From contig JAZDKZ010000006.1 of assembly GCA_043802485.1 (NCBI GenBank), positions 32,001-96,000 of the forward strand: a stretch of 64,000 nt of DNA. The letters are read 5' to 3'. Source of the stretch: Candidatus Aenigmatarchaeota archaeon. GTDB lineage: Archaea; Aenigmatarchaeota; Aenigmatarchaeia; Aenigmatarchaeales; Aenigmatarchaeaceae. Made by a program: the position numbers and the translations under genes. A model generated the notes under the pieces. It was not told where the DNA came from. It did no database searches and was given only the letters and a program-made list of their open reading frames with translations. Positions 1 to 64,000 of the stretch are shown here, one piece after another (positions within the stretch are counted from its first letter, which is position 1; each line of letters starts with the position of its first letter).

Positions 1-104
1 ATGCTCTTCATCATCTGTTCAGAAGCATGAAGCCTGACAGGAACCAGCATCTTGCCGGTTTTGGGTATCTCCCAAGTAACGTCGTTTATCCTTTTCATCT
101 GCAT
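1..104 (-). CDS. rtcB: RtcB tRNA-splicing ligase, N-terminus (runs off window edge)
   Basis: Manual translation from ATG at 104: MQMKRINDVTWEIPKTGKMLVPVRLHASEQMMKS, matching the archaeal RtcB N-terminal WEIPK..M.VP pattern; not in ORF track. Confidence 0.8.
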   Translation of the reverse strand, partial: MQMKRINDVTWEIPKTGKMLVPVRLHASEQMMKS

Positions 105-171
105 TGTATCACTAGTAATAATGTTCCTCAAACTTAATATTATTTATAAAGGTCTGATTACAATAACTCTT

Positions 172-456
172 ATGCCAGTAAGTACAGCGCCATACAAGAG
201 AGAATACGCCCACACAAAGGGAAGGGGCAGGGAAGGGATGGTAAGGTGCGGTTTCTGCGGCAAGAGCTGTCCTAGATGGAAGGCTTTCATAAAGTACAAG
301 GGCTTTAGGATAACGGATCCTGTTTTAAGGAAGCAGATACCAAGGTACAACATACACACATTCCAGCAGAAGATATATGTATGTCCAAGCTGTGCAAGAT
401 TCAGGCATATTGTCCAACCTGGCAAAAGTGTCAGGAAGAAACATCTCAAGACTTAA
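172..456 (+). CDS. rps26e: Ribosomal protein eS26 (S26e)
   Basis: KGRGR..VRCGFCGK..PRWKA and YVCPSCA zinc-finger motifs; probable start ATG 172. Confidence 0.85.
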   Translation: MPVSTAPYKREYAHTKGRGREGMVRCGFCGKSCPRWKAFIKYKGFRITDPVLRKQIPRYNIHTFQQKIYVCPSCARFRHIVQPGKSVRKKHLKT

Positions 457-489
457 AAGCTTAGATTTCTATATAATTAAAGTGATTTT

Positions 490-819
490 ATGAACGTAAT
501 CGATATAAAACCAGTCGGGATGCCAGAAGCAAAGGTTATAATGTCTAGCATTGAGAAGGACAGGGAGTTGACATACGAACAGAAGCTGGCTTTGGAGCAT
601 TTGAACAAATTCACTATTTTAGCGCCTGCAGAGGCAAAAAAACTTTTAGAGGAAATTTCAGGCGTTCTAAGAATGTCTGATGAGACCAAAATACAAATTC
701 TGAATCTCTTGCCAAAGAACCCAGATGAGCTTAGAATGATATTTACAAGAGAGAACTTTAGCCTAAAAGAGAACGAGATCAAGAAGATTCTGGAGATAAT
801 CAAAAAGTATCTCAGGTGA
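490..819 (+). CDS. rpoF: RNA polymerase subunit Rpo4 (F)
   Basis: ELTYEQKLALEHL, NLLPKNPDELRMIF; precedes DUF655 as in the conserved archaeal order. Confidence 0.9.
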   Translation: MNVIDIKPVGMPEAKVIMSSIEKDRELTYEQKLALEHLNKFTILAPAEAKKLLEEISGVLRMSDETKIQILNLLPKNPDELRMIFTRENFSLKENEIKKILEIIKKYLR

Positions 820-824
820 TAACC

Positions 825-1385
825 ATGCCATTTCTACGAGACGAGAACGTCATAGTATTAGATTTCCTTTCAAGGGGGCATGCCACAGGTAGGCAGGAGC
901 CAATAGCTCAGGTCATAGGCAACAAGTACTTTTCCTTGTTAGAGGTGGTTGTGAAAAAGGACGTTATCCTGAAGACAGGTGATGTTGTCTACATAGGCGA
1001 GTCTAAAAGGGACAAGATAGACCACATAAAGAGAAGGATAACTGTAAGGGACCTTACAACATTCGCAAAGTCGGAGCTCCCCTTTGTGGTCGAGAAGGTT
1101 GTTGTCGAGAACGAGATAATATTTGTCGAGTTCTTCAACAAGGCGCAGTCAATCTCCACCAGGCTTCATCAGTTGGAGCTGATACCTGGCGTTGGCAAGA
1201 AGCACATGTGGGACATCATAAAGGAGAGAAAGAGCGGTCCCTTTGCAAACTTTGCTGACATAAAGAAGAGGATAAAGCTCATGCCCGACCCAAAGAGTTC
1301 TGTGATCAAGAGAATAATGGAAGAGCTTGATGATGACAACATCAGGTACAGGCTGTTTGTTGCAGGCCCGGTCAGAAGATTCTGA
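825..1385 (+). CDS. DUF655 family putative RNA-binding protein
   Basis: VLDFL..G, AQVIG..YFSLLE, RLHQLELIPGVGKK motifs. Confidence 0.9.
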   Translation: MPFLRDENVIVLDFLSRGHATGRQEPIAQVIGNKYFSLLEVVVKKDVILKTGDVVYIGESKRDKIDHIKRRITVRDLTTFAKSELPFVVEKVVVENEIIFVEFFNKAQSISTRLHQLELIPGVGKKHMWDIIKERKSGPFANFADIKKRIKLMPDPKSSVIKRIMEELDDDNIRYRLFVAGPVRRF

Positions 1386-1675
1386 TGGACGAATTAGAAG
1401 AGATGCAAAAACTTCTTTTGAAAATACCAAAGGGTAGGGTCGTTTCTTACAAGGAACTTGCCAGGAAGCTCGGCATCCATCCAAGGACTGCTGCTAGGCT
1501 TTTGAGCAGGAATCCATTTCCTGACAGATATCCCTGTTACAAGGTAGTCTGTTCTGACGGCAGACTCGGTGGCTATTCTGGGGGTCTGAAAGAGAAGAAA
1601 AAAAGGCTTGAGAAGGACGGAATAGATATTAGAAATGGTGGGATCGATATCAAGCGCTTTTATCACTTTTCTTAG
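1385..1675 (+). CDS. ogt: Short O6-alkylguanine-DNA alkyltransferase (MGMT/Ogt family)
   Basis: IPKGRVVSYKELA HTH, NP....PCYKVV (PCHR variant), LGGYSGG. Confidence 0.85.
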   Translation: MDELEEMQKLLLKIPKGRVVSYKELARKLGIHPRTAARLLSRNPFPDRYPCYKVVCSDGRLGGYSGGLKEKKKRLEKDGIDIRNGGIDIKRFYHFS

Positions 1676-2015
1676 ACCTTATTAGATATTTGCTTTTGGT
1701 GGGAAGCTTGGGTAAAATTATTTCGCTCACAGGCTCCTTTTTTCTGTTGTGTTTATCACATCCCCTATGCAAGAAAAATGAATAATCCATATGAGTAATA
1801 ACAAAGTCATAGTTAGGAGAAAGGCTGATATTAGAATCATCGGTAATGATAGAGGCACCAAGACCTGTCAATACAGTCTCTAAATTCTTTACCTTTGCCC
1901 CTAATTCGTACATTTTTAGCTTGCCATGTGCCTTAAGCAGTCTGACAGTGTAATGATTTTCAGAGCCTTTGACTAGGCATTTCAAAAATATACGTTCTTT
2001 ATTCACTTCTTCCAT
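1650..2015 (-). CDS. Hypothetical protein
   Basis: 121-aa AT-rich ORF, no recognisable motif. Confidence 0.5.
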   Translation of the reverse strand: MEEVNKERIFLKCLVKGSENHYTVRLLKAHGKLKMYELGAKVKNLETVLTGLGASIITDDSNISLSPNYDFVITHMDYSFFLHRGCDKHNRKKEPVSEIILPKLPTKSKYLIRSKKSDKSA

Positions 2016-2116
2016 TCAACATATTGCTGAATAAAGCTTTATATTATTACTGTCCAGTGATAGTTTTATATATGACCTATACCTTAATATTATTACGGCT
2101 AAGTGATAAAGGTGTT

Positions 2117-2317
2117 ATGGTGATACAGTTCAGAAACGGTGACTATATGTTCAGGAAAATAAAACCCAAAAGACCTGTTGTGATAAGAAACGGCAACACG
2201 GTTAAAGTTTGCTATTACTATCAGGGCACTAAAACGTGTCTGGGTCCTATGTGCTATTGGCTCAAGATAGGCCATTGTCCCATATGTAAAAGGATAAAGA
2301 CCAGAAACGCAAAGTAA
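2117..2317 (+). CDS. Small Cys-rich hypothetical protein
   Basis: ATG 2117 after AGGTG; several Cys including CPIC. Confidence 0.45.
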   Translation: MVIQFRNGDYMFRKIKPKRPVVIRNGNTVKVCYYYQGTKTCLGPMCYWLKIGHCPICKRIKTRNAK

Positions 2318-2327
2318 GGTGTAAAAT

Positions 2328-2561
2328 ATGGTCGAATATTGTAAACATTATGAAAGAGAGGGAGATTGTCCCACTATGACAGCTGCTAGAAACCTAATTA
2401 ATCACCACTCAGATGAAGCCCGCGTTTTTTATATATCTCCCACAAGTGGTACTAGAGCTAGTTCAAATGTTATAGCGCACGATGCTTTTTTAGAAATATA
2501 TTGTAGAAAAGGTGGTGCGGGTTGTGCTGTTAAACGCCATCTTGATAGTTGTACAACATGA
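2328..2561 (+). CDS. Small Cys/His-rich hypothetical protein
   Basis: 77-aa ORF with AGGTG RBS. Confidence 0.5.
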   Translation: MVEYCKHYEREGDCPTMTAARNLINHHSDEARVFYISPTSGTRASSNVIAHDAFLEIYCRKGGAGCAVKRHLDSCTT

Positions 2562-2579
2562 TAAATCTTTCATGAAATC

Positions 2580-3689
2580 TTAAAATTTTAATAATTTTTT
2601 AAAAGATTTGAAATCAGCATCAGTCTTTATTGCCGTAAGGCAGAAATGTGTTCTGGACGCTTTGAAGCCTTTTTTCCTCAGTTTTTTCAGCAAGACTTCT
2701 GTTTTGGGTATTGTGAAGCCTTTTGCTTTGGCTAAGCAGTGTATATCATAATAGAAAGGCGGCATGCCTGCTTCCGCTATCAACATATCCAGCAACTTCT
2801 CTTCCTTTTTTGCTAAAGCGAATTTCCTTTCTTTTAAATCTTCCAAGACCTTTTTGCAGAACGTCTTGTTGTTTATCTCTCCCAAGTACAGAGGGCCTGT
2901 TATCTGGAAGTCCTTGCCGCAGGAGCACTTCTCCTTTATCTTTCCGAAAACTCTGTTGCCGCATGAGCAGTGCATTACATAGCCGAACTCGTTGACAAGG
3001 TCATTTATCTTGCCCAAGCTTTCTATCCTTCCTATTGTTCTGAAATAATGCCTGTCAGAATGCGTTATCATTGGTATGAACGCCCTTTCCCTCTTCGATA
3101 GAGCCAGTATTATGTTAGTTAATAGTATCCTGATTCCAAGCTCTGCATAGTATTCTGTCTTCATTGACTTCAGTCCGTATTTCTTCAGGCATTTCAGGGG
3201 ATAGGTTCCTGAAAGCGGAGCCTGGTCAGTTGCTGTTACACATAACAGACCTTTGTGATGAATAGACCTTGCAGCAGAGTCGAGAAAGTTGACAGGCGAG
3301 CCGAAAGGATCAATGTCAATGACAACGAAAACGTTTTGATGTAGAAGCACGTTGGCGTCGCTCTTGCTTGTCTTGCATTTTTTCGTGAGCTTATTCTCCT
3401 TTATATTTTTCTTTATGAGTCTAACTGCGACAGGATTATTGTCATTCAGCACAACCTCTTTGGCATTCTTTATTTCCTTGGCATACCTCAGGCCTCTTGC
3501 GCCTGTTCCTGACAGTGCGTCGCATATGCTTATCTTGTCATCAAAATCTTTCTGAAAGACTTGTATAGCTGATATTGACAAATCCCTTAGCAATTCTGCT
3601 TCTGGGTTGTAGAATACAGAAGCTTTATGCTTGTCTTCCATGGGTATCCAGATTTTTGCCTTTCCTTCCTTGATTTTCTTTAGTTTCAT
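2580..3689 (-). CDS. trm1: tRNA (guanine26-N2)-dimethyltransferase Trm1
   Basis: VFYNP, DALSGTGARGLRY, DIDPFGSP, TATD, SRTHF motifs. Confidence 0.95.
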   Translation of the reverse strand: MKLKKIKEGKAKIWIPMEDKHKASVFYNPEAELLRDLSISAIQVFQKDFDDKISICDALSGTGARGLRYAKEIKNAKEVVLNDNNPVAVRLIKKNIKENKLTKKCKTSKSDANVLLHQNVFVVIDIDPFGSPVNFLDSAARSIHHKGLLCVTATDQAPLSGTYPLKCLKKYGLKSMKTEYYAELGIRILLTNIILALSKRERAFIPMITHSDRHYFRTIGRIESLGKINDLVNEFGYVMHCSCGNRVFGKIKEKCSCGKDFQITGPLYLGEINNKTFCKKVLEDLKERKFALAKKEEKLLDMLIAEAGMPPFYYDIHCLAKAKGFTIPKTEVLLKKLRKKGFKASRTHFCLTAIKTDADFKSFKKLLKF

Positions 3690-3813
3690 AAGAAAAGAAT
3701 TGGTCTCTGTTGTATTTCTTATTTTCTATGTCTTCGACCTTTGACGAAACAATCAAATGTCGTGGTTAGTTTTATAAACTTTTCAGCGGTATCTTTTTAG
3801 ATAAGGTGATAAG

Positions 3814-4887
3814 ATGGGTATCGATATTAAGAAATTCTTGTTGGAGAAGAAGCCCACAATCGACAAGCTGGTCGAGAAGTGGATACCAAAAGAATTTGAC
3901 AAGGACTATATGGACTTTGTTTTCGGCAATACGAAATACGAGTACAACATAGATGTTGTAAACAAGACCATCACCAAGCTCATCTGGGAGTTCCTTGGTC
4001 GCGGCGGAAAAAGATGGAGGCCTGCTCTGTTTCTTCTTGTTGTAGAGGCTCTTGGAGGGGATAAAGAAAAGTTCTTTGACTTTGTGATAATACCCGAGAT
4101 CATCCACAACGGCACCCTGTTCGTCGACGACATAGAGGACAGGAGCGAGTTGAGGAGGGGCAAGCCGTGCATGCATCTGCTTTACGGAGTTGATGTTGCT
4201 ATCAACACGGGAAACATGATGTACTATCTGCCCTTGTTGCCCTTGTTGAAGAACAGGGAAAATATCGATTCTCAGATACTTATCAATGTTTACGAGACAT
4301 ATGTTCAGGAAATGATAAACCTGAGCCTTGGTCAGGCAATGGACATAGCATGGCATAATGGCATGTGCAATTCGGACAACCTTTCCGAGAAAGAGTACCT
4401 GCAGATGTGTGCTTTCAAGACCGGGACCTTGGCAAGGATGTCAGCCAAGATAGCCGCCATACTTTCCGGTGCTAGCAAAGACTTGACAGAAAAAATCGGT
4501 AGCTATGCGGAAACGATAGGGGTGGCCTTCCAGATACAGGACGATGTTCTGAACCTTGTAGAGGGAGAGTTCACCGAGAAAAAAGGTTTGGGAGAGGATA
4601 TAACAGAGGGAAAGAGAAGCCTTTTGGTTATACACACCCTTAAAGAGGCAAGTCCTGAGGACAGGAAGAGGCTGCTGGAACTTCTTGAGATGCATACCTC
4701 TGACCAGAAACTGAGGGACGAGGCAATAGCGATAATCAAAAAATACGGTTCCATCGAATACTCAAAAGATGTTGCCAGGAATATGATTCTTGATGCATGG
4801 AACGATATCGATAAGCTGATTCCAGATTCTGACGCCAAAAAGAAGTTGAAAGCATTTGCTGACTATCTGGTTGAGAGAAAGATATGA
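3814..4887 (+). CDS. idsA: Geranylgeranyl/polyprenyl diphosphate synthase
   Basis: GGKRWRP, DDIED..RRG first Asp-rich motif, FKT, FQIQDD, GEDITEGK. Confidence 0.93.
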   Translation: MGIDIKKFLLEKKPTIDKLVEKWIPKEFDKDYMDFVFGNTKYEYNIDVVNKTITKLIWEFLGRGGKRWRPALFLLVVEALGGDKEKFFDFVIIPEIIHNGTLFVDDIEDRSELRRGKPCMHLLYGVDVAINTGNMMYYLPLLPLLKNRENIDSQILINVYETYVQEMINLSLGQAMDIAWHNGMCNSDNLSEKEYLQMCAFKTGTLARMSAKIAAILSGASKDLTEKIGSYAETIGVAFQIQDDVLNLVEGEFTEKKGLGEDITEGKRSLLVIHTLKEASPEDRKRLLELLEMHTSDQKLRDEAIAIIKKYGSIEYSKDVARNMILDAWNDIDKLIPDSDAKKKLKAFADYLVERKI

Positions 4888-5675
4888 AGGACACCATAAT
4901 ACTGAAAATAGGCGGTTCTGTAATAACAGACAAGTTCAGTGATACGCCTAAGGTTGACTTGAAAAATCTCAAAAGAATCTCAAAGGAGGTTGCTTCTTCA
5001 TACGATAGAGATAAGATGTCTTTGGTTATCGTTCACGGCGTCGGCTCTTACGGGCATGTTATCGTGAAAAAGACTGGAATACACAAGGGAATAGAAAGAA
5101 ATGAACAATTGAATGATTTTGCGGAAACGCAGAGGCTCCAGAACGAGCTGAACTGCATAGTCACCAAATATCTTATAGAGGCTGGTCTTCCTGCTTTCCC
5201 CTGTCAGGCTTCTGCTTTTGCTGTGATGGATTCTGGCAGGCTTGTTAAAATGGATACTTCTGCGATAGAGGGACTTGTCAGTATGGGAATGATACCAGTC
5301 CTTTACGGCGTTCCTGCTTACGACAGGAAGCAGAAATGCTCGATACTTTCTGGGGACCAGATAGCTCCCTTTTTGGCCGTCAGGCTCAAAGCCAAGAAGA
5401 TAATACACGGCACCAATGTGGACGGTGTTTTCACGTCAGACCCTAACAAGAATCACGATTCCAAAATAATACCTAGAATAAACTCTGGCAATATAGATAA
5501 GGTGAAGGAGTGGTTGACAGGTTCAACGGCCACTGATGTTACCGGGGGCATGTTCGGGAAGATAAACGAGCTCTTGAACATAGGTGTCAAGTCGCAGATA
5601 GTAAACGCCCTTGTCGAGAACAACATTGTTAGGGTCATGAACGGCGAGGAGATAGGCACAATAATAGAGATGTGA
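4884..5675 (+). CDS. ipk: Isopentenyl phosphate kinase
   Basis: LKIGGSVITDK, HGVGSYGH, SGDQ, DVTGGM motifs. Confidence 0.93.
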   Translation: MKDTIILKIGGSVITDKFSDTPKVDLKNLKRISKEVASSYDRDKMSLVIVHGVGSYGHVIVKKTGIHKGIERNEQLNDFAETQRLQNELNCIVTKYLIEAGLPAFPCQASAFAVMDSGRLVKMDTSAIEGLVSMGMIPVLYGVPAYDRKQKCSILSGDQIAPFLAVRLKAKKIIHGTNVDGVFTSDPNKNHDSKIIPRINSGNIDKVKEWLTGSTATDVTGGMFGKINELLNIGVKSQIVNALVENNIVRVMNGEEIGTIIEM

Positions 5676-5759
5676 TTTTTCTATAGAAAAAAAGAAAAAA
5701 CAAACACTTGACTATTTGTCTGGAGAACGACAAGGCTTGGTTCGAGAAACCTACTTTCT

Positions 5760-5954
5760 TTATTTCTTAGTAACATAGTAGATTTTGTTTGGGTTTTCAA
5801 TGACCCTGTAGATTCTATCTACTGTTTTTCTCCCTTTCCCAAGAGAATAACCTGCAATTTTAATATTAGAGTCAGAATTTATTATTCTGTTAAATTCCCC
5901 TTTGCTCACTCTTACTACTTCTCCTGTTCTTCCCGCGTCTTTAAATCTTCTCAT
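5760..5954 (-). CDS. Small hypothetical protein (paralog of 5984..6160)
   Basis: Shares TGEVVxVSxxExNxII with the neighbour; AGGAG-type RBS. Confidence 0.6.
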   Translation of the reverse strand: MRRFKDAGRTGEVVRVSKGEFNRIINSDSNIKIAGYSLGKGRKTVDRIYRVIENPNKIYYVTKK

Positions 5955-5983
5955 TTTATTAGCCTCTCCTTTAGGTCAAGGTT

Positions 5984-6160
5984 CTATTCATCTGGGGAAT
6001 AGCGGCCTACTAACTTTCCTTTATTAAAGACCTCTGTCACACCAGTCGGTCCGTCGTAAATCATTTCATGAGCATTTTTGATTATTTTGTTGAGCTCTTT
6101 CTGACTAACACTTACTACTTCTCCTGTTTCAACTTCTTTTTTTCTTTTGTAAAATCTCAT
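5984..6160 (-). CDS. Small hypothetical protein (paralog of 5760..5954)
   Basis: ATG 6160 preceded by AGGTGA; shared motif. Confidence 0.6.
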   Translation of the reverse strand: MRFYKRKKEVETGEVVSVSQKELNKIIKNAHEMIYDGPTGVTEVFNKGKLVGRYSPDE

Positions 6161-6204
6161 GTAATCACCTTTTTCACTTACGATGCTACGCCATAATAAA
6201 TTGT

Positions 6205-6654
6205 TCAAAATTTAGAAGCGTAGTTGTATGCTTTAAGTTTATTATCAACTTCAATTGTTACTTCTTCTACTTTTCTTTTGCCCCTGAAAATGTCTAATAC
6301 AGAACCCACAGGGTTTGCCTCAAGATATAGATTATAATTATTTATTTCTGTCTTACCGTCCGTATCAATGCCTAATGGTTCTGCTCTGGTTTTTATTCTA
6401 TAACGCTTACTTTGATTTCTTTTATTGTAAGCATCAATGAAGTATGTTTTGGAGCATTTATCATTGTCTTCTATAGAAACAACAAGGAATTCATAATCAT
6501 CTGTTTGGTGTCCCGAGAATAAACCTACTCTCTTACCCTTTTCAAGTATCTTGAATTTAGTACCACCCTCTGGCAGCATTATAATTCCTACATCGTTTAC
6601 TTTCTTGATGCGACAATTAATTATTGACTTTGTTGTTATGGACATATTTATCAT
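6205..6654 (-). CDS. Hypothetical protein
   Basis: 149-aa AT-rich ORF overlapping the upstream ORF stop. Confidence 0.55.
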   Translation of the reverse strand: MINMSITTKSIINCRIKKVNDVGIIMLPEGGTKFKILEKGKRVGLFSGHQTDDYEFLVVSIEDNDKCSKTYFIDAYNKRNQSKRYRIKTRAEPLGIDTDGKTEINNYNLYLEANPVGSVLDIFRGKRKVEEVTIEVDNKLKAYNYASKF

Positions 6655-6992
6655 CTTTGAACTCTATCAGCAGTAGCTACTTTTAGTGCTGTATAAACAG
6701 GTGGTCCGAATGTTAAAGCATATGCTGCTCCAGAAATGAGAAATTCAACAGGATCTTTAGGATAATCCATACTATCTTTAATTTTTAAAACATAAACTGG
6801 AACAGCTTCTCTAAGAAAATCTAATACTACACCTGTTGCCAAAGCCCCTGTGATGTGTTTTTTCAATCCCATGTTCATCATCTTTTTAGAGGTCAAAACA
6901 TACCTCTTTTCATAACTACTATTATGTGATAAATATACAAATTTCTCCTTTACCAGAATCTCCGGTGAGGAAGCTTTAAAAGCAAAAACCAT
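6651..6992 (-). CDS. Hypothetical membrane protein (true start probably internal Met)
   Basis: Hydrophobic segments in C-terminal half. Confidence 0.45.
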   Translation of the reverse strand: MVFAFKASSPEILVKEKFVYLSHNSSYEKRYVLTSKKMMNMGLKKHITGALATGVVLDFLREAVPVYVLKIKDSMDYPKDPVEFLISGAAYALTFGPPVYTALKVATADRVQR

Positions 6993-7029
6993 AAAGCTTT
7001 TTAAAGCTTTGTGGTTTAACTATTAGGAA

Positions 7030-7851
7030 GTGGTAAATATGATAGTCGAAGGTATGCTCGTTGATGGGAATAACACAATTTTTCCTAAAAATTATGTTTT
7101 AAATGCTGTCAAAGAAGTTGACAAGGATCACCCTGGTATATACAAAGACGCGATAGATATCCTCTCTAAAGGTGAAGATAGAGATAAGGCCGTTTCAAAG
7201 GCATATAGTCTTTTCAACAAATATGGAATAACAGACGTCGAATATTATCTTGCTAACAAGAGAGTTATGGGTGAAACAGAAATTGCGGAACCTTTCAAGA
7301 AAGTGGTGAGAGAAAATCCATATCTAAAAATGATAGGTGTGCTCACTCATTCAGACTTCATATCTACTTTTGCTAACATATACGAACATCTGGATCCCTT
7401 GACCCCGGCAAAAATATTGCCTTTTACTACTGGAATCGAGATGGATAAGTATGGTGTAATAAAGAAACATCCGACAGACATAATAGATTCTTCTGCCAGA
7501 GCCGAGATAGCAGAGGGGCTGAGTAAAATAATCAAAGTTGTGGGTATCGGTGACAAGGACTGGGGCATAAACCTTGATTTTGTGGGGAAATGTCATGCCG
7601 GGATTGAAATCGACAACCAAATGAATGATTATAAGAGGAAAAAAGGTAAAGATGCTGTTTTTGTCGGTGGGATTTCAGACTTGCCCAACATGTTCAAAGA
7701 GATATACAAACTACCTGATCCTAAAATTAACAATAAAAAACCTTTGGAATACTATTTTCAAAAAATTTTGGATAATCTGGAACCTGGCGAACCAATACCG
7801 CGTTTTTTGGATAAGCCAGAGTTTAATTCCGAGTTATCGATTATGGTGTGA
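7030..7851 (+). CDS. Divergent HAD-superfamily-like protein
   Basis: LVDGNNTI (DxDxT-like) and VGIGD motifs. Confidence 0.5.
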   Translation: MVNMIVEGMLVDGNNTIFPKNYVLNAVKEVDKDHPGIYKDAIDILSKGEDRDKAVSKAYSLFNKYGITDVEYYLANKRVMGETEIAEPFKKVVRENPYLKMIGVLTHSDFISTFANIYEHLDPLTPAKILPFTTGIEMDKYGVIKKHPTDIIDSSARAEIAEGLSKIIKVVGIGDKDWGINLDFVGKCHAGIEIDNQMNDYKRKKGKDAVFVGGISDLPNMFKEIYKLPDPKINNKKPLEYYFQKILDNLEPGEPIPRFLDKPEFNSELSIMV

Positions 7852-7854
7852 ATT

Positions 7855-8616
7855 ATGAACGAAAAACTACTAAATGATTTGATTGAATTTGGACTTACAG
7901 AGTACGAGGCCAAAGTATATCTGAAGCTGGTCACAAGAGGGCCTCTGACAACTTCCGAGATAAGCAAGCTTGCAAAGATTCCCCAGACCAAGGTCTATGA
8001 GATAATAAAGAAGCTCAGTATGAGGACGATAATAGAAGAATCTTCTGAGAATGGTCACAAGAAGTTCAAGTCGGTTGGGCCCGAACATGCCATAAACAAG
8101 ATAATAGCAAATAGGGAAGATGAAGTTAACAATATGAAAAGTATAGGTAGGGAAATCCTCAAACAGATTGAGGAAAAGACAATCCCGTTTGATGGCAAGA
8201 AAGGCATATGGTTGTCTGAGGGCAAGAGGGAATTCCTGGAAAAATCTTCTCTGATGATAAAAAGGTCAAAGAAATATGCTTACGGAATAACAAGAGAGTT
8301 TTCCAGAATCTCTGATTTGGATGAGGAGATTTTATCTGCTTCAAAGAGGGGCGTTAAGGTGAAACTTCTAGGTATAGGGGAATTCGGTGCTTTGAATAAG
8401 GAAAGGGCCAAATGGTATTCTTCTAACAACGTTGAGATAAGAATGATAAAACTAGGTGTACAGCCTAGGATTTGCCTTGTCGACAACAAGGAAGTGTGCA
8501 TAAGGATAGACAACGAGCATAATTCAGAGTTCATGTGGTCGGACAACGAGGCCATGACGAATCTCGTGAAATCTTATTTCGAAGTTCTCTGGCAGAACGC
8601 ACAAAAGTACAATTGA
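7855..8616 (+). CDS. TrmB family transcriptional regulator
   Basis: FGLTEYEAKVYLKL, IPQTKVYEII HTH, C-terminal effector domain. Confidence 0.92.
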   Translation: MNEKLLNDLIEFGLTEYEAKVYLKLVTRGPLTTSEISKLAKIPQTKVYEIIKKLSMRTIIEESSENGHKKFKSVGPEHAINKIIANREDEVNNMKSIGREILKQIEEKTIPFDGKKGIWLSEGKREFLEKSSLMIKRSKKYAYGITREFSRISDLDEEILSASKRGVKVKLLGIGEFGALNKERAKWYSSNNVEIRMIKLGVQPRICLVDNKEVCIRIDNEHNSEFMWSDNEAMTNLVKSYFEVLWQNAQKYN

Positions 8617-8703
8617 AATTTCGTCTATTGCCTGATATGGCAAAAGTCGAGGTTAGGTATATATCCTGCCTTCTATAAAGAAAGGGAATAGTTTGGTGAT
8701 GAG

Positions 8704-10119
8704 ATGGCAAAGATTGTTGGTATTGATGATATAGCGACATATGTTCCAAGAACATTTCTTGAACTTGTGCCAGAAGAAAAATCAAATGGAAGATATCTAG
8801 AAACCGAGTTTTCTAAGAGTAGAGAACTGCAACCTTCTTATCTTGCAGAAGGCCTGGGAACCTACCAGTTCGGTTGGCCTGATGGACATCAGGACCCAAT
8901 CACGATGGGTGTAATGTCCTTAAAAAAACTAATAGAGAACAACGACCTTGAACTTTCTGAAATTGGTAGGGTTTATGTTGGGACGGAGAGTTCTGTTGAC
9001 CATTCCAAACCTAATGCCATGTACATCGTAGGCGCTATTGAGAGACTAAAAGGCAGGAAAGGTGAAATGAAGAACTGTACTCCTGTTGATGTGAAATTTG
9101 CCTGTGCTGGTGGAACAGTCCCTGTCGAATTTTCGGCCGAATGGATAGAGACGGGAAAAAATAATGGAAAGTGTGCTGTAGTAATCACAACCGATGTTTC
9201 TTCTTATAATCTTTTTAGTCCTGAAGAGGTCACGCAGGGTGCTGGTTCGGTTGCCATGTTAATCAAAGAAAATCCGAGACTGTTGGCACTTGAAAACGGT
9301 ATGAATGTAGAGATTGCGTCGACCATCAGCAGAGATGAGAGAGATTTTTTCAGGCCGGCTGACAAGCATTTTGCAGTCGTGGACGGTCCTCTTTCTGTAG
9401 GTTGCTATCTTGATACATGCAAGGCAGCTTTTTTGGAATATAGAAATCGAGCAAAAAAGCAAGGACTTATCAATGATGGAGAATGTCTTACAGACAAGAC
9501 GGATAGAATACTACTCCACCTTCCTTTCAATAAAATGGGGGAGAAAGCGTCAGCCGAACTATTTAATCACGAAAGAAGAGGCAAGTCTGTGTGGCAAGAT
9601 ATTACAAATGAGATAGGACAGGAACCGAGTAAGGAAGATTACAAGGCGAGTAAGTTATTCATGAAAAAACTTAAGAAGACTCAACAATTCAGAAATTTCT
9701 TTGATGAAAAACTAAAAAGCGGAACAATTGCTTCGAAAAGAACAGGTAACACTTATACAGGTTCTCTTTACAACGCCTTTTGCAGTATGCTTGAGGCGGA
9801 TTCACAAAAAGGAATCGATTTAGCTGGGAAGAGAATAGCTTTTGGTTCTTATGGTAGTGGTGCTATTTTCAAAGCATTTACTGGGGTCATACAGCCGGAT
9901 TACAAGGAAGTCGTATTGAACCTCGACCTGCTAAAGCAGTTGGACCAGAGAGAAAAAAACAAAAAAGGATCACTCTCTCTAAAGAATTATGAAAGACTTC
10001 ACGAAAAAAAGATGGGGATAGAGGAATCTGTTATTGAGCCTGAGAATGAATTCATTCTCGCTAGAATTGGCGACACACCTCTCGATAGGGGCTATAGATA
10101 TTACGAGTTTGCTGGTTAG
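8704..10119 (+). CDS. mvaS: Hydroxymethylglutaryl-CoA synthase (bacterial/haloarchaeal MvaS type)
   Basis: GTESSVDHSKP, KFACAGG (catalytic Cys), TQGAG, HLPF, GNTYTGS, SYGSG. Confidence 0.92.
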   Translation: MAKIVGIDDIATYVPRTFLELVPEEKSNGRYLETEFSKSRELQPSYLAEGLGTYQFGWPDGHQDPITMGVMSLKKLIENNDLELSEIGRVYVGTESSVDHSKPNAMYIVGAIERLKGRKGEMKNCTPVDVKFACAGGTVPVEFSAEWIETGKNNGKCAVVITTDVSSYNLFSPEEVTQGAGSVAMLIKENPRLLALENGMNVEIASTISRDERDFFRPADKHFAVVDGPLSVGCYLDTCKAAFLEYRNRAKKQGLINDGECLTDKTDRILLHLPFNKMGEKASAELFNHERRGKSVWQDITNEIGQEPSKEDYKASKLFMKKLKKTQQFRNFFDEKLKSGTIASKRTGNTYTGSLYNAFCSMLEADSQKGIDLAGKRIAFGSYGSGAIFKAFTGVIQPDYKEVVLNLDLLKQLDQREKNKKGSLSLKNYERLHEKKMGIEESVIEPENEFILARIGDTPLDRGYRYYEFAG

Positions 10120-10166
10120 CAAGCTGAAAACTTTTAAGCTTCTAAAATCAACTATTCTTGATTGAT

Positions 10167-11882
10167 ATGATTAGGCAGCCTATTGTTGTGACCATCGGTC
10201 ATGTTGACCACGGGAAGACCACTTTGCTAGACAAGATTAGAAAGACTGCCGTGCAATCCAAGGAAGTCGGGGGCATAACGCAGGCAATAGGCGCCACCGA
10301 AATCCCGCTGGATGTTGTGAAGAACATATGCGGGGACCTTCTGCAGAAGATGAAGATAGAGATCAAGATTCCTGGCTTGTTGTTCATAGACACGCCAGGA
10401 CATGAGGCGTTCACATCAATAAGGAAGAGGGGTTCCTCGTTAGCGGATTTGGCGATTCTTGTCATCGACATCAACGAGGGCATCCAGCCCCAGACTGACG
10501 AGTCTATACAGATATTGAAGGAATTCAAGACTCCATTCCTTGTTGCCGCCACAAAGATAGACAGGATGGAGGGATGGATAAGGAGCGAGGGCTCATGTTT
10601 TTTCGAGAGCTATCAGAAGCAGCCTGACTGGGTGAAGGAAAGGTTTGAGGAAAAGTTCTACAGGTTGGTCGGTCAGCTGTCAGAAAGGGGCTTCCAGTCC
10701 GAGAGGTATGATAGGGTTGACGATTTCAAGAAAACAGTATCCATAGTTCCCTGCTCAGGCGTAACAGGCGAGGGCATACCAGAGCTGTTGATGTTTCTTG
10801 CCGGTCTGGCGCAGAGTTTCTTGAAGGACGAGCTGGAGGTTTCACAGGGAGTCGGCAGAGGTTCTATACTCGAGGTAAAGGAGCTTAGAGGATTAGGAAC
10901 CACATTGGACGTCATATTGTATGATGGTGAGATAAACAAGGGAGACTGGATGATTATCGGAGGAAGAGAACCTGTGGTCACAAAGATAAAGACCCTGATG
11001 AAGCCAAGGCCAATGAAGGAAATAAGAGTCGAGAAGCAGTTCGAAAACATCACACATGCGTCCGCAGCCTCAGGAGTGAAGATTTCAGCGCCTGGTCTTG
11101 ATAATATAATCGCAGGAAGTCCTGTTGCCTTTGTTTCTGACGAGAGCCAGATAGATGAGATAAAGAAAGAGCTACAGAGCGGCATTGAGGACATTGAGTT
11201 CGAAAAACCCATAGACGGCATAATGCTAAAGGCCGACAATCTAGGCAGCCTTGAGGCTTTGATTGGCATGTTCGAGAAGAAGGTTCCTGTAAACAAGGCC
11301 AGCATAGGAAGCGTGTTAAAGAAGGATGTCATAACAGCCGACGCGGTCAGCAACCCTTTGATGAAAGTAATAATTGCGTTCAATTCCCATGTAGATGAGT
11401 CTGTGCTAAGCTATGCGAATGACAATAATATCAAGATTATCAAAAGCAACATAATATACAAGCTGATGGATGAATATGAGGAGTTCGTGGAGGAGACCAA
11501 GGAAAGGATAAAGCAGGAGAAGCTGAAAACCATAACCCTGCCTGCAAAGATAAAGCTGATACCTGGTCATGTGTTCCGTGCGAACAACCCGGCCATTGTC
11601 GGTGTTGAGGTTCTTGCCGGAAAGATAAAGGCAGGCTACAAGCTGCAGAAGGACGGCAAGGAGATAGGTTTTATAAAAACCATACAGTCTGAAAGCAAGA
11701 CTCTGGAGGAGGCCAAACTAGGCGACAAGGTTGCTCTTTCGATTGACGGTCCCACTGTGGGCAGGCACATAAGGGAGGGTGACGAACTGGCGACTCTGAT
11801 TACAAAGAAGGACCTCAAGGTCCTGGAAGAGCTGAACATGAAAGAAGAGATTGCTCTAGCAAGGGATATTTTAGGAAAATAA
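10167..11882 (+). CDS. infB: Translation initiation factor aIF5B (IF-2)
   Basis: RQPIV..GHVDHGKT, GITQ, DTPGHEAF. Confidence 0.96.
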   Translation: MIRQPIVVTIGHVDHGKTTLLDKIRKTAVQSKEVGGITQAIGATEIPLDVVKNICGDLLQKMKIEIKIPGLLFIDTPGHEAFTSIRKRGSSLADLAILVIDINEGIQPQTDESIQILKEFKTPFLVAATKIDRMEGWIRSEGSCFFESYQKQPDWVKERFEEKFYRLVGQLSERGFQSERYDRVDDFKKTVSIVPCSGVTGEGIPELLMFLAGLAQSFLKDELEVSQGVGRGSILEVKELRGLGTTLDVILYDGEINKGDWMIIGGREPVVTKIKTLMKPRPMKEIRVEKQFENITHASAASGVKISAPGLDNIIAGSPVAFVSDESQIDEIKKELQSGIEDIEFEKPIDGIMLKADNLGSLEALIGMFEKKVPVNKASIGSVLKKDVITADAVSNPLMKVIIAFNSHVDESVLSYANDNNIKIIKSNIIYKLMDEYEEFVEETKERIKQEKLKTITLPAKIKLIPGHVFRANNPAIVGVEVLAGKIKAGYKLQKDGKEIGFIKTIQSESKTLEEAKLGDKVALSIDGPTVGRHIREGDELATLITKKDLKVLEELNMKEEIALARDILGK

Positions 11883-11883
11883 A

Positions 11884-12363
11884 TTATTTCATGTGATATT
11901 CGAATGATTTTCTGTTGAATTCCTCAGAATCGTATACAGTTAGACCTTCTTCATGTAAAAGAACAAATTCTTCTATCCCACTCCTCAAAACTAATACACT
12001 GCACCTAGTACATGAAGGTTTTCCAGACGGTTTTATTTCTCCTTCCTTTACCTTTATATGATACATCCTCGAACCCTTCAAACTGTTATATCTTTCCAGT
12101 GCATCTAAAATTGCTTCTTCTTCGGCGTGATAAGCGGGGCATTTATCTTTATTTCTTTTGTCCTTCGGCCTTTCCAATGCACACGGCGGTTCACAAAGCT
12201 CCTCCATAACGGTGTTATTGTTGCCTCTTCCGATAATCTTCCCGTCCTTGACAATGACCACACCTCTTTGAGACTTTCTGCAAGTTGAATTCTTTGCCAC
12301 CTCTGCTGCTTGGAGAATGAATTTCATGGCTTCTTCGGCTTCTTTTCCTTTCAAGTACCTCAT
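11884..12363 (-). CDS. Zinc-dependent cytidine/dCMP deaminase family protein
   Basis: HAEE and PSCTRC motifs. Confidence 0.85.
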   Translation of the reverse strand: MRYLKGKEAEEAMKFILQAAEVAKNSTCRKSQRGVVIVKDGKIIGRGNNNTVMEELCEPPCALERPKDKRNKDKCPAYHAEEEAILDALERYNSLKGSRMYHIKVKEGEIKPSGKPSCTRCSVLVLRSGIEEFVLLHEEGLTVYDSEEFNRKSFEYHMK

Positions 12364-12401
12364 AACACTTTATTTCTTCGGTAAAAATTTAAAACAGTTC
12401 A

Positions 12402-13097
12402 TCAAATGAAAAAGGGAACACTTTTTTTGTAAGCCCTGTATTTTATGAATTGCTTTGAAACTTCGTTTTCCTCTTTTCTGCAGACATCCAGGTACTTGTA
12501 GACAAGTATGGGCGTGAAAACCAGGGTTATCAGTGTAGGCCAAGCCACGAACCAGCCCCATGTCATTAGTATGAAGCCTAGGTATTGTGGGTGTCTTGAA
12601 TACGAATAAATGCCTCGTGTTACAAGGCCTTTCTTGACGTTTTTGTACAACGTAATCCAGCCTGTAATTATTAGAAGCATCCCGACAACTATTAGGGCTG
12701 CTCCGTATACCATGCCTATGTCCATGCCGAAGCCCACACCAAAGATTTCGAAGCCTGTTAGAACCCCAGGCGTCTGGGCGCCCGGGTTAAAGAAATAGCT
12801 TGATGTTAGAAGTATCGTGAGCGGTATGCCGTACATCTCTATGAAAAGCGATACGAAAAACGCCCCCGCAAGGCCGTACTCGCCCCAGTTTGCCTTTCTC
12901 CTGTAGGACAGCGGTATCATGAAGGCCATGAAAAGCGCTATGCTGATCAGCACCACATGCCACTGTTGGCTTATGACTTCCCTGATTATGTTGCCGCTGA
13001 GGTATGATGCAAAGTGCTCATAGAAGCCTGGAACGTTTAGCAGGGGCAGGAGCAAAAGCACTATGAAAAACGCCTTGAACAAAATACCCTTAACCAT
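12402..13097 (-). CDS. Isoprenylcysteine carboxyl methyltransferase/PEMT-like membrane protein
   Basis: LVTRGIYSYSRHPQY, EE motif, multiple TM segments. Confidence 0.85.
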   Translation of the reverse strand: MVKGILFKAFFIVLLLLPLLNVPGFYEHFASYLSGNIIREVISQQWHVVLISIALFMAFMIPLSYRRKANWGEYGLAGAFFVSLFIEMYGIPLTILLTSSYFFNPGAQTPGVLTGFEIFGVGFGMDIGMVYGAALIVVGMLLIITGWITLYKNVKKGLVTRGIYSYSRHPQYLGFILMTWGWFVAWPTLITLVFTPILVYKYLDVCRKEENEVSKQFIKYRAYKKSVPFFI

Positions 13098-13275
13098 GTC
13101 TATATGTTGTTTTCTCAATCTTTAAAATATTAGAATAAAATTGAATTATACAGATTTGTTTGAAAGAATGAACAAAGAAGTTAGTGGCGAGGTTTAAGTT
13201 TTAAATACTTTTATTATAATTAATAAACAACCCGGATATGTGCCTAGATAAGCAAAAACTGGGAGGTAATTGATT

Positions 13276-13833
13276 ATGGCATTCAAAATCGTAATAAGCG
13301 AACCAAAAAGCAAAAAGGCTTGGCAAATAGAAAAGGAAGTTCCATTTCTGAACGGCAAAAAGATTGGCGAGAGCTTTGACGGATCTCTGATAGGTCTTTC
13401 TGGCTTCATGATGCAGGTAACAGGCGGAAGCGACAAGGATGGAGTTCCCATGAGGCCTGATTCAGAAGGTTCTCAGAGGAGAAAGGCGCTCCTAACAAAG
13501 GGTGTGGGTTTCAGAGGCATCAAGAAAATAAGGAAGAAAAAGTTCAAGAGAGAGGGCATGAAGAAGAGAAAGCTCATAAGAGGCAACACCATTTCCGAGG
13601 ACATCATGCAGGTCAACTGCAAGATAGTCAGCGGCGAGGGCGATATCCCGAAGCTCTTGGGAATAGCACCTAAGGAAGAAGCGCCAAAAGAGGGAGAAGC
13701 ACCCAAACAGGAACATCCTAAAGCAGAAGAGAAGAAGGAAGAACCAAAAGCCGAAGCTCCTAAAGAGGAGCCAAAGGTAGAAGAAAAGCCCAAAGAAGAA
13801 GCAAAGCCTGAAGAGAAGAAAGATGGTGAGTAA
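13276..13833 (+). CDS. rps6e: Ribosomal protein eS6 with low-complexity E/K/P tail
   Basis: TGGSDKDGVPMR, RKLIRGN, QVNCK. Confidence 0.95.
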   Translation: MAFKIVISEPKSKKAWQIEKEVPFLNGKKIGESFDGSLIGLSGFMMQVTGGSDKDGVPMRPDSEGSQRRKALLTKGVGFRGIKKIRKKKFKREGMKKRKLIRGNTISEDIMQVNCKIVSGEGDIPKLLGIAPKEEAPKEGEAPKQEHPKAEEKKEEPKAEAPKEEPKVEEKPKEEAKPEEKKDGE

Positions 13834-15022
13834 ATTCAAGAAAATAGACGAGAAGCTGATTCCAGAAGTCAATATCGGTACTCTGGGTCATGTTGATCAC
13901 GGCAAGTCTACTCTGGTTCAAGCGATTTCTGGCAAGTGGCCGGCAACCCATTCTGAAGAGCTGAAAAGAGGAATCACTATCAAGCTTGGCTATGCTGATG
14001 CAACCATATACAAGTGCAAGAAATGCGATATTTTCTGCTCTACGGAAAAATGCCCCAAGTGTTCTGAAAAGGCTGAGGTTGAAAGGACAGTCTCGTTCGT
14101 TGACGCTCCAGGTCACGAGACGCTCATGGCAACGGTTCTGGCAGGCGCCAGCCTGATGGACGGTATCATGTTCATAATAGCTGCGAACGAAAAGTGCCCG
14201 CAGCCGCAAACGAAAGAACATCTGATGGTTCTGAACATTGTCGGGATAAAGAATATTGTCATTGTCCAGACAAAGGTGGACCTGGTCTCCAAGGAAAAGG
14301 CGCTTGAAAACTATAACCAAATCAAAGAATTTGTCAAGGGTACGGTAGCCGAAGGCGCTCCCATAATACCTGTCTCTGCGCAGAAGAAGATTAACATGGA
14401 AGTCCTTCTAGAAACTATTCAAGAAAAAATGCCCACGCCGGCAAAGGATGCCAGCAAGCCGCCGAAAATGCTGGTTGTCAGAACATTCGACATAAACAAG
14501 CCTGGCACTGAGATAGAAAAGCTGTGCGGAGGTGTTCTTGGCGGAGGGCTTGTGCAGGGAGAGCTGAAGGTCGGTGAGGAGATCGAGATAAGGCCTGGTA
14601 TAAAGATCAAGGACCAGTGGAATCCCATCAAGACAAAGGTAATCGGCTTGCAAAAGGCTGGCAAGAACTTGGAAAAGGCTGATGTCGGTGGCTTGCTTGG
14701 GGTTCTTACAGAGCTTGACCCTGCTCTGGTAAAGACAGACTTTCTTTCAGGCTCGGTTGCTGGCAGGGAGCTGCCCCCTGTGCTTGACAAAGTGACATTC
14801 AAACCCAACCTTTTCGAGGATTCGGACCCGCTAAGGGATGGGGAAAAGCTCATGATAAACGCTGGGACAGCAAGGACGGTCGGCGTGATAAAGAATCTCA
14901 AGAACAATGTCTGCGATGTTGACCTGCTGCTTCCAATATGCGCTGCCAAGGGCGACAGGCTGGTCATATCAAGACGAATCGCAGAAAGATGGCGACTCAC
15001 CGGCTGGAGCCTTATCGAATAA
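13823..15022 (+). CDS. eif2g: Translation initiation factor aIF2 gamma
   Basis: EVNIGTLGHVDHGKST, HSEELKRGITIKLGYA, DAPGHE. Confidence 0.96.
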   Translation: MVSKFKKIDEKLIPEVNIGTLGHVDHGKSTLVQAISGKWPATHSEELKRGITIKLGYADATIYKCKKCDIFCSTEKCPKCSEKAEVERTVSFVDAPGHETLMATVLAGASLMDGIMFIIAANEKCPQPQTKEHLMVLNIVGIKNIVIVQTKVDLVSKEKALENYNQIKEFVKGTVAEGAPIIPVSAQKKINMEVLLETIQEKMPTPAKDASKPPKMLVVRTFDINKPGTEIEKLCGGVLGGGLVQGELKVGEEIEIRPGIKIKDQWNPIKTKVIGLQKAGKNLEKADVGGLLGVLTELDPALVKTDFLSGSVAGRELPPVLDKVTFKPNLFEDSDPLRDGEKLMINAGTARTVGVIKNLKNNVCDVDLLLPICAAKGDRLVISRRIAERWRLTGWSLIE

Positions 15023-15057
15023 CAAATTATTTAAGCTTAAATGCACAAATGATTCTT

Positions 15058-16455
15058 ATGAAAAAGTTATTTTTATCTTTTCTAGCCATAACCCTTGTCT
15101 TGTCCCAGGTGGCTTTTGCACAGGATTTCAGCATGACAATAGAACCAACGGACATTGTGAAGCACGAGTTCCTCGCGACTCACACAGAATACATAAAACT
15201 TACTATCGAGAACCCTCTTTTCGAGAGCTGGTTCACTGTTTCTGTTGTCGGCTTTCCACAGGAATGGGTAACGGCCAAGGAATCCCTGATAAGGGTTCCC
15301 GCCTATTCGAAAGGCGAGGTCCTGATAGAGGTCAACCTGCCAAAGGACGCGCTTCCTAATATTTACGAGTACTTTTTGAAGGTCACCAGGACTAACACAG
15401 GTTCTGTGTCGGAAAGGTCCTTGTTAATTAATGTCAAGCAGGTTACTTCTGCGATACTGAGGGACATTTACCTGAGCTGCGGCACATGCACAGACGAGGT
15501 GCTGATATCTGGCAATGTCTACAATGTCGGCTCCAAACTATTGAACAATCTGGTTATAGTTGCCAATGTGGGCAACCAGCAGAAGACGTTCCCGATAGAG
15601 CGATTGGGAGTCTTGGAGAGCAAGGAGTTCACCATGGCCTTTGACTTGGACGGCAAGAGCCCGGGTTCATATGATGTTGATTTCGAACTGGTGGACGATA
15701 TTGGCAGGATATTCTACACAGAGCAAAAGTCCTTCAAGATACCGTCCATAGAGAACATTGTCTATGACAACGATGTTTCGTCAACGCCTTTCGGAAGCTC
15801 TGTCACCCTGACTGCGACCAACACAGGGAACATTGACGCAGAGGCAGACCTGAGTTCTGTTTCCCCAGAAGGCTGGTATTATTTTTACTCTGGTCCTAAC
15901 CCGACAGGCATGATACTTGGCAAGTACTATTGGAAGACTACCATTGCTCCGGGCGAGAGCAGCAGCGTAACCTATTCGGAGATTTACTGGCCAACTTATG
16001 TCCTGATAATCGCGGCAGTTCTTGCCGGAGTTTTCATATATTGGCAGTCCACCGCTTTGACGTTCTCAAAGAGGCTGATCACCAAAACAGACGGACACGC
16101 CTCTGTCTCGCTCCATCTGAGAAGCAGGAAGAAAGGGGTTGACGGAGTGTTTGTAAAGGACACTGTCCCTTCCCAGTTCTCCATAATGAGCAATTTCGAG
16201 TCTGTCAAGCCCATAATAAAGAAGATTGCTGACGGCGTCGAGCTGCACTGGAGGCTTGGCAAGATGGGCTCGAAAGAGGAAAGGGTCCTTCACTATACCA
16301 TAAAGCCTGCCGAGAACATGGTAGGTGACGTGAAGCTGCCTGCGGCAAAGGCAAAGGGCAAGAGGCACAAGGCGCCCATCTACAAGAGGTCCAACAGGGT
16401 CTCTGTGCGCGCTGGCGGCAAGAAGAGGACTTTTTCAGTCGCTGTGAACGAGTAG
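15058..16455 (+). CDS. Membrane-anchored protein with signal peptide and Ig-like domains
   Basis: MKKLFLSFLAI signal peptide, beta-rich body (NVG/NTG motifs), one internal TM helix. Confidence 0.75.
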   Translation: MKKLFLSFLAITLVLSQVAFAQDFSMTIEPTDIVKHEFLATHTEYIKLTIENPLFESWFTVSVVGFPQEWVTAKESLIRVPAYSKGEVLIEVNLPKDALPNIYEYFLKVTRTNTGSVSERSLLINVKQVTSAILRDIYLSCGTCTDEVLISGNVYNVGSKLLNNLVIVANVGNQQKTFPIERLGVLESKEFTMAFDLDGKSPGSYDVDFELVDDIGRIFYTEQKSFKIPSIENIVYDNDVSSTPFGSSVTLTATNTGNIDAEADLSSVSPEGWYYFYSGPNPTGMILGKYYWKTTIAPGESSSVTYSEIYWPTYVLIIAAVLAGVFIYWQSTALTFSKRLITKTDGHASVSLHLRSRKKGVDGVFVKDTVPSQFSIMSNFESVKPIIKKIADGVELHWRLGKMGSKEERVLHYTIKPAENMVGDVKLPAAKAKGKRHKAPIYKRSNRVSVRAGGKKRTFSVAVNE

Positions 16456-16496
16456 CTTTTCTGAAGCAATTTAAAGCTTTCTGACAAATATAGGAC

Positions 16497-16787
16497 ATGC
16501 CTGATGCAAAGTGCTTTACAAAAAGAGATGAGCTAGATATATGCTATCTGATAGTCGAGAAAGCAAAAGAAATGTCTGCTCATGGCGGCGCCACTAAAAA
16601 CGACATGGCAAGACATGCAAAAATAAACATCACAAACCAACTTAATGACTATTTGTCGCGTCTTTTGAGTGGGAATATTCTTGAAAAGAAGGATAAGAGA
16701 TACGTAGCTACTGCAGGCGGGTTGAAATTCGTAGAAACTTGCAACAAGTTGGATAACCTGTTTCCTTTGTCTCAAAGAACCGCTTGA
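16497..16787 (+). CDS. Winged-helix DNA-binding protein
   Basis: R..LDI..IV, TK..MA, YL..L..GIL, Y..T..GLKF pattern. Confidence 0.7.
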   Translation: MPDAKCFTKRDELDICYLIVEKAKEMSAHGGATKNDMARHAKINITNQLNDYLSRLLSGNILEKKDKRYVATAGGLKFVETCNKLDNLFPLSQRTA

Positions 16788-16825
16788 ATAAAGTTATAAA
16801 TACTTCTCCAAATAATTTTGATTAG

Positions 16826-16955
16826 CCCCAGGTAGCTCAATGGCAGAGCGATCGGCTGTAGACGAGTACTGTAGTGCTTGTCGCTTAGCAGTCGCTCGGC
16901 AATCACCGATTACATAAGTCGGTAAAGGTTGGGGGTTCAAATCCCTCCCTGGGGA
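16826..16955 (+). tRNA. tRNA-Tyr(GUA) with two introns (16862-16904 at 37/38; 16911-16925 at 43/44)
   Basis: CCCCAGG/CCTGGGG acceptor, ATCGG/CCGAT anticodon stem, GTA anticodon, two BHB motifs. Confidence 0.9.
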
Positions 16956-17015
16956 CTTTCTTTTTTCAATTCCAGAATCCTTAAATTTTTATGCTGAAAT
17001 TTCTAAATTAGAATT

Positions 17016-17636
17016 ATGAAATTTTACTTATCCTCGTATAGCTTAGGGAACAAAGTCCAGAAGCTGAAAAAAATGCTTTCAAAGAATAAAAAGACGGCTT
17101 TCATATCAAATGCGATGGACTATGTTGATGATATGAACAAAAGAAAACAGAAGGATCTAAGCGGTATGGAAGAACTGAGAAAGGTCGGCATGAAGCCGGA
17201 GCTTTTGGACTTGCGTGATTATTTTAATAAAAGAGAAAAGCTCAAGAGAAAGGTCAAGGAGTTCGGTGCTTTCTGGGTGACAGGCGGCAATGTCTTCGTT
17301 CTTAGGCACGCCATGAAGTTGAGTGGCTTTGATTCTATTTTGGTTGGTATGAAAAACAGAGATGATATCTTGTACGGAGGCTACAGTGCCGGCGTATGTG
17401 TGCTGGCGCCAACCCTTAGAGGTATGAATCTCATGGATTACACTGGCTTCAAACTATATAGTAAAGAACCCGTACTGATTTGGGAAGGTCTCGGCATTCT
17501 GGATTATTCTGTTGTTCCTCACTACAAATCGGATCACCCGGAATCGAAACTGGCAGACAAAGTCGTGGAATATATGATAGAAAATAAACTGCCGTTCAGG
17601 CCACTCAGAAACGGAGAAGTTATAATCATAGAGTGA
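17016..17636 (+). CDS. Peptidase E (S51) / class I GATase-like protein
   Basis: VTGGNVF, YGGYSAG, VVPHY motifs. Confidence 0.88.
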   Translation: MKFYLSSYSLGNKVQKLKKMLSKNKKTAFISNAMDYVDDMNKRKQKDLSGMEELRKVGMKPELLDLRDYFNKREKLKRKVKEFGAFWVTGGNVFVLRHAMKLSGFDSILVGMKNRDDILYGGYSAGVCVLAPTLRGMNLMDYTGFKLYSKEPVLIWEGLGILDYSVVPHYKSDHPESKLADKVVEYMIENKLPFRPLRNGEVIIIE

Positions 17637-17682
17637 TATCAATATTCAGACTTGTATGGGATTTGAACTTTTGGGTTAACCT

Positions 17683-17697
17683 CTCCCTGGGGACTTT
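17683..17697 (+). repeat. 15-bp direct repeat of the tRNA-Tyr 3' end (att-like)
   Basis: CTCCCTGGGGACTTT identical to 16945-16959. Confidence 0.7.
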
Positions 17698-17733
17698 TAT
17701 TCTTATCAAACCACATATAGGATAGGTTACAAA

Positions 17734-18426
17734 ATGTACGAATATTTCATCTTTTCGCTGATACTGCTTGGCATATGGCTTGCCATATACATAGTGAAAA
17801 AGTCCCTGAGAAGGGAGATGCTTATAGTTAGCTGGTTCACTGCTCCAGTTGGACTAACACAACCGCTTTTTCTTGGTGTCTACTGGAATCCTTCTTCTCT
17901 GTTCAACCTCAACAATATCATAGGCTTCGACATAGAGAGCATCATGTTCTCCTTTGCGATAGGAGGAATTGTGGCAGTTCTATACGAGTCCATGCTAAGG
18001 ATAGAACACGTCAAGGTAGGCAAAGGAACCTACGACAGAGGAGGGTTTTTCCACAAGGTTGCCATAGTCTCGCCGATATTAATATTCTTCCCACTATATT
18101 TTCTGACGGACACAAACCCGATATTTTCCACTGTTTTCGCCCTGTTCATTGGCGGAGTACTTACCATAATATGCAGACGCGATTTAGCGAAAAATACTGT
18201 AGTGGGAGGGGTACTGTTCACTGTATTATATCTGGTTTTCTTTCTGTTCGTTAACCTTGCCGATCCCAACTTTGTGAACTATTGGAACCTGTCAGAGATA
18301 ACTGGGGTGCTTGTTTTTGGTATACCTCTAGAAGAGCTCTTATTTGCTTTCGCCTTTGGTATGATGTGGTCAAGCGTCTACGAGCACACCTTCGGTTACA
18401 TGATAAAGGCAAAGAGCAGAAAATAA
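17734..18426 (+). CDS. Lycopene cyclase domain-containing membrane protein
   Basis: Two repeats with W...G..IES and GIPLEELLF motifs. Confidence 0.75.
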   Translation: MYEYFIFSLILLGIWLAIYIVKKSLRREMLIVSWFTAPVGLTQPLFLGVYWNPSSLFNLNNIIGFDIESIMFSFAIGGIVAVLYESMLRIEHVKVGKGTYDRGGFFHKVAIVSPILIFFPLYFLTDTNPIFSTVFALFIGGVLTIICRRDLAKNTVVGGVLFTVLYLVFFLFVNLADPNFVNYWNLSEITGVLVFGIPLEELLFAFAFGMMWSSVYEHTFGYMIKAKSRK

Positions 18427-18476
18427 AGCTGTCTGAAGACTGCTAATTTTATATTTCTGTTTTTTAAAGAAATAAT

Positions 18477-18788
18477 ATGGTAATCAAGAGAGTCAAGCGT
18501 CACTGGGGCATACACATGGACTACTTCAAGCTACATCTGAGGAACAGGCGCAAGGTTGCCAGATGCCCGATATGCGAGAAGAATATCAACGAGATAAAGA
18601 CCCTCATATTCTGCAGAAAGTGCGACGCAAAGTTCTCCAGATACACAGAGAAAAGGAAGAAGAATGTAATCAACAAGATGACATCAATTCATAGCAATAA
18701 AAAGTGCTTCCTGTGCAAAGAGGAAGTGACAAAGTCAGAGAATAGGATGTTCTACTGCGCTCATTGTGACATCTCCTTTCATCTATAA
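18477..18788 (+). CDS. Double zinc-ribbon protein
   Basis: Four CxxC pairs. Confidence 0.7.
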   Translation: MVIKRVKRHWGIHMDYFKLHLRNRRKVARCPICEKNINEIKTLIFCRKCDAKFSRYTEKRKKNVINKMTSIHSNKKCFLCKEEVTKSENRMFYCAHCDISFHL

Positions 18789-18832
18789 AAATAAACTTAA
18801 ATATTTAATCAGTTCATTAAATTCTAGATTTT

Positions 18833-19174
18833 ATGACAATATTCAAAGACGTTAATTCAGAAGCATTGAAATTCTTGAGAGATAGGAAAGGTATGGTAGA
18901 ATATTTTGGCACGGAGATGGATAATCCTGTCAGAAACAGTCTGATAGAGTCCGTTCTTTATGTTGGCGATGTTCTGCAGAAGGGTTCGGGAGATATCAGC
19001 ATGCTAGAGAACTATGCTCAACTTTTGCTGGATTCTGGAATAATCCAAGAAAAGGACGGAAAGATTGCCATGTCCGAGGAAGGCAAAAAAACTTTCAGAG
19101 ACCTGTATAATGCATATACAATAAGTAGGATAAAGGCTCTTTACCCTGTCCTTGAAGACCTCAAGAATTCCTGA
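18833..19174 (+). CDS. Hypothetical protein (possible wHTH)
   Basis: 113-aa ORF; LLDSGII...SEEGK pattern. Confidence 0.55.
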   Translation: MTIFKDVNSEALKFLRDRKGMVEYFGTEMDNPVRNSLIESVLYVGDVLQKGSGDISMLENYAQLLLDSGIIQEKDGKIAMSEEGKKTFRDLYNAYTISRIKALYPVLEDLKNS

Positions 19175-19295
19175 TGGGTCTTTAAATACATAATCAGCTC
19201 AATCTATAAAGTCCCAAAGGGACAGGTCAGATTCGGTTTATGAAGCTCGAAAAAAGAGATGGTTCTGAAAAAGACCAAAGAGTTGTGAATTCTTT

Positions 19296-19565
19296 ATGTA
19301 TGATTTCCAAAGCCTAAACAATATATCTAAAAAGATTAAAAATGCCAAAGGTAATGGCAAGCAGCTTCTGGACACGTTTGATGGTGATTCGGAGGACCCG
19401 CCCGATTCTATTGAAGAAAAGGAAGATGTTGAAGACAAGAAAAGTGGGGTCGTCTACAAGTTGAAGACCATTGAACCAGAGGAGATTGATTATGAGATAT
19501 ACAAAAGCATCTCCTACGAGCAGTTCACTTTCGACTGGGAATCTTTAAATACTTTTATAAGATAA
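19296..19565 (+). CDS. Acidic hypothetical protein
   Basis: 89-aa ORF. Confidence 0.4.
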   Translation: MYDFQSLNNISKKIKNAKGNGKQLLDTFDGDSEDPPDSIEEKEDVEDKKSGVVYKLKTIEPEEIDYEIYKSISYEQFTFDWESLNTFIR

Positions 19566-19572
19566 TAAGGAA

Positions 19573-19691
19573 TGGTTGCCGGCCAAAGAGTGTAGGCAAG
19601 ATCCGTTCCCATCCCGAACACGGTAATGAATCTACACTTCGTTTTCGGTTGTACTATAGAAAATATGGGAAGCCGAGGGCGCTGGTTACCA
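19573..19691 (+). rRNA. rrf: 5S rRNA (stand-alone)
   Basis: Terminal helix TGGTTGCC/GGTTACCA, CCGTTCCCATCCCGAACACGG loop C, GTACT and TGGGAA loop E, followed by a T-run. Confidence 0.92.
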
Positions 19692-19990
19692 CTTTTTTTC
19701 ATCTCTATAAATATTTTGGGACCTATAATTCTATTAGGTAATATGACAGTTCCAGAGGGTCTCGATAGATGCCAGTTTGGAGCGTTTTTTGTTTCTTTAG
19801 ACTCGGTTCAATATAAGCAGACTGAGAAAGAATATGCCGCAAGGGGTATCGCGAGACGGAGACGCATGAGAATTGATAGTGTTAGAAATGTGTATCTTAT
19901 CAACCTTTGTAAAACCATTAGCAAGACCGTGTAGCGGTTTTCTTCAAAGAAAAGATATTTAAATAATCTTCTAAATAAAAGAATAGATAT

Positions 19991-20062
19991 GCCTCGGTAG
20001 TATAGCGGTTAGTATATGGGCCTGTCGAGTCCGTGACCTGGGTTCGAATCCCAGCCGAGGCG
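19991..20062 (+). tRNA. tRNA-Asp(GUC)
   Basis: GCCTCGG/CCGAGGC acceptor, CT-GTC-GA loop, GGTTCGAATCC. Confidence 0.95.
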
Positions 20063-20064
20063 CA

Positions 20065-20334
20065 GTGATTTTTATGTCGGTCACACTAAAATTGGACAAG
20101 GGGATGATAGAGAGACTTGTCGAGTGGACCGACATAGGACCTGACGATTCGAGGAACCTGACAGGCAAGGAGCTGACCCTGGAGCTGAATGACAGGGAGG
20201 TTCTGATAGAGCTGCACAAGAAGGACAGGACTATGGAAATATCTGACCTAAACGGCAGCTTTGGTATCTGGTTCAAGATCACGGACGAAAAGGTCGAGAA
20301 GTTTAAAAAGATAATTGAATTCATGGGCCCGTAA
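20065..20334 (+). CDS. Hypothetical protein between tRNA-Asp and tRNA-Lys
   Basis: 89-aa ORF with host-like codon usage; stop lies inside tRNA-Lys 5' end. Confidence 0.6.
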   Translation: MIFMSVTLKLDKGMIERLVEWTDIGPDDSRNLTGKELTLELNDREVLIELHKKDRTMEISDLNGSFGIWFKITDEKVEKFKKIIEFMGP

Positions 20335-20446
20335 CTCAGTCGGTAGAGTGCCAGGCTTTTATCTGTTAGATAAAAGCATGTGTAACGCGAAAGCGTGATG
20401 ACAGGAAGAAACCTGGAAGTCGTGGGTTCGAACCCCGCCGGGCCCA
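20325..20446 (+). tRNA. tRNA-Lys(UUU) with 49-nt intron (20362-20410)
   Basis: GGGCCCG/CGGGCCC, CCAGG/CCTGG stem; BHB with CTTT:GAAG central helix and CTGT:ACAG. Confidence 0.92.
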
Positions 20447-20478
20447 CTTTTTTATACACGTGTTCTAATAATTCTATT

Positions 20479-20859
20479 ATGAAATTCCAGAAGGAGTTCT
20501 ATTATTGCTTTGCCGGAGTTATTGCCCTTCTTTTAGTTTATCTTCTCTTCTCCTTCACACTCAATCTCAAGCTACAGCTGTTGTTCTCCTTCCTTTCTAT
20601 AATAACTGGTTCGGTGATGGTCGTGCTCGGCTTTTGGGGGTCTGACTTTGCCTTTGCCATTGCCCTGAAGCAGCTGGATCAGAGCAGGGCTAGGGGCAAG
20701 TTCAAGGGTAAGAAGAGGATGGTCTTCGTCCCGTTCATGGGCAACTACACGCCTTTGGAATGGTGGAACATCAACTGGTTCGTGACTCTGATGGGTGTTT
20801 TCCTTGTCGTCTTGGGCTCACTTGTTCTCGGGATAATGGTTGGTGTGTATGTTTTTTAA
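20479..20859 (+). CDS. Hypothetical membrane protein
   Basis: Three hydrophobic helices; ATG 20479. Confidence 0.7.
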   Translation: MKFQKEFYYCFAGVIALLLVYLLFSFTLNLKLQLLFSFLSIITGSVMVVLGFWGSDFAFAIALKQLDQSRARGKFKGKKRMVFVPFMGNYTPLEWWNINWFVTLMGVFLVVLGSLVLGIMVGVYVF

Positions 20860-20885
20860 TTGTTGGGCACAATAAAAAGTATAAC

Positions 20886-20997
20886 GTCGAGATAGCTCAG
20901 CCTGGTTAGAGCGCCGGTCTCATAAAATCATTATGAGATTTGACATCCAAGATGATATGGAATCCGGAGGTCGTGGGTTCAAATCCCATTCTCGACA
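20886..20997 (+). tRNA. tRNA-Met(CAU), elongator, with 37-nt intron (20925-20961)
   Basis: GTCGAGA/TCTCGAC acceptor, CCGGT-CT-CAT-A...A-TCCGG, U31:U39. Confidence 0.88.
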
Positions 20998-21056
20998 TTC
21001 TTTGAAATCTTTAAATAGATTTACGGCACCAATACTGGTTCTAGAGGTGATAAAAA

Positions 21057-21161
21057 ATGAAAAATGACAAGATAGAAAACGGGCTTCCTGAAATTGAAAA
21101 AAAGAAAGAAGGCGTTTATAAGAACAAACTCGAAGAATCTTGGTACTTTATACATTCCTGA
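21057..21161 (+). CDS. Small protein (34 aa)
   Basis: GAGGTGA RBS then MKNDKIENGLPEIEKKKEGVYKNKLEESWYFIHS. Confidence 0.45.
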   Translation: MKNDKIENGLPEIEKKKEGVYKNKLEESWYFIHS

Positions 21162-21169
21162 AAATAATT

Positions 21170-21838
21170 CTACCAGTATGTGTTCTGCTTCTTACCCAAC
21201 CTCAACCTGATAAAGTTGAGCAGGTAGAACTTGAAGGCCTTTCTGTGGAAAGAGTCCTCGAACCTTCTTGCTGAGATGGGCATGTAGAGCTCTCGGAAGA
21301 ATCTTACTCTTCCATATTTCCTTATTCTTGTGCTTAGTTCGAAATCCTCGAGGAAATTGACCTTGAACGGGTGCTTTAGCAGTTTGCTTCTCTTGAAGGC
21401 GCAATTGGAGCCGCAGATGCACGGATACTTGAAGGCCGATGTGGCTTCAAGGAAAAGGTCGCCCCACACCTTGAGGCCTATCTTGGTTTTGGTGTTGGCA
21501 TCATAGGGAATTATGGGTCCGTAGACGCCGATGTTGTTGTCTATCAGCTTCTCTATATTTTCCACCCAGTTCTCTGGGGGTCTGGAGTCTGCGTCGCAAT
21601 AAGCCACTATGTCGCCTTTTGCTGACTTGCAGCCGAGGTTCCTCGCGTCTGCTATGCCCTTCTTATTGTCCTTGATAATCCTGTCCGCGTACTTTTTTGC
21701 TATCTTTATTGTCTTGTCTTTGGAGTGGCCGTCGACAACAATTATCTCCGGTTTCACTGTCTGATTCTTTAGGCACTCTAGGCACTTTTTGATGTACCTT
21801 TCCTCGTTCTTGGTGCAGACAACTACAGAGACTGACAT
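21170..21838 (-). CDS. Glycosyltransferase family 2
   Basis: SVVVCTKNEE, VVDGHSKD, ARNLG, CDAD, ED motifs. Confidence 0.92.
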   Translation of the reverse strand: MSVSVVVCTKNEERYIKKCLECLKNQTVKPEIIVVDGHSKDKTIKIAKKYADRIIKDNKKGIADARNLGCKSAKGDIVAYCDADSRPPENWVENIEKLIDNNIGVYGPIIPYDANTKTKIGLKVWGDLFLEATSAFKYPCICGSNCAFKRSKLLKHPFKVNFLEDFELSTRIRKYGRVRFFRELYMPISARRFEDSFHRKAFKFYLLNFIRLRLGKKQNTYW

Positions 21839-21879
21839 AAGAAAGATATTTAAAATATGTCAATATATAATTGATTTAT

Positions 21880-21953
21880 GCCTCGATAACTCAGTTGGTT
21901 AGAGTGCCTCACTTGTAATGAGGATGTCGGGGGTTCGAGTCCCTCTCGAGGCT
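21880..21953 (+). tRNA. tRNA-Thr(UGU)
   Basis: GCCTCGA/TCGAGGC, CCTCA-CT-TGT-AA-TGAGG. Confidence 0.95.
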
Positions 21954-22000
21954 TTTTAATTTCAGAAAGCCTTTTAAACCAGTCTTTGCAATATAGAATT

Positions 22001-22264
22001 ATGAAAATGGTATTGACAATGATATTAACTGTTATACTTTTTGTCATAGGAATAGCTCTTGTGGTGATGAACCCTTTGAACGCCTTGGCGATAACATTCG
22101 GTATGTTCCTTGTGGCGGTTTCGATACTGAATGTTGCTATACAGGTGTACTTTCCTTCTCAACCGTTGAGCACAGTTGAATTGAGGGTCGTCCAGCCGGA
22201 GAAAAAAGCCAAGAAAAAACCTGTCAAAAGGGTCGCAAAAGGGAAAAAGAGCAGGAAAAGATAA
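22001..22264 (+). CDS. Small membrane protein with basic C-terminal tail
   Basis: Two TM helices, Lys-rich tail. Confidence 0.65.
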   Translation: MKMVLTMILTVILFVIGIALVVMNPLNALAITFGMFLVAVSILNVAIQVYFPSQPLSTVELRVVQPEKKAKKKPVKRVAKGKKSRKR

Positions 22265-22364
22265 ACATTCGACAAATAGTAAACTTTATAAGCATTAAAA
22301 ATCTATAAATGAAATACCTTTTAAGGTTTTACTCTATTTTTAGAGTAATCTATATGGTGATGAA

Positions 22365-22616
22365 TTGGAAAAGGAGTATAGTGTTCTAAAGCACGTGTTA
22401 GTTCCGAAACATACTATTCTTAATGATGAAGAAAAAAAGGAACTTTTTGACAAAATGAAGATAAAATCCAGAAACCTGCCCAAGATATCCAACACAGATC
22501 CTGTCGTAAAGGAGCTTGGTGCGAAAGAGGGCGATGTTCTAATGATAGACAGAAAGTCTCCAGTTTCCAAAAGCACAACCTACTACAGGGTTGTTGTCAA
22601 GAAAAAGAGAGCGTGA
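22365..22616 (+). CDS. rpoH: RNA polymerase subunit Rpo5 (H)
   Basis: HVLVPKH, LPKI..DPV, YYRVV. Confidence 0.96.
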   Translation: MEKEYSVLKHVLVPKHTILNDEEKKELFDKMKIKSRNLPKISNTDPVVKELGAKEGDVLMIDRKSPVSKSTTYYRVVVKKKRA

Positions 22617-22620
22617 TTTT

Positions 22621-25600
22621 ATGAATGATGTTTTAAACGCCTTCAAAAAAGATGTCGGTTTTGTCAGATTCCAGATTAACAGCTACAACAACTTTGTTGA
22701 CAACCGTCTGCAGAAGATAATCGAAGAGATTGGGGAGATAAGACCAGAGGTTCCCGAGATTGGGGAACTGGTGATAAAATTCGGCAAAGTCTCCATCGGC
22801 AGGCCTTGCGTCAAGGAGGCAGAGGGAGGTATCAGGGAGATAATGCCTACTGAGGCAAGGTTAAGGGACTTTTCCTATACTGCCCCGGTTTACCTTGAGG
22901 CAACGCCTATTGTCAACAAGGTGGAGCAGGAGCCTGTGAGCGTTCTTCTGGCTGAAATACCGATCATGGTCAAATCCAAATTATGCCCGTTGAGCAAGAT
23001 GAACAGCCAGGAGCTGGAGGAAATCGGAGAGGACCCAGACGATACTGGGGGCTATTTTATCATCAACGGAACAGAAAGAGTGCTTGTCCTGATAGAGGAG
23101 ATAGCGCCCAACAGGATGATTCTTGAGAAGCAGAAAGTGAGCAACTATACCGAGATGATAAGGATAAACTCGGAGAGGAACGGCTTTATCCAGAGGCATA
23201 CGATAGACAGGAAGAACGACGGTTCTATTTACATTTCATTCGCAAACATAAGGAGACTGCCGATTGTTGTTCTGCTAAAGCTTCTTGGCCTGGAAAAGGA
23301 CAAGGAGATAATCGATGGGCTGGAAGACGAAAAGATAATCAACGAGTTTTATGTTAATTTGTACGAGACTGACGTGCAGACAAAGGCCGATGCCATGGAG
23401 TTTGTGGGCAAGCACCTGAAGATTGTCCAGAAGGAATACAGAAAGCAGAGGGTCGAGCAGATAATAAGCAAGTACCTGCTGCCTCATCTGGGACAGGACG
23501 CAAAGAACAAGATTGACAAGGCAAACTACTTGTTAAAGGCGATAAGGAAGATTATTGACTTTTCTCTGGGGAACATACCAGAAGACGATTTGGATCATTA
23601 TGGTAACAAGAGGATTAAATTGTCAGGTGACTTGCTTGAATTATTGTTCAGGTCAATCCTTGTCGGAAGATGGGGTTTGATTGCAAGGATAAAGTACAAC
23701 TATCAGAAGATGGCCAAAAGAGGCAAGCTGCCTCCTGTTCAAACAATAGTCGAGGCTAATGTTGTTACAAACCAGCTGGCGTCTGCAATGGCAACTGGTG
23801 CATGGATTGGCGGAAGGACAGGCGTCTCGCAGAGGCTGGAAAGGAAAAATTATATTGATACGCTTTCTCACTTGAGATTGGTTCTCTCTCCTCTGACATC
23901 AACACAGGAGCACTTTGAGGCAAGAGAGCTGCACCCGACACACTGGCAGAGGTTCTGCCCGGCAGAAACTCCAGAAGGTCCGACAATCGGTCTGAGAAAG
24001 CACCTTGCCTTGTTTGCAGAGGTGACAAAGGGTCTGAACGATGTTGAGAAGAAGAAAGTGATAGCATCCATAAAGCTTGATGAAGCCGGTGTTGATGTTT
24101 ATCTGGACGGTGTTCCTATAGGTTATTCATCGAATCATGAAAAGTTCCTTGCTGACCTGAGAGAAAAGAGAAGGAGCGGTAAGATATCCAACGAAGTCAA
24201 CTTTGTGTTCCATCCAAAACTTGACGAGATAAGGATAAACACAGATTCTGGAAGATTGAGAAGGCCTTTGATAATCCTTGAAGACAGCAGGCCCAAGCTG
24301 ACAGACGAGATAATGCAGAAGCTGAAGAACAGCGAGATAAAGTGGAAGGATCTTACAAAGCTCGGCTGCATAGAGTATCTTGACGCAGAAGAGGAGGACT
24401 CTGTTCTTGTTGCATTGAAGGACAAGGACATAACCACTGCCCATACTCACTTGGAGATGTCCACCATTGCCATATTCGGTTTGACAGCAAGCCTGATAAC
24501 TTTCCCCGAGCACAACAGGGGAGACAGGGTATGCTACGGAGCAAAGATGATAAACCAATCCATAGGTTTCTACCAGTCAAACTTTTTGCTGAGAAGCGAC
24601 ACAAAGTCTAACATTTTAATCTATCCTCAGGTTCCTTTGGTCGAGACTGACACTGTCAGCGCCTCTGGTTTAGATCACCATCCTGCAGGCCAGAACGTTG
24701 TGGTAGCAATAGCATGCCACAAGGGCTACAACATGTTTGACTCGGCAGTTTTCAACAAATCCTCCATAGAGAGGGGAATGTTCAGGTCCATGTTCTACAG
24801 GGTCTATCCTGCAGAGGAGAAGAGGTACTGGGGAGGTCAGGAGGACGAGATGAGGGTACCTGACAAGGATGTGAGAGGCTACAGGAGCGAGGAAGAGTAT
24901 GCCAGGTTGGCAGACGACGGAATCCTGTCGCCAGAGACTCAGGTAAAAAGCGATGACGTTCTCATCGGCAGGGTGTCGCCGTTAAGATTCCTTTCCGCAA
25001 ACGAGCTGATGACAGGCATCGCGAACACCAGGGAAAGCTCGATAACAATGAGGCATGGAGAGATAGGCGTTGTCGACAGAGTCCTGCTATCAGAGACAAC
25101 GAACGGCAACAAGTATGTCAAGATATCCATAAGAGACTTGAGAGTTCCAGAGCTTGGTGACAAGTTCGCCTCAAGGCACGGACAAAAATCTGTCGTGGGT
25201 TTGATACAGACTCATGACAACATGCCCTTTACATCAACAGGCGTAGTTCCTGATGTCATTCTTAACCCGCATTCCATTCCATCAAGGCAGACCATCGGGC
25301 AGCTGTTGGAGATTATAGCTGGCAAGACCGCTGCTATGAGCGGCAAAAAGTCGAATTCTTCTGCCTTTGAAAGCGAGAACGAGTATGATCTGAGAAAGAA
25401 GCTTGGTGAGCTTGGCCTCAGGTCTGACGGAAAGGAAGTCATGTACAACGGCATAACCGGAGAGAAATTCGATGTGGAGATATTCACAGGAGTTCTCTAT
25501 TACCAGAAGCTGGACCACATGGTTGCCAACAAGATACAGGCAAGGTCAAGAGGGCCTGTCACGCTTTTGACAAGGCAGCCTACAGAGGGAAAGGCCAAGG

Positions 25601-28356
25601 AAGGTGGTTTGAGGTTGGGAGAGATGGAAAAGGACTGTTTGATTGCTCATGGCGCTGTGCTGACATTGAAGGAAAGGTTTGATTCTGACAAGGTTGTGAT
25701 TCCGTTCTGCAAGAAATGTGGCTTGGTTGCCTTGTGGAGCAAGGTACAGGAAAAGAACGTTTGCCCTGCGTGCAAAGGCGATGATGTTGCTGATGTCGAG
25801 ATGTCTTATGCTTTCAAGCTTCTGTTGGACGAGTTAAAGTCCATGCTGATGTACCCGAAGATCGGCATAAAGGGCAGTCTGATAGATTCTGTGGGTTTCA
25901 ATCTCATGTCGCCGCAGATGGTAAAGAAGATGGCTGTGGCAGAGATAACCAAACCAGAGTTGTATGACAACGACGGCTTCCCGTTAGAGGGCGGTGTGAT
26001 GGATCCAAGGTTGGGTGTCATCGACCCAGGTCTCAAATGTAGGACCTGTGGCAAGGGAATGAGTTCGGATTTCGGCCACTTTGGTTACATCGAATTGACA
26101 AAGCCAGTCATTAATGTTCTATACTCAAAGCTGATTTACAAGGTGTTGAAGGTTCTTTGCAAGTCTTGTGGAAGAGTTACGTCCGTGTCAAAGACATCAA
26201 CGCCAAAGAAATGCCCGCATTGCGGCGAGGAAGTCGAGCCAGTAAAGTTCCAAAAGCCTTACAGCTTCATGGAAGGGGAAAGATATCTCACTTCTCTTGA
26301 AGTCAGGGAGAGACTGGAGAAGATAACCGAAGAGGACTTGGAGCTATTGGGCATAAGGGGCGGAAGGCCAGAATGGCTGATCATAACCCTGCTGCCCGTG
26401 TCGCCTGTCACAATGAGACCTTCAATAACCCTGGAGACAGGAGAGAGAAGCGAGGACGACCTGACACATAAGCTGGTTGACATCATAAGAATTAATCAGA
26501 GGCTAAAGGAAAACATAGAGATAGGCGCGCCAGACTTTATCATAGGCGACCTATGGGAGCTATTACAGTATCATGTTGCAACATTCCTGGACAACAGCCT
26601 TTCAGGAATACCTGCTGCAAGACACAGGTCTGGCAGACCTTTGAAGACTCTGTCCAGTAGGTTAAAGTCAAAGGAAGGAAGATTCAGGCAGAACCTGACC
26701 GGCAAGAGAGTTAACTTTTCCGCAAGAACTGTCATATCGCCTGATCCGTGCATAAGCATCAACGAGGTCGGCGTTCCAATTGTCATAGCAAAGGAGCTGA
26801 CAATACCGATGACAGTCACAGAGGGTAATATTGACGACATAAAGGAAATGATAGAGAGGTCGCCCATGTGGCCTTCTGTCAACTACATATTCAGGCCTGA
26901 CGGCAAGAGGAAGAAGGTATCTGACGAGACAAAGGCAGAGATTATAGAGGAACTTGCTCCTGGCTACATAGTCGAGAGGCACCTTAGAAACGGCGACATT
27001 GTCCTTTTCAACAGGCAGCCTTCTCTTCACAGAATGTCCATAATGGCTCACAAGGTAAAGGTGACTCCTTGGAGAACCTTTACCCTGAACTTGTGCACAT
27101 GCCCTCCTTACAATGCTGATTTCGACGGCGACGAGATGAACCTCCATGTCCTTCAGACAGAGGAGGCGCAGACCGAGGCAAAGCTCTTGATGAGCGTGCA
27201 GAACCATATCAGGTCGCCAAGGTTCGGAGGTCCTATCATAGGATGCAGAGAGGACCACATATCAGGATGCTACATGCTTACTCACAAGGACACTGTGATG
27301 AGCAGGGAGGATGCGTTCAAACTGCTTTCCGATGTCGGTGTGTTTGCCGACCTTCCAAAGAAGAAGACGTTTACAGGCAAGGAAGTATTCAGTTATCTTC
27401 TGCCAAAGGATTTGTATGTGGAATTCAAGTCAAAGGCATGCGGCTGTGACGATTGTGTCAAGGGAACATGTCCGAATGATGGTTATGTTGTTATCAAAGG
27501 AGGAAACCTGAAAAGAGGCCTGATAGACTCCAAGGCAATAAGCTCAGAGCACGGCAAGCTTATCGATGTCATTGAAAAAGAATTCGGCTGCGATGTTGCG
27601 CATGAGTTCATAGACAGGGTCTCTTCAATAGGTATAAAGTACTTGGACAGGACTGGTTTCACAATCGGTCTTGATGATATCGATTTGAAAAAAGATGTAA
27701 CAGAAAAAATAGCCAAGTATATTGAAAAGGCAAAGATGGAAGTTAACGAGTTGATTGAAATGTACAGGCAGGGAAAGATAGAATTGCTGCCAGGGAGCGA
27801 TGCCAAGGAGAGTCTGGAAGCGCACATACTCATGACGCTCTCAAAGCCGACAGAGGCTGCTGAAAAGTTAATAAAGGAATCAATAGGGGACAACTGCGCT
27901 ATTGCCATGGCAAAGTCTGGAGCAAGAGCATCCATAACACACATGATACAGCTCTCGGCTTTCACTGGTCAGGCTAGGATACTAGGAGAGAGAGTCCACA
28001 GAGGTTTCAGGGACAGGACGCTGCCTCACTTTATGGTCGGAGACCTTTCCCCAAGAGCTCACGGTTTTTCGTCAAACAGCTTCAAATCAGGTTTAAATCC
28101 TTTCGAGTTCTTCTTTGATGTAGTGTCGGGAAGGGAATCGCTTATGGACAAATCTTTGAGGACAAGGCATAGCGGTTACTTGGAAAGAAGGCTCATGAAC
28201 GCCTTGCAGGACCTGGTAGTCGATTATAATTATGTAGTCAAGGACAACCATAACATAATAATCCAGTTCACTGCAGGAGAGGACAAGATAGACCCTGCAA
28301 AGTCTGACTGGGGAACCCTTGACATAAAGTCAATCATACAGTCCGTGATTAGGTGA
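22621..28356 (+). CDS. rpoB-rpoA1: Fused RNA polymerase Rpo2 (B) and Rpo1N (A')
   Basis: Rpo2 motifs ([30 protein letters not shown]) continue in frame into Rpo1N motifs ([23 protein letters not shown]). Confidence 0.93.
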
Positions 28357-28360
28357 TAAT

Positions 28361-29497
28361 GTGAAATTGAAAGAAGCAGAAGCAATACTACCCCTGAAGA
28401 TTATTGACGACTTGGATAGAAACTTCAAGGAGTTCAAGCTTACTAGCGCTCAGAAGGAAAAGGTTATCAAGAAAACTGTAGAGCTGTACAAGCAGAGCTG
28501 CTACGACCCTGGCGAGGCTATTGGAGTTGTCGCAGCCCAGTCCATTTCTGAGCCAGCAACGCAGATGACCATGAGGACTTTCCACATAGCAGGGGCTGCA
28601 GAGATTAAAGTGACACTTGGTCTGCCAAGGCTTGTGGAGATATTTGATGCAAGAAGAGTCCCAAAGACACCTACCATGACAGTCTACATGAACAGCAGAC
28701 ATAACACGATGGAAAAGGCCCAAAAGGTCGCGTTCGACATACAGGAAACGCTTCTCGAGGATATTGCCATTGAGCCTGCTGTTGATTTGTTGAACATGAG
28801 GATTGAGATTCAGCTTGATGAGAAGATGCTAAAGGAAAAGAAGCTGACAGTAAAGAAAGTCGCAGAGAACCTGATGGAGAACACGAGGGTGAAGAAGATA
28901 AAGCTGAGCACAGGAAAGGACAGCCTTTTGATAAAGTCGGAGGATGAAGACATCACAATCAAAAAGTTGCAAAAGATAAAGTCAAAGGTTCTGAAAACCC
29001 ACATAAAGGGCGTCAAGAAGGTTACCGAGGTGAGGGTTTCCAACAAGGATGGCATGTGGGTTATAACAACTCTGGGCAGCAACCTTGCCGATGTACTGGA
29101 AGTGGAAGGAGTTGACACCACCAGGACAACATGCAACAACATACATGAGATAATAAAGGTCCTTGGCGTAGAGGCTACAAGGCAGTCCATAGTAGACAAT
29201 GTGATGGAAACCATGGAGGAAGGTGGATTGGATGTTGATGTTCGCCATGTTTTGTTGGTGGCAGACATGATGACATCGACAGGAACGATAAAGGCCATAG
29301 GCAGGTATGGAATTGCCGGTGCCAAGGGTTCTGTGCTGGCAAGGGCCAATTTCGAGGAGACCATGAAGCACCTGACAAAGGCTGCGGTAAGCGCCGAGGT
29401 CGACAATCTGGATTCTATAATAGAAAACGTCATGATAAACCAGGTCGTGCCCGTAGGCACGGGCATGTTCGATCTGGTATTCAAACCTAAAAAGTGA
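28361..29497 (+). CDS. rpoA2: RNA polymerase subunit Rpo1C (A'')
   Basis: [38 protein letters not shown]. Confidence 0.96.
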
Positions 29498-29501
29498 TTT
29501 T

Positions 29502-29756
29502 ATGAAAGAACTGAAAGATGCATTGAAAGAGAAAAAGGTCATCATGGGCACTGAGAGGACTGTGAAATGCCTAAAGTCTGGTGACGCAAGGGTCGTCGTG
29601 GTCGCAAGCAATTGTCCGGACGACGTGAAAAGCGACCTGGAAAAGTACACAAAACTTTCTGGCGTAAAACTAGAGAACTTTGACGGAACAGCAAAGCAGT
29701 TGGGCGTGTTCTGCGGTAAACCGTTTTCAATAGCAAGCCTAGCAATAGTGAAATAA
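29502..29756 (+). CDS. rpl30e: Ribosomal protein eL30
   Basis: VASNCP, LGVFCGKPF; canonical position after rpoA2. Confidence 0.93.
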   Translation: MKELKDALKEKKVIMGTERTVKCLKSGDARVVVVASNCPDDVKSDLEKYTKLSGVKLENFDGTAKQLGVFCGKPFSIASLAIVK

Positions 29757-30155
29757 ATGAGAAACTTCGACAACAGCACCATACAACTGATAACAGCTTT
29801 TGAGAACATAGCCCAAACCGAGGTCAGGGACTGTGTCTGTTCTGATACTATCTATTTTCTTGTGAATCCTGGCAAGATGGCCAGGACCATAGGCAAGAAC
29901 GGCTACAACATAAAGAGTGCCGAGAAGATGCTCGGCAGGCAGATAAAGGTCTTTGAGTGGAGCGAGGACGAGAACCAGTTCATAAAGAACCTGATACCAA
30001 AGGTCCAGAAGGTTGAGATAAAGGACGGCAAGTGTACTGTCTCCCTTAGTTCTGAGAACCGCGGCTCCATAATAGGCAAGAAGGGCTCGAACATAAAGGT
30101 GCTTAGAATCCTTCTTGAAAGAAACAGCTCGATAAAGGATTTGAAGGTTCTATAA
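29757..30155 (+). CDS. nusA: Archaeal NusA (KH domains)
   Basis: IGKNG and IGKKG KH motifs; position after rpl30e. Confidence 0.92.
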   Translation: MRNFDNSTIQLITAFENIAQTEVRDCVCSDTIYFLVNPGKMARTIGKNGYNIKSAEKMLGRQIKVFEWSEDENQFIKNLIPKVQKVEIKDGKCTVSLSSENRGSIIGKKGSNIKVLRILLERNSSIKDLKVL

Positions 30156-31337
30156 CAAAGGCCCTACAAAAGTAAATACAATGACCGCCAGTATGGCCAA
30201 GGTTATGGCGATTGTTATTCTTCCGCCCCATTTCTTCTTGAATACCTTCTCAGCCAGTGTCTGAACGATCAAGCCTCCGTCCAGCGGGTATATCGGAAGT
30301 ATGTTGAATATGCCCACCATTATGCTAAGAGACGCTATCATGCCCAGCAGCGGGAACAGCACAGAGAAAAGACCAATGTCGCTTGTGTTGGCCCTTGACT
30401 CTATGCCCATGTAAGGAAAGCCTTTCAGCTTGGGATGCTCTGCCAGTTCGATGTCATAGTAATTCCCGTCAACTTTCAGTTCCACGACATCTCCTGGTTT
30501 GTATTGGGAAAGGCTCCCCAAGAGGATATAACTGGACATTGTCTGGGTCATGCTTTCTGTGTTGGACTTTTCTACTGTCAGCACAATGAAAGCGTAATCA
30601 TTGAAGGACATGGTTGACTCTCTGCCGCCTATGCTCTGCAGGACCATGCCAGGCTCCAGGCCTAATTGCCCTGCTGGTGACGTCTCGTTGACACCTGTTA
30701 TCAGGACGCCGCTCACATTGGGAGACCATACAAGGGCTTGGACAAGTATCAGAACCAGAACACCTATCGATATGTTGATGAAGCTGCCCGCGGAGAATAT
30801 CCTCAGCTTTGTCATGAGCTTTGATTTCTTTATCTGCTTCTCGTCCGGCTCGACGAATGCTCCTGGGAATATTGCCAGCAGCAAGAGGCCTACATCCTTC
30901 AGCCTTATACCTTCTGCCCTTGCTATTATGCCGTGCATCGCCTCGTGGGGAATCAATATTATCGCTATCGCGATTATCCAGAACCAGAAAGGTATGCCGA
31001 TGAAACCCGGGCCGACTACCATCTGCTCCGAAGGTATGGGCAGGGCTATTGACAGAGCTGGCTGTTCTATGACCCCGCTGTAAACAAGATAAGCGATATT
31101 GACCATGTTCCATGTCCCATATAACATGAAGAACAGGCACACTAGGAAAGCCAGGGTCCCTATAATCTTCCAGAAGCCTATTGATTTCTTGGCTATCCTG
31201 TCAAGGACGTCCCTGAACTTCTTGGTCCTTCTCATTATCAGTATGTATTTGAAGTCGATGTTCTTCCTGTCCCTGTATATCACTATTCCCAGAAGACCGA
31301 AGAACACCAAAACTGACGCCGTGTAAAGGTCAATCAT
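30150..31337 (-). CDS. Site-2 protease (M50) with PDZ domain
   Basis: HEAMH, GAFVEPD, NILPIYPLDGG. Confidence 0.93.
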   Translation of the reverse strand: MIDLYTASVLVFFGLLGIVIYRDRKNIDFKYILIMRRTKKFRDVLDRIAKKSIGFWKIIGTLAFLVCLFFMLYGTWNMVNIAYLVYSGVIEQPALSIALPIPSEQMVVGPGFIGIPFWFWIIAIAIILIPHEAMHGIIARAEGIRLKDVGLLLLAIFPGAFVEPDEKQIKKSKLMTKLRIFSAGSFINISIGVLVLILVQALVWSPNVSGVLITGVNETSPAGQLGLEPGMVLQSIGGRESTMSFNDYAFIVLTVEKSNTESMTQTMSSYILLGSLSQYKPGDVVELKVDGNYYDIELAEHPKLKGFPYMGIESRANTSDIGLFSVLFPLLGMIASLSIMVGIFNILPIYPLDGGLIVQTLAEKVFKKKWGGRITIAITLAILAVIVFTFVGPLL

Positions 31338-31388
31338 ATGTTCTTTTTATTTGTTGTAGTATAAATAATTTTAATATCAGTGATTTTC

Positions 31389-33029
31389 ATGAACGATATT
31401 TTTTGGTCAGACGAGATAGCAAGCCTCATGATCAATAGGAAAAAATACAATCATATTGACAAGAGGATTGAACCTTCAAAGAGCTTTGCTATAAAGAGCT
31501 CCACTTCCATATCCGGAGTTCCGCACATAGGCAATGCTTCTGATGTCATAAGGCATGATGCGGTCGTCAGGTCCTTGAAAGAAAAGGGGATGGATGTAAG
31601 GTTCATCTGGGTGGCTGAGGATATGGATGCTTTGAGAAAGGTTCCGGCAGGAATACCTGCCAACTTCGAGAAATACCTGGGCATGCCTGTTGCGGATGTG
31701 CCATGTCCTGAAGGCTGCCACAAGACCTACAGCGAGCATTTCTGCTCAAAGTTTGTTGACAGCCTGAAAGAGTTCGGGACGTATCCAGAGTACCTGTCGA
31801 CCTCGAAAGAATACAGAGCAGGCAACTTTTCTAAATGGATAAAGACGGTTTTCGAGAACCTGGATGAGGTAAGAAGCATTCTCAACAAAGGCAGGAAGAT
31901 CCCTCTCCCGGATGATTGGAATCCTTGGAAGCCTGTCTGCCAGAACTGTGGCAAATTAATGACGACAAAGGTGATTGGGGTTGACGGCAACAGCGTAAGA
32001 TACTCTTGCGATGACTACCAGTTCAAGCCGTACGGCGAGAAGGCCTACACAAAGCTCACAGGTTGCGGTCACAAGGGAGAGAGCGACATGAAGAACGGCA
32101 AATTGCTATGGCGTGTCGAATGGGGGATGCTCTGGGCTCACTGGAAAATAAACTTGGAAGGCGCTGGCAAGGAGCATTTCATGCCGAGCGGTTCGTTCTG
32201 GAGTGCTGGCGAGGTCGCTGAAAAGATATTCGGCTGGCCGGAGCCTTATCCTGGAAAGAACTACATACAGCCTTACGAGTATCTGACGATATCAGGCAAG
32301 AAGATGTCTGCTTCTGTTGGCAATGTCGTTTCCACATGGGAATGGCCAACGTTCGCTCCGGCGCAGATACTCAGGATGATATTTCTGAAAAAGCCGAATC
32401 GTGTGAGGGACTTTTCATATGAATATATTCCAAAGTACATGGACGAGTTCTACAGACTGCAGAGGATATATTTCGGCAAGGAGGAGGACGACAGGGAGGA
32501 ATTCTCCAAGAGGCTCTATATGATGAGCGAGGTTTATGTGCCTGATAAGATGCCTGCGCAGATACCTTTTGAATATGCTGCCATGGTATCTCAAATGGTT
32601 CCTGAGAAAAATTCTTTAGAAAAGGCTGTGCAGTTATTCAGGGCTACAGGTCATCTTGGCCAGGATTATGACGAAGCCAGAATCAAGAAGATTCTGAGCA
32701 TGGCAAAGAACTGGTCTGACAGGTACGGAGGCGACAGCTACAAGATAAAACTTATGGAAGAGCCGTCAAGGGAATTTTTGGAAAATTTGAGCAGCGACCA
32801 GAAGAAAGCGATAAAGATGCTGGCCGAAGCGCTTGCCGAAGACTTTTCAGAGAAAGAACTTTATAATAAGATTTTTGACATAATCAAGGAGACTGGCATA
32901 AAATCAAAGGAGTTCTTTGGAGCAGTTTACAGCATCCTCTTAGGCAAGCCTTGGGGTCCCAGGCTAACTCCTTTCATATTGATAATCGGAAGAGAAAGAG
33001 TAAAAAATATTCTGGACAAGGTTCAATAG
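31389..33029 (+). CDS. lysS: Class I lysyl-tRNA synthetase
   Basis: SGVPHIGN, GKLLWRVEW, KMSAS, GPRL. Confidence 0.95.
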   Translation: MNDIFWSDEIASLMINRKKYNHIDKRIEPSKSFAIKSSTSISGVPHIGNASDVIRHDAVVRSLKEKGMDVRFIWVAEDMDALRKVPAGIPANFEKYLGMPVADVPCPEGCHKTYSEHFCSKFVDSLKEFGTYPEYLSTSKEYRAGNFSKWIKTVFENLDEVRSILNKGRKIPLPDDWNPWKPVCQNCGKLMTTKVIGVDGNSVRYSCDDYQFKPYGEKAYTKLTGCGHKGESDMKNGKLLWRVEWGMLWAHWKINLEGAGKEHFMPSGSFWSAGEVAEKIFGWPEPYPGKNYIQPYEYLTISGKKMSASVGNVVSTWEWPTFAPAQILRMIFLKKPNRVRDFSYEYIPKYMDEFYRLQRIYFGKEEDDREEFSKRLYMMSEVYVPDKMPAQIPFEYAAMVSQMVPEKNSLEKAVQLFRATGHLGQDYDEARIKKILSMAKNWSDRYGGDSYKIKLMEEPSREFLENLSSDQKKAIKMLAEALAEDFSEKELYNKIFDIIKETGIKSKEFFGAVYSILLGKPWGPRLTPFILIIGRERVKNILDKVQ

Positions 33030-33748
33030 CCGAACCTTCTCTGCCGTCTGCTGTACTCTTTGACGCATCTTATGAGGTCCCTTTTGGTAAAGTCTGGCCA
33101 GCATTTTTTCATGACTATGAGCTCTGCGTAAGCGACCTGCCATGGCATGAAGCCGGATATCCTCTTCTCGCCTCCGGTCCTTATCAGCAGGTCTATGTCG
33201 TCCTTCACCAGCAGGTTGTCCTTTATCGTTTTTTCAGTGACTGTGACAACGCCTGTCTCCAAAGCTTTCTTGGCTATCTTCTTTACAGCCTGCGTGAGCT
33301 CGAACTTGCCGCCGTAGGCAACAAGAATATTGAAGACCCTTCTGTTGTACTTTTCAGTCTTTTTCATTATCTTGCCCATCACTTTTCTCAAACCCAAGGG
33401 CAGTTTTGTCAGGTCTCCGACAAACCGCATTCTTATCTCATACTTGTCCAGAAAGCTCTTCTTCTCGTTCTCTAGCTTTTCTAGCTCTTTCTGGAAAAGA
33501 CCTAGAAGGGCATTGACCTCCATTTTGGACCTGTTCAGGTTTTCAGTTGATAGGGCGAAAACAGAGACTTTGGGTATCTTCAAATCGACGCACCACTCGA
33601 ACAATTGCTCCAGCTTCTCAGCTCCGAAAGAATGCCCTTGCCAGGGCTTTAGGCTGTGCTTAAGGGCCCATCGTCTGTTAATGGGGTTTTACTAAACCTT
33701 TCCATCCAGGATGACGCCCAAGTGACTAGGTATTGCTGTTGCCTTCAA
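33023..33748 (-). CDS. uppS: Undecaprenyl/polyprenyl diphosphate synthase (cis-prenyltransferase), spliced: exon1 33748-33700, exon2 33678-33023, 234 aa
   Basis: TTG start with GGTGG RBS; MKATAIPSHLGVILDG|NRRWA restored on removing 21 nt; LSTENLNR, YGG, DLLIRTGGEKRISGF, RRFG. Confidence 0.88.
33679..33699 (-). other. 21-nt BHB intron in the uppS mRNA
   Basis: AGGTTTAGTAAAACCCCATTA; central helix ATGG:CCAT, bulges AA|A and TA|A, inner stem GGTTT:AAACC; in-frame TAG TAA. Confidence 0.85.
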
Positions 33749-34634
33749 ATAAATACCACCCTATTTTTGTTCTTTTCATTATGCCAGATTTGACTAATAT
33801 GTGCAAATAAAGCAATATAGTGTTTCTGTGCATTTTAACATTATATTTTTTCTCTATATAAGTTTTCAACTCCCTGAAATTCAGATTTTCAGGATACGAA
33901 CCTCTTAATTTGCTATAAAGCTCTTTCAAAATTGGCGCTTTGGCGTTAGCCCTTACAGGGAACAACTTAATTAGTTCTTCTATATCTGTTTTTCTATTTC
34001 CCCTGATTATTTCCAGTTTAGTCTTTTTAGGACCTTCAAGATTCTTCAAGAAGAAACCAAAAGATTTGCTATAGAAACCGTACTTCCATCTTTTCGACCA
34101 TCTTTCGAACTTTCTTTTGAAAAGCTTAACTCTGAGTTTGTTTTCCTTTAGAATATAGACCATTTGATCCCTTAGCTTCTTACTTATCGATGTAAATTCT
34201 ATTGTTCCGTCCAACTTCACAGAGCCGTCAAAAATCAATGCTGATGAAACAAATGATATCTTGTATTTATTGCCTCCCTTCATGATTTCTTCTGGTATTC
34301 TGACTATGCTCCCTTTCTTTCCATAGGGAAACCCTAGGCTGTGAAGGTATGGTATCAGATGTTTATTGCCTATTCTGAACCTAAAACCTCCCTTTAGAGG
34401 TTTTATTGAGCCTTTCTTACCTGTTATCTCCTTTACCCATTCCGAGATCAACTTTACATTCTCAAACCATTCATCCGTCAATTCGAAATAACTAGAATAA
34501 TAGTGGTGACCATTCCACATCTTTTTCTGCCTGTAAATAGTGCCGTCTGTGGCAAGGGCGCCGCACAGCTTGCATATCGTAATTCCTATATTTCCTTCAT
34601 GGATTTTAGAATTTGTAAGGGAAAAACCTTCCAT
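33726..34634 (-). CDS. Free-standing double-motif LAGLIDADG homing endonuclease with C-terminal wHTH-like domain
   Basis: KLCGALATDGTI and FVSSALIFDGSV motifs; no intein splicing motifs. Confidence 0.82.
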   Translation of the reverse strand: MEGFSLTNSKIHEGNIGITICKLCGALATDGTIYRQKKMWNGHHYYSSYFELTDEWFENVKLISEWVKEITGKKGSIKPLKGGFRFRIGNKHLIPYLHSLGFPYGKKGSIVRIPEEIMKGGNKYKISFVSSALIFDGSVKLDGTIEFTSISKKLRDQMVYILKENKLRVKLFKRKFERWSKRWKYGFYSKSFGFFLKNLEGPKKTKLEIIRGNRKTDIEELIKLFPVRANAKAPILKELYSKLRGSYPENLNFRELKTYIEKKYNVKMHRNTILLYLHILVKSGIMKRTKIGWYLFEGNSNT

Positions 34635-34732
34635 GAGAACTTTATTACATTCTCTGCTTAAATCTGTTTTTCACCAGAATAATAAAGGAAATTAAAAAGT
34701 TAAAGTCGTTTTATTTAGAAAAGATAAGCCGT

Positions 34733-34951
34733 CTAGAACCTTCTTGGCTTTTTCTTTGCGAAACAATCTCTACAAAATACAGGCTTACCTTCGGTCGGCT
34801 TGAATGGAACTTCACATTCCTGGCCGCATTCCGAGCAAACAGCTTTGTGCATTTCTCTTGGACCCCTGTCGAAACTGGGTTTTCCTCTGTTAAAGCCGCC
34901 GCCACTTCCACCTCTGTCTCCGCCGAAGCGTCTGTCTCTATCGAATGGCAT
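34733..34951 (-). CDS. CxxC-x17-CxxC zinc-ribbon protein
   Basis: PREMHKAVCSECGQECEVPFKPTEGKPVFCRDCF. Confidence 0.92.
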   Translation of the reverse strand: MPFDRDRRFGGDRGGSGGGFNRGKPSFDRGPREMHKAVCSECGQECEVPFKPTEGKPVFCRDCFAKKKPRRF

Positions 34952-35085
34952 CTAATTCATTACTCCTTATTTAATATAAGAGTTGGTTGGTTTTGGGTCT
35001 TTATAAAGTTGATTTCTTGAGGGGTGGGGTTGAGCGAATATGAGATTTTTAAACGTATTTAAAATTTCGGTCAGAATTACATGCT

Positions 35086-35337
35086 ATGAGAACAGCTTTG
35101 CTAATAGTACCATTGATCATTTGCCTAGTTGCCGGAGCTCTCATAGGCGAGTCGCTCTTCGTCTCACAATCCAGCACTATTGATACCTTGCTGGATGAAG
35201 CTCGCTGGGCCCCTTTGAACCCCATAACAGCAGCCATGGCGGTGAACACGAAAAAAAGCCTGAACATAGTCTATGCTCTGGGTGGGTCAATAGGGTTTCT
35301 GGCAGTATTTGTTGTCATTGTCAAACTGTTCGGGTAG
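35086..35337 (+). CDS. Small membrane protein
   Basis: Two hydrophobic helices. Confidence 0.55.
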   Translation: MRTALLIVPLIICLVAGALIGESLFVSQSSTIDTLLDEARWAPLNPITAAMAVNTKKSLNIVYALGGSIGFLAVFVVIVKLFG

Positions 35338-35387
35338 ATCAGCATAACAGCTCGTTTATCTTCTTCTTGAGTTCCTTTTTCGTTCAT

Positions 35388-35606
35388 TTAATCATCTCTT
35401 TTTTTGTCAGGTTCAACTCTGACGGTAACATTCGGTCCCTTTATTCCTGCCAGTGCTGGAAGAAGATGGGAAACCATCTGTTCTGTTGTACAAGGATGTA
35501 TGGTACCGTTTGAGGCTGTTAGTGTCCAGTCTTCCTTTTCTTTTCTAAATTTGTTTATGCACTTGTTTTTAAACATGATGTAGATTGTGCATTCATCGTT
35601 CTTCAT
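35388..35606 (-). CDS. Hypothetical protein
   Basis: 72-aa ORF. Confidence 0.6.
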   Translation of the reverse strand: MKNDECTIYIMFKNKCINKFRKEKEDWTLTASNGTIHPCTTEQMVSHLLPALAGIKGPNVTVRVEPDKKRDD

Positions 35607-35635
35607 AAAATCAATTTAGAGTCTATAGAATAAAA

Positions 35636-35657
35636 ATGCGGATGGCAAGATTTGAAC
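35636..35657 (-). repeat. Degenerate copy of the tRNA-Leu 3' end (att-like)
   Basis: 20/22 identity to 37388-37409. Confidence 0.72.
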
Positions 35658-35707
35658 TAGAATGGAATTTGTATAAAAGCTTATTTAAACGCCACCAATA
35701 ATTAAGT

Positions 35708-36880
35708 ATGCTTTTAGAAATACTATCTTCCTTGTTCATACTATCATCCTCACTCAGCCTTCTTTATGCTTTTATCGTGAAAAGACCTTATCAATTAAAG
35801 GAACCAAAGGTCTTGCCAAAGGTTAGCGTCATGACATATGCATATAGGGACGACTGGGCAGGAAATGTCATAAAAAGGAAAATAAAAAACTTCCTTCAAC
35901 TGGACTATCCCAAGGACAAGTACGAGATAATAGTTTATGACAATGGGTCCACTGGCAAAACTTTGAAAATATGCAAGTATTATGAAAAAATGGGGCTGAT
36001 AAAACACTATAGAAGCGAAAAGGGATACAACCGAAAGGGCCAGGTCCTTGACGATGCTATAAGAGATGTAGCAAAAGGAGACATCATCGCCCTCACAGAC
36101 CCCGACGGGATGTGCGAAAGAGACTGGCTGATGAAGCATGTCTGCACTCTGATGAGTGACAAAAAGGTTGGTGCATCGATAGGGATGGTATTCTGCGGAA
36201 ACTGGTACAAGAACTTGCTAACTAGGATGAGAGCCATAGAGGATGTATGGATGATAGATTTTTCATATTTAGGAAGAGCGAGGATGAACGTTGAACAATA
36301 CATTTGCGGCGCTAATTATTCGTTCAAGAGGAAAGTATGGAAAGAGGTGGGTGGACACGGAAAGACACTCGCTGAAGACGGAGAAATGGCCAACAATTTG
36401 AAAAAGAGAGGATGGAAGATAGCTGTTACTGACGCAAGCGTATGGCAAGAGGAGGTCGAGAATGTCTATCATTTTTTTATACAGAGGCTGAGGTGGTACA
36501 GCATCCCAATGAGATTTGTCTTTAGCAAGAAAAAAATTACCTCAACAATCTTATCCCTTAATCCTTCGGTTATACAGACCATAAGTTTGTTTTCTTTAAT
36601 AGCCTTTATTTTTGCGAACAGTTTGCCTTTGCGCATTTTTTCCATTATTCCGTTTCTAATCTCGTTCCTAGCGATATCAATAGGTTTGTTTAAAATGAAA
36701 GAGGGGCGCCTCATTCCGTTTATCCCTCTTTATCTGACCTTTGACTCGGCATTGTCCCTTGTCTGCTTCGTGGCAGCGAGAACCTTGAGCATGTTCGGGA
36801 AGGAGGTGAGGTGGGAGAGATTATCGAAGGAAAAATACTACCATAATGGGACCAAAATAAAAATCAATAGCAATTATTAG
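35708..36880 (+). CDS. Membrane glycosyltransferase family 2
   Basis: YDNGS, TDPD, LAED, QRLRW motifs with flanking TM helices. Confidence 0.9.
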   Translation: MLLEILSSLFILSSSLSLLYAFIVKRPYQLKEPKVLPKVSVMTYAYRDDWAGNVIKRKIKNFLQLDYPKDKYEIIVYDNGSTGKTLKICKYYEKMGLIKHYRSEKGYNRKGQVLDDAIRDVAKGDIIALTDPDGMCERDWLMKHVCTLMSDKKVGASIGMVFCGNWYKNLLTRMRAIEDVWMIDFSYLGRARMNVEQYICGANYSFKRKVWKEVGGHGKTLAEDGEMANNLKKRGWKIAVTDASVWQEEVENVYHFFIQRLRWYSIPMRFVFSKKKITSTILSLNPSVIQTISLFSLIAFIFANSLPLRIFSIIPFLISFLAISIGLFKMKEGRLIPFIPLYLTFDSALSLVCFVAARTLSMFGKEVRWERLSKEKYYHNGTKIKINSNY

Positions 36881-36918
36881 AAAGTAGATAAGCTTCAGCA
36901 AAACCGAACACGTTAATA

Positions 36919-37344
36919 TTATATTTTCTTAACCGATAAGACATTAGTCTTAATTTCATGACTATTCAATTCTTCTGAGAATTTTTTCATATAATCGTTT
37001 ATGTATTCTTTGGTTTCCTTATCAATAGCTTCAATTACTTGAGGCTCTGTGTCTCTTATATTTCCAGCTGCATGCCTTGAAATATTGAAAACATGGAATG
37101 GTTTAGAAACTTCTTCCACATATAGTATCTTTCCATTTGAATCGTAAGCAGAAAGATAAAGCCTCAGATGAGTGTCGCCAGGATAAAAATAATCTGCCTT
37201 TAAGTAAGTCTCTCCTATTCCTTTCTTTTCAAGGCTATCAAAAAACTCGTTTCTATCGTTTTCTATACGAGTTCTGAAATAATTCAATAATTTTTGTTTT
37301 CTACTCTGTCTGAATTTCATAACGATCGTTTCATAATAGAACAA
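36919..37344 (-). CDS. Hypothetical protein
   Basis: 141-aa AT-rich ORF. Confidence 0.55.
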   Translation of the reverse strand: MFYYETIVMKFRQSRKQKLLNYFRTRIENDRNEFFDSLEKKGIGETYLKADYFYPGDTHLRLYLSAYDSNGKILYVEEVSKPFHVFNISRHAAGNIRDTEPQVIEAIDKETKEYINDYMKKFSEELNSHEIKTNVLSVKKI

Positions 37345-37388
37345 AAATCTTTAAATCCTTAACATGCTACCCTCCCTGCTAAAAATGA

Positions 37389-37474
37389 TGCGGAGGGCAG
37401 GATTTGAACCTGCGAAGGGACTAACCCATAGGGTCCTCAACCCTACCGAATTGACCAGACTATCGGACCTCCGC
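37389..37474 (-). tRNA. tRNA-Leu(GAG)
   Basis: GCGGAGG/CCTCCGC, TAGGG-TT-GAG-GA-CCCTA, long variable arm. Confidence 0.94.
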
Positions 37475-37544
37475 TCTATCTATCTTATAATCCAAGACAA
37501 TTAAAAGCTTTTTGGAAGCGTATTTAAAATTTTGGGACCAAGTC

Positions 37545-38576
37545 ATGCCTATGACAGTGCTTTCGATGCAGACCATAAAGGAGTATATAGAAAGGAAAAA
37601 GGACCCGTTAGAGATATATACGATAGATGTAAAGGGTCAGAAAAAACCTGTTCCATATTCTCAGATAAATTCCCATACAGTCAACCTTAGTGTCGGGAGC
37701 ATGGTAGGCGAGCTTGATCTCGACAAGTTGGCTGGGGAGATAGGCGTTCCTGAACGCGATAGGATGGATTTTTTCGGTTACGGAGGCATAAACCCATACA
37801 AGCACAGAAAAGCCATAGAAAGTAGCATGAGGATGCTGGACCTCAACAAGCTAGATAATTACATTGTCGAGAAGGAGGCTCAGAGCGATTCTGGTTGCTA
37901 TTCATGGCGAGTCAGGACCGACGATGGTTACGAGTTCTCGGCCAGAGTGGTCAAGGAAAAGGAAGAAGATACCAGGGCCAGGGGGATAATACTTCATCCA
38001 GAGACGTATAATTATATGAGCCGGTACACCCACATGGCGTCCGTTCTCAAGAATATGACAACCAACAACGCCAAAACGCTGGCTTTATCCAAGGGCATTC
38101 TGTACAGTATGAAAAAAAGAAAGAGAGGACCGACCAGATACCCTAAAAGAAGGTCAAAGTTTGGAAAAAGGGAACCGACCAGATACCTGGAGAACAGGTT
38201 AAGGCTTTTGAAAATGGAAAACATTGCCATAAGAAACCGCATCAATTTTCCTGAATACAGAGCACCGTCTGCAAGCTTCCATATAATATGGACCGACGAG
38301 TACGTCAACCTTCCCAACGACGTCACAGGCGTGATACATACCAAGAGCAAGATGGCAAGAGTGGGCATATCAACCCATCCCAGCTCGGGGAAGGTCGATG
38401 CAGGCTTCCACAACAGGCTGGCGCTGGAATACAAGAACATTGGTAGAATACCGATAGTGTTGAACATTGGAGATGGTGTTGCAGAGCTAGAGTTCCACAA
38501 GCTTGACAAGCCAACCGAAGTGGGCTACTCACAAAGGAAGAATTCGCTTTACAAGAAAAACGTGATAAACTTCTAG
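37545..38576 (+). CDS. dcd: dCTP deaminase-family protein with large internal insertion
   Basis: N-terminal VLS..I and QIN..TVNLSVG; C-terminal EYVNLP, KSKMARVG, VDAGF...LE, LEF, GY motifs. Confidence 0.75.
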   Translation: MPMTVLSMQTIKEYIERKKDPLEIYTIDVKGQKKPVPYSQINSHTVNLSVGSMVGELDLDKLAGEIGVPERDRMDFFGYGGINPYKHRKAIESSMRMLDLNKLDNYIVEKEAQSDSGCYSWRVRTDDGYEFSARVVKEKEEDTRARGIILHPETYNYMSRYTHMASVLKNMTTNNAKTLALSKGILYSMKKRKRGPTRYPKRRSKFGKREPTRYLENRLRLLKMENIAIRNRINFPEYRAPSASFHIIWTDEYVNLPNDVTGVIHTKSKMARVGISTHPSSGKVDAGFHNRLALEYKNIGRIPIVLNIGDGVAELEFHKLDKPTEVGYSQRKNSLYKKNVINF

Positions 38577-38851
38577 GCTGCCTTCAGGTGCTCGGGCTTT
38601 GCTATGACCTTCTTGGTCATGTTTATGTCCTTTATCTCGACCATATAGGCCATTCCCCTTTTTCCGACTATCTTGCCATGCCGACCCTGGAACCTTTTGA
38701 AGGGCATGCCGCTCAAGGAAGACGATTCTATGTCTATTACAACCTTCGAGCCGATGTCAAAGTTCCTCATGTATGTGTTGACAGTAACCCTGCCTATTTT
38801 TCTGAACTTTTCTCTTGTTCTTTTCCTTGGACCGTGAGATTTTGTACCCAT
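38573..38851 (-). CDS. rpl21e: Ribosomal protein eL21
   Basis: SHGPRKRTR, GMPFKRFQG, KPEHL. Confidence 0.95.
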   Translation of the reverse strand: MGTKSHGPRKRTREKFRKIGRVTVNTYMRNFDIGSKVVIDIESSSLSGMPFKRFQGRHGKIVGKRGMAYMVEIKDINMTKKVIAKPEHLKAA

Positions 38852-38937
38852 TGAATCAACCTTATTTATTATTTGGGTGAAGTAAAGTATATAAAATTAT
38901 ATAATGCCGCTTCATAAGATATAAATAATGTGTTTTT

Positions 38938-39642
38938 ATGAGGCTGAAATGTATCATGATCGATTTTGGTGAAACGATAGCCGACGGTAGGATGGTATAT
39001 AACAATGTCGACAAAGAATACAATTTGCAATTTTGGCGGAGATTAGGATTCAGCGGTTCTCTAGAGGACCTGGAAAACGCTAGGATAAAAAATAGTGCCG
39101 ATATTGGAAAAATCACCTCACAGAAGAACGTCTCGAAAACAACATGGGCAAAGATGTTTGCTAAAAAATTGGGGCTGGAAATAACAGAGAAAGACGCCGA
39201 AGAAGAATTCAGGGGCTTCATAGAATACTACAAGAGAAATGTTCGTTTGTTTCCCAATGTGAAGGACACTCTTGATTTCATAAAGAATAACGGTCTGAAG
39301 CTTGTACTAATTTCTAACGGCTGGAAAGAGTTGAATACCATATTGGAATATTTGGACCTAGACAGGTATTTTGATTTGGTCATTATATCTAAAGACATTG
39401 AAGCGTACAAGTCTGAAGGAATACCGTTCAAAATAGCAATGGAGAAGATGTCGCTAAAGCCGGAGGAATGCATAATGGTCGGCGACAACTTGAAGGAAGA
39501 CGCCTGCTCCAGAAGGATCGGTATAAAGTTCTGCTGGTTCAATCCATTCGGAGCAGAGGCAAAGGAAAATAATTTTGATTTCGAGATAAAAGACTTTAAA
39601 GATATCCAAGGAATTGTGGAAAGCTCTTCTGATAACGATTAG
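38938..39642 (+). CDS. HAD-superfamily hydrolase
   Basis: IDFGETI, ISNG, K, MVGDNLKED. Confidence 0.88.
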   Translation: MRLKCIMIDFGETIADGRMVYNNVDKEYNLQFWRRLGFSGSLEDLENARIKNSADIGKITSQKNVSKTTWAKMFAKKLGLEITEKDAEEEFRGFIEYYKRNVRLFPNVKDTLDFIKNNGLKLVLISNGWKELNTILEYLDLDRYFDLVIISKDIEAYKSEGIPFKIAMEKMSLKPEECIMVGDNLKEDACSRRIGIKFCWFNPFGAEAKENNFDFEIKDFKDIQGIVESSSDND

Positions 39643-39662
39643 ATTTTTGGCTAAGTTCTATT

Positions 39663-40184
39663 TTATACTATGGTCAGCCTGTAGCAGTAGATGTCCTCGA
39701 ACGAGATGTGGATCCTTTCCAGTTCCTCTGCTGAGAAGCCGTTTTTCTTAATCAACTCGTCCACCTTCTTCCTGTTGGTGAGTGAGGAGAAGAGAAGTAG
39801 TATGAAGCCGTCCTCTGCAAGGAACTCTTTTGCCTGGGTCAGGAACCTTTCTATTATTTCATGGCCCTTTTTGCCGCCGTCCAGGGCAGGGTCCTTGGCG
39901 CCCTCCTCGGGAAGGTATGGCGCGTTGAAGACTATGGTGTCAAACTTTTTCTTTTCAAGAGAGGAGAACAGGTCGGATCTGATGAAGGTTATCTTGCTGT
40001 TTTTGAAGTTGTTTATACTTTGTGGGTTGATGTCAACTGCTATGACAGATCTGGCTTTGGACAGAGCAGCAATAGCTTGGATCCCCGAGCCTGTGCCCAT
40101 GTCCAGAACGTTTCCTCGGGCCAGTTTCTTTACATATTTCTCCAGGAGGAAGGAGTCCTCTCTTGGCTGGTAGATGTTTGACAT
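39663..40184 (-). CDS. HemK/PrmC-like methyltransferase
   Basis: YQPREDSFLL, DMGTGSG, FNAPYLP, DGG. Confidence 0.9.
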   Translation of the reverse strand: MSNIYQPREDSFLLEKYVKKLARGNVLDMGTGSGIQAIAALSKARSVIAVDINPQSINNFKNSKITFIRSDLFSSLEKKKFDTIVFNAPYLPEEGAKDPALDGGKKGHEIIERFLTQAKEFLAEDGFILLLFSSLTNRKKVDELIKKNGFSAEELERIHISFEDIYCYRLTIV

Positions 40185-40221
40185 AATGTAAATATAGAAA
40201 TAGATTTTAAATTTATATTCT

Positions 40222-40440
40222 CTATAATTGAAGTACCTTGTATATTTTCATTCTGCCATTTGAATTTCCCTTTGCTATGCTTAAACTTTCCAATTTAAAA
40301 TTGAAAGACAACCTTTTATTTTTCGTTTCTTTAAATGCTTCTCTAAAATTTTTTCTTGAATTTTCAAAAAATGCTAATGTTACATGAGGTTTGAATTGTC
40401 TATGCATTACCTTGCCATATTTCTCTAGCTTTGATGATAT
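40222..40440 (-). pseudogene. C-terminal remnant of a 2'-5' RNA ligase/2H phosphoesterase
   Basis: Only one FKPHVTLA (HxT) motif; in-frame stop shortly upstream. Confidence 0.6.
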
Positions 40441-40482
40441 TCTTGAAGTAAATATTTAAGCCGGCTCTCACTAGTTATAGGC

Positions 40483-40959
40483 ATGGCAAAGAAAATTTCC
40501 GAAGCGAAGAAGATTTCAATGCAGATGGACAAGGAATACAACATAATCAAGGCAAAGATAGCCCCAAAGATGCAAAAGAGATCAAGGGGAAGACTGAAGA
40601 GGCTAAGGAAGAGCATGAGCCGCCTAAAGCCCCTTAAGGTAAAGGAGCGCAATATCTCAATGGCAGAGCGTGACACAAGGGCAAAGCTCGGTCAGGTCAA
40701 GAGACAGATAATGTCTGCAAAGACAAAGGCAAAGGCAGACAAGGCACGCATGGCAAGCCTGACCAAGGAGCTGCAGAGGCTCAGAAAGGAAATACCCCTT
40801 CTGAACAAGAGCATTAGGGCATGGTCCAGTGCAGAGAGAAAGATGGCAGGAAAGCACAAAAGCATAACCAGGGAAATGGCCAAACTTGAGAAGAGAATCG
40901 CAAAGGAAGATATGAGAAAGGACAAAGTTGTCAAGGAACTCCAGAAATACTTCAAATAA
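40483..40959 (+). CDS. Highly basic coiled-coil protein
   Basis: K/R-rich, helical heptad character, host-like codon usage. Confidence 0.7.
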   Translation: MAKKISEAKKISMQMDKEYNIIKAKIAPKMQKRSRGRLKRLRKSMSRLKPLKVKERNISMAERDTRAKLGQVKRQIMSAKTKAKADKARMASLTKELQRLRKEIPLLNKSIRAWSSAERKMAGKHKSITREMAKLEKRIAKEDMRKDKVVKELQKYFK

Positions 40960-41047
40960 TCCTGACAATTTTTATCCGGCTATTTTCACATAAGCATAGG
41001 TCTGTAATTCTGCTAGTTTTGAGTAGCGTGAGAAAACATTAATAACA

Positions 41048-41602
41048 TCACTGGTCAGGATACTCTTCTACCATGTCCTCGTTGTAGACTATCTCCACTC
41101 CCGCTTCCTTGAAGAATTTTCTTGTCAGCTCCCCGTTGTGGTACTTTTTCTGGCATACCACCCTTTTAATTCCGGCGTTGATTATCATCTTGGCGCAGGT
41201 GAAGCATGGCTCGAACTTTACGTAGAGCGTTGCTCCTTCTGTAGATATGCCGTGCAAGGCTGCCTGGACAATGGCATTCTGCTCTGCATGAGTCGTCCTT
41301 ATGCAGTGCTTTGACTGCTTGCCGTCCGGGTTGATCACGTCGTGCATCAGATGACCGACTTCGTCGCAGTGCTTCAAACCTTTCGGCGAGCCGACGTAGC
41401 CTGTGGTAATTATTCTCTTGTTCCTGACAAGGACCGCTCCGTTCCTGCCCCTGTCGCAGGTGCCTCGCGTCCCCACAACCTTGGCTATCTCCATAAAGTA
41501 CTCGTCCCAGGAAGGCCTCTTATATTCTTCCCTCTTTTCTGCAATCAACCTTTCTGCGATTTTGGCAATCTTGTCTTTCAGAAAAAGCTCGTCATCCATC
41601 AA
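41048..41602 (-). CDS. dCMP deaminase (ComEB-like)
   Basis: RPSWDEYFM, HAEQNA, PCFTC. Confidence 0.92.
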   Translation of the reverse strand: MMDDELFLKDKIAKIAERLIAEKREEYKRPSWDEYFMEIAKVVGTRGTCDRGRNGAVLVRNKRIITTGYVGSPKGLKHCDEVGHLMHDVINPDGKQSKHCIRTTHAEQNAIVQAALHGISTEGATLYVKFEPCFTCAKMIINAGIKRVVCQKKYHNGELTRKFFKEAGVEIVYNEDMVEEYPDQ

Positions 41603-41622
41603 TTGGAATTGACATTGAAATT

Positions 41623-42852
41623 TTATATGTTTTTTGGTCTCTGAACCATTATCACGTCCAGGTTCTTTGGCGTTGCCTCGACGCCCAGAATGCCTGCAAC
41701 AGACGGTTTTGTCCTGCCGCCGTTCCCTGAAACTAGTTCTTTAACATAAAGACCTGCGTCTGTCCTGACCCGCAATTCAAGGGTCTTGCTGCTTATCCTT
41801 TTGTATTTTATCTCCTTGACCCTTCTCTTCCTCACAAGGTCGGCTCTTCTGTGAGCGACCCTTGTAGGGGTTCTTTGTGATATGACTCCTTTGAGCTTGT
41901 ACAGCTTCCTCAAATCCTTTTTGTCAACAGACTTTGAGAATTTAACAGTAACATGGTAGGTCTTGTCACCTCTTTCCGTCTTTACCCTGACAACAGTGTT
42001 CCTGTCGCAGAAACGCACCAGCTTGACATTAACCTTCTTGCTCTTGTTTATCTCCCTTTGCATCTTCCTGATGCTGAACTTTCTTTTCACAGGCTTTTCT
42101 ATCTCTATAACAAACGGTCTCCAGTCAAGGCATCTGGCGTCAATGTCCTCCCTACCGCTTCCGTGGAAGGAGCTCTTCTTGCTCTTTGCAGCTTTCAAGA
42201 GCGGCTTTGCTATTATCTCCTGGACAGACGTCTTGTGCACGCCAGGCGTTCCCCATTTGGACTGGGGTATTCCGCGTTTCAGTTTCTTGTAGAAGCCTAG
42301 AACGTAGAGGGAGCCTATTTCCAGTTCATATCTGTTCTTCTCTAGATTGGCTATGATCAGGATGTCAGGCCTTTTGAACGCTACCGGCTTTTTTACAAGC
42401 TTCTCTATCCTCTTGCCCAATTCACGATTAATCTCGGTCTTGATGGATTCGACATACTCTATGCCATTGATTTCCCATATCTTCTCTTCTCGTTTGTGAA
42501 CCTGGCTGCTGACCTTTGAGCCGACAAGAAAGCTGTTGAATTCCAACTTGTTCATCCTCTTTACGCACTTCTCGGCAAATTTGTCAATGCCATCGAAAAT
42601 GTTAGCGCATACCCAGCATTTTTCCTTCTTTCCTGTTTCTAACTTGTTCCTGAACTTGATGCCTTGGAAGTTGCTCATGTCAATTCCTGCTGGATCGATT
42701 TTGTCGGAGTCTATCATCATTGCTGTAAATAATCTTATCACCTTTCCCCTCTTCTCGCTGGTGAAGCCGCTCAATAAATTTGCGTAGAGCCTGCCAAGGC
42801 AGTGGTCGCAAAGGTTCTTTTCAAAAACTTTTGTGTTAATCATATTAATCAT
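41623..42852 (-). CDS. pus10: tRNA pseudouridine(54/55) synthase Pus10
   Basis: CDHCLGR, GSGREDIDAR, QRTPTRVAHRR, GLYVKELVSG..GRT.PS. Confidence 0.94.
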   Translation of the reverse strand: MINMINTKVFEKNLCDHCLGRLYANLLSGFTSEKRGKVIRLFTAMMIDSDKIDPAGIDMSNFQGIKFRNKLETGKKEKCWVCANIFDGIDKFAEKCVKRMNKLEFNSFLVGSKVSSQVHKREEKIWEINGIEYVESIKTEINRELGKRIEKLVKKPVAFKRPDILIIANLEKNRYELEIGSLYVLGFYKKLKRGIPQSKWGTPGVHKTSVQEIIAKPLLKAAKSKKSSFHGSGREDIDARCLDWRPFVIEIEKPVKRKFSIRKMQREINKSKKVNVKLVRFCDRNTVVRVKTERGDKTYHVTVKFSKSVDKKDLRKLYKLKGVISQRTPTRVAHRRADLVRKRRVKEIKYKRISSKTLELRVRTDAGLYVKELVSGNGGRTKPSVAGILGVEATPKNLDVIMVQRPKNI

Positions 42853-42917
42853 AATACCACTCTCAATGGTAAATAAATTATATGTTTAATGTTTTTAATC
42901 AATCTCTAGACGATAAG

Positions 42918-43754
42918 ATGAGAAATTATAGCATAAAAGAGTATAATGAGGTTCTTGAGCTTAGAAAGAAACGATTAACATTCAGAAAAATCTCTAAGAT
43001 TTTGGGAATACCTATGAGTACCATATATATGTGGACTAGAGGCTCTTTGCCTATGAAGCATTCCAAAAAACATAGAGAACACAGAATAAAAAACATAAAA
43101 ATGATTAATGAGAAAAATAGAGGATCAAGAGAAGAAAAATACAATAATTTAAAACGGAAAATTGATACTAATTTTGCGTTCGTCTTAGGTTCTGTTTTAG
43201 GTGATGGTTGCATTAGTTTTACTAAGCGCAATGGTGGTCAGGTTACTCTAATTACTAAAGATAAGGACTTTGCTTTAGATTTTAAGAAATCGTTAGATGA
43301 ATGGAGTTTAATGAAATCTAAATTGATATATTATAGAAACGTATGGCAAGTATGGTCTTATTCTACAGTTATTGCAAAATGCCTAAAATATTATAACCTT
43401 AGCGATATTTTCAGAACAGATGAAAACATTAAATGTTCCTTTCTAAGAGGTATATTCGATGCTGAAGGTAGTGTTGATGTTAAAGGCAAGAAGATAGTTT
43501 TTGCTAACACATCTACAGAAATAACAGAAATTACTAAAATATTATTGGAAGATATTGGAATAGAATGTAAAGTTTACAATAGATTCTCAAATACCAGATA
43601 TATAGAAGGCAGGAAACTTTTTCCTGGCACATACTTTGTAATTCAGATAGGCTCTAGAGAAAATTTGAAAACATACCATGAGAAAGTGGGTTTTTCCATA
43701 AACAGAAAACAAGAAAGATTGGATAAGATTATAAAATCTTATAAGCCTCTTTGA
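42918..43754 (+). CDS. Free-standing LAGLIDADG endonuclease with N-terminal HTH
   Basis: FAFVLGSVLGDGCI and SFLRGIFDAEGSV, IVFANTS, VGF..RKQ; AT-rich. Confidence 0.88.
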   Translation: MRNYSIKEYNEVLELRKKRLTFRKISKILGIPMSTIYMWTRGSLPMKHSKKHREHRIKNIKMINEKNRGSREEKYNNLKRKIDTNFAFVLGSVLGDGCISFTKRNGGQVTLITKDKDFALDFKKSLDEWSLMKSKLIYYRNVWQVWSYSTVIAKCLKYYNLSDIFRTDENIKCSFLRGIFDAEGSVDVKGKKIVFANTSTEITEITKILLEDIGIECKVYNRFSNTRYIEGRKLFPGTYFVIQIGSRENLKTYHEKVGFSINRKQERLDKIIKSYKPL

Positions 43755-44314
43755 TCCAGAGCCCAATTTATAATCGATATACAAGAACTGGCAAGATACA
43801 CGTTTTTTCCAATAGATATCTTTTCGCCGTATCGTAAAGCAAAGCTTTCCTCCCTGCTTGGAAGTCCGATTTGGTCTCCTAGTATTATCATAGGGTTCTC
43901 TTTCAGTTGAACTTCGTTGATGGGAGTCCCCTTTTCATGCAGAACATAAACATTGGAGTCAGTCTCCTTGATAATATCCTGGAAGCTCTTCCTTGCTATC
44001 TGCGTTCCATGGACATCAGACCAGTCCTTGCCAAATCTTGTTGACAATAGTTTTTTTATCCATCTTGCATTGGCCTTCTCGTCAACATAGACTTTCAAAA
44101 GCTTGGAGCCGTCGAAGCATATGGTGACAGGAGCTCTTGACGGGCCATTGAGGTTGACATAGAACTTTGTGTCTTCCCTTGCCCTGTGGGACATCCACAG
44201 TGCGGAAGTTATGCACCTGCATACCAGGTCCATCCTACCTGCCTCCACAAGCTTTTCCTCTTCGAACCTGTTGTCGGTCCTTCCCTTTCTAGAATACAAA
44301 ACAAAGGACCTCAT
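43739..44314 (-). CDS. trmY: tRNA (pseudouridine54-N1)-methyltransferase TrmY
   Basis: GRMDLVCRC, LHEKG, ILGDQIG, ISIG..YLAS SPOUT motifs. Confidence 0.9.
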   Translation of the reverse strand: MRSFVLYSRKGRTDNRFEEEKLVEAGRMDLVCRCITSALWMSHRAREDTKFYVNLNGPSRAPVTICFDGSKLLKVYVDEKANARWIKKLLSTRFGKDWSDVHGTQIARKSFQDIIKETDSNVYVLHEKGTPINEVQLKENPMIILGDQIGLPSREESFALRYGEKISIGKNVYLASSCISIINWALDQRGL

Positions 44315-45633
44315 ATCTTGAAACCTTTGAATCTCTTCATCATATTGCCCATCATGCCGCGTTTGCCAGAGAACATCTTCAACACCTTCTTCATCTGCTC
44401 ATAAGTCTTCATCAGTTCCCTGACCTCTGCCTCTGTTGTTCCTGAACCCTTGGCAATCCTCTTTACCCTTGACGGGTTTATCAGCTGCGGGTCCTGCTTC
44501 TCCTGCTTTGTCATCGACTGTATTATGATGGCCCATTTCTTCATCTTGTTCTCCTGCTTGTCAGCGTCAAACCCTTTGGGCATCTTCATTGCCGACATGC
44601 CAGGAACCATGTTCATCATAGAGCTCATCGAACCCATCTTCTGCATGGATTTCAGCTGCTCGTAGAACTCGTCCATGTTGAACTTACCTGTCATTATTTT
44701 TTGAGCAGTTTCCGGTTTGATCTCCGCTTCCTTTGCCTTTTCAAGAAGGCCCTGCATGTCGCCAAAGCCTATCATTCTTGAGATGAACCTCTCGGGGTCA
44801 AAGACTTCGATAGCATCGACCTTCTCCCCAGTGCCTATGAACTTTATTGGCGCTCCTGTCACTGCACAGGATGTCAAAGCACCACCACCTCTGGCAGTTC
44901 CATCCATCTTTGTAAGAAACACGCCTGTTATACCAACGAGCTTCTTGAAACCTTCTGCTTGTTCTCCTGCAGCCTGACCGAGTTCAGCCGGTATTGTCAG
45001 CAATACCTCGTCAGGTTTCACCAAATCTGCCAGCTGCTTCAGCTCCTTTGCCAGTTCCTCATCCAAAGAGCTTCTTCCTGATGCGTCGAAAATAATGATG
45101 TCATATTTCTTGTGCTTGTTCAGCCCGTTCTTCACAATCTCCAGCGGGTCCTTGATGTCCTTCGGAGCGTAACAGGGAACGTGAATCTGCTCTGCCAATT
45201 GCGAAAGCTGGTCCATGGCAGCAGGCCTGTGAACGTCGCAACCGATTAAGGCGGGTCTCAGACCCCTTTTCTGGTAGAACTTTGACAATTTGCCGATGGA
45301 GGTGGTCTTGCCAGAACCGAAAAGGCCCACAAACATTATCCTTCCAGGCTTCAGCATCAGCTCGGTCTTCTCGCCAACGAACTTTACCAGCTCGTCATAA
45401 ACGATTTTGGTGACATGCTCCTTCGGTGTCAAGCCCTTGGGTGGCTTTTCGTTGACAGCTCTGTCCCTTATCTCGTCTGTCAGCTTTTGCGCAAGCTTGA
45501 TATTGACATCCGCCGATACTAGGGCCTTGTAAATATCGCTAGACAAATCCTCGACTATCTTCTTGTCGACATAGCCTGCCTTTGTCAGTTTTCTCAGGGC
45601 ATCCTTTATGCCGCTGCTTAATCTGTCCAGCAT
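44311..45633 (-). CDS. srp54: Signal recognition particle protein SRP54
   Basis: GLFGSGKTT, DVHRPAA, TKMDG, Met-rich M domain; ATG 45633. Confidence 0.96.
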   Translation of the reverse strand: MLDRLSSGIKDALRKLTKAGYVDKKIVEDLSSDIYKALVSADVNIKLAQKLTDEIRDRAVNEKPPKGLTPKEHVTKIVYDELVKFVGEKTELMLKPGRIMFVGLFGSGKTTSIGKLSKFYQKRGLRPALIGCDVHRPAAMDQLSQLAEQIHVPCYAPKDIKDPLEIVKNGLNKHKKYDIIIFDASGRSSLDEELAKELKQLADLVKPDEVLLTIPAELGQAAGEQAEGFKKLVGITGVFLTKMDGTARGGGALTSCAVTGAPIKFIGTGEKVDAIEVFDPERFISRMIGFGDMQGLLEKAKEAEIKPETAQKIMTGKFNMDEFYEQLKSMQKMGSMSSMMNMVPGMSAMKMPKGFDADKQENKMKKWAIIIQSMTKQEKQDPQLINPSRVKRIAKGSGTTEAEVRELMKTYEQMKKVLKMFSGKRGMMGNMMKRFKGFKI

Positions 45634-45715
45634 AACTAACAGATTAAGTTTTGATTTTTTTAAATCTTGTCTTTGCCTGATATTCAATTATTAATTTATA
45701 GTCTGAATCTATAAT

Positions 45716-46861
45716 ATGGGAAGATTCATTTTCATCAAGGGCAAGAACCCTGTCTTATCCAAGTTGGAGTTGGAGTCATATTTTCAGAGTAGGTGCGTCA
45801 AATATTCAATTGTTGACGATTCAGACGACTTTACCATCATCGACGCTAAAATCGATCCAAAAATGATAGATTCTTTGGGAGGGACCCTTAAGATTGCCGA
45901 GCTGATAACCGAGTGCGAGGATATAACGCCAGAAGCAATGAAAGACGTCGAGAAGATGATAAGCGCTAGGGTCTTTGGTCTGAGCGTCTATGCTGAAAAA
46001 AGGGAGCACGGGATTTACAAGCTGGTCGGAAAGACGCTGAAGGAGAACCTAAGGGAGAACGGGGTCAAGGCCAAATATCTGGGCTTTTCCATAAGCAGAA
46101 GGCCCCAGATGAGCAATGTCGAGCTCATCAAGAGGAAAATCCTGGAGGAGAGCGTTGAGGTTGTTGTGTGTTATTCTGACAGGTTCTACATAGGAGTCAC
46201 CAGAGCTCTGCACAATCCCTTTGAATACCAGAAAAGGGACATGGAGCGCCCTGAGCAGAGGCCCATATTCTCCATACCGCCCAGGCTTGCGAACATTCTC
46301 ATCAACCTTTCAGGGGCAAAGCCCGGCGACTTGTTGTTGGATCCTTTCTGTGGTATAGGCACCATTCTGCAGGAAGCTGCGTTAAGGGGTATGAGGATAG
46401 CCGGCATAGACAAGGACCCGAGTTGTGTGGAGGCTTCGAAGATAAACCTGCATTGGCTTTCCGAAGAGTACAAGCTGGAGATAGACGACGGCATGATAGG
46501 CTTTGGTGACGCGACAAGGCTCAGCGACAACTTTTTGAAAGATTCAGTGGATGCTATTGCTACAGAGCCTTACCTTGGTCCGCCGCTGAGGGGTAGCCAG
46601 AGAGAGAACGAAGTCAGGAAGATATTCAGGCAGCTCGAGCCTATGTACGCAAAGTCTCTGAGGGCCATGGGCAGGATTCTGAAGAAAGGCAAAAGGGTTG
46701 CCATCATATCCCCTTGTATAAGGATGCATAAGGGCAAGGCCGCCCATTTCGAGTTCCAGAGATTGGCAAAGGCTGCCGGCTTCAAGATAATCGAATCGGT
46801 GATTGATGCCGAGAAGAGGCATGTGACCCAGAGGGAAATATTCATCATAGAGAAAAGATGA
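45716..46861 (+). CDS. Trm11/TrmG10-like tRNA methyltransferase
   Basis: SIPPRLA..LIN, DPFCGIGT, TEPYLGP. Confidence 0.8.
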   Translation: MGRFIFIKGKNPVLSKLELESYFQSRCVKYSIVDDSDDFTIIDAKIDPKMIDSLGGTLKIAELITECEDITPEAMKDVEKMISARVFGLSVYAEKREHGIYKLVGKTLKENLRENGVKAKYLGFSISRRPQMSNVELIKRKILEESVEVVVCYSDRFYIGVTRALHNPFEYQKRDMERPEQRPIFSIPPRLANILINLSGAKPGDLLLDPFCGIGTILQEAALRGMRIAGIDKDPSCVEASKINLHWLSEEYKLEIDDGMIGFGDATRLSDNFLKDSVDAIATEPYLGPPLRGSQRENEVRKIFRQLEPMYAKSLRAMGRILKKGKRVAIISPCIRMHKGKAAHFEFQRLAKAAGFKIIESVIDAEKRHVTQREIFIIEKR

Positions 46862-47314
46862 TTAGAAGCTACCCTTGTAACAGTGTTTCAACTTCTTGTC
46901 ATGATTCGTCTTCTCATATTTTTCAATGAATCTTTCCTCGTCCAGATAGTGCTTGCCTTCAATGTAACGGTTCTTGTAATTTTTCACAACAAGATACAGC
47001 TTCTCAAGCTTGGAGAAGAGCTCATCCTTTCTTAGCTCTTCTAGCTTATCAGAATTTTTATCAATCAAGTCAAAGAAATCGATCAATGTCATTTTTTCCT
47101 TCAGAAGGTGAAGCCTTCTTTCTATTGCATCCACAGCAATCTGCTCACAGTAGACATCTCCAGTCAGGTAAAGAATGGCTCTTGCCTCGTTGACTTCATC
47201 CCAGCTGGGGTTTTCCTTGTCCAGTATGTTCTGGTATCTGTTCCAGAGCCTTTCCAGCTCTCCCTCTACTTTTTTCGGCTCCAGCATATATGTATATTTC
47301 ATTAGTTCTATCAT
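46862..47314 (-). CDS. Hypothetical protein
   Basis: 150-aa ORF co-oriented with ftsY. Confidence 0.65.
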   Translation of the reverse strand: MIELMKYTYMLEPKKVEGELERLWNRYQNILDKENPSWDEVNEARAILYLTGDVYCEQIAVDAIERRLHLLKEKMTLIDFFDLIDKNSDKLEELRKDELFSKLEKLYLVVKNYKNRYIEGKHYLDEERFIEKYEKTNHDKKLKHCYKGSF

Positions 47315-47326
47315 GGTTCAGACCGT

Positions 47327-48802
47327 TCACTCTAAAAGCTTGTCAACAAGCTTTTCTGCATCGAACTTTTCCAGATCTTCGTACTCTTGGCCTACTCCGA
47401 GGAAGAGTATCGGTTTGTTGATTGTGTGCGAGGCGGATAAGGCTGCTCCGCCCTTTTCATAGACATCAGCCTTTGTGAGTATCATGGCGTCTATGCCAAC
47501 AGCATCGTTAAAGGTTTTGCACTGGTCATAGATGTCGTTGCCTGTCAATGCATCTAATACTAGAATCTTGAGGTCAGGTTTGTTGACCCTTATAATTTTC
47601 TTCAGTTCGTCAACCAGATTGACGTTGGCATGGCTCCTGCCTGCAGTGTCTGCCAGTATCACATCTAATCCCTTTGACTCTGCGTGCTTCACTGCGTCGA
47701 AAATAACAGCTGCAGGATCTGCGCCGTACTTGTGCTTTATCACAGGTATGTTCAGGTTCCTGCCATGCTCTTCCAGCTGCTCGATGGCTGCTGCTCGCCA
47801 CGAATCGGCTGCAGCGAACACGCAGCTGTAACCCTTTTTCTTAAGCATATGGCCTATTCGGGCTATGGAGGTGGTCTTGCCTGCGCCGTTGAAGCCCACG
47901 AAGACCATAAGGAAAGGCTTTTTGGCTTTTATTTTCTTTTCAATATCAAATGTTTCGATGTCTAGAATCTCTAGTATGGATTTCCTGATGGACTCCTTTA
48001 CTATTTTCTCTATTTCCTTTTTCTTTATCGACTTGCCCACCAAGTTAGCTTTCAAATCGTTTGATATCTTCTCTGCCACATCGAGCGCGACATCCGATTC
48101 TATGAGCCCTGTCTTCAAATCTTCAAGCATGTCCTTTACGTCATTCTCTTCCAATTCCTTCTCGGTGACTTTCTTCCTTATTCTCTGCAGGAAGCCCAAT
48201 TTCTTTTTCGGCTTCTCCTCTTCGGTTTTTTTCTTTTCCACAACTCTTGGCTTTTCTTCAGTCTTTTTCTCTTCTACTTTGGTCTTGGGTTTTTCTTCGA
48301 CCTTTTCTTTTTTGACTTCAACCTTAGGTTCTACTTTCTTGATCTCGGGCTTTTCGATAATTTTGACTTTCTTTTCTGGTTGCTTCTCCACAACCTCTTC
48401 CTTTGCCTCTACAATAGGCTCTATCTTTTCCATTGCTTTTTTTATTTCTTCCAGATCTTCTTTGATCTTGTCCAGCTTCTGAATTTCTGATGTCTCCTCG
48501 ACCGGTTCTTCAACAACTTCTTCAGAAGGTTCCTCTTCAATTTCAGCTATTTCTGGTTCAATTTCTTCTTTCACTATTTGTTCAGGCTCTGCTTTTTCTA
48601 TTTCTTCTGTGATAGGTTTTTCTTCAGAAACAGTTTCTTCCTCTGTTTCAGTAATCTCTTCTTCTGGTTGAGCTTCTTCTTCGACTTCCTCGATAACTTC
48701 TTCTATTGGTTGTTCTTCTAGCTGCTCTTCTTCCTTCTGCTTTACCTTCTTAGAAATTTTATCTATTCCCTCTTTCAGCTTCTTTTTAAGAAATCCGAAC
48801 AT
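47327..48802 (-). CDS. ftsY: SRP receptor FtsY with long charged N-terminal region
   Basis: GFNGAGKTT, RAAAIEQL, DTAGR, GVGQEYEDL. Confidence 0.96.
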   Translation of the reverse strand: MFGFLKKKLKEGIDKISKKVKQKEEEQLEEQPIEEVIEEVEEEAQPEEEITETEEETVSEEKPITEEIEKAEPEQIVKEEIEPEIAEIEEEPSEEVVEEPVEETSEIQKLDKIKEDLEEIKKAMEKIEPIVEAKEEVVEKQPEKKVKIIEKPEIKKVEPKVEVKKEKVEEKPKTKVEEKKTEEKPRVVEKKKTEEEKPKKKLGFLQRIRKKVTEKELEENDVKDMLEDLKTGLIESDVALDVAEKISNDLKANLVGKSIKKKEIEKIVKESIRKSILEILDIETFDIEKKIKAKKPFLMVFVGFNGAGKTTSIARIGHMLKKKGYSCVFAAADSWRAAAIEQLEEHGRNLNIPVIKHKYGADPAAVIFDAVKHAESKGLDVILADTAGRSHANVNLVDELKKIIRVNKPDLKILVLDALTGNDIYDQCKTFNDAVGIDAMILTKADVYEKGGAALSASHTINKPILFLGVGQEYEDLEKFDAEKLVDKLLE

Positions 48803-48806
48803 GATA

Positions 48807-49211
48807 TCAACCCTGCATCTCTTGCAGATTTAACTGGAGCTTTTCCAAGCTGCGTATGATAGCCTGAGATTTTTTGGTCAAGTCGTTCGAATCGTTCTCA
48901 GCCTCTGTTATCCTGCTATCCAAAAGAATGATTGCGTCCTCCCTCTTCTTCTTAAGGGCCATGTCGCTTCCGATGCTAACTATTATCTCGTCCATGTTAT
49001 CGACTGTGCCGAAGACAAAGTTGCCGCTACCCATAGGTATCAGCGCCTTGTTGGGCTCTGTTCTCTTGAGGTCGTCCAACGCCTGCCTTGTCCTCTGGAA
49101 CTCGTCTATCTTCTGGCCGATTATATCTGCCCTCTCCTGCAGCATCTTCAAGTTAGATTCAAGAATCTGGAACTGCACTATCTTCTTCTGCATCTCCTGC
49201 TCTTTACTCAT
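48807..49211 (-). CDS. pfdA: Prefoldin subunit alpha
   Basis: Coiled coils around LIPMGSGNFV..IIVSIGS beta hairpins; synteny. Confidence 0.9.
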   Translation of the reverse strand: MSKEQEMQKKIVQFQILESNLKMLQERADIIGQKIDEFQRTRQALDDLKRTEPNKALIPMGSGNFVFGTVDNMDEIIVSIGSDMALKKKREDAIILLDSRITEAENDSNDLTKKSQAIIRSLEKLQLNLQEMQG

Positions 49212-49875
49212 CAGCAAACACTTCCTCAATCCTTCCCAGCTCGGCTCCTGTCGTGACTTCCGAGTACAGGATGCCTTTACTATTAACAATTACTCCAGAA
49301 TTTATATAAGGACTGCCATAGCCGGCTGTCCCGATGTCGACCTTTACCTTTAGTACGCTCTCTATCAGTTTCATCTCCTTCTCGCTGGCCTCCCTATGGC
49401 ACAGGCAGCCAATATTAGAAGCAGCAGCCGCGGAGCCAACTATGCTAAGGCCTGCGACAGTTCCTGTCCCGACCTCGACGCCCAGGACGTCCGATATCTT
49501 GCCCTTGAACCTACTCAGGCCCCTTGATATTATACAGCCCTTGTCGTTGCACAGGATCAGGTTCCCCAAAGCGGTTCTCTTTGAGTTTATCACTTCAATG
49601 TTAAGGCCGAGCATCTTTTTTATTTTTTTCAGCTCGTGCTCCTCTATTATCTTCGGAAGAATTATGCCGTTGGAGTTGCCTGCCACGAAAATCCCTAGCA
49701 ACTCTGTGCCTGAGAGGGACGTGATTTTGGGCTTAAACCCTACTGTTTTCTTTATCGTGTTCAGCATGCTGCTCTGCGGCGTGATGCCTAGAAGGCAGTA
49801 TTTGTCGGTTGCAAAGCCGTACAGACCTATATTCGGATCTCCCTTGAACTTTGCTTTTGAAAATTTGAAGGGCAT
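49204..49875 (-). CDS. eif6: Translation initiation factor aIF6
   Basis: NIG, GNLILCND, GTVAG, N..G, TTGAEL. Confidence 0.94.
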   Translation of the reverse strand: MPFKFSKAKFKGDPNIGLYGFATDKYCLLGITPQSSMLNTIKKTVGFKPKITSLSGTELLGIFVAGNSNGIILPKIIEEHELKKIKKMLGLNIEVINSKRTALGNLILCNDKGCIISRGLSRFKGKISDVLGVEVGTGTVAGLSIVGSAAAASNIGCLCHREASEKEMKLIESVLKVKVDIGTAGYGSPYINSGVIVNSKGILYSEVTTGAELGRIEEVFADE

Positions 49876-49905
49876 GTCTTGAATTTATCGAAAGAACTAT
49901 TTAAA

Positions 49906-50391
49906 CTATTTCTTTTCCTCTTCTTTTTTGGCGTCTTTCTTTGGCTTCTCGGCTTTGGCTTCTTCTTTCTTTGCCTCTGGCTCTGCTCCAGCTTCGACTG
50001 GCTTGCCCTTGACCTCTTCCTCTATCTCTTCCTGTATGCTCATCTTCTTCCTTTCCTTCCTCTCTTCCTTGATCTTCTCCCTCTTTCCTTTCTTCTTCTC
50101 TTCCTTCTTCTTGATCTCTTCCTTGGAAGGAGTCTTTATCTCGACGCCCAGTAATTCAGAATAAACAGTATCATCTTCCTTCACAGCATGAACCCTTATC
50201 TTTCTCGGCGGGCTCTGCATGCCCCTTTCCCACAGGCCCTCGTTGATGGACTTGCCCAGCTTGACGTTCTCCGACTTCATGTGCCTTATCAGATACTTTC
50301 TCACAAGTTTTGAAGCGTCCTCTGCTCTGTGAACCCTACTCTTGTCAAACGCTTTCTTCAGTGGGATTGTGAATATTTTTTCCTCAGCCAT
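49906..50391 (-). CDS. rpl31e: Ribosomal protein eL31 with charged tail
   Basis: FTIPL, RHMK, INEGLWERG..PPRKIRV. Confidence 0.94.
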   Translation of the reverse strand: MAEEKIFTIPLKKAFDKSRVHRAEDASKLVRKYLIRHMKSENVKLGKSINEGLWERGMQSPPRKIRVHAVKEDDTVYSELLGVEIKTPSKEEIKKKEEKKKGKREKIKEERKERKKMSIQEEIEEEVKGKPVEAGAEPEAKKEEAKAEKPKKDAKKEEEKK

Positions 50392-50753
50392 AACTATAAA
50401 ATGAATGAGAAATATTTAAAGCTTTTATATTACTTCAGAAATGTTTATCTAACGGAACACTGATTAGCTTTATTTTTAGTTTGCTTGAATCAATAATGAA
50501 CTCTTCGAAAACCTCTATTGTGTGGTTTTCTGTTGAGATGCTTTTCATATTACCGACCTCCTTCAATAGTTCATAAAATCCATGATGTTCTCTATCTCCT
50601 CGTCAGGAACAACCTGCAGGAATTCTACAGAACTCAGGATATTTTTTATTTTTTTATTGAAACATATAACTTCTATCATGCTATATTTATAGAGTTGTAC
50701 AAATAATCTATATTACATACACTTTTTTATACACATAGTTGTATAATATTAGC

Positions 50754-51599
50754 ATGGTTTTGACCAAGGAAATGACCAAGAAAATCAATGATTTTGTCTA
50801 TCTAAAGCCCAGGAGCATAGATGAGATAGCCAAAAACATCAAAGTTAACTGGCGCACAGCTGATAGATATGTAGAAAAGATATCAAAAGAGCTGGGAACC
50901 ATATCAACCAAGGTCTTCCGTGGTGGCACACGCGGGGCTTTGAAAGTGGTTTTCTGGAATAACTCAGAAAATTTCAATTCTTCAGAGATTAGGGAGAGGC
51001 TTTTCAACCAGATAGTCTTCGGCAAGCAGAAAAAGGATTTCAGCCCTTCGGAAATAGTCCAGTTTGTCGACAAAGATAAGAAGATAATAAAGGTCATGAC
51101 CGAGAACGAGTACAACTCGACCTCCAATTCAAAGGATTTTGCAGACAGATTAAAGTCTGCGGAAAAACAGATATTGTTCTTCTCAGGAAACCTGACCTTC
51201 AGCAATACCAAGAATCATGATAAGCGGATAAGGGACATAATCGAGGAGCTGGGGAGAAAGAAGGTCTCTACAAAAATCCTGTCTAGAGTTGAGTTGGCAG
51301 GTCTTGACACCATCCAGGACGTGCTTTCAATAAACAGCAGGATAGGTTATGACGCTGTTGAGATGAGGCACTGCTACCAGCCACTCAGAGCCACAATAAT
51401 AGACAGCAAGGAAGCCTCTTTCAAGGAGGTTTTAGATCCCGAGGACTATGCCAAGGACGAGATGAAGCACAAACTATACGTAGTATATCACATTTACGAC
51501 GAGGAATGGATAGAGTGGCTGCAGAAAGTTTTCTGGCACCTTTTCAGGGGATCGATAGACGCCAAAAAAAGAATAGAGGAGTTGGAGCTGCTAAAATAA
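50754..51599 (+). CDS. Putative transcriptional regulator (HTH plus TrmB-like effector domain)
   Basis: SIDEIAK..NWRTADRY HTH; LRATIID..E C-terminal domain. Confidence 0.65.
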   Translation: MVLTKEMTKKINDFVYLKPRSIDEIAKNIKVNWRTADRYVEKISKELGTISTKVFRGGTRGALKVVFWNNSENFNSSEIRERLFNQIVFGKQKKDFSPSEIVQFVDKDKKIIKVMTENEYNSTSNSKDFADRLKSAEKQILFFSGNLTFSNTKNHDKRIRDIIEELGRKKVSTKILSRVELAGLDTIQDVLSINSRIGYDAVEMRHCYQPLRATIIDSKEASFKEVLDPEDYAKDEMKHKLYVVYHIYDEEWIEWLQKVFWHLFRGSIDAKKRIEELELLK

Positions 51600-52022
51600 G
51601 AATTTTAAGCCCTTTTCTTTTTTTTTGCCTAAAGAGTCGTAAAAGCCAGTGTATGCACCCATAACCTCGTATAATGCGCCTCTCTCATCCGCCTTTACTA
51701 TAAAATTGAGCGTTCTCTTTGTTGGCCGCCCGACCTTTTTGGCATAAGTCAAGAAATTGACTCCATGGATAGTACCTCCTAACTGAGGTCTCACTTTGTT
51801 TTCGTTATCACCAACAGATTTCAAATTTATTTTTAGACCCCCGTTTCTTCTTAGGGAACGTTTGTTTTGGAGGTTTTCTTCTATTCTTCTCATCATCATG
51901 TAACCGTCTTCTTCTGCGAGCCTTTTGCCAGGAAAACCGTACGCCGTTTCATTTTTCTCAAAGTCTACGTACAAAACTTTAAAGGGTACGGGTTCAAAAA
52001 CTTCCCTGATTTTTTCACTCAT
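51591..52022 (-). CDS. Hypothetical protein
   Basis: 143-aa ORF. Confidence 0.55.
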   Translation of the reverse strand: MSEKIREVFEPVPFKVLYVDFEKNETAYGFPGKRLAEEDGYMMMRRIEENLQNKRSLRRNGGLKINLKSVGDNENKVRPQLGGTIHGVNFLTYAKKVGRPTKRTLNFIVKADERGALYEVMGAYTGFYDSLGKKKEKGLKFLF

Positions 52023-52120
52023 ATTTATTCATGTAATTTGGGAAATATAAAACCAATATAGGTACCAATACAGTATCCATTAACCAAGAACAAACAACTC
52101 CAAGAAAACAGGAAACAATA

Positions 52121-52288
52121 CTATTTCTTCAGTCTGCCGCGTCTCCAGTGCTTTGTGGGCTGGACTGCAATCCTTCTTGTTCTGGCCCTTTTTCCATATT
52201 TCTTCAAGTCTGCCCATCTAGGCGCAGGTTTTTTCTTGCTGGCTGCTATAAGCCTCAATTTTTTTGCCGCAGGCGTCTGGTTCGTCAT
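52121..52288 (-). CDS. rpl39e: Ribosomal protein eL39
   Basis: Manual translation MTNQTPAAKKLRLIAASKKKPAPRWADLKKYGKRARTRRIAVQPTKHWRRGRLKK; synteny. Confidence 0.88.
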   Translation of the reverse strand: MTNQTPAAKKLRLIAASKKKPAPRWADLKKYGKRARTRRIAVQPTKHWRRGRLKK

Positions 52289-52292
52289 GTAA

Positions 52293-52547
52293 TCATTTTC
52301 TCTTTATTTTTGTCTTTCTTTTCTTGGGGATTAAAACACTCAAAATCTGCTTTAATTTTTTGTCATCAATCTTTCCCTTTAGCTGTCCTGACTGGTATAG
52401 TTGGACAAGGTAGAGTTCCAGCTGGGTCGAGAGAACAGGGTTCGCCATCTTCACCCTTCCTAGCCTCTCCATCGCCTCCTTGTCTAGCACTTTTATGAGC
52501 ACGCTGCTCTTCATCGCATCGAACTGTTTGAGGTTCTCATCCGTCAT
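52293..52547 (-). CDS. PDCD5-like double-stranded DNA-binding protein
   Basis: EAMERLGRVKMANP, QLYQSGQL, IDDKKLK; synteny after rps19e. Confidence 0.9.
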   Translation of the reverse strand: MTDENLKQFDAMKSSVLIKVLDKEAMERLGRVKMANPVLSTQLELYLVQLYQSGQLKGKIDDKKLKQILSVLIPKKRKTKIKRK

Positions 52548-52954
52548 CTTATCTCCCTTCCTGTTCTTTCCAGGAACTTCTGGCCTTTCGGCGTTATTGC
52601 CCTTCCTTTTTTAGGAGCATCAACCGTTTTGACATAGCCTACCTTTTCAAGCTGCTGTAGTATTGTCCTCAGCACCTTGCCGCCTGCCTTGGCATGTCTG
52701 CTCGGCTTGTGGCCCCTGTCCTTCCTGCCGCCGAACACTGTTCTCAGCTTCTCGGTGCCAACAGGGCCGTTGACATAGACCCTTCTCAGCACAGCAGCAG
52801 ACCTGATGAACCACCAGTCGTCCTGCACAGGAGGCCTTTCCGAGCAGACTCCTGTCTTTACATACTTTGACCATTCTGGCGGCTTTATGTTGTCGTTCTT
52901 CTTCAGCTTCTCCGACAAGCCGGCTATCAGTTTTTGGGGCGCCACATTTTTCAT
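52544..52954 (-). CDS. rps19e: Ribosomal protein eS19
   Basis: PEW..VKTG..ERPP, WWFIRSA, LQQLE..G. Confidence 0.95.
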   Translation of the reverse strand: MKNVAPQKLIAGLSEKLKKNDNIKPPEWSKYVKTGVCSERPPVQDDWWFIRSAAVLRRVYVNGPVGTEKLRTVFGGRKDRGHKPSRHAKAGGKVLRTILQQLEKVGYVKTVDAPKKGRAITPKGQKFLERTGREIR

Positions 52955-53215
52955 ACACTCACTTTGACTTTAATGTTTAAATGCTTTTGCTGCTTTGAAC
53001 TCGAGCAAAACAATAAGAAAATAGGCATTTACATCTTATAAAATATTATGGTTAAGGATGAATTCATTAAACCGTATATCTCTGCCTATTTTCATAATAA
53101 TCCTGTTCGGTCATTTGTTTATATTTCTCTTGACTGGGAAGAGGAAACCCCATGAACAATTGGACTAATCTCAATTCAATGCATTTTTTCATATAATAGA
53201 AATTGTGAATTAATC

Positions 53216-53377
53216 TTAAATATTCAATCTGTACTTCTTGGATATCCTCTTTATCAGCAGCTCGTAGCGTTTCTCAAAGTCAGGCCTTCTTGCCTTCATT
53301 TTGTCCAGGATGTCGATTCGTTCCTGAGCGATTTTCATTCTCTCGTCTTTCATCTGCTTGAAGCGTTTGGCTTTCAT
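53216..53377 (-). CDS. Truncated RNase P protein Rpp21-like (helical N-domain only, 53 aa)
   Basis: MKAKRFKQMKDERMKIAQERIDILDKMKARRPDFEKRYELLIKRISKKYRLNI; IA.ERI.IL and RY..L..I..KY motifs; position upstream of rps19e. Confidence 0.65.
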   Translation of the reverse strand: MKAKRFKQMKDERMKIAQERIDILDKMKARRPDFEKRYELLIKRISKKYRLNI

Positions 53378-53913
53378 TCCCGTATCACCTTAGAATCGTT
53401 TGTCAGGTCTATAACTTTTGAAGGATTTCCTTTCAATATGCCCTCTTCTATGTACATGGAAACAGCATCCCCGAATTCGTTCTTTATTTCATTTATGTTG
53501 ATTGGTGTGGGGTGCTGGTGCTTGTTTGCCGAGGTGGTTGTTATCGGTTTTCCGAAGCTTCTAGATATTAAAGTGCACCAGTGGTCCGGTATCCTAAACC
53601 CCACATTGTTTTCAGAGACATGAAGTGTGGTTTTAGGTTTAAGAATAAAGGTGAACGGACCGGGCAATGACTTCTTCAAGACGCTCATTTGCTCCATGCT
53701 TATTTCTGCGTATTTTGCAAGCATCTCGAAATCCGATACAAGGACTGAAATTGGCATATTCAGCGGCCTCTCCTTTATTTCGTAAACCTTCCCAACAGCT
53801 TCTTTTGAAGTGGCGTCAGCGCCAATGCCGTATATCGTATCTGTGGGGTAGACTATCAAATTGCCGTTTCTGAGGGTTTCAATTGCCTTTTCAAGAACCT
53901 CTACTTTTTCCAT
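53374..53913 (-). CDS. tsaC: Threonylcarbamoyl-AMP synthase (TsaC/YrdC domain)
   Basis: YPTDTIYGIG, KERP, PGPFT, TTSAN. Confidence 0.92.
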   Translation of the reverse strand: MEKVEVLEKAIETLRNGNLIVYPTDTIYGIGADATSKEAVGKVYEIKERPLNMPISVLVSDFEMLAKYAEISMEQMSVLKKSLPGPFTFILKPKTTLHVSENNVGFRIPDHWCTLISRSFGKPITTTSANKHQHPTPININEIKNEFGDAVSMYIEEGILKGNPSKVIDLTNDSKVIRE

Positions 53914-53929
53914 TAATATCACGAAAGTG

Positions 53930-54000
53930 TGCACCGACCGGGACTCGAACCCGGATCGTGAGCTTGGAAGGCTCATATCCTACCATTAGACTATCGGTGC
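53930..54000 (-). tRNA. tRNA-Gly(UCC)
   Basis: GCACCGA/TCGGTGC, TGAGC-CT-TCC-AA-GCTCA. Confidence 0.95.
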
Positions 54001-54024
54001 TTACAGAATAGATTTTAATTCTAA

Positions 54025-54423
54025 TTATTTAAAAGACTTTCTTATTTTTTCAGATATTTTTTCCATCTCATCATTCGGTAGTTTCAAAGTCTTCTCTGGA
54101 TTAAGCCAGCTGCCATGGCCGTCATCCTTGAATCTGGGAATAATATGTATGTGTGCATGGGGAACATCTGTTCCGCCAATACCAGAAACCACAAACTCTG
54201 CTTCCAATGATTTTTGCAGGGCCTTGGCAACTTTCTTCGCAGCCTCGAAATAATCTCCTGCGTTTTCAACATCCCAGACCCACCTGTAATGTTTCTTTGG
54301 GATAATCAGCGTATGTCCGGGGTTACAGGGATTGATGTCCAGAAAGGCTATGAAATCATCTTCCTCATAGATATTGTGGCAGGGTATATCCCCTTTCACT
54401 ATCTTGCAAAATACACAGTCCAT
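54025..54423 (-). CDS. HIT family hydrolase
   Basis: CVFCKI, GHTLIIPKKH, HAHIHIIPR. Confidence 0.94.
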   Translation of the reverse strand: MDCVFCKIVKGDIPCHNIYEEDDFIAFLDINPCNPGHTLIIPKKHYRWVWDVENAGDYFEAAKKVAKALQKSLEAEFVVSGIGGTDVPHAHIHIIPRFKDDGHGSWLNPEKTLKLPNDEMEKISEKIRKSFK

Positions 54424-54438
54424 GTTATCACAATGAAG

Positions 54439-54548
54439 TGGGGTTGCCAGGATTTGAACCTGGATCGGCTGGTTTCCTCTGTCATCTTTGGATCAAAGCT
54501 CCAAAAAATTGGAGCCAGCTATCTTAAACCTGGTTGGACGACAACCCC
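54439..54548 (-). tRNA. tRNA-Trp(CCA) with 35-nt intron (54474-54508)
   Basis: GGGGTTG/CAACCCC, GCTGG-CT-CCA-A..A-CCAGC. Confidence 0.9.
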
Positions 54549-54591
54549 TCTGAAAGAATTGATACGCAAGTGTTTTTATATTTTTCTAATT

Positions 54592-55623
54592 CTAAGAGAA
54601 AGCCCTGACAGAATTCCAGGAAACGCTCTTGTTGAGCTTCTCATCTACAAAACCCTTGAAAAGCAAAAATAGATGAACATTACTGAGAAGGAACCACACA
54701 GGCAGGTAAATGAGATCTATCAAAGGTTCCTTGAACTTTATTCTAGAGTAGACAAGAAAAGCCATGGTGAATAAAAATAAGCCAAGAAGAGGCGCTGTCA
54801 AGAAAAGGGGCAGGCCGAAATACATGAATACTGCGAGTATGGTAGCTGTCATGAGCCCAAACGGCGGGACGTAAAAATATACGCCATGCATAAGGTCTGA
54901 AAGGAACTTTATGCCTGATCTTCTCTTGTACTTTAGCATCCTTACAGAGCCTCTGGCCCATCTTATCCTCTGCTTGAAGAAAGCCTTGAAAGACGGCGGC
55001 TCCTCGTTCCATGCTATGGCTTCTGGCTCGAAAACCGTCTTGTAGCCCCTGTCCTTGAGTTTTAGCGACATTTCAATGTCCTCTACAAAGGTCTGCGTGT
55101 CAAAGCAGCCAACCTTCATCAGGACATCCTTCCTTATGAACATGTTCTTGCCGAAAAAGTGGGTGTTGGCTCCCTTGCTGTTGAGGAAATATTCAATAAA
55201 CGAGATGAAACTGGTCTCCAGTGCCAACGATCTGGCTATTATTGATTGGTTCTTGTTATGAGACTTGAGATTGCCACAGACTCCTGCTATATCCTTGTTT
55301 TCAAAACGTTTTGCCACTTTTTTAAGGCAGTTCTTGTCAACGATGCAGTCTGCGTCGTAGATGCCGATTATCTCGCCCTTGGCCTTGGGTATGACGCTGT
55401 TCAGGGCGTCTCCCTTGCAGGTCTTTGGGCTTGATTTTATGACTTTTACCCTGCTGCCAAAGCTCTTGCATATCTTCTCTGTCCTGTCCTTTGAGCCGTC
55501 TATTGCCACGATTATCTCTAGCCTGTTCTTTGGGTATTTCAGGTCCAAAAGGCTCTTTAAGCAATTGCCTACGACTTTCTCCTCGTTCCTTGCCGGGACA
55601 ATAAGGCTCATTGTTGGTAGCAT
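54592..55623 (-). CDS. Membrane glycosyltransferase family 2
   Basis: PARNEE, YDAD, VED, QRIRWARG. Confidence 0.9.
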   Translation of the reverse strand: MLPTMSLIVPARNEEKVVGNCLKSLLDLKYPKNRLEIIVAIDGSKDRTEKICKSFGSRVKVIKSSPKTCKGDALNSVIPKAKGEIIGIYDADCIVDKNCLKKVAKRFENKDIAGVCGNLKSHNKNQSIIARSLALETSFISFIEYFLNSKGANTHFFGKNMFIRKDVLMKVGCFDTQTFVEDIEMSLKLKDRGYKTVFEPEAIAWNEEPPSFKAFFKQRIRWARGSVRMLKYKRRSGIKFLSDLMHGVYFYVPPFGLMTATILAVFMYFGLPLFLTAPLLGLFLFTMAFLVYSRIKFKEPLIDLIYLPVWFLLSNVHLFLLFKGFVDEKLNKSVSWNSVRAFS

Positions 55624-56037
55624 TGAATATAAGATTGGAATAACTGCTTTATAAGCTTATTTATAATCGAAGGACACTTTCACTGAGAAAAAGTGGTATT
55701 TATAAGACAGAAAAGCTAATAATAGAAGGATACTAAAGAAGTTTTCTCTGTTAAAAGAGTTAAAAGAAATTAGTTATCTAAAATGGATGGTGATAAGTTG
55801 GGTAATGTTTTTGTAATGAGAGAGAAGTTTTTGGAAAGGCTTGCAGAGAGCAGGCACAGGGATGCAAAGAATACGGATTAAATCCCTCTTTTTCTTCATT
55901 TTCATGCTATCAGCAGAGCACCTATCACAATCATTATTACTGAGAGAGTCTTCAAAAACAGGGTGGACCTGATGGAAAACACTGCCCACAACATATCATT
56001 ATAATTTGATGGACTGGCTTAAAACGTTAAAAAGAAG

Positions 56038-56110
56038 TGGGCCCAGAGGGGCTCGAACCCTCGACCTACTGGTTAAGAGCCAGTCGCTCTACCGACTGAG
56101 CTATGGGCCC
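56038..56110 (-). tRNA. tRNA-Lys(CUU), intronless
   Basis: GGGCCCA/TGGGCCC, ACTGG-CT-CTT-AA-CCAGT. Confidence 0.95.
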
Positions 56111-56165
56111 GTGAATAAAGAATGATAATTGTATTTTATAAAACTAATTATTGATAGAAAAAAAA

Positions 56166-56351
56166 TTATCTCTTCCTGTTCCTTGTCAAAAGGTTCTTCC
56201 ACGCCCAGTTGAACTTTCTCATCTTTGGATCAGGATAGCCACATCTTGAACATCTCTTTTTTGTTATATGATATGTATGTTTCCCGCACCTTCTACACGG
56301 TATGTGAATAATTTTTCTACGTTTACCAAAAGAAGGAGTTCCTTTTGTCAC
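56166..56351 (-). CDS. rpl37e: Ribosomal protein eL37
   Basis: TKGTPSFGKR, HIPCRRCG, CSRCGY. Confidence 0.96.
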   Translation of the reverse strand: MTKGTPSFGKRRKIIHIPCRRCGKHTYHITKKRCSRCGYPDPKMRKFNWAWKNLLTRNRKR

Positions 56352-56363
56352 AGAATCAACCTC

Positions 56364-56585
56364 TTATTGAGCCGAAGGAGAGACGAAGATTATCGTGTCG
56401 CCCCTGACCAGAATCGATCCAAGCTTTACCTTCTTGTCTCCCTTTATCTCATCCACATCTTCTAGCCAAAGGTTCAAGTGTAAATCAAAAGCTTGCAAGA
56501 CTCCTGTCATTTCAGCGCCGTTCTTTAATCTTATAATTACTCTCTTTTCTTTTGCCTTATCAAGTACATCTAATGGTCTTGTCAT
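56364..56585 (-). CDS. Sm-like archaeal protein (SmAP/Lsm)
   Basis: RPLDVL, FDLHLNL, VRGD; upstream of rpl37e. Confidence 0.94.
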   Translation of the reverse strand: MTRPLDVLDKAKEKRVIIRLKNGAEMTGVLQAFDLHLNLWLEDVDEIKGDKKVKLGSILVRGDTIIFVSPSAQ

Positions 56586-56648
56586 TGTTATCACCAATCT
56601 ATAACAGATATTACATTAACATATTTAAATCTTATTACTTCTGAAAAA

Positions 56649-56921
56649 TCATTCCAGTCTTTTTATTATGTGCCAGCCAAACTGGGTTTTCACTGGTTGC
56701 GATGTCTCTCCCCTGTTCAAGGCGAATGCCGCCTTCTCGAACTCCCTGACCATCCTTCCCCTTCCGAAGGTTCCAAGATCGCCGCCTTTTTTTCCGGATG
56801 GGCACATTGACTTTTCCCCTGCTATTTTAGAAAAGCTGTCTCCCTTGGTTATCTGTTCCAGAATGCTCCTTGCTTCCTGCTCTGTCTTGACAAGAATGTG
56901 CGCGCAGTGTGCATTATCCAT
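56649..56921 (-). CDS. ppiC: Parvulin-type peptidyl-prolyl isomerase
   Basis: [25 protein letters not shown]. Confidence 0.93.
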
Positions 56922-56991
56922 AAAATCACCTACAACTCTATACGAGAAAAGCATTTAAATATATCTACCTACTAATGATGTTTGTGATTAA

Positions 56992-57378
56992 ATGTCTATA
57001 ACTCGATTGAAAAGCAAGAGAAAGCTGACTGGTGGTCTGTACAAGAAGCAGAGAAAGAAAAGGAAGAGTGATTTCGGCAAAGACTTTTTTCCTCCAAAGA
57101 TTGGCAAGGAAAGAAGGAAGACCATTGACGGTCTGGCTAGGAACAAGAAGGAGAGACTGTTCGAAGTTGAAAAGGCAAACGTCTCTGACGGGTCTGGAAA
57201 GGCCAAGGTTGTAAAGATATTGCACGTTGAGAAGAATCCTGCCAACCCGCACTTTGTGAGAATGAGCATCGTGACAAAGGGCGCTATAATAAAGACGGAA
57301 TTGGGCATGGCCAAGGTAGTTTCTAGGCCTGGGCAGCATGGGGTTGTCAACGCCGTTTTGGTCAAAGAGAAGGAATAA
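56992..57378 (+). CDS. rps8e: Ribosomal protein eS8
   Basis: TGG, NPANPHFVR..TKGA, SRPGQHG. Confidence 0.95.
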   Translation: MSITRLKSKRKLTGGLYKKQRKKRKSDFGKDFFPPKIGKERRKTIDGLARNKKERLFEVEKANVSDGSGKAKVVKILHVEKNPANPHFVRMSIVTKGAIIKTELGMAKVVSRPGQHGVVNAVLVKEKE

Positions 57379-57461
57379 TTGGAAATTTCTAAATTTTATA
57401 TACAGACTTCTCGAAATATAATTTGGAAGATGTAGTGTAAACATAATTAAAATTTGATGAT

Positions 57462-58712
57462 ATGTCAAAAGAACTTGAATCTATTGGTTTGTATAAAAAG
57501 TTAATAGAATTCTCTAGCGATGCCATTATCATGGTTGATAAACTAGGCAGGTTTGCATTTGTTAATAAAAAAACTTTAGAAGTTACAGGTTATAAAGAAA
57601 AAGAATTAATAGGAAAGGGTTTTAAGAAATTAGTCCCAGCTAAACATCTTCCCAAAGCTATTGCCATGCTTAGAAAGGTGAGAAGAGGTTTAGGAATTAA
57701 ACCGTTTGAAATCGAGGTCAGAACTAAAGGTGGCGTATTGATACCATTTGAAATGAACGGTTTAGCTGTTAAAGATAAAGGAAAAAATATTGGAGTTCAA
57801 GTGATTGCAAGGGACATTACCGAGCGCAAGAAAGCAGAAGAGATTCTGAGAAAAAGCGATGAAAAATACAAGATTATATTTGAAGGAACGGCTGATGGCA
57901 TTCTTGTTGCTGATACTAAAAGCCATAGATTTATTTTTGCTAATCCCAGAATTTGTGAAATAACAGGCTATTCATTAAAAGAATTGCTTAAACTAGGAGT
58001 AGGTGATATTCATCCTAAGAAGGATTTGCCTTTTGTAATTGACCGGTTCACAAAACAAGCGCAGAAGAAAATAACTCTCGCCAGAAATATTCCTGTTCTG
58101 AGAAAAGATAAAAAAGTGGTTTATTGCGATGTCAATTCCAAACCCGTAACAATTGACGGACAAGAATATTTAGTGGGCTTCTTTAGAGACATCAGTGAAC
58201 GTAGAAAAACTGAAGAAAAAATAAAATATGAAAAAGAATTTTCTGAAACTATTCTCAACATAATGCCTGTTGGATTAGATATTGTTGATAAAGATTGTAT
58301 TATTCGATTTATGAATAAAACTTTCTTAGACGTTTTTGGAAAAAAGGCTTTAGGAAAGAAATGCTATGATGTTTATAAAATAAATAAAAAGCAATGTGAC
58401 GGTTGTTCTTTAAAAAAACCAATAAAAATTGGTGAGACAAAAACAATAGAGGTTGGGAGTATTGTAGGCAACAAAACGTTTTTGATATCGCATACAGGGA
58501 TTTTATTTAATGGAAAAAAACACATTCTGGAAGTTTTCAGGGATATCACAGAGATTAAGAAGTCAGAAGAGGTTTTGAGAAAATCACACGAAGAATTAGA
58601 GAAATTCTACAAAGTTGCTGTAGGCAGAGAATTGAAAATGATTGAACTGAAAAAGAGAATAAGAGAATTGGAAAGTCCTAATTCAGGAAACCAAGGAGAA
58701 AGAAGAACATGA
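57462..58712 (+). CDS. Triple PAS-domain sensor protein
   Basis: Three PAS/PAC repeats (RDITERK, RDISERR, RDITEIK); ends in GRELKMIELK coiled coil; no kinase domain. Confidence 0.88.
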   Translation: MSKELESIGLYKKLIEFSSDAIIMVDKLGRFAFVNKKTLEVTGYKEKELIGKGFKKLVPAKHLPKAIAMLRKVRRGLGIKPFEIEVRTKGGVLIPFEMNGLAVKDKGKNIGVQVIARDITERKKAEEILRKSDEKYKIIFEGTADGILVADTKSHRFIFANPRICEITGYSLKELLKLGVGDIHPKKDLPFVIDRFTKQAQKKITLARNIPVLRKDKKVVYCDVNSKPVTIDGQEYLVGFFRDISERRKTEEKIKYEKEFSETILNIMPVGLDIVDKDCIIRFMNKTFLDVFGKKALGKKCYDVYKINKKQCDGCSLKKPIKIGETKTIEVGSIVGNKTFLISHTGILFNGKKHILEVFRDITEIKKSEEVLRKSHEELEKFYKVAVGRELKMIELKKRIRELESPNSGNQGERRT

Positions 58713-59713
58713 AAACAATAGGGATTGTTGTTATTGTTGTGATTGGGATTTTAATTGGCAGTTATTACTTCTTTGTGTATGGGGCAGACGTAACTGAAAA
58801 GCCAGCAGAACTTGAGAAAGTTACTGTAACTGCATATGAGGGGGATGTCGCTGTTCTAGTCTATATAGCAAAAGAAAAGGGTTATTTCGAGGAAAACGGT
58901 CTTGACGTGACAATAAAAAGTTATGCTTCTGGCAGGCTTGCTGCCGATGCGTTATTAGCTGATGAAGCTGATGTCTCTACTTCAGGAGATTTTGCATTTG
59001 TGAGCGATAGTTTCGCTAATGATGACTTGAGGGTTTTCGGCACAACATCTTACTTTGATTTATGTGAAGTGGTTGCTCGGAAAGACAGAGGCATTTCAAA
59101 CCCGAGCGATTTGAAGGGAAAGAAAATCGGGGTTCTTAAAGACGGTGCTCCAGAATTCCATCTCGGGACATTCTTAATATTCAATGGTCTCTCTTTAGAG
59201 GATGTGGAAATCGTTTATTTGAGTGCCGCTGAAACAGTTGAAGCTATCATAGACGGAGAAATCGATGCCACAATGATATGGAACCCATACGCTTATACCA
59301 TAAAGAACAGCTTGGGTGACAACGCAATAAGCTGGCCCGGTCAAAACGGGCAAAGAATGTACTTTCTGCTGCTTTGCAAGGAGAAATGGATAAAAAATAA
59401 TCCTGACACGGTTAAAAGGTTTACGAAAGCCCTTGTTGAGACAGAAGAATATGCAAAGGCCAATGAAAAAGAAGTTAAAGAGTTTACTATACATAGATTT
59501 GGTTACGATGCTGATTATTTTGAATCCATATGGAAAGAGATTGACATTTCGGTTGAAATATCCCAGACAATGCTGGTTACATTGGAAGGCCAAGCACGAT
59601 GGAGAATTGTTAATAATCTAACAGATAAAACCGAAATCCCTAATTATTTGGATTACTTTTACACAGATGCTTTGGAAGAGGTTAAACCAGAGTCCGTAAC
59701 AATAATACGCTAG
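58709..59713 (+). CDS. NMT1/SsuA-like substrate-binding protein
   Basis: IAKEKGYFEENGLDV, DLKGKKIG, WNPY. Confidence 0.88.
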   Translation: MKTIGIVVIVVIGILIGSYYFFVYGADVTEKPAELEKVTVTAYEGDVAVLVYIAKEKGYFEENGLDVTIKSYASGRLAADALLADEADVSTSGDFAFVSDSFANDDLRVFGTTSYFDLCEVVARKDRGISNPSDLKGKKIGVLKDGAPEFHLGTFLIFNGLSLEDVEIVYLSAAETVEAIIDGEIDATMIWNPYAYTIKNSLGDNAISWPGQNGQRMYFLLLCKEKWIKNNPDTVKRFTKALVETEEYAKANEKEVKEFTIHRFGYDADYFESIWKEIDISVEISQTMLVTLEGQARWRIVNNLTDKTEIPNYLDYFYTDALEEVKPESVTIIR

Positions 59714-59733
59714 CTGGGCACGGTAGATAAAAA

Positions 59734-61359
59734 GTGAAAATAAAAAACAAACTCCTCATAGGGATTATACTCTCAATTACATTTGTTGTTATAGTGTCAT
59801 CTGTAATGTTCCTGTCTAATAAAGAAATAAATAAAAAAAATAAAGAACACCAAGCGACAGATGATATACGTCTGGCTGTATCAGAGCTCGATATAATCAT
59901 GTACGAGTATCTATTGTATCACGAAGAGAGGATGATACAGCAATGGAATTCTAAATATGATTCAACAGCGAAGACTCTGGCAGAATTAGAAGAGTTAACT
60001 GTAGAAGAATCAGAAGAAGAATTAATAACATCAATACGCGATGATTATACCGTTTTTGGTGCTTTATTTTCGCAAGTAACTGCAGCTCATGACAAAAGAC
60101 AGACACTCATTCAAGAAGGAGCTTCTCAAGAAGAGATCGATGAGACTGCTCGTTTAGAAGAAATAATGGTTGCCCAGATGTTAACGAGAGCACAAAGAAT
60201 AATCACTAGTACCACCTTTCTTTCTGACATTTCGCACAAGAGTACGATTAGAATTCAGTCACAAAACAACGACTTGATTTCATTTTTTAGGACTATTCTT
60301 GTTATCTCTATAACGTTTACATTGGTCCTTGTTGGCAGAAGCATCTCAAAACCCCTTGATAAACTAGTAAAGGGGGCAGAAAAAATCGGCAAAGGAAATT
60401 TCGAATATAGAATTGATGTCAAATCAAAGGATGAGATGGGAGAACTCGGTTCAGCTTTCAACAGGATGGCTGCTGATTTGAAAAAATCAAGAGATAAGAC
60501 TGAGAGATACGGTGGAAGTCTTGAAAAAAAGGTTGCTGAATTGACAAAAACTAAGACTGCTATGCTAAATATGACGGAGGATTTGGACAGCACTAACAAA
60601 AAGCTTTTAGAAACCCAGAAAGCTTTGAAAAAGAACTTTAGGTCTCTGGAAAGCTTGGACAAGGAAAAGGACGCTTTCATATCAATATCGGCGCATGAAT
60701 TAAAGACCCCGATAACTGCGATACATGGTTTTGCTCAGCTTTTGGAGAATGAAGACGTGATTAAGAATCCTGAGATGAGAAAAAAATATTTGAAAATAAT
60801 AGACCAAGAAACAAAGCGTCTGGGAAATCTGGTAACGGAAATACTTGATCTTTCTAGGATAGACCTAAATACGGTCAGGTTCACCAAAGAAAACATAAAT
60901 CTCTATGAAGTTCTGGAAAGTATAAAAGAGGAGGAAGAAACAAAAATAAAGAGTAAGGACCTTAAAATAATTCTTGATTTGCAAAAAGACCTGCCTATTA
61001 TCTATACTGACAAAGAAAAAGTCACACAGGTATTAATAAACCTAATAGACAACGCTATGAAATACACTCCAAAGGGGGCTATAACAGTCAAAGTGATTAG
61101 GAAAGGGGATGGCATTCAGGTTTCAGTGTCTGATACAGGCTTGGGCATACCAAAGGAAAGTTTCAAAAAAATATTTACCAGATTCTATCAAGTCGACTCT
61201 TCCTACACAAGGAAAGTTGGCGGTTCGGGGTTGGGCCTTTCCATCTGCAAGGAGTTTATCAATGCGCTTGGTGGTAGGATATGGTTTGAAAGCAAGGTTG
61301 GAAAGGGCAGCACGTTCTATTTTACTTTACCGATAAGAACAAGACGTAAAAAATTATGA
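59734..61359 (+). CDS. Membrane sensor histidine kinase (HAMP-HisKA-HATPase)
   Basis: DEMGELG..FN HAMP, HELKTP, NLIDNAMKYT, DTGLG, GSGLGL. Confidence 0.95.
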   Translation: MKIKNKLLIGIILSITFVVIVSSVMFLSNKEINKKNKEHQATDDIRLAVSELDIIMYEYLLYHEERMIQQWNSKYDSTAKTLAELEELTVEESEEELITSIRDDYTVFGALFSQVTAAHDKRQTLIQEGASQEEIDETARLEEIMVAQMLTRAQRIITSTTFLSDISHKSTIRIQSQNNDLISFFRTILVISITFTLVLVGRSISKPLDKLVKGAEKIGKGNFEYRIDVKSKDEMGELGSAFNRMAADLKKSRDKTERYGGSLEKKVAELTKTKTAMLNMTEDLDSTNKKLLETQKALKKNFRSLESLDKEKDAFISISAHELKTPITAIHGFAQLLENEDVIKNPEMRKKYLKIIDQETKRLGNLVTEILDLSRIDLNTVRFTKENINLYEVLESIKEEEETKIKSKDLKIILDLQKDLPIIYTDKEKVTQVLINLIDNAMKYTPKGAITVKVIRKGDGIQVSVSDTGLGIPKESFKKIFTRFYQVDSSYTRKVGGSGLGLSICKEFINALGGRIWFESKVGKGSTFYFTLPIRTRRKKL

Positions 61360-61575
61360 AGCGAGTTTAATCTTATATTTTTTGTAAATCGGCGTAAATT
61401 TAGCTTTAGCCGTCTCCTCTCCCGTCAGTCTTGATAAGAAGAATGTGCACTCATCTAGGAAATCTTTTGGATATTTCTCTGGGTCTTCAAAGGAGTCTAG
61501 CTGCTTGGCTACCATTTCTCCCAACAGCTCTCCTATAACTTTTTTCGCATCATTTTTCAAAGTCAAGACATGCAC
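61354..61575 (-). CDS. Small helical hypothetical protein
   Basis: 73-aa ORF at end of the minus-strand operon. Confidence 0.6.
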   Translation of the reverse strand: MHVLTLKNDAKKVIGELLGEMVAKQLDSFEDPEKYPKDFLDECTFFLSRLTGEETAKAKFTPIYKKYKIKLAS

Positions 61576-61579
61576 CTTA

Positions 61580-61918
61580 TCATCCCTTTATGTACTCCAA
61601 GTACCTTTTCTGGAGCATGAAGCAGCCAATGAAAAATATTATGGACCCTATTGAACATAGGACTAGTATATGTATAGAACCGTAAAGTGTTTTCGGAAAG
61701 CCGCCGTGTATACCAGAAAGACAAACAATTTCCCCCGTTTGATGAAGTATTGCGAACAAGAACATTCCAGAACCTATCATAAACGCGTATTTTTTGAACT
61801 TTTCTCCGCCAAAAAATTTTAGAAATCCTATTAACATAACAGTTCCGATTATCAAGAAAAAAGCGCTATATACTTCAGCACCAAGTATTTCCCAGTGCGC
61901 AAGAGTCTCAATCACCAT
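61580..61918 (-). CDS. Small 3-TM membrane protein
   Basis: Hydrophobic; FAILHQ..E motif shared with neighbour. Confidence 0.65.
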   Translation of the reverse strand: MVIETLAHWEILGAEVYSAFFLIIGTVMLIGFLKFFGGEKFKKYAFMIGSGMFLFAILHQTGEIVCLSGIHGGFPKTLYGSIHILVLCSIGSIIFFIGCFMLQKRYLEYIKG

Positions 61919-62240
61919 CCTTTTTTCTCCTTAAGGACAAAAGACTCGTAATCTCTTTTTTTAGAAGAACGGCTGCGGCAAAATACGACGTAGTCAGCAA
62001 GACTGAGATAATCAAGAACTGCATTTCGAAATTTTGTAAATCATACAATCCGTGTATTACTTCAAGGCCTTCGTGAAAAATAGCAAAAGAGATTATAACA
62101 ACGCACATGAAAATCGAATAGATTTTGGATTTTTTCGAGCCGAATTTTAAGAAGAATCTTATAAGGAAAACCGCACCAAGAGTAAGGAAGAGCATGCTTA
62201 TCGCATCTGCCAAAACCATCTCCAAAGGAACATATGTCAT
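61908..62240 (-). CDS. Small 3-TM membrane protein
   Basis: Hydrophobic; FAIFHE..E motif. Confidence 0.65.
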   Translation of the reverse strand: MTYVPLEMVLADAISMLFLTLGAVFLIRFFLKFGSKKSKIYSIFMCVVIISFAIFHEGLEVIHGLYDLQNFEMQFLIISVLLTTSYFAAAVLLKKEITSLLSLRRKKDGD

Positions 62241-62701
62241 TCGTACATCTCCGTCAACGCGCCGACAATGGCATAACTCAGCACCGAGTACAGTATGAGC
62301 GACTCTCCAATGCCCACAAAAGGCATTACAGAGCCTGTCATGCTTGGATTAAGGCCTGCCAAAGAAAATCCTGCCGTAGTGAGCAAATGGCCCAATAGTC
62401 CCATTCCGACTGTTATCTCGCCAAGACCCCATCTTATGTTAAGCTTCTCTACTCTGTTTTTTATCCTCAAATCATAGAGCAAAAAAAGCAGTAGAAAGGA
62501 TATGCAGAGACTATGAACATGCGCTACCTTTAAAAATGAAGGTATCTCTTCACCGCTTGACAGCATCTCAGCCATTTTGAGCCCTATCCAGAGCGCATAA
62601 ACTACCATAAAATATATTGTGTACAGATACACCTTTCTGATGGAACTTTTCCAGCCATTTATGGAGCCAGTGTCTTCTGGTTTATCTGGCATTTTTTTCA
62701 T
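62237..62701 (-). CDS. 4-TM membrane protein with AHVH motif
   Basis: Hydrophobic helices, KVAHVHSL. Confidence 0.65.
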   Translation of the reverse strand: MKKMPDKPEDTGSINGWKSSIRKVYLYTIYFMVVYALWIGLKMAEMLSSGEEIPSFLKVAHVHSLCISFLLLFLLYDLRIKNRVEKLNIRWGLGEITVGMGLLGHLLTTAGFSLAGLNPSMTGSVMPFVGIGESLILYSVLSYAIVGALTEMYE

Positions 62702-62801
62702 AAAAAGTATTTGTCAAGGCCGTACTTAAAAGATAGTTTTTATATGCTCGCAAGTAACAAATTATTTTATATATTCGCTTGAATAACAATTAAGTGTTTT
62801 A

Positions 62802-63170
62802 ATGGCCAAGAAAATAATGGTTGTGGACGACGAGATAAACATAGCAGAACTTGTCAAAGCTATACTTGAGCATGAAGGGTTCGAGGTTATAGGACTGAAT
62901 AACGGACAAGCGTGCTTGGAGAAATTGAAAACAGTCAAACCGGACCTGATACTCATGGACATGATGATGCCTAGGATGAGCGGACGAGAAACAACAGAAA
63001 AAATAAGGGCCAACCCAAAAACCAAGAACATCAAAGTTGCATTTCTAACCGTGGCAAGGTTCTCTGAAGTGGGCAAGGGTAAGCTAAGGGATTTGAACGT
63101 CTCGGATTACATCACAAAGCCTTTTGATAATAACGACTTGATAGAGCGCGTGAAGAAGGTTGTCGGCTAA
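62802..63170 (+). CDS. Single-domain response regulator (receiver)
   Basis: VVDDE, LMDMMMP, LT, KPF. Confidence 0.95.
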   Translation: MAKKIMVVDDEINIAELVKAILEHEGFEVIGLNNGQACLEKLKTVKPDLILMDMMMPRMSGRETTEKIRANPKTKNIKVAFLTVARFSEVGKGKLRDLNVSDYITKPFDNNDLIERVKKVVG

Positions 63171-63706
63171 TCAAGATCCATTGTTTTGTCTGCAAACATT
63201 TTCAAGTCATTGATTAATTCTCTATTTTCTTTTTCTGGAACACTGTCACTTTTCAGAGCAATGAAAATTTTTTTGACATCTTCATTCTTGTTAGTTAAGC
63301 CATGAGTAAATTGAAGTACAGAGAAGCTTTCTTGATATATCAATAAAGCAGATATTGTGTCAAAAAGCAAGACGTTGCATTTTTGCTTTTTGATTACATT
63401 CTCTATTGCCCGCTTGATCATTTTTATGTTGTTTGGTGAGCTGACAAACGTACAATTCCTATGCGATTTTAATTTTTCATAATGGCTGCTTAGAACATCA
63501 ACAAAGAAGAAGAATTTTGTATTTATTTTGTTTTTCCTCAATTCGTTCAAGACATCTTTATATGGCCTGCTTAGGCACACATAGCATATCTTGCTCTTTG
63601 ATTTCTCTACAGATAGGACTATCTTGTTTAGCTGATTCATGTATTGTGCTTCGCTTAGCAAAATAAGTAAGAACTTGTTCTGGGTTGTTTCTTTTATAAT
63701 ATTCAC
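63167..63706 (-). CDS. Degenerate RecA/KaiC-like domain protein
   Basis: YVCLSRPY, FVD, LLFDTISALL; no Walker A. Confidence 0.7.
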   Translation of the reverse strand: MNIIKETTQNKFLLILLSEAQYMNQLNKIVLSVEKSKSKICYVCLSRPYKDVLNELRKNKINTKFFFFVDVLSSHYEKLKSHRNCTFVSSPNNIKMIKRAIENVIKKQKCNVLLFDTISALLIYQESFSVLQFTHGLTNKNEDVKKIFIALKSDSVPEKENRELINDLKMFADKTMDLD

Positions 63707-63746
63707 TTAAGACAACTCCTTTTAAATATTACAATTAAGCTAGTAT

Positions 63747-63787
63747 AAACATATATGTTTAAACATATAGAATTATGTTTAAACATA
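63747..63787. promoter_or_regulatory. Tandem palindromes TATGTTTAAACATA (putative operator)
   Basis: 18-bp perfect palindrome 63752-63769 and 14-bp copy 63774-63787, 20-bp period. Confidence 0.5.
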
Positions 63788-64000
63788 TAAGTAATATATA
63801 TAAATATAGAAAATAATAGTTTAATATGTCAATTCTCCATTACGGTAACACTACAAAAAACGGAGAGACACTGAACAGATCAAAGAATCATCTTTCTGAA
63901 AAAAACAACGAACTAAACGGGGCTATCGAATTTGTCGGGTATTGATGATGAAAGATATAACCAGAAACTTGGTAGGCTTTATAAGACTTAAAGTCTGCAT

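Follow-up and report, generated by a model that had tools for sequence, protein, structure and literature searches.

A LAGLIDADG nuclease gene and a BHB mini-intron inside the uppS gene of a groundwater archaeon: a candidate homing cassette

The window, i.e., the whole stretch of DNA that was analyzed, is 64,000 nt long and comes from a tiny groundwater archaeon of the DPANN group (Aenigmatarchaeota-class), whose genome is labeled G000 here. One of its loci, read on the minus strand, carries a nuclease gene followed by an interrupted uppS gene and comprises the following features, given in the order of reading:

34676..35008, minus strand: upstream flank common to G000 and the nuclease-free genome G003, with a small zinc-finger gene (34733..34951) and an A/T-rich, promoter-like stretch (blastn)
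33726..34634, minus strand: LAGLIDADG homing-endonuclease gene, 302 aa, with two nuclease half-domains and a C-terminal winged helix (ORF, motifs, AlphaFold model, Foldseek)
34584..34634, minus strand: first ~17 codons of the nuclease gene, presumed to be left over from the ancestral uppS exon 1, termed E1* (start position and homologue N-termini)
33755..33761, minus strand: Shine-Dalgarno-like GGGTGGT within the conserved G-W-Y codons of the nuclease, 6 nt before the uppS TTG (sequence; putative function)
33701..33748, minus strand: uppS exon 1, TTG start, 16 codons, ending in ..V-I-L-D-G (sequence and likeness to the G003 exon 1)
33680..33700, minus strand: bulge-helix-bulge (BHB) mini-intron, 21 nt, with central helix ATGG/CCAT, bulges AAA and TAA, and inner hairpin GGTTT-AGTA-AAACC (fold, shuffles, covariation)
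33023..33679, minus strand: uppS exon 2, from N-R-R-W-A... to the stop codon, encoding a cis-prenyltransferase of the undecaprenyl-diphosphate-synthase type (PF01255)

A profile search of the G000 genome identified the interrupted gene as its sole uppS match. Exon 2 scores 225 bits against PF01255 (profile positions 5-219), and the encoded protein shares 77.6% amino-acid identity over 259 residues with that of the genus mate G003. Exon 1 has the same length of 16 codons in both genomes, and the score of its similarity to the G003 exon was reached by 0 of 2000 shuffles. The mini-intron places two in-frame stops, TAG and TAA, between the D-G and the N-R-R-W-A codons. The minimum-energy fold of the insert has the BHB shape: its central helix measures 4 bp, its bulges are 3 nt each, and it includes an inner hairpin. 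With the cut set behind the second base of each bulge, every case read regains D-G-N-R-R-W-A, as judged against intron-less relatives. The bounds of the mini-intron are 33700-33680, or 33699-33679 with this cut, the two being equivalent owing to the runs of A. The genome encodes the splicing endonuclease EndA (C7:89475-89756; PF01974, 95.6 bits) and the RNA ligase RtcB (C6:30674-31978; PF01139, 575 bits), and we infer that these two enzymes splice the mini-intron out of the RNA.

The nuclease gene ends with a TAG stop codon at 33728-33726 (minus strand), so that its ORF contains the uppS TTG (33748-33746) and overlaps the uppS start by 23 nt. The word GG(G)TG(G/C)TA also precedes the TTG start in other cassettes of the G000 nuclease family. 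These details agree with the sequence-only reading, which had described a co-oriented double-motif LAGLIDADG gene overlapping the uppS start (ORF, both motifs and overlap are in the sequence), a ribosome-binding word for uppS within that gene (GGGTGGT at 33761-33755, whose role is likewise putative), a nuclease stop less than 30 bp from the intron (the intron begins 25 nt past it), and an ORF-less intron splitting the most conserved uppS codons (21 nt, exactly between D-G and N-R-R).

The LAGLIDADG label given in that reading holds with one qualification. The 302-aa protein carries the motifs LCGALATDG and FVSSALIFDG, and D30/G31 and D136/G137 are invariant in an alignment of 18 nuclease homologues. 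The AlphaFold model (pLDDT 89.5, pTM 0.87) displays a doubled alpha-beta-beta-alpha-beta-beta-alpha order, and its top Foldseek matches are PI-PfuI, the TliVMA intein endonuclease, I-Tsp061I and I-DmoI, with a probability of 1.00 for PI-PfuI, I-Tsp061I and I-DmoI. The qualification concerns Pfam, where the protein stays below the gathering scores of LAGLIDADG_3 (17.1 bits vs 22.5) and Endonuc_subdom (17.4 vs 24.4). The assignment is thus based on the motifs, the invariant D30 and D136 of the 18 homologues, and a confident model with structural matches among LAGLIDADG homing endonucleases. The G000 nuclease is a divergent branch, its nearest known relative being 66% identical, whereas the nucleases of genomes G038, G138 and G150 do pass the Pfam cut-off.

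Comparison with G003 places the nuclease gene relative to the ancestral layout of the locus. The upstream flanks of the two genomes are 84.6% identical over 338 nt, with the homology ending at 34676 (blastn); the zinc-finger gene within the flank matches zf_Tbcl_2 (Pfam). Counted from where this homology stops, the nuclease ATG follows after 42 nt in G000 and the uppS ATG after 39 nt in G003. The nuclease homologues P0002, P0004, P0006, P0007 and P0015 start with the uppS exon-1 peptide IH[VI]A[LVI]IP.. Since the nuclease starts where uppS starts in G003, and its relatives begin with the exon-1 peptide, the nuclease gene appears to lie within uppS, with a second exon 1 after it. In related nucleases the fusion to exon 1 extends exactly to the D-G-K junction, which indicates that the insertion point is the intron site. 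The earlier description of the nuclease as free-standing calls for refinement on this point, as the gene appears to be lodged inside uppS with a second exon 1 downstream. The upstream flank is probably the native promoter of uppS and would now serve the nuclease.

In G000 itself, E1* is presumed to be the old uppS exon 1 on the basis of its position and of the relatives; in a DNA-level test it did not rise above shuffles (228 and 1238 of 2000). A regex search found no exon-1-like peptide at or upstream of the nuclease starts of G038, G138, G150 and G004, and we accordingly make the old-exon claim for the G000 nuclease family alone. In G000, the functional exon 1 resembles that of its own genus rather than the exon 1 found in hosts of the closest nucleases known; the second exon 1 may come from an unsampled close donor, an in-situ duplication or later conversion.

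An uppS interruption at these codons was found, with varying lengths, in 15 independent assemblies. The 14 distinct introns compared measure 13-33 nt, and most of the lengths are not divisible by 3. All four central-helix pairs form in 12 of the 14 and three of four in the other 2; the variable pair of this helix is T-A in 5 introns, T-G in 1, C-G in 8 and C-A in 0. Despite unrelated sequences, the inner stem reaches at least 4 bp in 12/14. In an alignment of 9 introns, 98.6% of cells pair, compared with 86% in shuffles and 17-50% when the alignment is slid; 5 of the 8 pairs change on both sides, and in the inner hairpin all 4 pairs do so with 100% of cells paired. The outer exon-exon helix is present in the minimum-energy folds and was left out of the covariation counts, its register being variable. 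A self-splicing group I intron is ruled out by the 13-33 nt size and the BHB shape.

To analyze the co-occurrence of nuclease and intron, an intron-first scan, blind to the nuclease, was run on 371 genomes of the class with a site-specific pattern that detects only introns whose 5' bulge reads AAA. The pattern matched 12 genomes in the forward direction and 0 reversed, 11 of the 12 matches lying at uppS. The match in G331 is not at its uppS and was rejected as false; the intron of G004 was added through a profile scan, which gives 12 intron-bearing genomes. The intron sits at the D-G/N-R-R site in 11 of these and 6 nt upstream in the remaining one. The class-level uppS profile search covered the best 150 of about 370 matches, so the frequencies are lower bounds, and an order-level scan yielded nothing beyond the first 61 genomes. 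Directly upstream of the 12 introns lie 8 intact, co-oriented LAGLIDADG-type genes, 1 frameshifted gene and 1 stump of 25 codons, with none at the other 2:

G000, G063, G123: nuclease of the G000 family, intact upstream of the intron
G080: nuclease of the G000 family, frameshifted
G038: another LAGLIDADG_3 gene, 46 bits
G138/G143: another LAGLIDADG_3 gene, 52 bits
G150: another LAGLIDADG_3 gene, 44 bits
G004: HTH_3 ORF, LAGLIDADG-like by motif only
G132: nuclease stump
G121, G133: intron without any nuclease trace; a tRNA gene in that place

The tRNA genes upstream of uppS in G121 and G133 have Rfam lengths of 88 and 111 nt, suggesting introns; ARAGORN reported no tRNA upstream of uppS in these two genomes.

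Upstream of 32 intron-less uppS loci, no nuclease (0/32) was found by Pfam, by-eye reading and one protein query, which had overlooked the nucleases of G038 and G004. The converse, nuclease-first search found 12 loci, and the 7 distinct ones with downstream DNA, together with G000, all carry the intron (8/8). The sequence-only reading had implied that nuclease and intron should occur together, and the distribution bears this out, with an intact, broken or stump nuclease in 10/12 intron genomes against 0/32 intron-less loci, counts that come from related genomes and are not independent. Neither search turned up the nuclease next to an intact D-G-N-R-R site, which is what one would predict were the intron to provide its immunity. 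At least three unrelated-looking LAGLIDADG lineages each precede an intron at the same uppS codons; an hhalign comparison of the G000 nuclease-family alignment with the upstream proteins of G004 and G038 gave probabilities of 1.8% and 4.1%, which does not support common descent. A quick look beside the second LAGLIDADG gene of G004 and two further free-standing LAGLIDADG genes of G000 revealed no obvious mini-intron.

The genus mates G001-G003 have neither nuclease nor intron. In the uppS tree, G000 is sister to the intron-less G003 (support 100/99); in the nuclease tree, it groups with nucleases whose hosts belong to a distant uppS clade (support 99/98). A DNA contig from run X1 joins 34674 to 33655, omitting the cassette with the same boundary as in the G003 comparison; the joint was matched at 85% likeness with the letters between its sides unread, and it gives a weak hint of a cassette-less variant. 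Contigs identical to the window span the stretch in runs X1 and X3. The elements of a homing cycle are found here, namely presence and absence among close relatives, decayed copies (G080 and G132) and a horizontal signal, and the patchy distribution, the decayed copies, the possible nuclease-less variant of the same sample and the incongruent trees fit homing.

We consider it probable (roughly 0.7) that the locus holds a homing-endonuclease cassette lodged in the 5' end of uppS, whose nuclease homes to the intron-less allele and whose BHB mini-intron gives immunity. The LAGLIDADG enzyme would cut uppS alleles with an uninterrupted D-G|N-R-R coding sequence, and repair from the cassette-bearing allele would copy the cassette in. 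The nuclease would then use the promoter and start codon that formerly belonged to uppS, the former exon 1 decaying into the nuclease N-terminus, while a second exon 1 would follow the nuclease, served by a ribosome-binding word in its last codons, and after it the 13-33-nt BHB mini-intron and exon 2. Thanks to the mini-intron, the re-created junction of exons 1 and 2 would not serve as a DNA target, and the tRNA-splicing endonuclease and RtcB would excise the mini-intron from the bicistronic RNA, so that uppS would stay functional. Later in the cycle the nuclease gene would decay and disappear, leaving the intron. We infer the cleavage site, the immunity, splicing in vivo, co-transcription and the origin of the second exon 1 from genome comparisons, and on this footing the two-part homing interpretation offered in the sequence-only reading is supported.

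The same features can be explained in other ways. An unlikely one is that the cassette is a dead relic, with a nuclease once situated inside a larger BHB intron or once active and now inactive, transmitted only vertically with repeated losses. Such a history would account for the distance to the closest known nuclease (just 66% identity), for a native-like exon 1 next to a strongly decayed nuclease start region, and for the frameshifted and stump copies in other genomes; against it stand the intact G000 ORF with both catalytic aspartates invariant in the 18 homologues, the possible cassette-less variant in the same sample and the conflict between nuclease and uppS trees across the starred branches, and vertical descent would require three or more precise losses within the clade of G001-G003, G013, G018 and G019. 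The mini-introns of G121 and G133, which lack a nuclease, would suit a nuclease that homes elsewhere, for example to the spacer between the genes or to the start of uppS, with the mini-intron an unrelated neighbor hitch-hiking by linkage. We regard this as quite improbable, given that at least three unrelated-looking lineages precede an intron at the same codons, that nuclease-exon 1 fusions end at the D-G-K junction, and that the nuclease accompanies an intact D-G-N-R-R in 0/32 loci and an intron in 8/8.

The two LAGLIDADG halves with a C-terminal HTH, the fifth place of WhiA in the Foldseek ranking and the co-transcription with uppS suggested by position recall a domesticated, WhiA-like LAGLIDADG and helix-turn-helix protein that regulates uppS or the operon. 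A regulator of this kind instead of a mobile nuclease is very improbable: the protein retains its catalytic aspartates, the three genus mates and most of the class lack the gene, a frameshift or deletion affects it in some hosts, and it is tied to the intron and not to uppS as such. Hardly credible, finally, is an uppS pseudogene, an assembly error or a translational bypass (readthrough or hopping) in place of splicing. An uppS match is indeed missing in 52/371 genomes of the class, but G000 has one uppS only, with an intact exon 2 and the above identity to G003; the interruption recurs in the 15 independent assemblies at lengths (13-33 nt) of which most are not divisible by 3, with covariation preserving the RNA structure, and the X1 and X3 contigs are identical to the window.

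The homing-cassette reading suggests a so far undescribed route for introns into archaeal protein genes. The published literature searched contained no comparable cassette in archaeal genes and essentially one case of introns in archaeal protein-coding genes, cbf5. The uppS locus and its 15 or so relatives provide a concrete and testable candidate origin for archaeal mRNA introns, a homing endonuclease needing an intron for its own immunity; the comparative series covers all stages, from intact nuclease through frameshifted gene and stump to intron alone. We give about even odds to a broader proposal, a general archaeal class of mobile cassettes (homing endonuclease gene, replacement exon and BHB mini-intron) that would invade essential protein genes at their most conserved codons, capture promoter and start codon, and leave tRNA-type mini-introns after nuclease decay; this class would be a main source of the rare archaeal mRNA introns, and uppS D-G|N-R-R would be a hotspot independently invaded by several nuclease lineages. 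The DPANN tRNA-splicing machinery is probably required for making an essential lipid-carrier enzyme. The uppS introns are very small (13-33 nt) natural BHB substrates within mRNA, and the LAGLIDADG enzymes, whose presumed target ranks among the most conserved coding sequences known, are relevant to meganuclease work.

Several known systems resemble parts of this arrangement. BHB introns of archaeal rRNA and tRNA encode LAGLIDADG endonucleases such as I-DmoI and I-Tsp061I, the ORF lying inside the intron of a stable RNA. They share with G000 the enzyme fold (TM 0.68-0.78 on target), the intron type and the splicing machinery; the G000 intron differs in being ORF-less and in mRNA, with the ORF preceding a duplicated exon. 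In fungal mitochondria, mobile endonuclease ORFs replace gene ends, e.g., in Allomyces atp6. There, as in G000, the element brings a substitute gene end and the old end is left as a scar, but no intron is involved, whereas in G000 the displaced end is the 5' one and a mini-intron separates the substitute. The G000 paralogue on contig C1 represents a 3'-end version of gene-end replacement.

The cbf5 pre-mRNA of Crenarchaeota contains a BHB intron (Watanabe 2002 and Yoshinari 2006, via PMC12397907; Yokobori 2009, PMC2738675), which, as far as the available text of these sources goes, is like the uppS intron in lying within a protein-coding sequence and in having been gained and lost among relatives. 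It belongs to another gene and another phylum, the uppS intron being smaller and tied to a nuclease cassette; the available portion of PMC2738675 mentions no homing endonuclease associated with the cbf5 intron. In fractured genes, as the accessible part of PMC2677866 describes them, split inteins are combined with a homing endonuclease gene that stands by itself between the two halves of the gene. Here too a nuclease gene has settled inside a host gene, whose product is recovered by a splicing device; according to the same portion of that source, the device is protein trans-splicing of two polypeptides, in contrast to the RNA splicing and duplicated first exon of G000.

The closest conceptual parallel drawn for the locus is collaborative homing in phages, in which, in the available text of PMC3984707 and PMC2790892, a free-standing nuclease acts with a group I intron that has no ORF. 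In both settings the intron lacks room for the nuclease gene, which is located outside it; this intron occupies a highly conserved site (in G000 the presumed nuclease target) and would confer immunity, and linkage permits co-conversion. The G000 system differs in that its intron is a protein-spliced archaeal BHB element of 13-33 nt instead of a self-splicing ribozyme, its host is a cellular archaeon, and its nuclease appears to lie within the gene, read from the old start, with a second exon 1 after it.

The genome under study (G000; 769 kb, 7 contigs, 89% complete) belongs to a DPANN archaeon and contains a single match to the cis-prenyltransferase gene uppS in a profile search. The window is G000:C6:32001-96000, and the sequencing runs matching the stretch are groundwater and biofilm metagenomes. 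In minus-strand order the locus consists of the following features, with a class I lysyl-tRNA synthetase gene convergent with the end of uppS:

34733..34951, minus: small zinc-finger gene, first in order, followed by a 98-nt spacer
34634..33726, minus: 302-aa nuclease ORF, two LAGLIDADG-type motifs and a C-terminal winged helix
33748..33701, minus: uppS exon 1, 16 codons, TTG start, V-I-L-D-G at its end, overlapping the last 23 nt of the nuclease ORF
33700..33680, minus: insert (mini-intron) in uppS, 21 nt, in-frame TAG and TAA
33679..33023, minus: uppS exon 2, N-R-R-W-A to stop, PF01255 at 225 bits (profile positions 5–219)

This layout bears out the sequence-only reading, which had placed a double-motif LAGLIDADG gene over the uppS start and a mini-intron at conserved uppS codons: the 302-aa ORF shares 23 nt with the TTG-started exon 1, and the 21-nt BHB insert separates D-G from N-R-R-W-A. 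The zinc-finger gene (zf_Tbcl_2, treble-clef, 72 aa) also precedes uppS in the genus mate G003 and in G038, another genome of the class (extracted loci L026 and L092), and the insertion point between the two genes is used by two different nuclease lineages.

Pfam returned only below-threshold LAGLIDADG matches for the 302-aa ORF. Despite this, it is predicted to be a LAGLIDADG endonuclease, because D30/G31 and D136/G137 are invariant across its 17 homologues (50–66% identity), its AlphaFold model is confident (pLDDT 89.5, pTM 0.87), and the structures closest to that model are PI-PfuI, the TliVMA intein endonuclease, I-Tsp061I and I-DmoI, with WhiA fifth.

Further LAGLIDADG genes are present in G000. 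A 286-aa paralogue, 32% identical and with an HTH tail, is located at locus L002 (G000:C1:126584-130036, 967..3435). It has a full GTPase gene (354 aa) on one side and, on the other, an orphan duplicate of the final 29 codons of that GTPase gene (69% identical); the arrangement resembles a cassette that took the place of a gene's 3′ end and has no intron. The second free-standing gene, a double-motif LAGLIDADG_3 member at window 42873..43754 (plus strand; 293 aa, 54.7 bits), has an HTH at its N-terminus and shares 16 nt with the end of a convergent gene of 219 aa (43739..44398, minus); a quick look there showed no mini-intron. A third (226 aa; L098, G000:C5:11148-14381, 1444..2124, minus) lies ~130 nt from a tRNA-Val gene, and three more matches, in ORFs of 863, 1052 and 1220 aa, are probably inteins.

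Judged by sequence and predicted fold, the uppS insert is a BHB intron. In its minimum-energy fold the central helix is ATGG/CCAT, the 5′ and 3′ bulges are AAA and TAA (the first base of the latter being paired G-U), the inner hairpin is GGTTT-AGTA-AAACC, and there is an outer exon-exon helix. Excision following the second base in both bulges would remove 21 nt and yield D-G-N-R-R-W-A, as read in intron-less relatives; G000 encodes both the splicing endonuclease and RtcB, and we infer that the mini-intron is spliced. A profile scan of 61 genomes revealed two further interrupted uppS genes, with 13 nt at the same position in G038 and 31 nt located 6 nt upstream in G004; G132, among the matches listed by a class-wide profile search, carries 20 nt. 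Within the class, a site pattern derived from these inserts matched 12 of 371 genomes; reversed, it matched none. Eleven of the matches are in uppS and one (G331) is outside it. Genome and metagenome loci together gave 14 distinct introns of 13–33 nt. Central-helix pairing is 4/4 in 12 and 3/4 in two, its one variable pair being T-A in 5, T-G in 1, C-G in 8 and C-A in 0; in 12 of the 14 the inner stem has 4 bp or more, and the stem sequences are unrelated. Across 9 aligned introns, 98.6% of cells paired versus 86% in shuffles (0/500 as high) and 17–50% with a slid partner, and 5 of 8 pairs changed on both sides.

The association with the nuclease was surveyed from both directions. The intron-first survey, blind to the nuclease, sorted the 12 intron-bearing genomes by what lies directly upstream of uppS: an intact nuclease of the G000 family in G000, G063 and G123; a frameshifted one in G080; other LAGLIDADG_3 genes with HTH domains in G038, G138, G143 and G150; an HTH_3 ORF, LAGLIDADG-like by motifs only, in G004; a 25-codon stump of the nuclease C-terminus in G132; and no nuclease in G121 and G133, where a divergent tRNA gene occupies the space. 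These tRNA genes (L080 1315..1402, L083 1669..1779; 88 and 111 nt by Rfam, both missed by ARAGORN) probably carry introns. None of 32 intron-less uppS loci had such a nuclease gene (~1.4 kb of upstream DNA each; Pfam and by eye), and the G000 nuclease as query matched no uppS locus in 60 relatives. The nuclease-first survey covered 12 loci from GTDB and JGI contigs; 3 stop short and two pairs duplicate each other, leaving 7 distinct loci with downstream DNA, and in all 7 plus G000 exon 1, mini-intron and exon 2 directly follow the nuclease. The proposed co-occurrence is thus upheld, with a nuclease trace in 10/12 intron-bearing genomes versus 0/32 intron-less loci; the nuclease was never seen beside an intact uppS site in these loci, while the mini-intron can outlive it.

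The same sequence-only reading had called the nuclease free-standing. It is a separate ORF ahead of the mini-intron, but homologue starts and ATG positions place it within uppS, with a second exon 1 behind. Five homologues (P0002, P0004, P0006, P0007, P0015) open with the exon-1 peptide of uppS (..IH[VI]A[LVI]IP..), which runs as far as the D-G-K junction, and continue as nuclease; in the metagenome locus mg67, duplication between the start of the nuclease and the exon 1 that follows it is visible; and in G000 the nuclease ATG is 42 nt beyond the point where flank homology ends, against 39 nt for the uppS ATG of G003. These observations lead us to a model of insertion inside the gene. An insertion at D-G|N-R-R would leave the nuclease starting from the original promoter and exon 1, and uppS would be restored by the mini-intron and a second exon 1, the latter with a putative GGGTGGT ribosome-binding word within the nuclease G-W-Y codons; the intron would shield the restored exon 1/exon 2 junction from being a target. 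The opening codons of the G000 nuclease have lost exon-1 likeness beyond statistical recognition. Its functional exon 1 is native-like (0/2000 shuffles equal its score against G003), so it may be either the cassette's own or a duplicate of the host's.

Several signs of mobility accompany this insertion. The three genus mates have uppS without an intron and no nuclease at the locus, and homology between G000 and G003 spans 35008 to 34676 (84.6%) and picks up again precisely where exon 2 begins, at 33679. A DNA contig from run X1, found at 85% likeness, joins 34674 to 33655 and skips the cassette, a weak hint of a cassette-free variant. In the uppS tree (44 rows), all 12 intron-bearing rows fall within an N-R-R-W-A clade of 20 rows, and G000 has intron-less G003 as its sister (100/99) within a group that lacks the intron. 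The 18-row nuclease tree places the G000 enzyme with those of mg67 and P0002–P0007 (99/98), whereas the mg67 uppS lies in a distant, starred clade.

Runs X1 and X3 contain a second strain, ~90% identical over uppS exon 2 (window 33027..33655), the differences falling mainly on every third base; the sampled population thus carries two or more uppS alleles. Across loci L004–L087 the uppS tree has two deep clades, N-R-R-W-A and N-R-R-F/L-A, at odds with the genome families: f1 genomes occur in both, and G063 (f16) is nested among f24 genomes. uppS itself may move or be replaced, perhaps travelling with the cassette. The relative G029 has a second uppS-like match, a weak one (106 bits, one in-frame TAG), at G029:C49:13764-14444.

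In the literature searched, cbf5 was the only mRNA BHB intron case, and the combination of an ORF-less mRNA BHB mini-intron, a second exon and a nuclease that is read from the displaced start of the gene was not found, in line with the earlier view that the arrangement is not known to have been described for archaeal mRNA BHB introns. In its parts it matches archaeal BHB introns and the LAGLIDADG enzymes that go with them, and its logic is that of collaborative homing in phage group I introns (PMC3984707).

What the first reader, a model, noticed from the sequence alone, without database searches (positions are those of the whole stretch)
54474..54516. 35-nt tRNA-Trp intron shares the Met-intron architecture with a covarying guide
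Seen (minus strand): TTTT-TTGGAGCT-TTGA-TCCA-AAGATGA-CAGAGGAA. TTGGAGCT pairs with GGCTCCAA (positions 30-37) and the fifth nt before TTGA pairs with C34. The core T-TTGA-..TCC..-AAGATGA is nearly identical to the Met intron while the antisense part tracks each anticodon. Established: euryarchaeal Trp introns are longer, full C/D guides for Cm34 and Um39. Inference: a family of ultra-short single-box guide introns spread among tRNAs and reprogrammed to their hosts.
Basis: partly seen in the sequence, partly recalled or inferred. Interest (0 to 1): 0.8.

Follow-up and report, generated by a model that had tools for sequence, protein, structure and literature searches.

The report
Half-size methylation guide in tRNA-Trp intron
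The 35-base intron of this small archaeon's tryptophan tRNA gene holds a stripped-down guide, made of one protein-binding kink next to a stretch that pairs with the tRNA's own anticodon, which most likely directs sugar methylation of the first anticodon base before splicing, a design shared by several of its other tRNAs and by many related archaea.

Summary
The feature is real. The 35-nt intron (54508-54474, minus strand) of tRNA-Trp has an antisense to exon positions 30-37 (7 Watson-Crick pairs, 1 G-U), box D UUGA, a 7-nt loop and a box C core AUGA; the fifth base before box D pairs with C34. Six tRNAs of this genome carry the module (Trp, Met, Gln-UUG, Glu-UUC, Leu-UAA, Arg-UCU). In 10 genomes, 55 of 99 introns carry it (shuffle mean 0.34). 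The box D/box C closing pair is Watson-Crick in 52 of 55, with four pair types, and the guide fits its own host best in 54 of 55. Most Lys introns point at C32 instead. Fibrillarin, Nop5 and L7Ae are encoded. Best reading: a single-K-loop (half) box C/D guide for Cm34 on the unspliced precursor, probably in cis; methylation is not shown. The Nanoarchaeum tRNA-Met intron is a published example with no target assigned. This scan found the design before on other DNA (12 notes matched). New variant of a known kind.

The parts
54439..54548 (-). pre-tRNA-Trp(CCA) gene with one intron at 37/38
   Evidence: Rfam tRNA 43.5 bits; ARAGORN with introns
54509..54516 (-). Target in the 5' exon, positions G30-A37; predicted methylated base C34 at 54512
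   Evidence: methylation inferred from the N+5 rule
54474..54508 (-). 35-nt intron
54505..54508 (-). 4-nt U loop that closes the exon-guide hairpin in cis
   Evidence: fold of anticodon arm plus intron, P(C34:guide)=0.76
54497..54504 (-). Antisense guide, 8 nt; G at 54501 is fifth before box D and pairs with C34
54493..54496 (-). Box D' (UUGA)
   Evidence: GA at this register in 55 of 72 guide-bearing introns, 0-2 at offsets -3 to +1
54486..54492 (-). 7-nt K-loop linker, last base G is the first bulged base; replaced by a short stem-loop in many relatives
54479..54485 (-). Box C' (AUGA core, then C-A-G); its sixth base A pairs with the first U of box D'
   Evidence: closing pair Watson-Crick in 52 of 55 modules with four pair types
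54476..54479 (-). Intron strand of a relaxed bulge-helix-bulge splice motif (pairs with 32-35, one G-U and one mismatch); excludes the guide hairpin
   Evidence: sequence; forced fold
54573..54580 (-). TATA-like box about 30 bases upstream, preceded by an A-rich BRE-like stretch
   Evidence: read by eye; function inferred
20925..20961 (+). Sister module in the 37-nt tRNA-Met(CAU) intron, aimed at C34
20362..20410 (+). 49-nt tRNA-Lys(UUU) intron: guide and box C present, box D variant two bases downstream (register of C32)

Best explanation
The intron is a half box C/D guide. In the unspliced precursor its first bases fold back on the anticodon loop (hairpin with a 4-nt loop); box D' and box C' then form one K-loop; L7Ae binds it and recruits Nop5-fibrillarin; fibrillarin 2'-O-methylates C34, the base paired to the fifth nucleotide before box D'. 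The hairpin must then open so that 32-35 pair with the intron's 3' end and the splicing endonuclease cuts, which puts methylation before splicing. Shown here (by sequence comparison): anatomy, register, covariation, host specificity, presence of the protein genes. Inferred: K-loop formation, protein binding, methylation, action in cis, order of events.
For: Register: GA at N+5=34 in 55 of 72 guide-bearing introns, 2, 0, 1, 0 at offsets -3, -2, -1, +1. Closing pair Watson-Crick in 52 of 55 (UA 30, CG 13, AU 7, GC 2), shuffle mean 22.5, maximum 35; slid controls 7 and 13; it switches type within Trp, Arg, Gln and Glu orthologues. Independent Trp sets found by exon-only patterns: 43 full modules among 86 real Trp genes of 120 loci, closing pair Watson-Crick in 34 of 43; 30 of 30 stored phylum loci, 25 Watson-Crick and 4 U-G. 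Pre-tRNA target: guide pairs with intron base +2 in 27 of 41 but with mature base 39 in 8 of 41; cis hairpin loop 3-7 nt in 54 of 55 (lower bound 3 imposed by the script); in 3 of 4 shortest-tailed introns the closing pair needs exon base A38. Duplex 7-10 bp in 54 of 55, within the 10-nt channel limit stated in PMC7229835. All 55 targets are C34 or U34. Fibrillarin, L7Ae, Nop5 in the genome; no SpoU-family methylase found (genome 89% complete). Engineered half guides with only C'/D' and an open end methylate site-specifically in vitro with Sulfolobus proteins (PMC7229835, passages).
Against: No RNA, binding or methylation data. Hardin and Batey found a single-motif RNP active but not site-specific (PMC1635284, abstract and Discussion); PMC7229835 attributes this to an over-long duplex but also says C'/D'-only RNAs are unlikely to assemble in (eukaryotic) cells. 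The Haloferax Trp intron acts in trans in vitro (as cited in PMC2584109, PMC7994747). This duplex is short, below the 9 continuous Watson-Crick pairs used as a credibility cut-off in PMC6009581. Box C positions 5-7 depart from UGA. Three of 55 closing pairs are mismatched, and 9 of 43 in the wider Trp set. Some relatives keep guide and box D but lack box C (7 of 106 by eye), so the K-loop is not always intron-contained. Fibrillarin is nearly universal in the phylum (282 of 301), so its presence discriminates little.
Confidence: 0.68

Rival explanations
1. Same chemistry but in trans: the excised (probably circular) intron, or the intron of a second precursor held on the other half of the Nop5 dimer, guides Cm34 on another pre-tRNA molecule.
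For: The Haloferax Trp intron works in trans in vitro (cited in PMC2584109, PMC4090602). The N. equitans Met intron of the same design is a stable, abundant RNA (coverage 31,500; PMC3491384 text and supplement). Two half guides on one Nop5 dimer would restore the two-motif architecture that PMC1635284 found necessary.
Against: The guide sits 9-18 nt from N34 in 54 of 55 modules and the intramolecular hairpin is predicted to dominate (P 0.76 for Trp; 0.48-1.00 for the six modules of this genome); in 3 of 4 short-tailed introns circularisation would break the closing pair.
Confidence: 0.15
2. The L7Ae-bound K-loop and antisense hairpin are a folding or splicing switch (holding the precursor in a non-spliceable form, or stabilising the excised intron) with no methyl transfer.
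For: Hairpin and splice helix exclude each other; the guide fold is 2-8 kcal/mol more stable than the forced splice fold in all seven introns tested. Many splice helices are imperfect.
Against: A switch needs no fixed spacing, yet box D sits exactly five bases from the N34 partner (55 versus 0-2 at neighbouring offsets), the second register falls on C32, another known 2'-O-methylated site (PMC2584109), and the module is absent from Tyr (0 of 9) and Ile-UAU (0 of 8) introns of like length.
Confidence: 0.1
3. A chance or historical by-product: inverted duplication of the anticodon at intron insertion plus TGA-rich sequence, or merely part of the splice motif.
For: Short motifs; an inverted copy could arise on insertion.
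Against: Shuffle tests; covariation of the closing pair; the splice helix uses the intron's 3' end, not the guide; conservation across the phylum and in named Woesearchaeota, Parvarchaeota, Micrarchaeia, Undinarchaeota records.
Confidence: 0.02

Closest known systems
Box C/D RNA nested in the euryarchaeal pre-tRNA-Trp intron (Haloferax volcanii, Pyrococcus sR50)
   Same: Intron at 37/38 of tRNA-Trp; guide aimed at its own C34 by the N+5 rule; must act on the unspliced precursor.
   Different: Known form is 65-103 nt with C/D and C'/D' pairs and two guides (Cm34, Um39) and was called unique to Trp (PMC2584109, PMC4090602). Here 35 nt, one box pair in D-then-C order, one guide at the intron's 5' end whose free end is tied to the target itself, no guide for 39, and the design recurs in six or more isoacceptors.
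tRNA-Met intron of Nanoarchaeum equitans (Randau 2012, PMC3491384)
   Same: The sequence in supplement file 2 reads, by eye, antisense to the Met anticodon loop, two bases, CUGA, a short stem-loop, then GAUGA: the same module; one box D and one box C were drawn in the paper; the RNA is stable and abundant.
   Different: The match to N. equitans C34 rests on the usual Met loop sequence (recalled), not on a fetched gene.
Engineered 'halfmer' box C/D RNAs (PMC7229835; hemi-complex of PMC1635284)
   Same: One K-turn or K-loop and one open-ended guide.
   Different: Those are laboratory constructs acting on separate substrates; this is a natural, conserved case with the substrate covalently attached.
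Free-standing sRNAs for N34 (Haloferax/Pyrococcus Met and Leu guides; Pyrobaculum guides for Trp, Gln, Val, Thr, Glu)
   Same: Same target base and largely the same set of tRNAs (PMC7994747, PMC6009581).
   Different: Separate two-motif genes acting in trans; PMC2584109 states the Met guide is 'always exonic'.

Membership tests
Archaeal box C/D sRNA | Box D/D' (CUGA) | tested here: met
   UUGA here; xYGA in 51 and xxGA in 55 of 72 at the register
Archaeal box C/D sRNA | Box C/C' (RUGAUGA) with the bulged U | tested here: met
   RUGA core present; positions 5-7 diverge, but position 6 covaries with box D position 1
Archaeal box C/D sRNA | K-turn/K-loop with tandem G-A pairs and a closing pair | tested here: met
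   By covariation only: 52 of 55; pairing scheme recalled; no structure probing
Archaeal box C/D sRNA | Watson-Crick pair to target at N+5 | tested here: met
   G:C34 here; 55 of 55 in the module set (set chosen for pairing to 32-37)
Archaeal box C/D sRNA | Two box pairs (C/D and C'/D') flanking two guides | tested here: not met
   One pair only; 8 nt follow the AUGA core. No Rfam sRNA family matched at E<=10
Archaeal box C/D sRNA | Guide-target duplex of about 8-12 nt | tested here: inconclusive
   7 Watson-Crick + 1 G-U here; 7-10 in 54 of 55; borderline
Archaeal box C/D sRNA | L7Ae, Nop5, fibrillarin available | tested here: met
Archaeal box C/D sRNA | L7Ae binding and site-specific 2'-O-methylation | not testable with these tools
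   Needs biochemistry or modification mapping
Euryarchaeal pre-tRNA-Trp intron guide | Second guide for position 39 | tested here: not met
   No room for a second guide or box D after box C'
Euryarchaeal pre-tRNA-Trp intron guide | Intron at 37/38 aimed at own C34 | tested here: met
Archaeal BHB tRNA intron | 4-bp helix between 32-35 and the intron's 3' end with two 3-nt bulges | tested here: inconclusive
   Relaxed here (2 Watson-Crick, 1 G-U, 1 mismatch); 34 of 55 module introns have four pairs counting G-U; one endonuclease gene found

The most novel reading that the evidence does not exclude
A widespread natural class of half box C/D guides: in small-genome archaea each wobble-pyrimidine tRNA (Trp, Met, Gln, Glu, Arg, Leu, Lys, Ser) carries in its intron a self-addressed single K-loop that methylates its own precursor in cis, the target strand taking the place of the missing second box pair, and whose release is what allows splicing; small shifts in spacing retarget the same module from 34 to 32.
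Probability: 0.5. Interest if true: 0.85.

Novelty: new variant of a known kind. Interest (0 to 1): 0.68.

Why it matters
Reviews read here call the Trp intron guide a unique case and treat two box pairs as the defining form of archaeal guides; whether single-motif guides work in cells is an open question raised in PMC7229835 and disputed by PMC1635284. A conserved natural half guide of about 30 nt, tied to its substrate, makes that question and the old cis-versus-trans question directly testable, gives short archaeal tRNA introns a function that could explain their retention in reduced genomes, assigns a target to the orphan N. equitans Met intron RNA, and offers a minimal programmable methylation tag.

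Tried and rejected
Rfam: no sRNA family at the locus, only tRNA. Co-loss test with fibrillarin: uninformative, 282 of 301 genomes have it. Loose module pattern over the phylum (219 of 301) includes many chance matches in coding DNA; its tally is not used. Genome-wide scan for free-standing modules aimed at N34 of 25 anticodon loops: 13 hits, 5 are the intron modules, the other 8 were not followed and no chance level was computed. Recent Trp-Met copying: not supported. The 152-codon plus-strand frame 54214-54672 over the tRNA is treated as a shadow frame; not searched. No covariance model was built; pattern-and-pairing scripts served instead. Lineage was not established by my own test; the label Aenigmatarchaeota comes from scan note e1-1467071. 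Paper searches: searches returned 0 papers; some searches returned listings in which I found no description of a multi-tRNA half-guide family; the term with a slash cannot be searched and most subscription papers are not held. Clouet d'Orval 2001 (PMC92551) is not held, so what it says of short Trp introns is unseen.

Full report
Observation. Rfam and ARAGORN place tRNA-Trp(CCA) at 54548-54439 on the minus strand with a 35-nt intron at 37/38. The intron (54508-54474) reads: four U, an 8-nt antisense (54504-54497), UUGA (54496-54493), a 7-nt linker, AUGACAG (54485-54479), and a 5-nt tail. The antisense pairs with exon G30-A37 by seven Watson-Crick pairs and a U-G wobble at G30; the fifth base before UUGA is the G opposite C34. 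Of 100,000 base shuffles of this intron 107 give the same arrangement. The window lies in a 769-kb, 89% complete genome; scan note e1-1467071 calls it Aenigmatarchaeota, which I did not test.

Within the genome. I curated 19 tRNA genes with an intron at 37/38. Six carry guide + NUGA + linker + RUGA with N34 at the fifth position: Trp, Met, Gln-UUG, Glu-UUC, Leu-UAA, Arg-UCU. Each guide scores 5.5-6 of 6 on its own loop (32-37) and 1.5-5 on the other five. Lys-UUU has guide and box C but no GA at that register. Fibrillarin, L7Ae and Nop5 genes are present; L7Ae aligns end to end with archaeal L7Ae chains and reads GIDV where they read GIEV (that this loop governs K-loop binding is recalled). 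No SpoU-family methylase was found, one splicing endonuclease gene of 182 aa was.

Relatives. I listed all Rfam tRNA matches in nine relatives (five of the family outside or inside the genus plus G005, and three of the order), fetched the 109 of at least 95 nt, and added three Trp genes known. With the 19 own genes that is 131 candidates. Dropped: those without a clean 37/38 parse or with introns under 24 nt, and five by hand (two Leu-UAG with irregular stems, one mis-parsed Asn, one doubtful Leu, one duplicate Asn); three were re-parsed and one His admitted by hand; 99 remain. Of these 72 pair with their own 32-37 at 5 of 6 or better. Among the 72, GA falls at box-D positions 3-4 for target 34 in 55; for targets 37, 36, 35, 33 in 2, 0, 1, 0; for 32, 31, 30 in 5, 5, 8. 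The full module occurs in 55 of 99, against 0.34 (maximum 3) in 500 shuffles. By tRNA: Trp 8 of 8, Gln-UUG 9 of 9, Arg-UCU 9 of 9, Met 8 of 9, Glu-UUC 8 of 9, Leu-CAA 5 of 5, Leu-UAA 4 of 4, Lys-UUU 3 of 10, Ser-CGA 1 of 1; Tyr 0 of 9, Ile-UAU 0 of 8, Ser-UGA 0 of 4, Lys-CUU 0 of 3. The other seven Lys-UUU introns have their box two bases further on (UUGA in four, UGUA in three including this window's), which points at C32. These genomes are kin, so the counts overstate independence.

K-loop. Taking box C as RUGA-N5-N6, box D position 1 and box C position 6 are Watson-Crick in 52 of 55 (UA 30, CG 13, AU 7, GC 2; three mismatches); shuffles give 22.5 on average, at most 35; slid partners give 7 and 13. 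The pair changes on both sides within Trp, Arg, Gln and Glu orthologues. The linker is a 4-8-nt loop in most of the family and a short stem-loop in many others, as expected for K-loop versus K-turn.

Breadth. Titles of module-bearing records include Woesearchaeota, Nanoarchaeota, Parvarchaeota, Aenigmatarchaeota, Micrarchaeia, Undinarchaeota, Haiyanarchaeum and four labelled uncultured Methanosarcinales; short Trp introns of Promethearchaeota, Caldarchaeum and Methanothermococcus records lack it. In the window's phylum 106 of 301 genomes matched a similar exon-only pattern; by eye 94 have the full module, 4 a partial guide with both boxes, 7 guide and box D without a usable box C, 1 is not a 37/38 Trp intron. 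The 30 stored loci were checked by script: 30 of 30 modules, closing pair Watson-Crick in 25, U-G in 4, mismatch in 1.

Target and mode. The guide pairs with intron base +1 in 43 of 49 and +2 in 27 of 41, against mature bases 38 and 39 in 36 of 49 and 8 of 41; at +3 the counts are 4 and 6 of 17. So the substrate is the precursor. The cis hairpin has a loop of 3-7 nt in 54 of 55; the duplex is 7-10 bp in 54 of 55. Folding the anticodon arm with intron gives P(N34:guide) 0.76 for Trp and 0.48-1.00 for the six modules, and the guide fold beats a forced splice fold by 2-8 kcal/mol (K-loop energy not modelled). In four introns box C runs into the 3' exon; A38 supplies the closing pair in all four, a circular intron in one.

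History. Closing pair and tail follow tRNA identity across genomes; the loop is somewhat more alike within a genome (0.43 versus 0.39 and 0.33). The module was therefore placed in each isoacceptor long ago and inherited; loop likeness may reflect base composition or gene conversion. Losses occur: Leu-CAA has the intron in G003 and none here.

Literature. PMC2584109, PMC4090602, PMC11408192, PMC7994747 (passages) describe the long two-motif Trp intron as the one functional case, acting on C34 and U39, in trans in vitro; the primary papers were not seen. PMC3491384 (passages and supplement search) reports a stable 66-nt N. equitans Met intron with box D and a variant box C and no target prediction; its sequence shows this module. 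PMC6009581 (12 of 22 passages) gives the N+5 rule and free guides for N34. PMC7668247 (passages) reports Cm34, Um34 and s2Um34 in archaeal Trp, Met, Gln and Leu tRNAs. PMC7229835 (passages) shows half guides are site-specific in vitro; PMC1635284 (abstract and Discussion) found them non-specific. Eight searches gave no description of the family; the library is partial. The scan's own notes hold the same design on other DNA (12 matched, 8 shown); these are unverified and not counted as support.

Verdict. Real, conserved, structurally covarying; it works like the intron-encoded box C/D guide but fails the two-motif membership test, so it is a new variant of a known kind. Probability that it guides N34 2'-O-methylation at all about 0.83, in cis about 0.68. 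Interest 0.68.

Noticed in passing
G000:C1:49332-49487 (+), tRNA-Ser(UGA), 70-nt intron: Not self-aimed; carries C/D-like boxes and a 10-nt antisense that matches the 16S rRNA near its 3' end (C6 221342, minus strand, inside the 16S gene). The antisense is kept in G002, G003 and G035. Looks like an rRNA guide hosted in a tRNA intron; one of many 10-mer matches in the genome, chance level not computed.
   Followed up: partly
window 20362-20410 and Lys introns of relatives: Seven of 10 Lys-UUU introns have box D two bases downstream, pointing at C32; here the box is the variant UGUA. Lys-CUU introns in three genomes also lack the N34 register, one with GA at the C32 register.
   Followed up: partly
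G000:C5:11839-11953 (-), tRNA-Glu(UUC): Has C at position 33 instead of the near-universal U, also in G002, G003, G006, G013, G023; the intron guide has G opposite it. ARAGORN miscalls it Arg.
   Followed up: partly
G125, G163, G208, G190, G243, G089, G158; L035, L042, L121: Very short Trp introns keep guide and box D at the N34 register but have no usable box C, hinting at a box C supplied from elsewhere.
   Followed up: no
   Followed up: no
G000:C6:225476-225604 (-), tRNA-Leu(UAG): Intron begins with a direct repeat of the anticodon region; irregular anticodon stem; same in G003. Left out of the counts.
   Followed up: no
window 16826-16955 (+), tRNA-Tyr: 43-nt intron without the module, plus a second insertion of about 13 nt in the variable region that G003 lacks.
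   Followed up: no
G000:C7:69848-69987 (-): tRNA-Ile with a UAU anticodon and introns; Ile-UAU with a module-free intron recurs in eight relatives.
   Followed up: no
window 54423-54025 (-): Gene starting 16 bases after the tRNA, with an HxHxH motif typical of HIT-family hydrolases (family name recalled).
   Followed up: no
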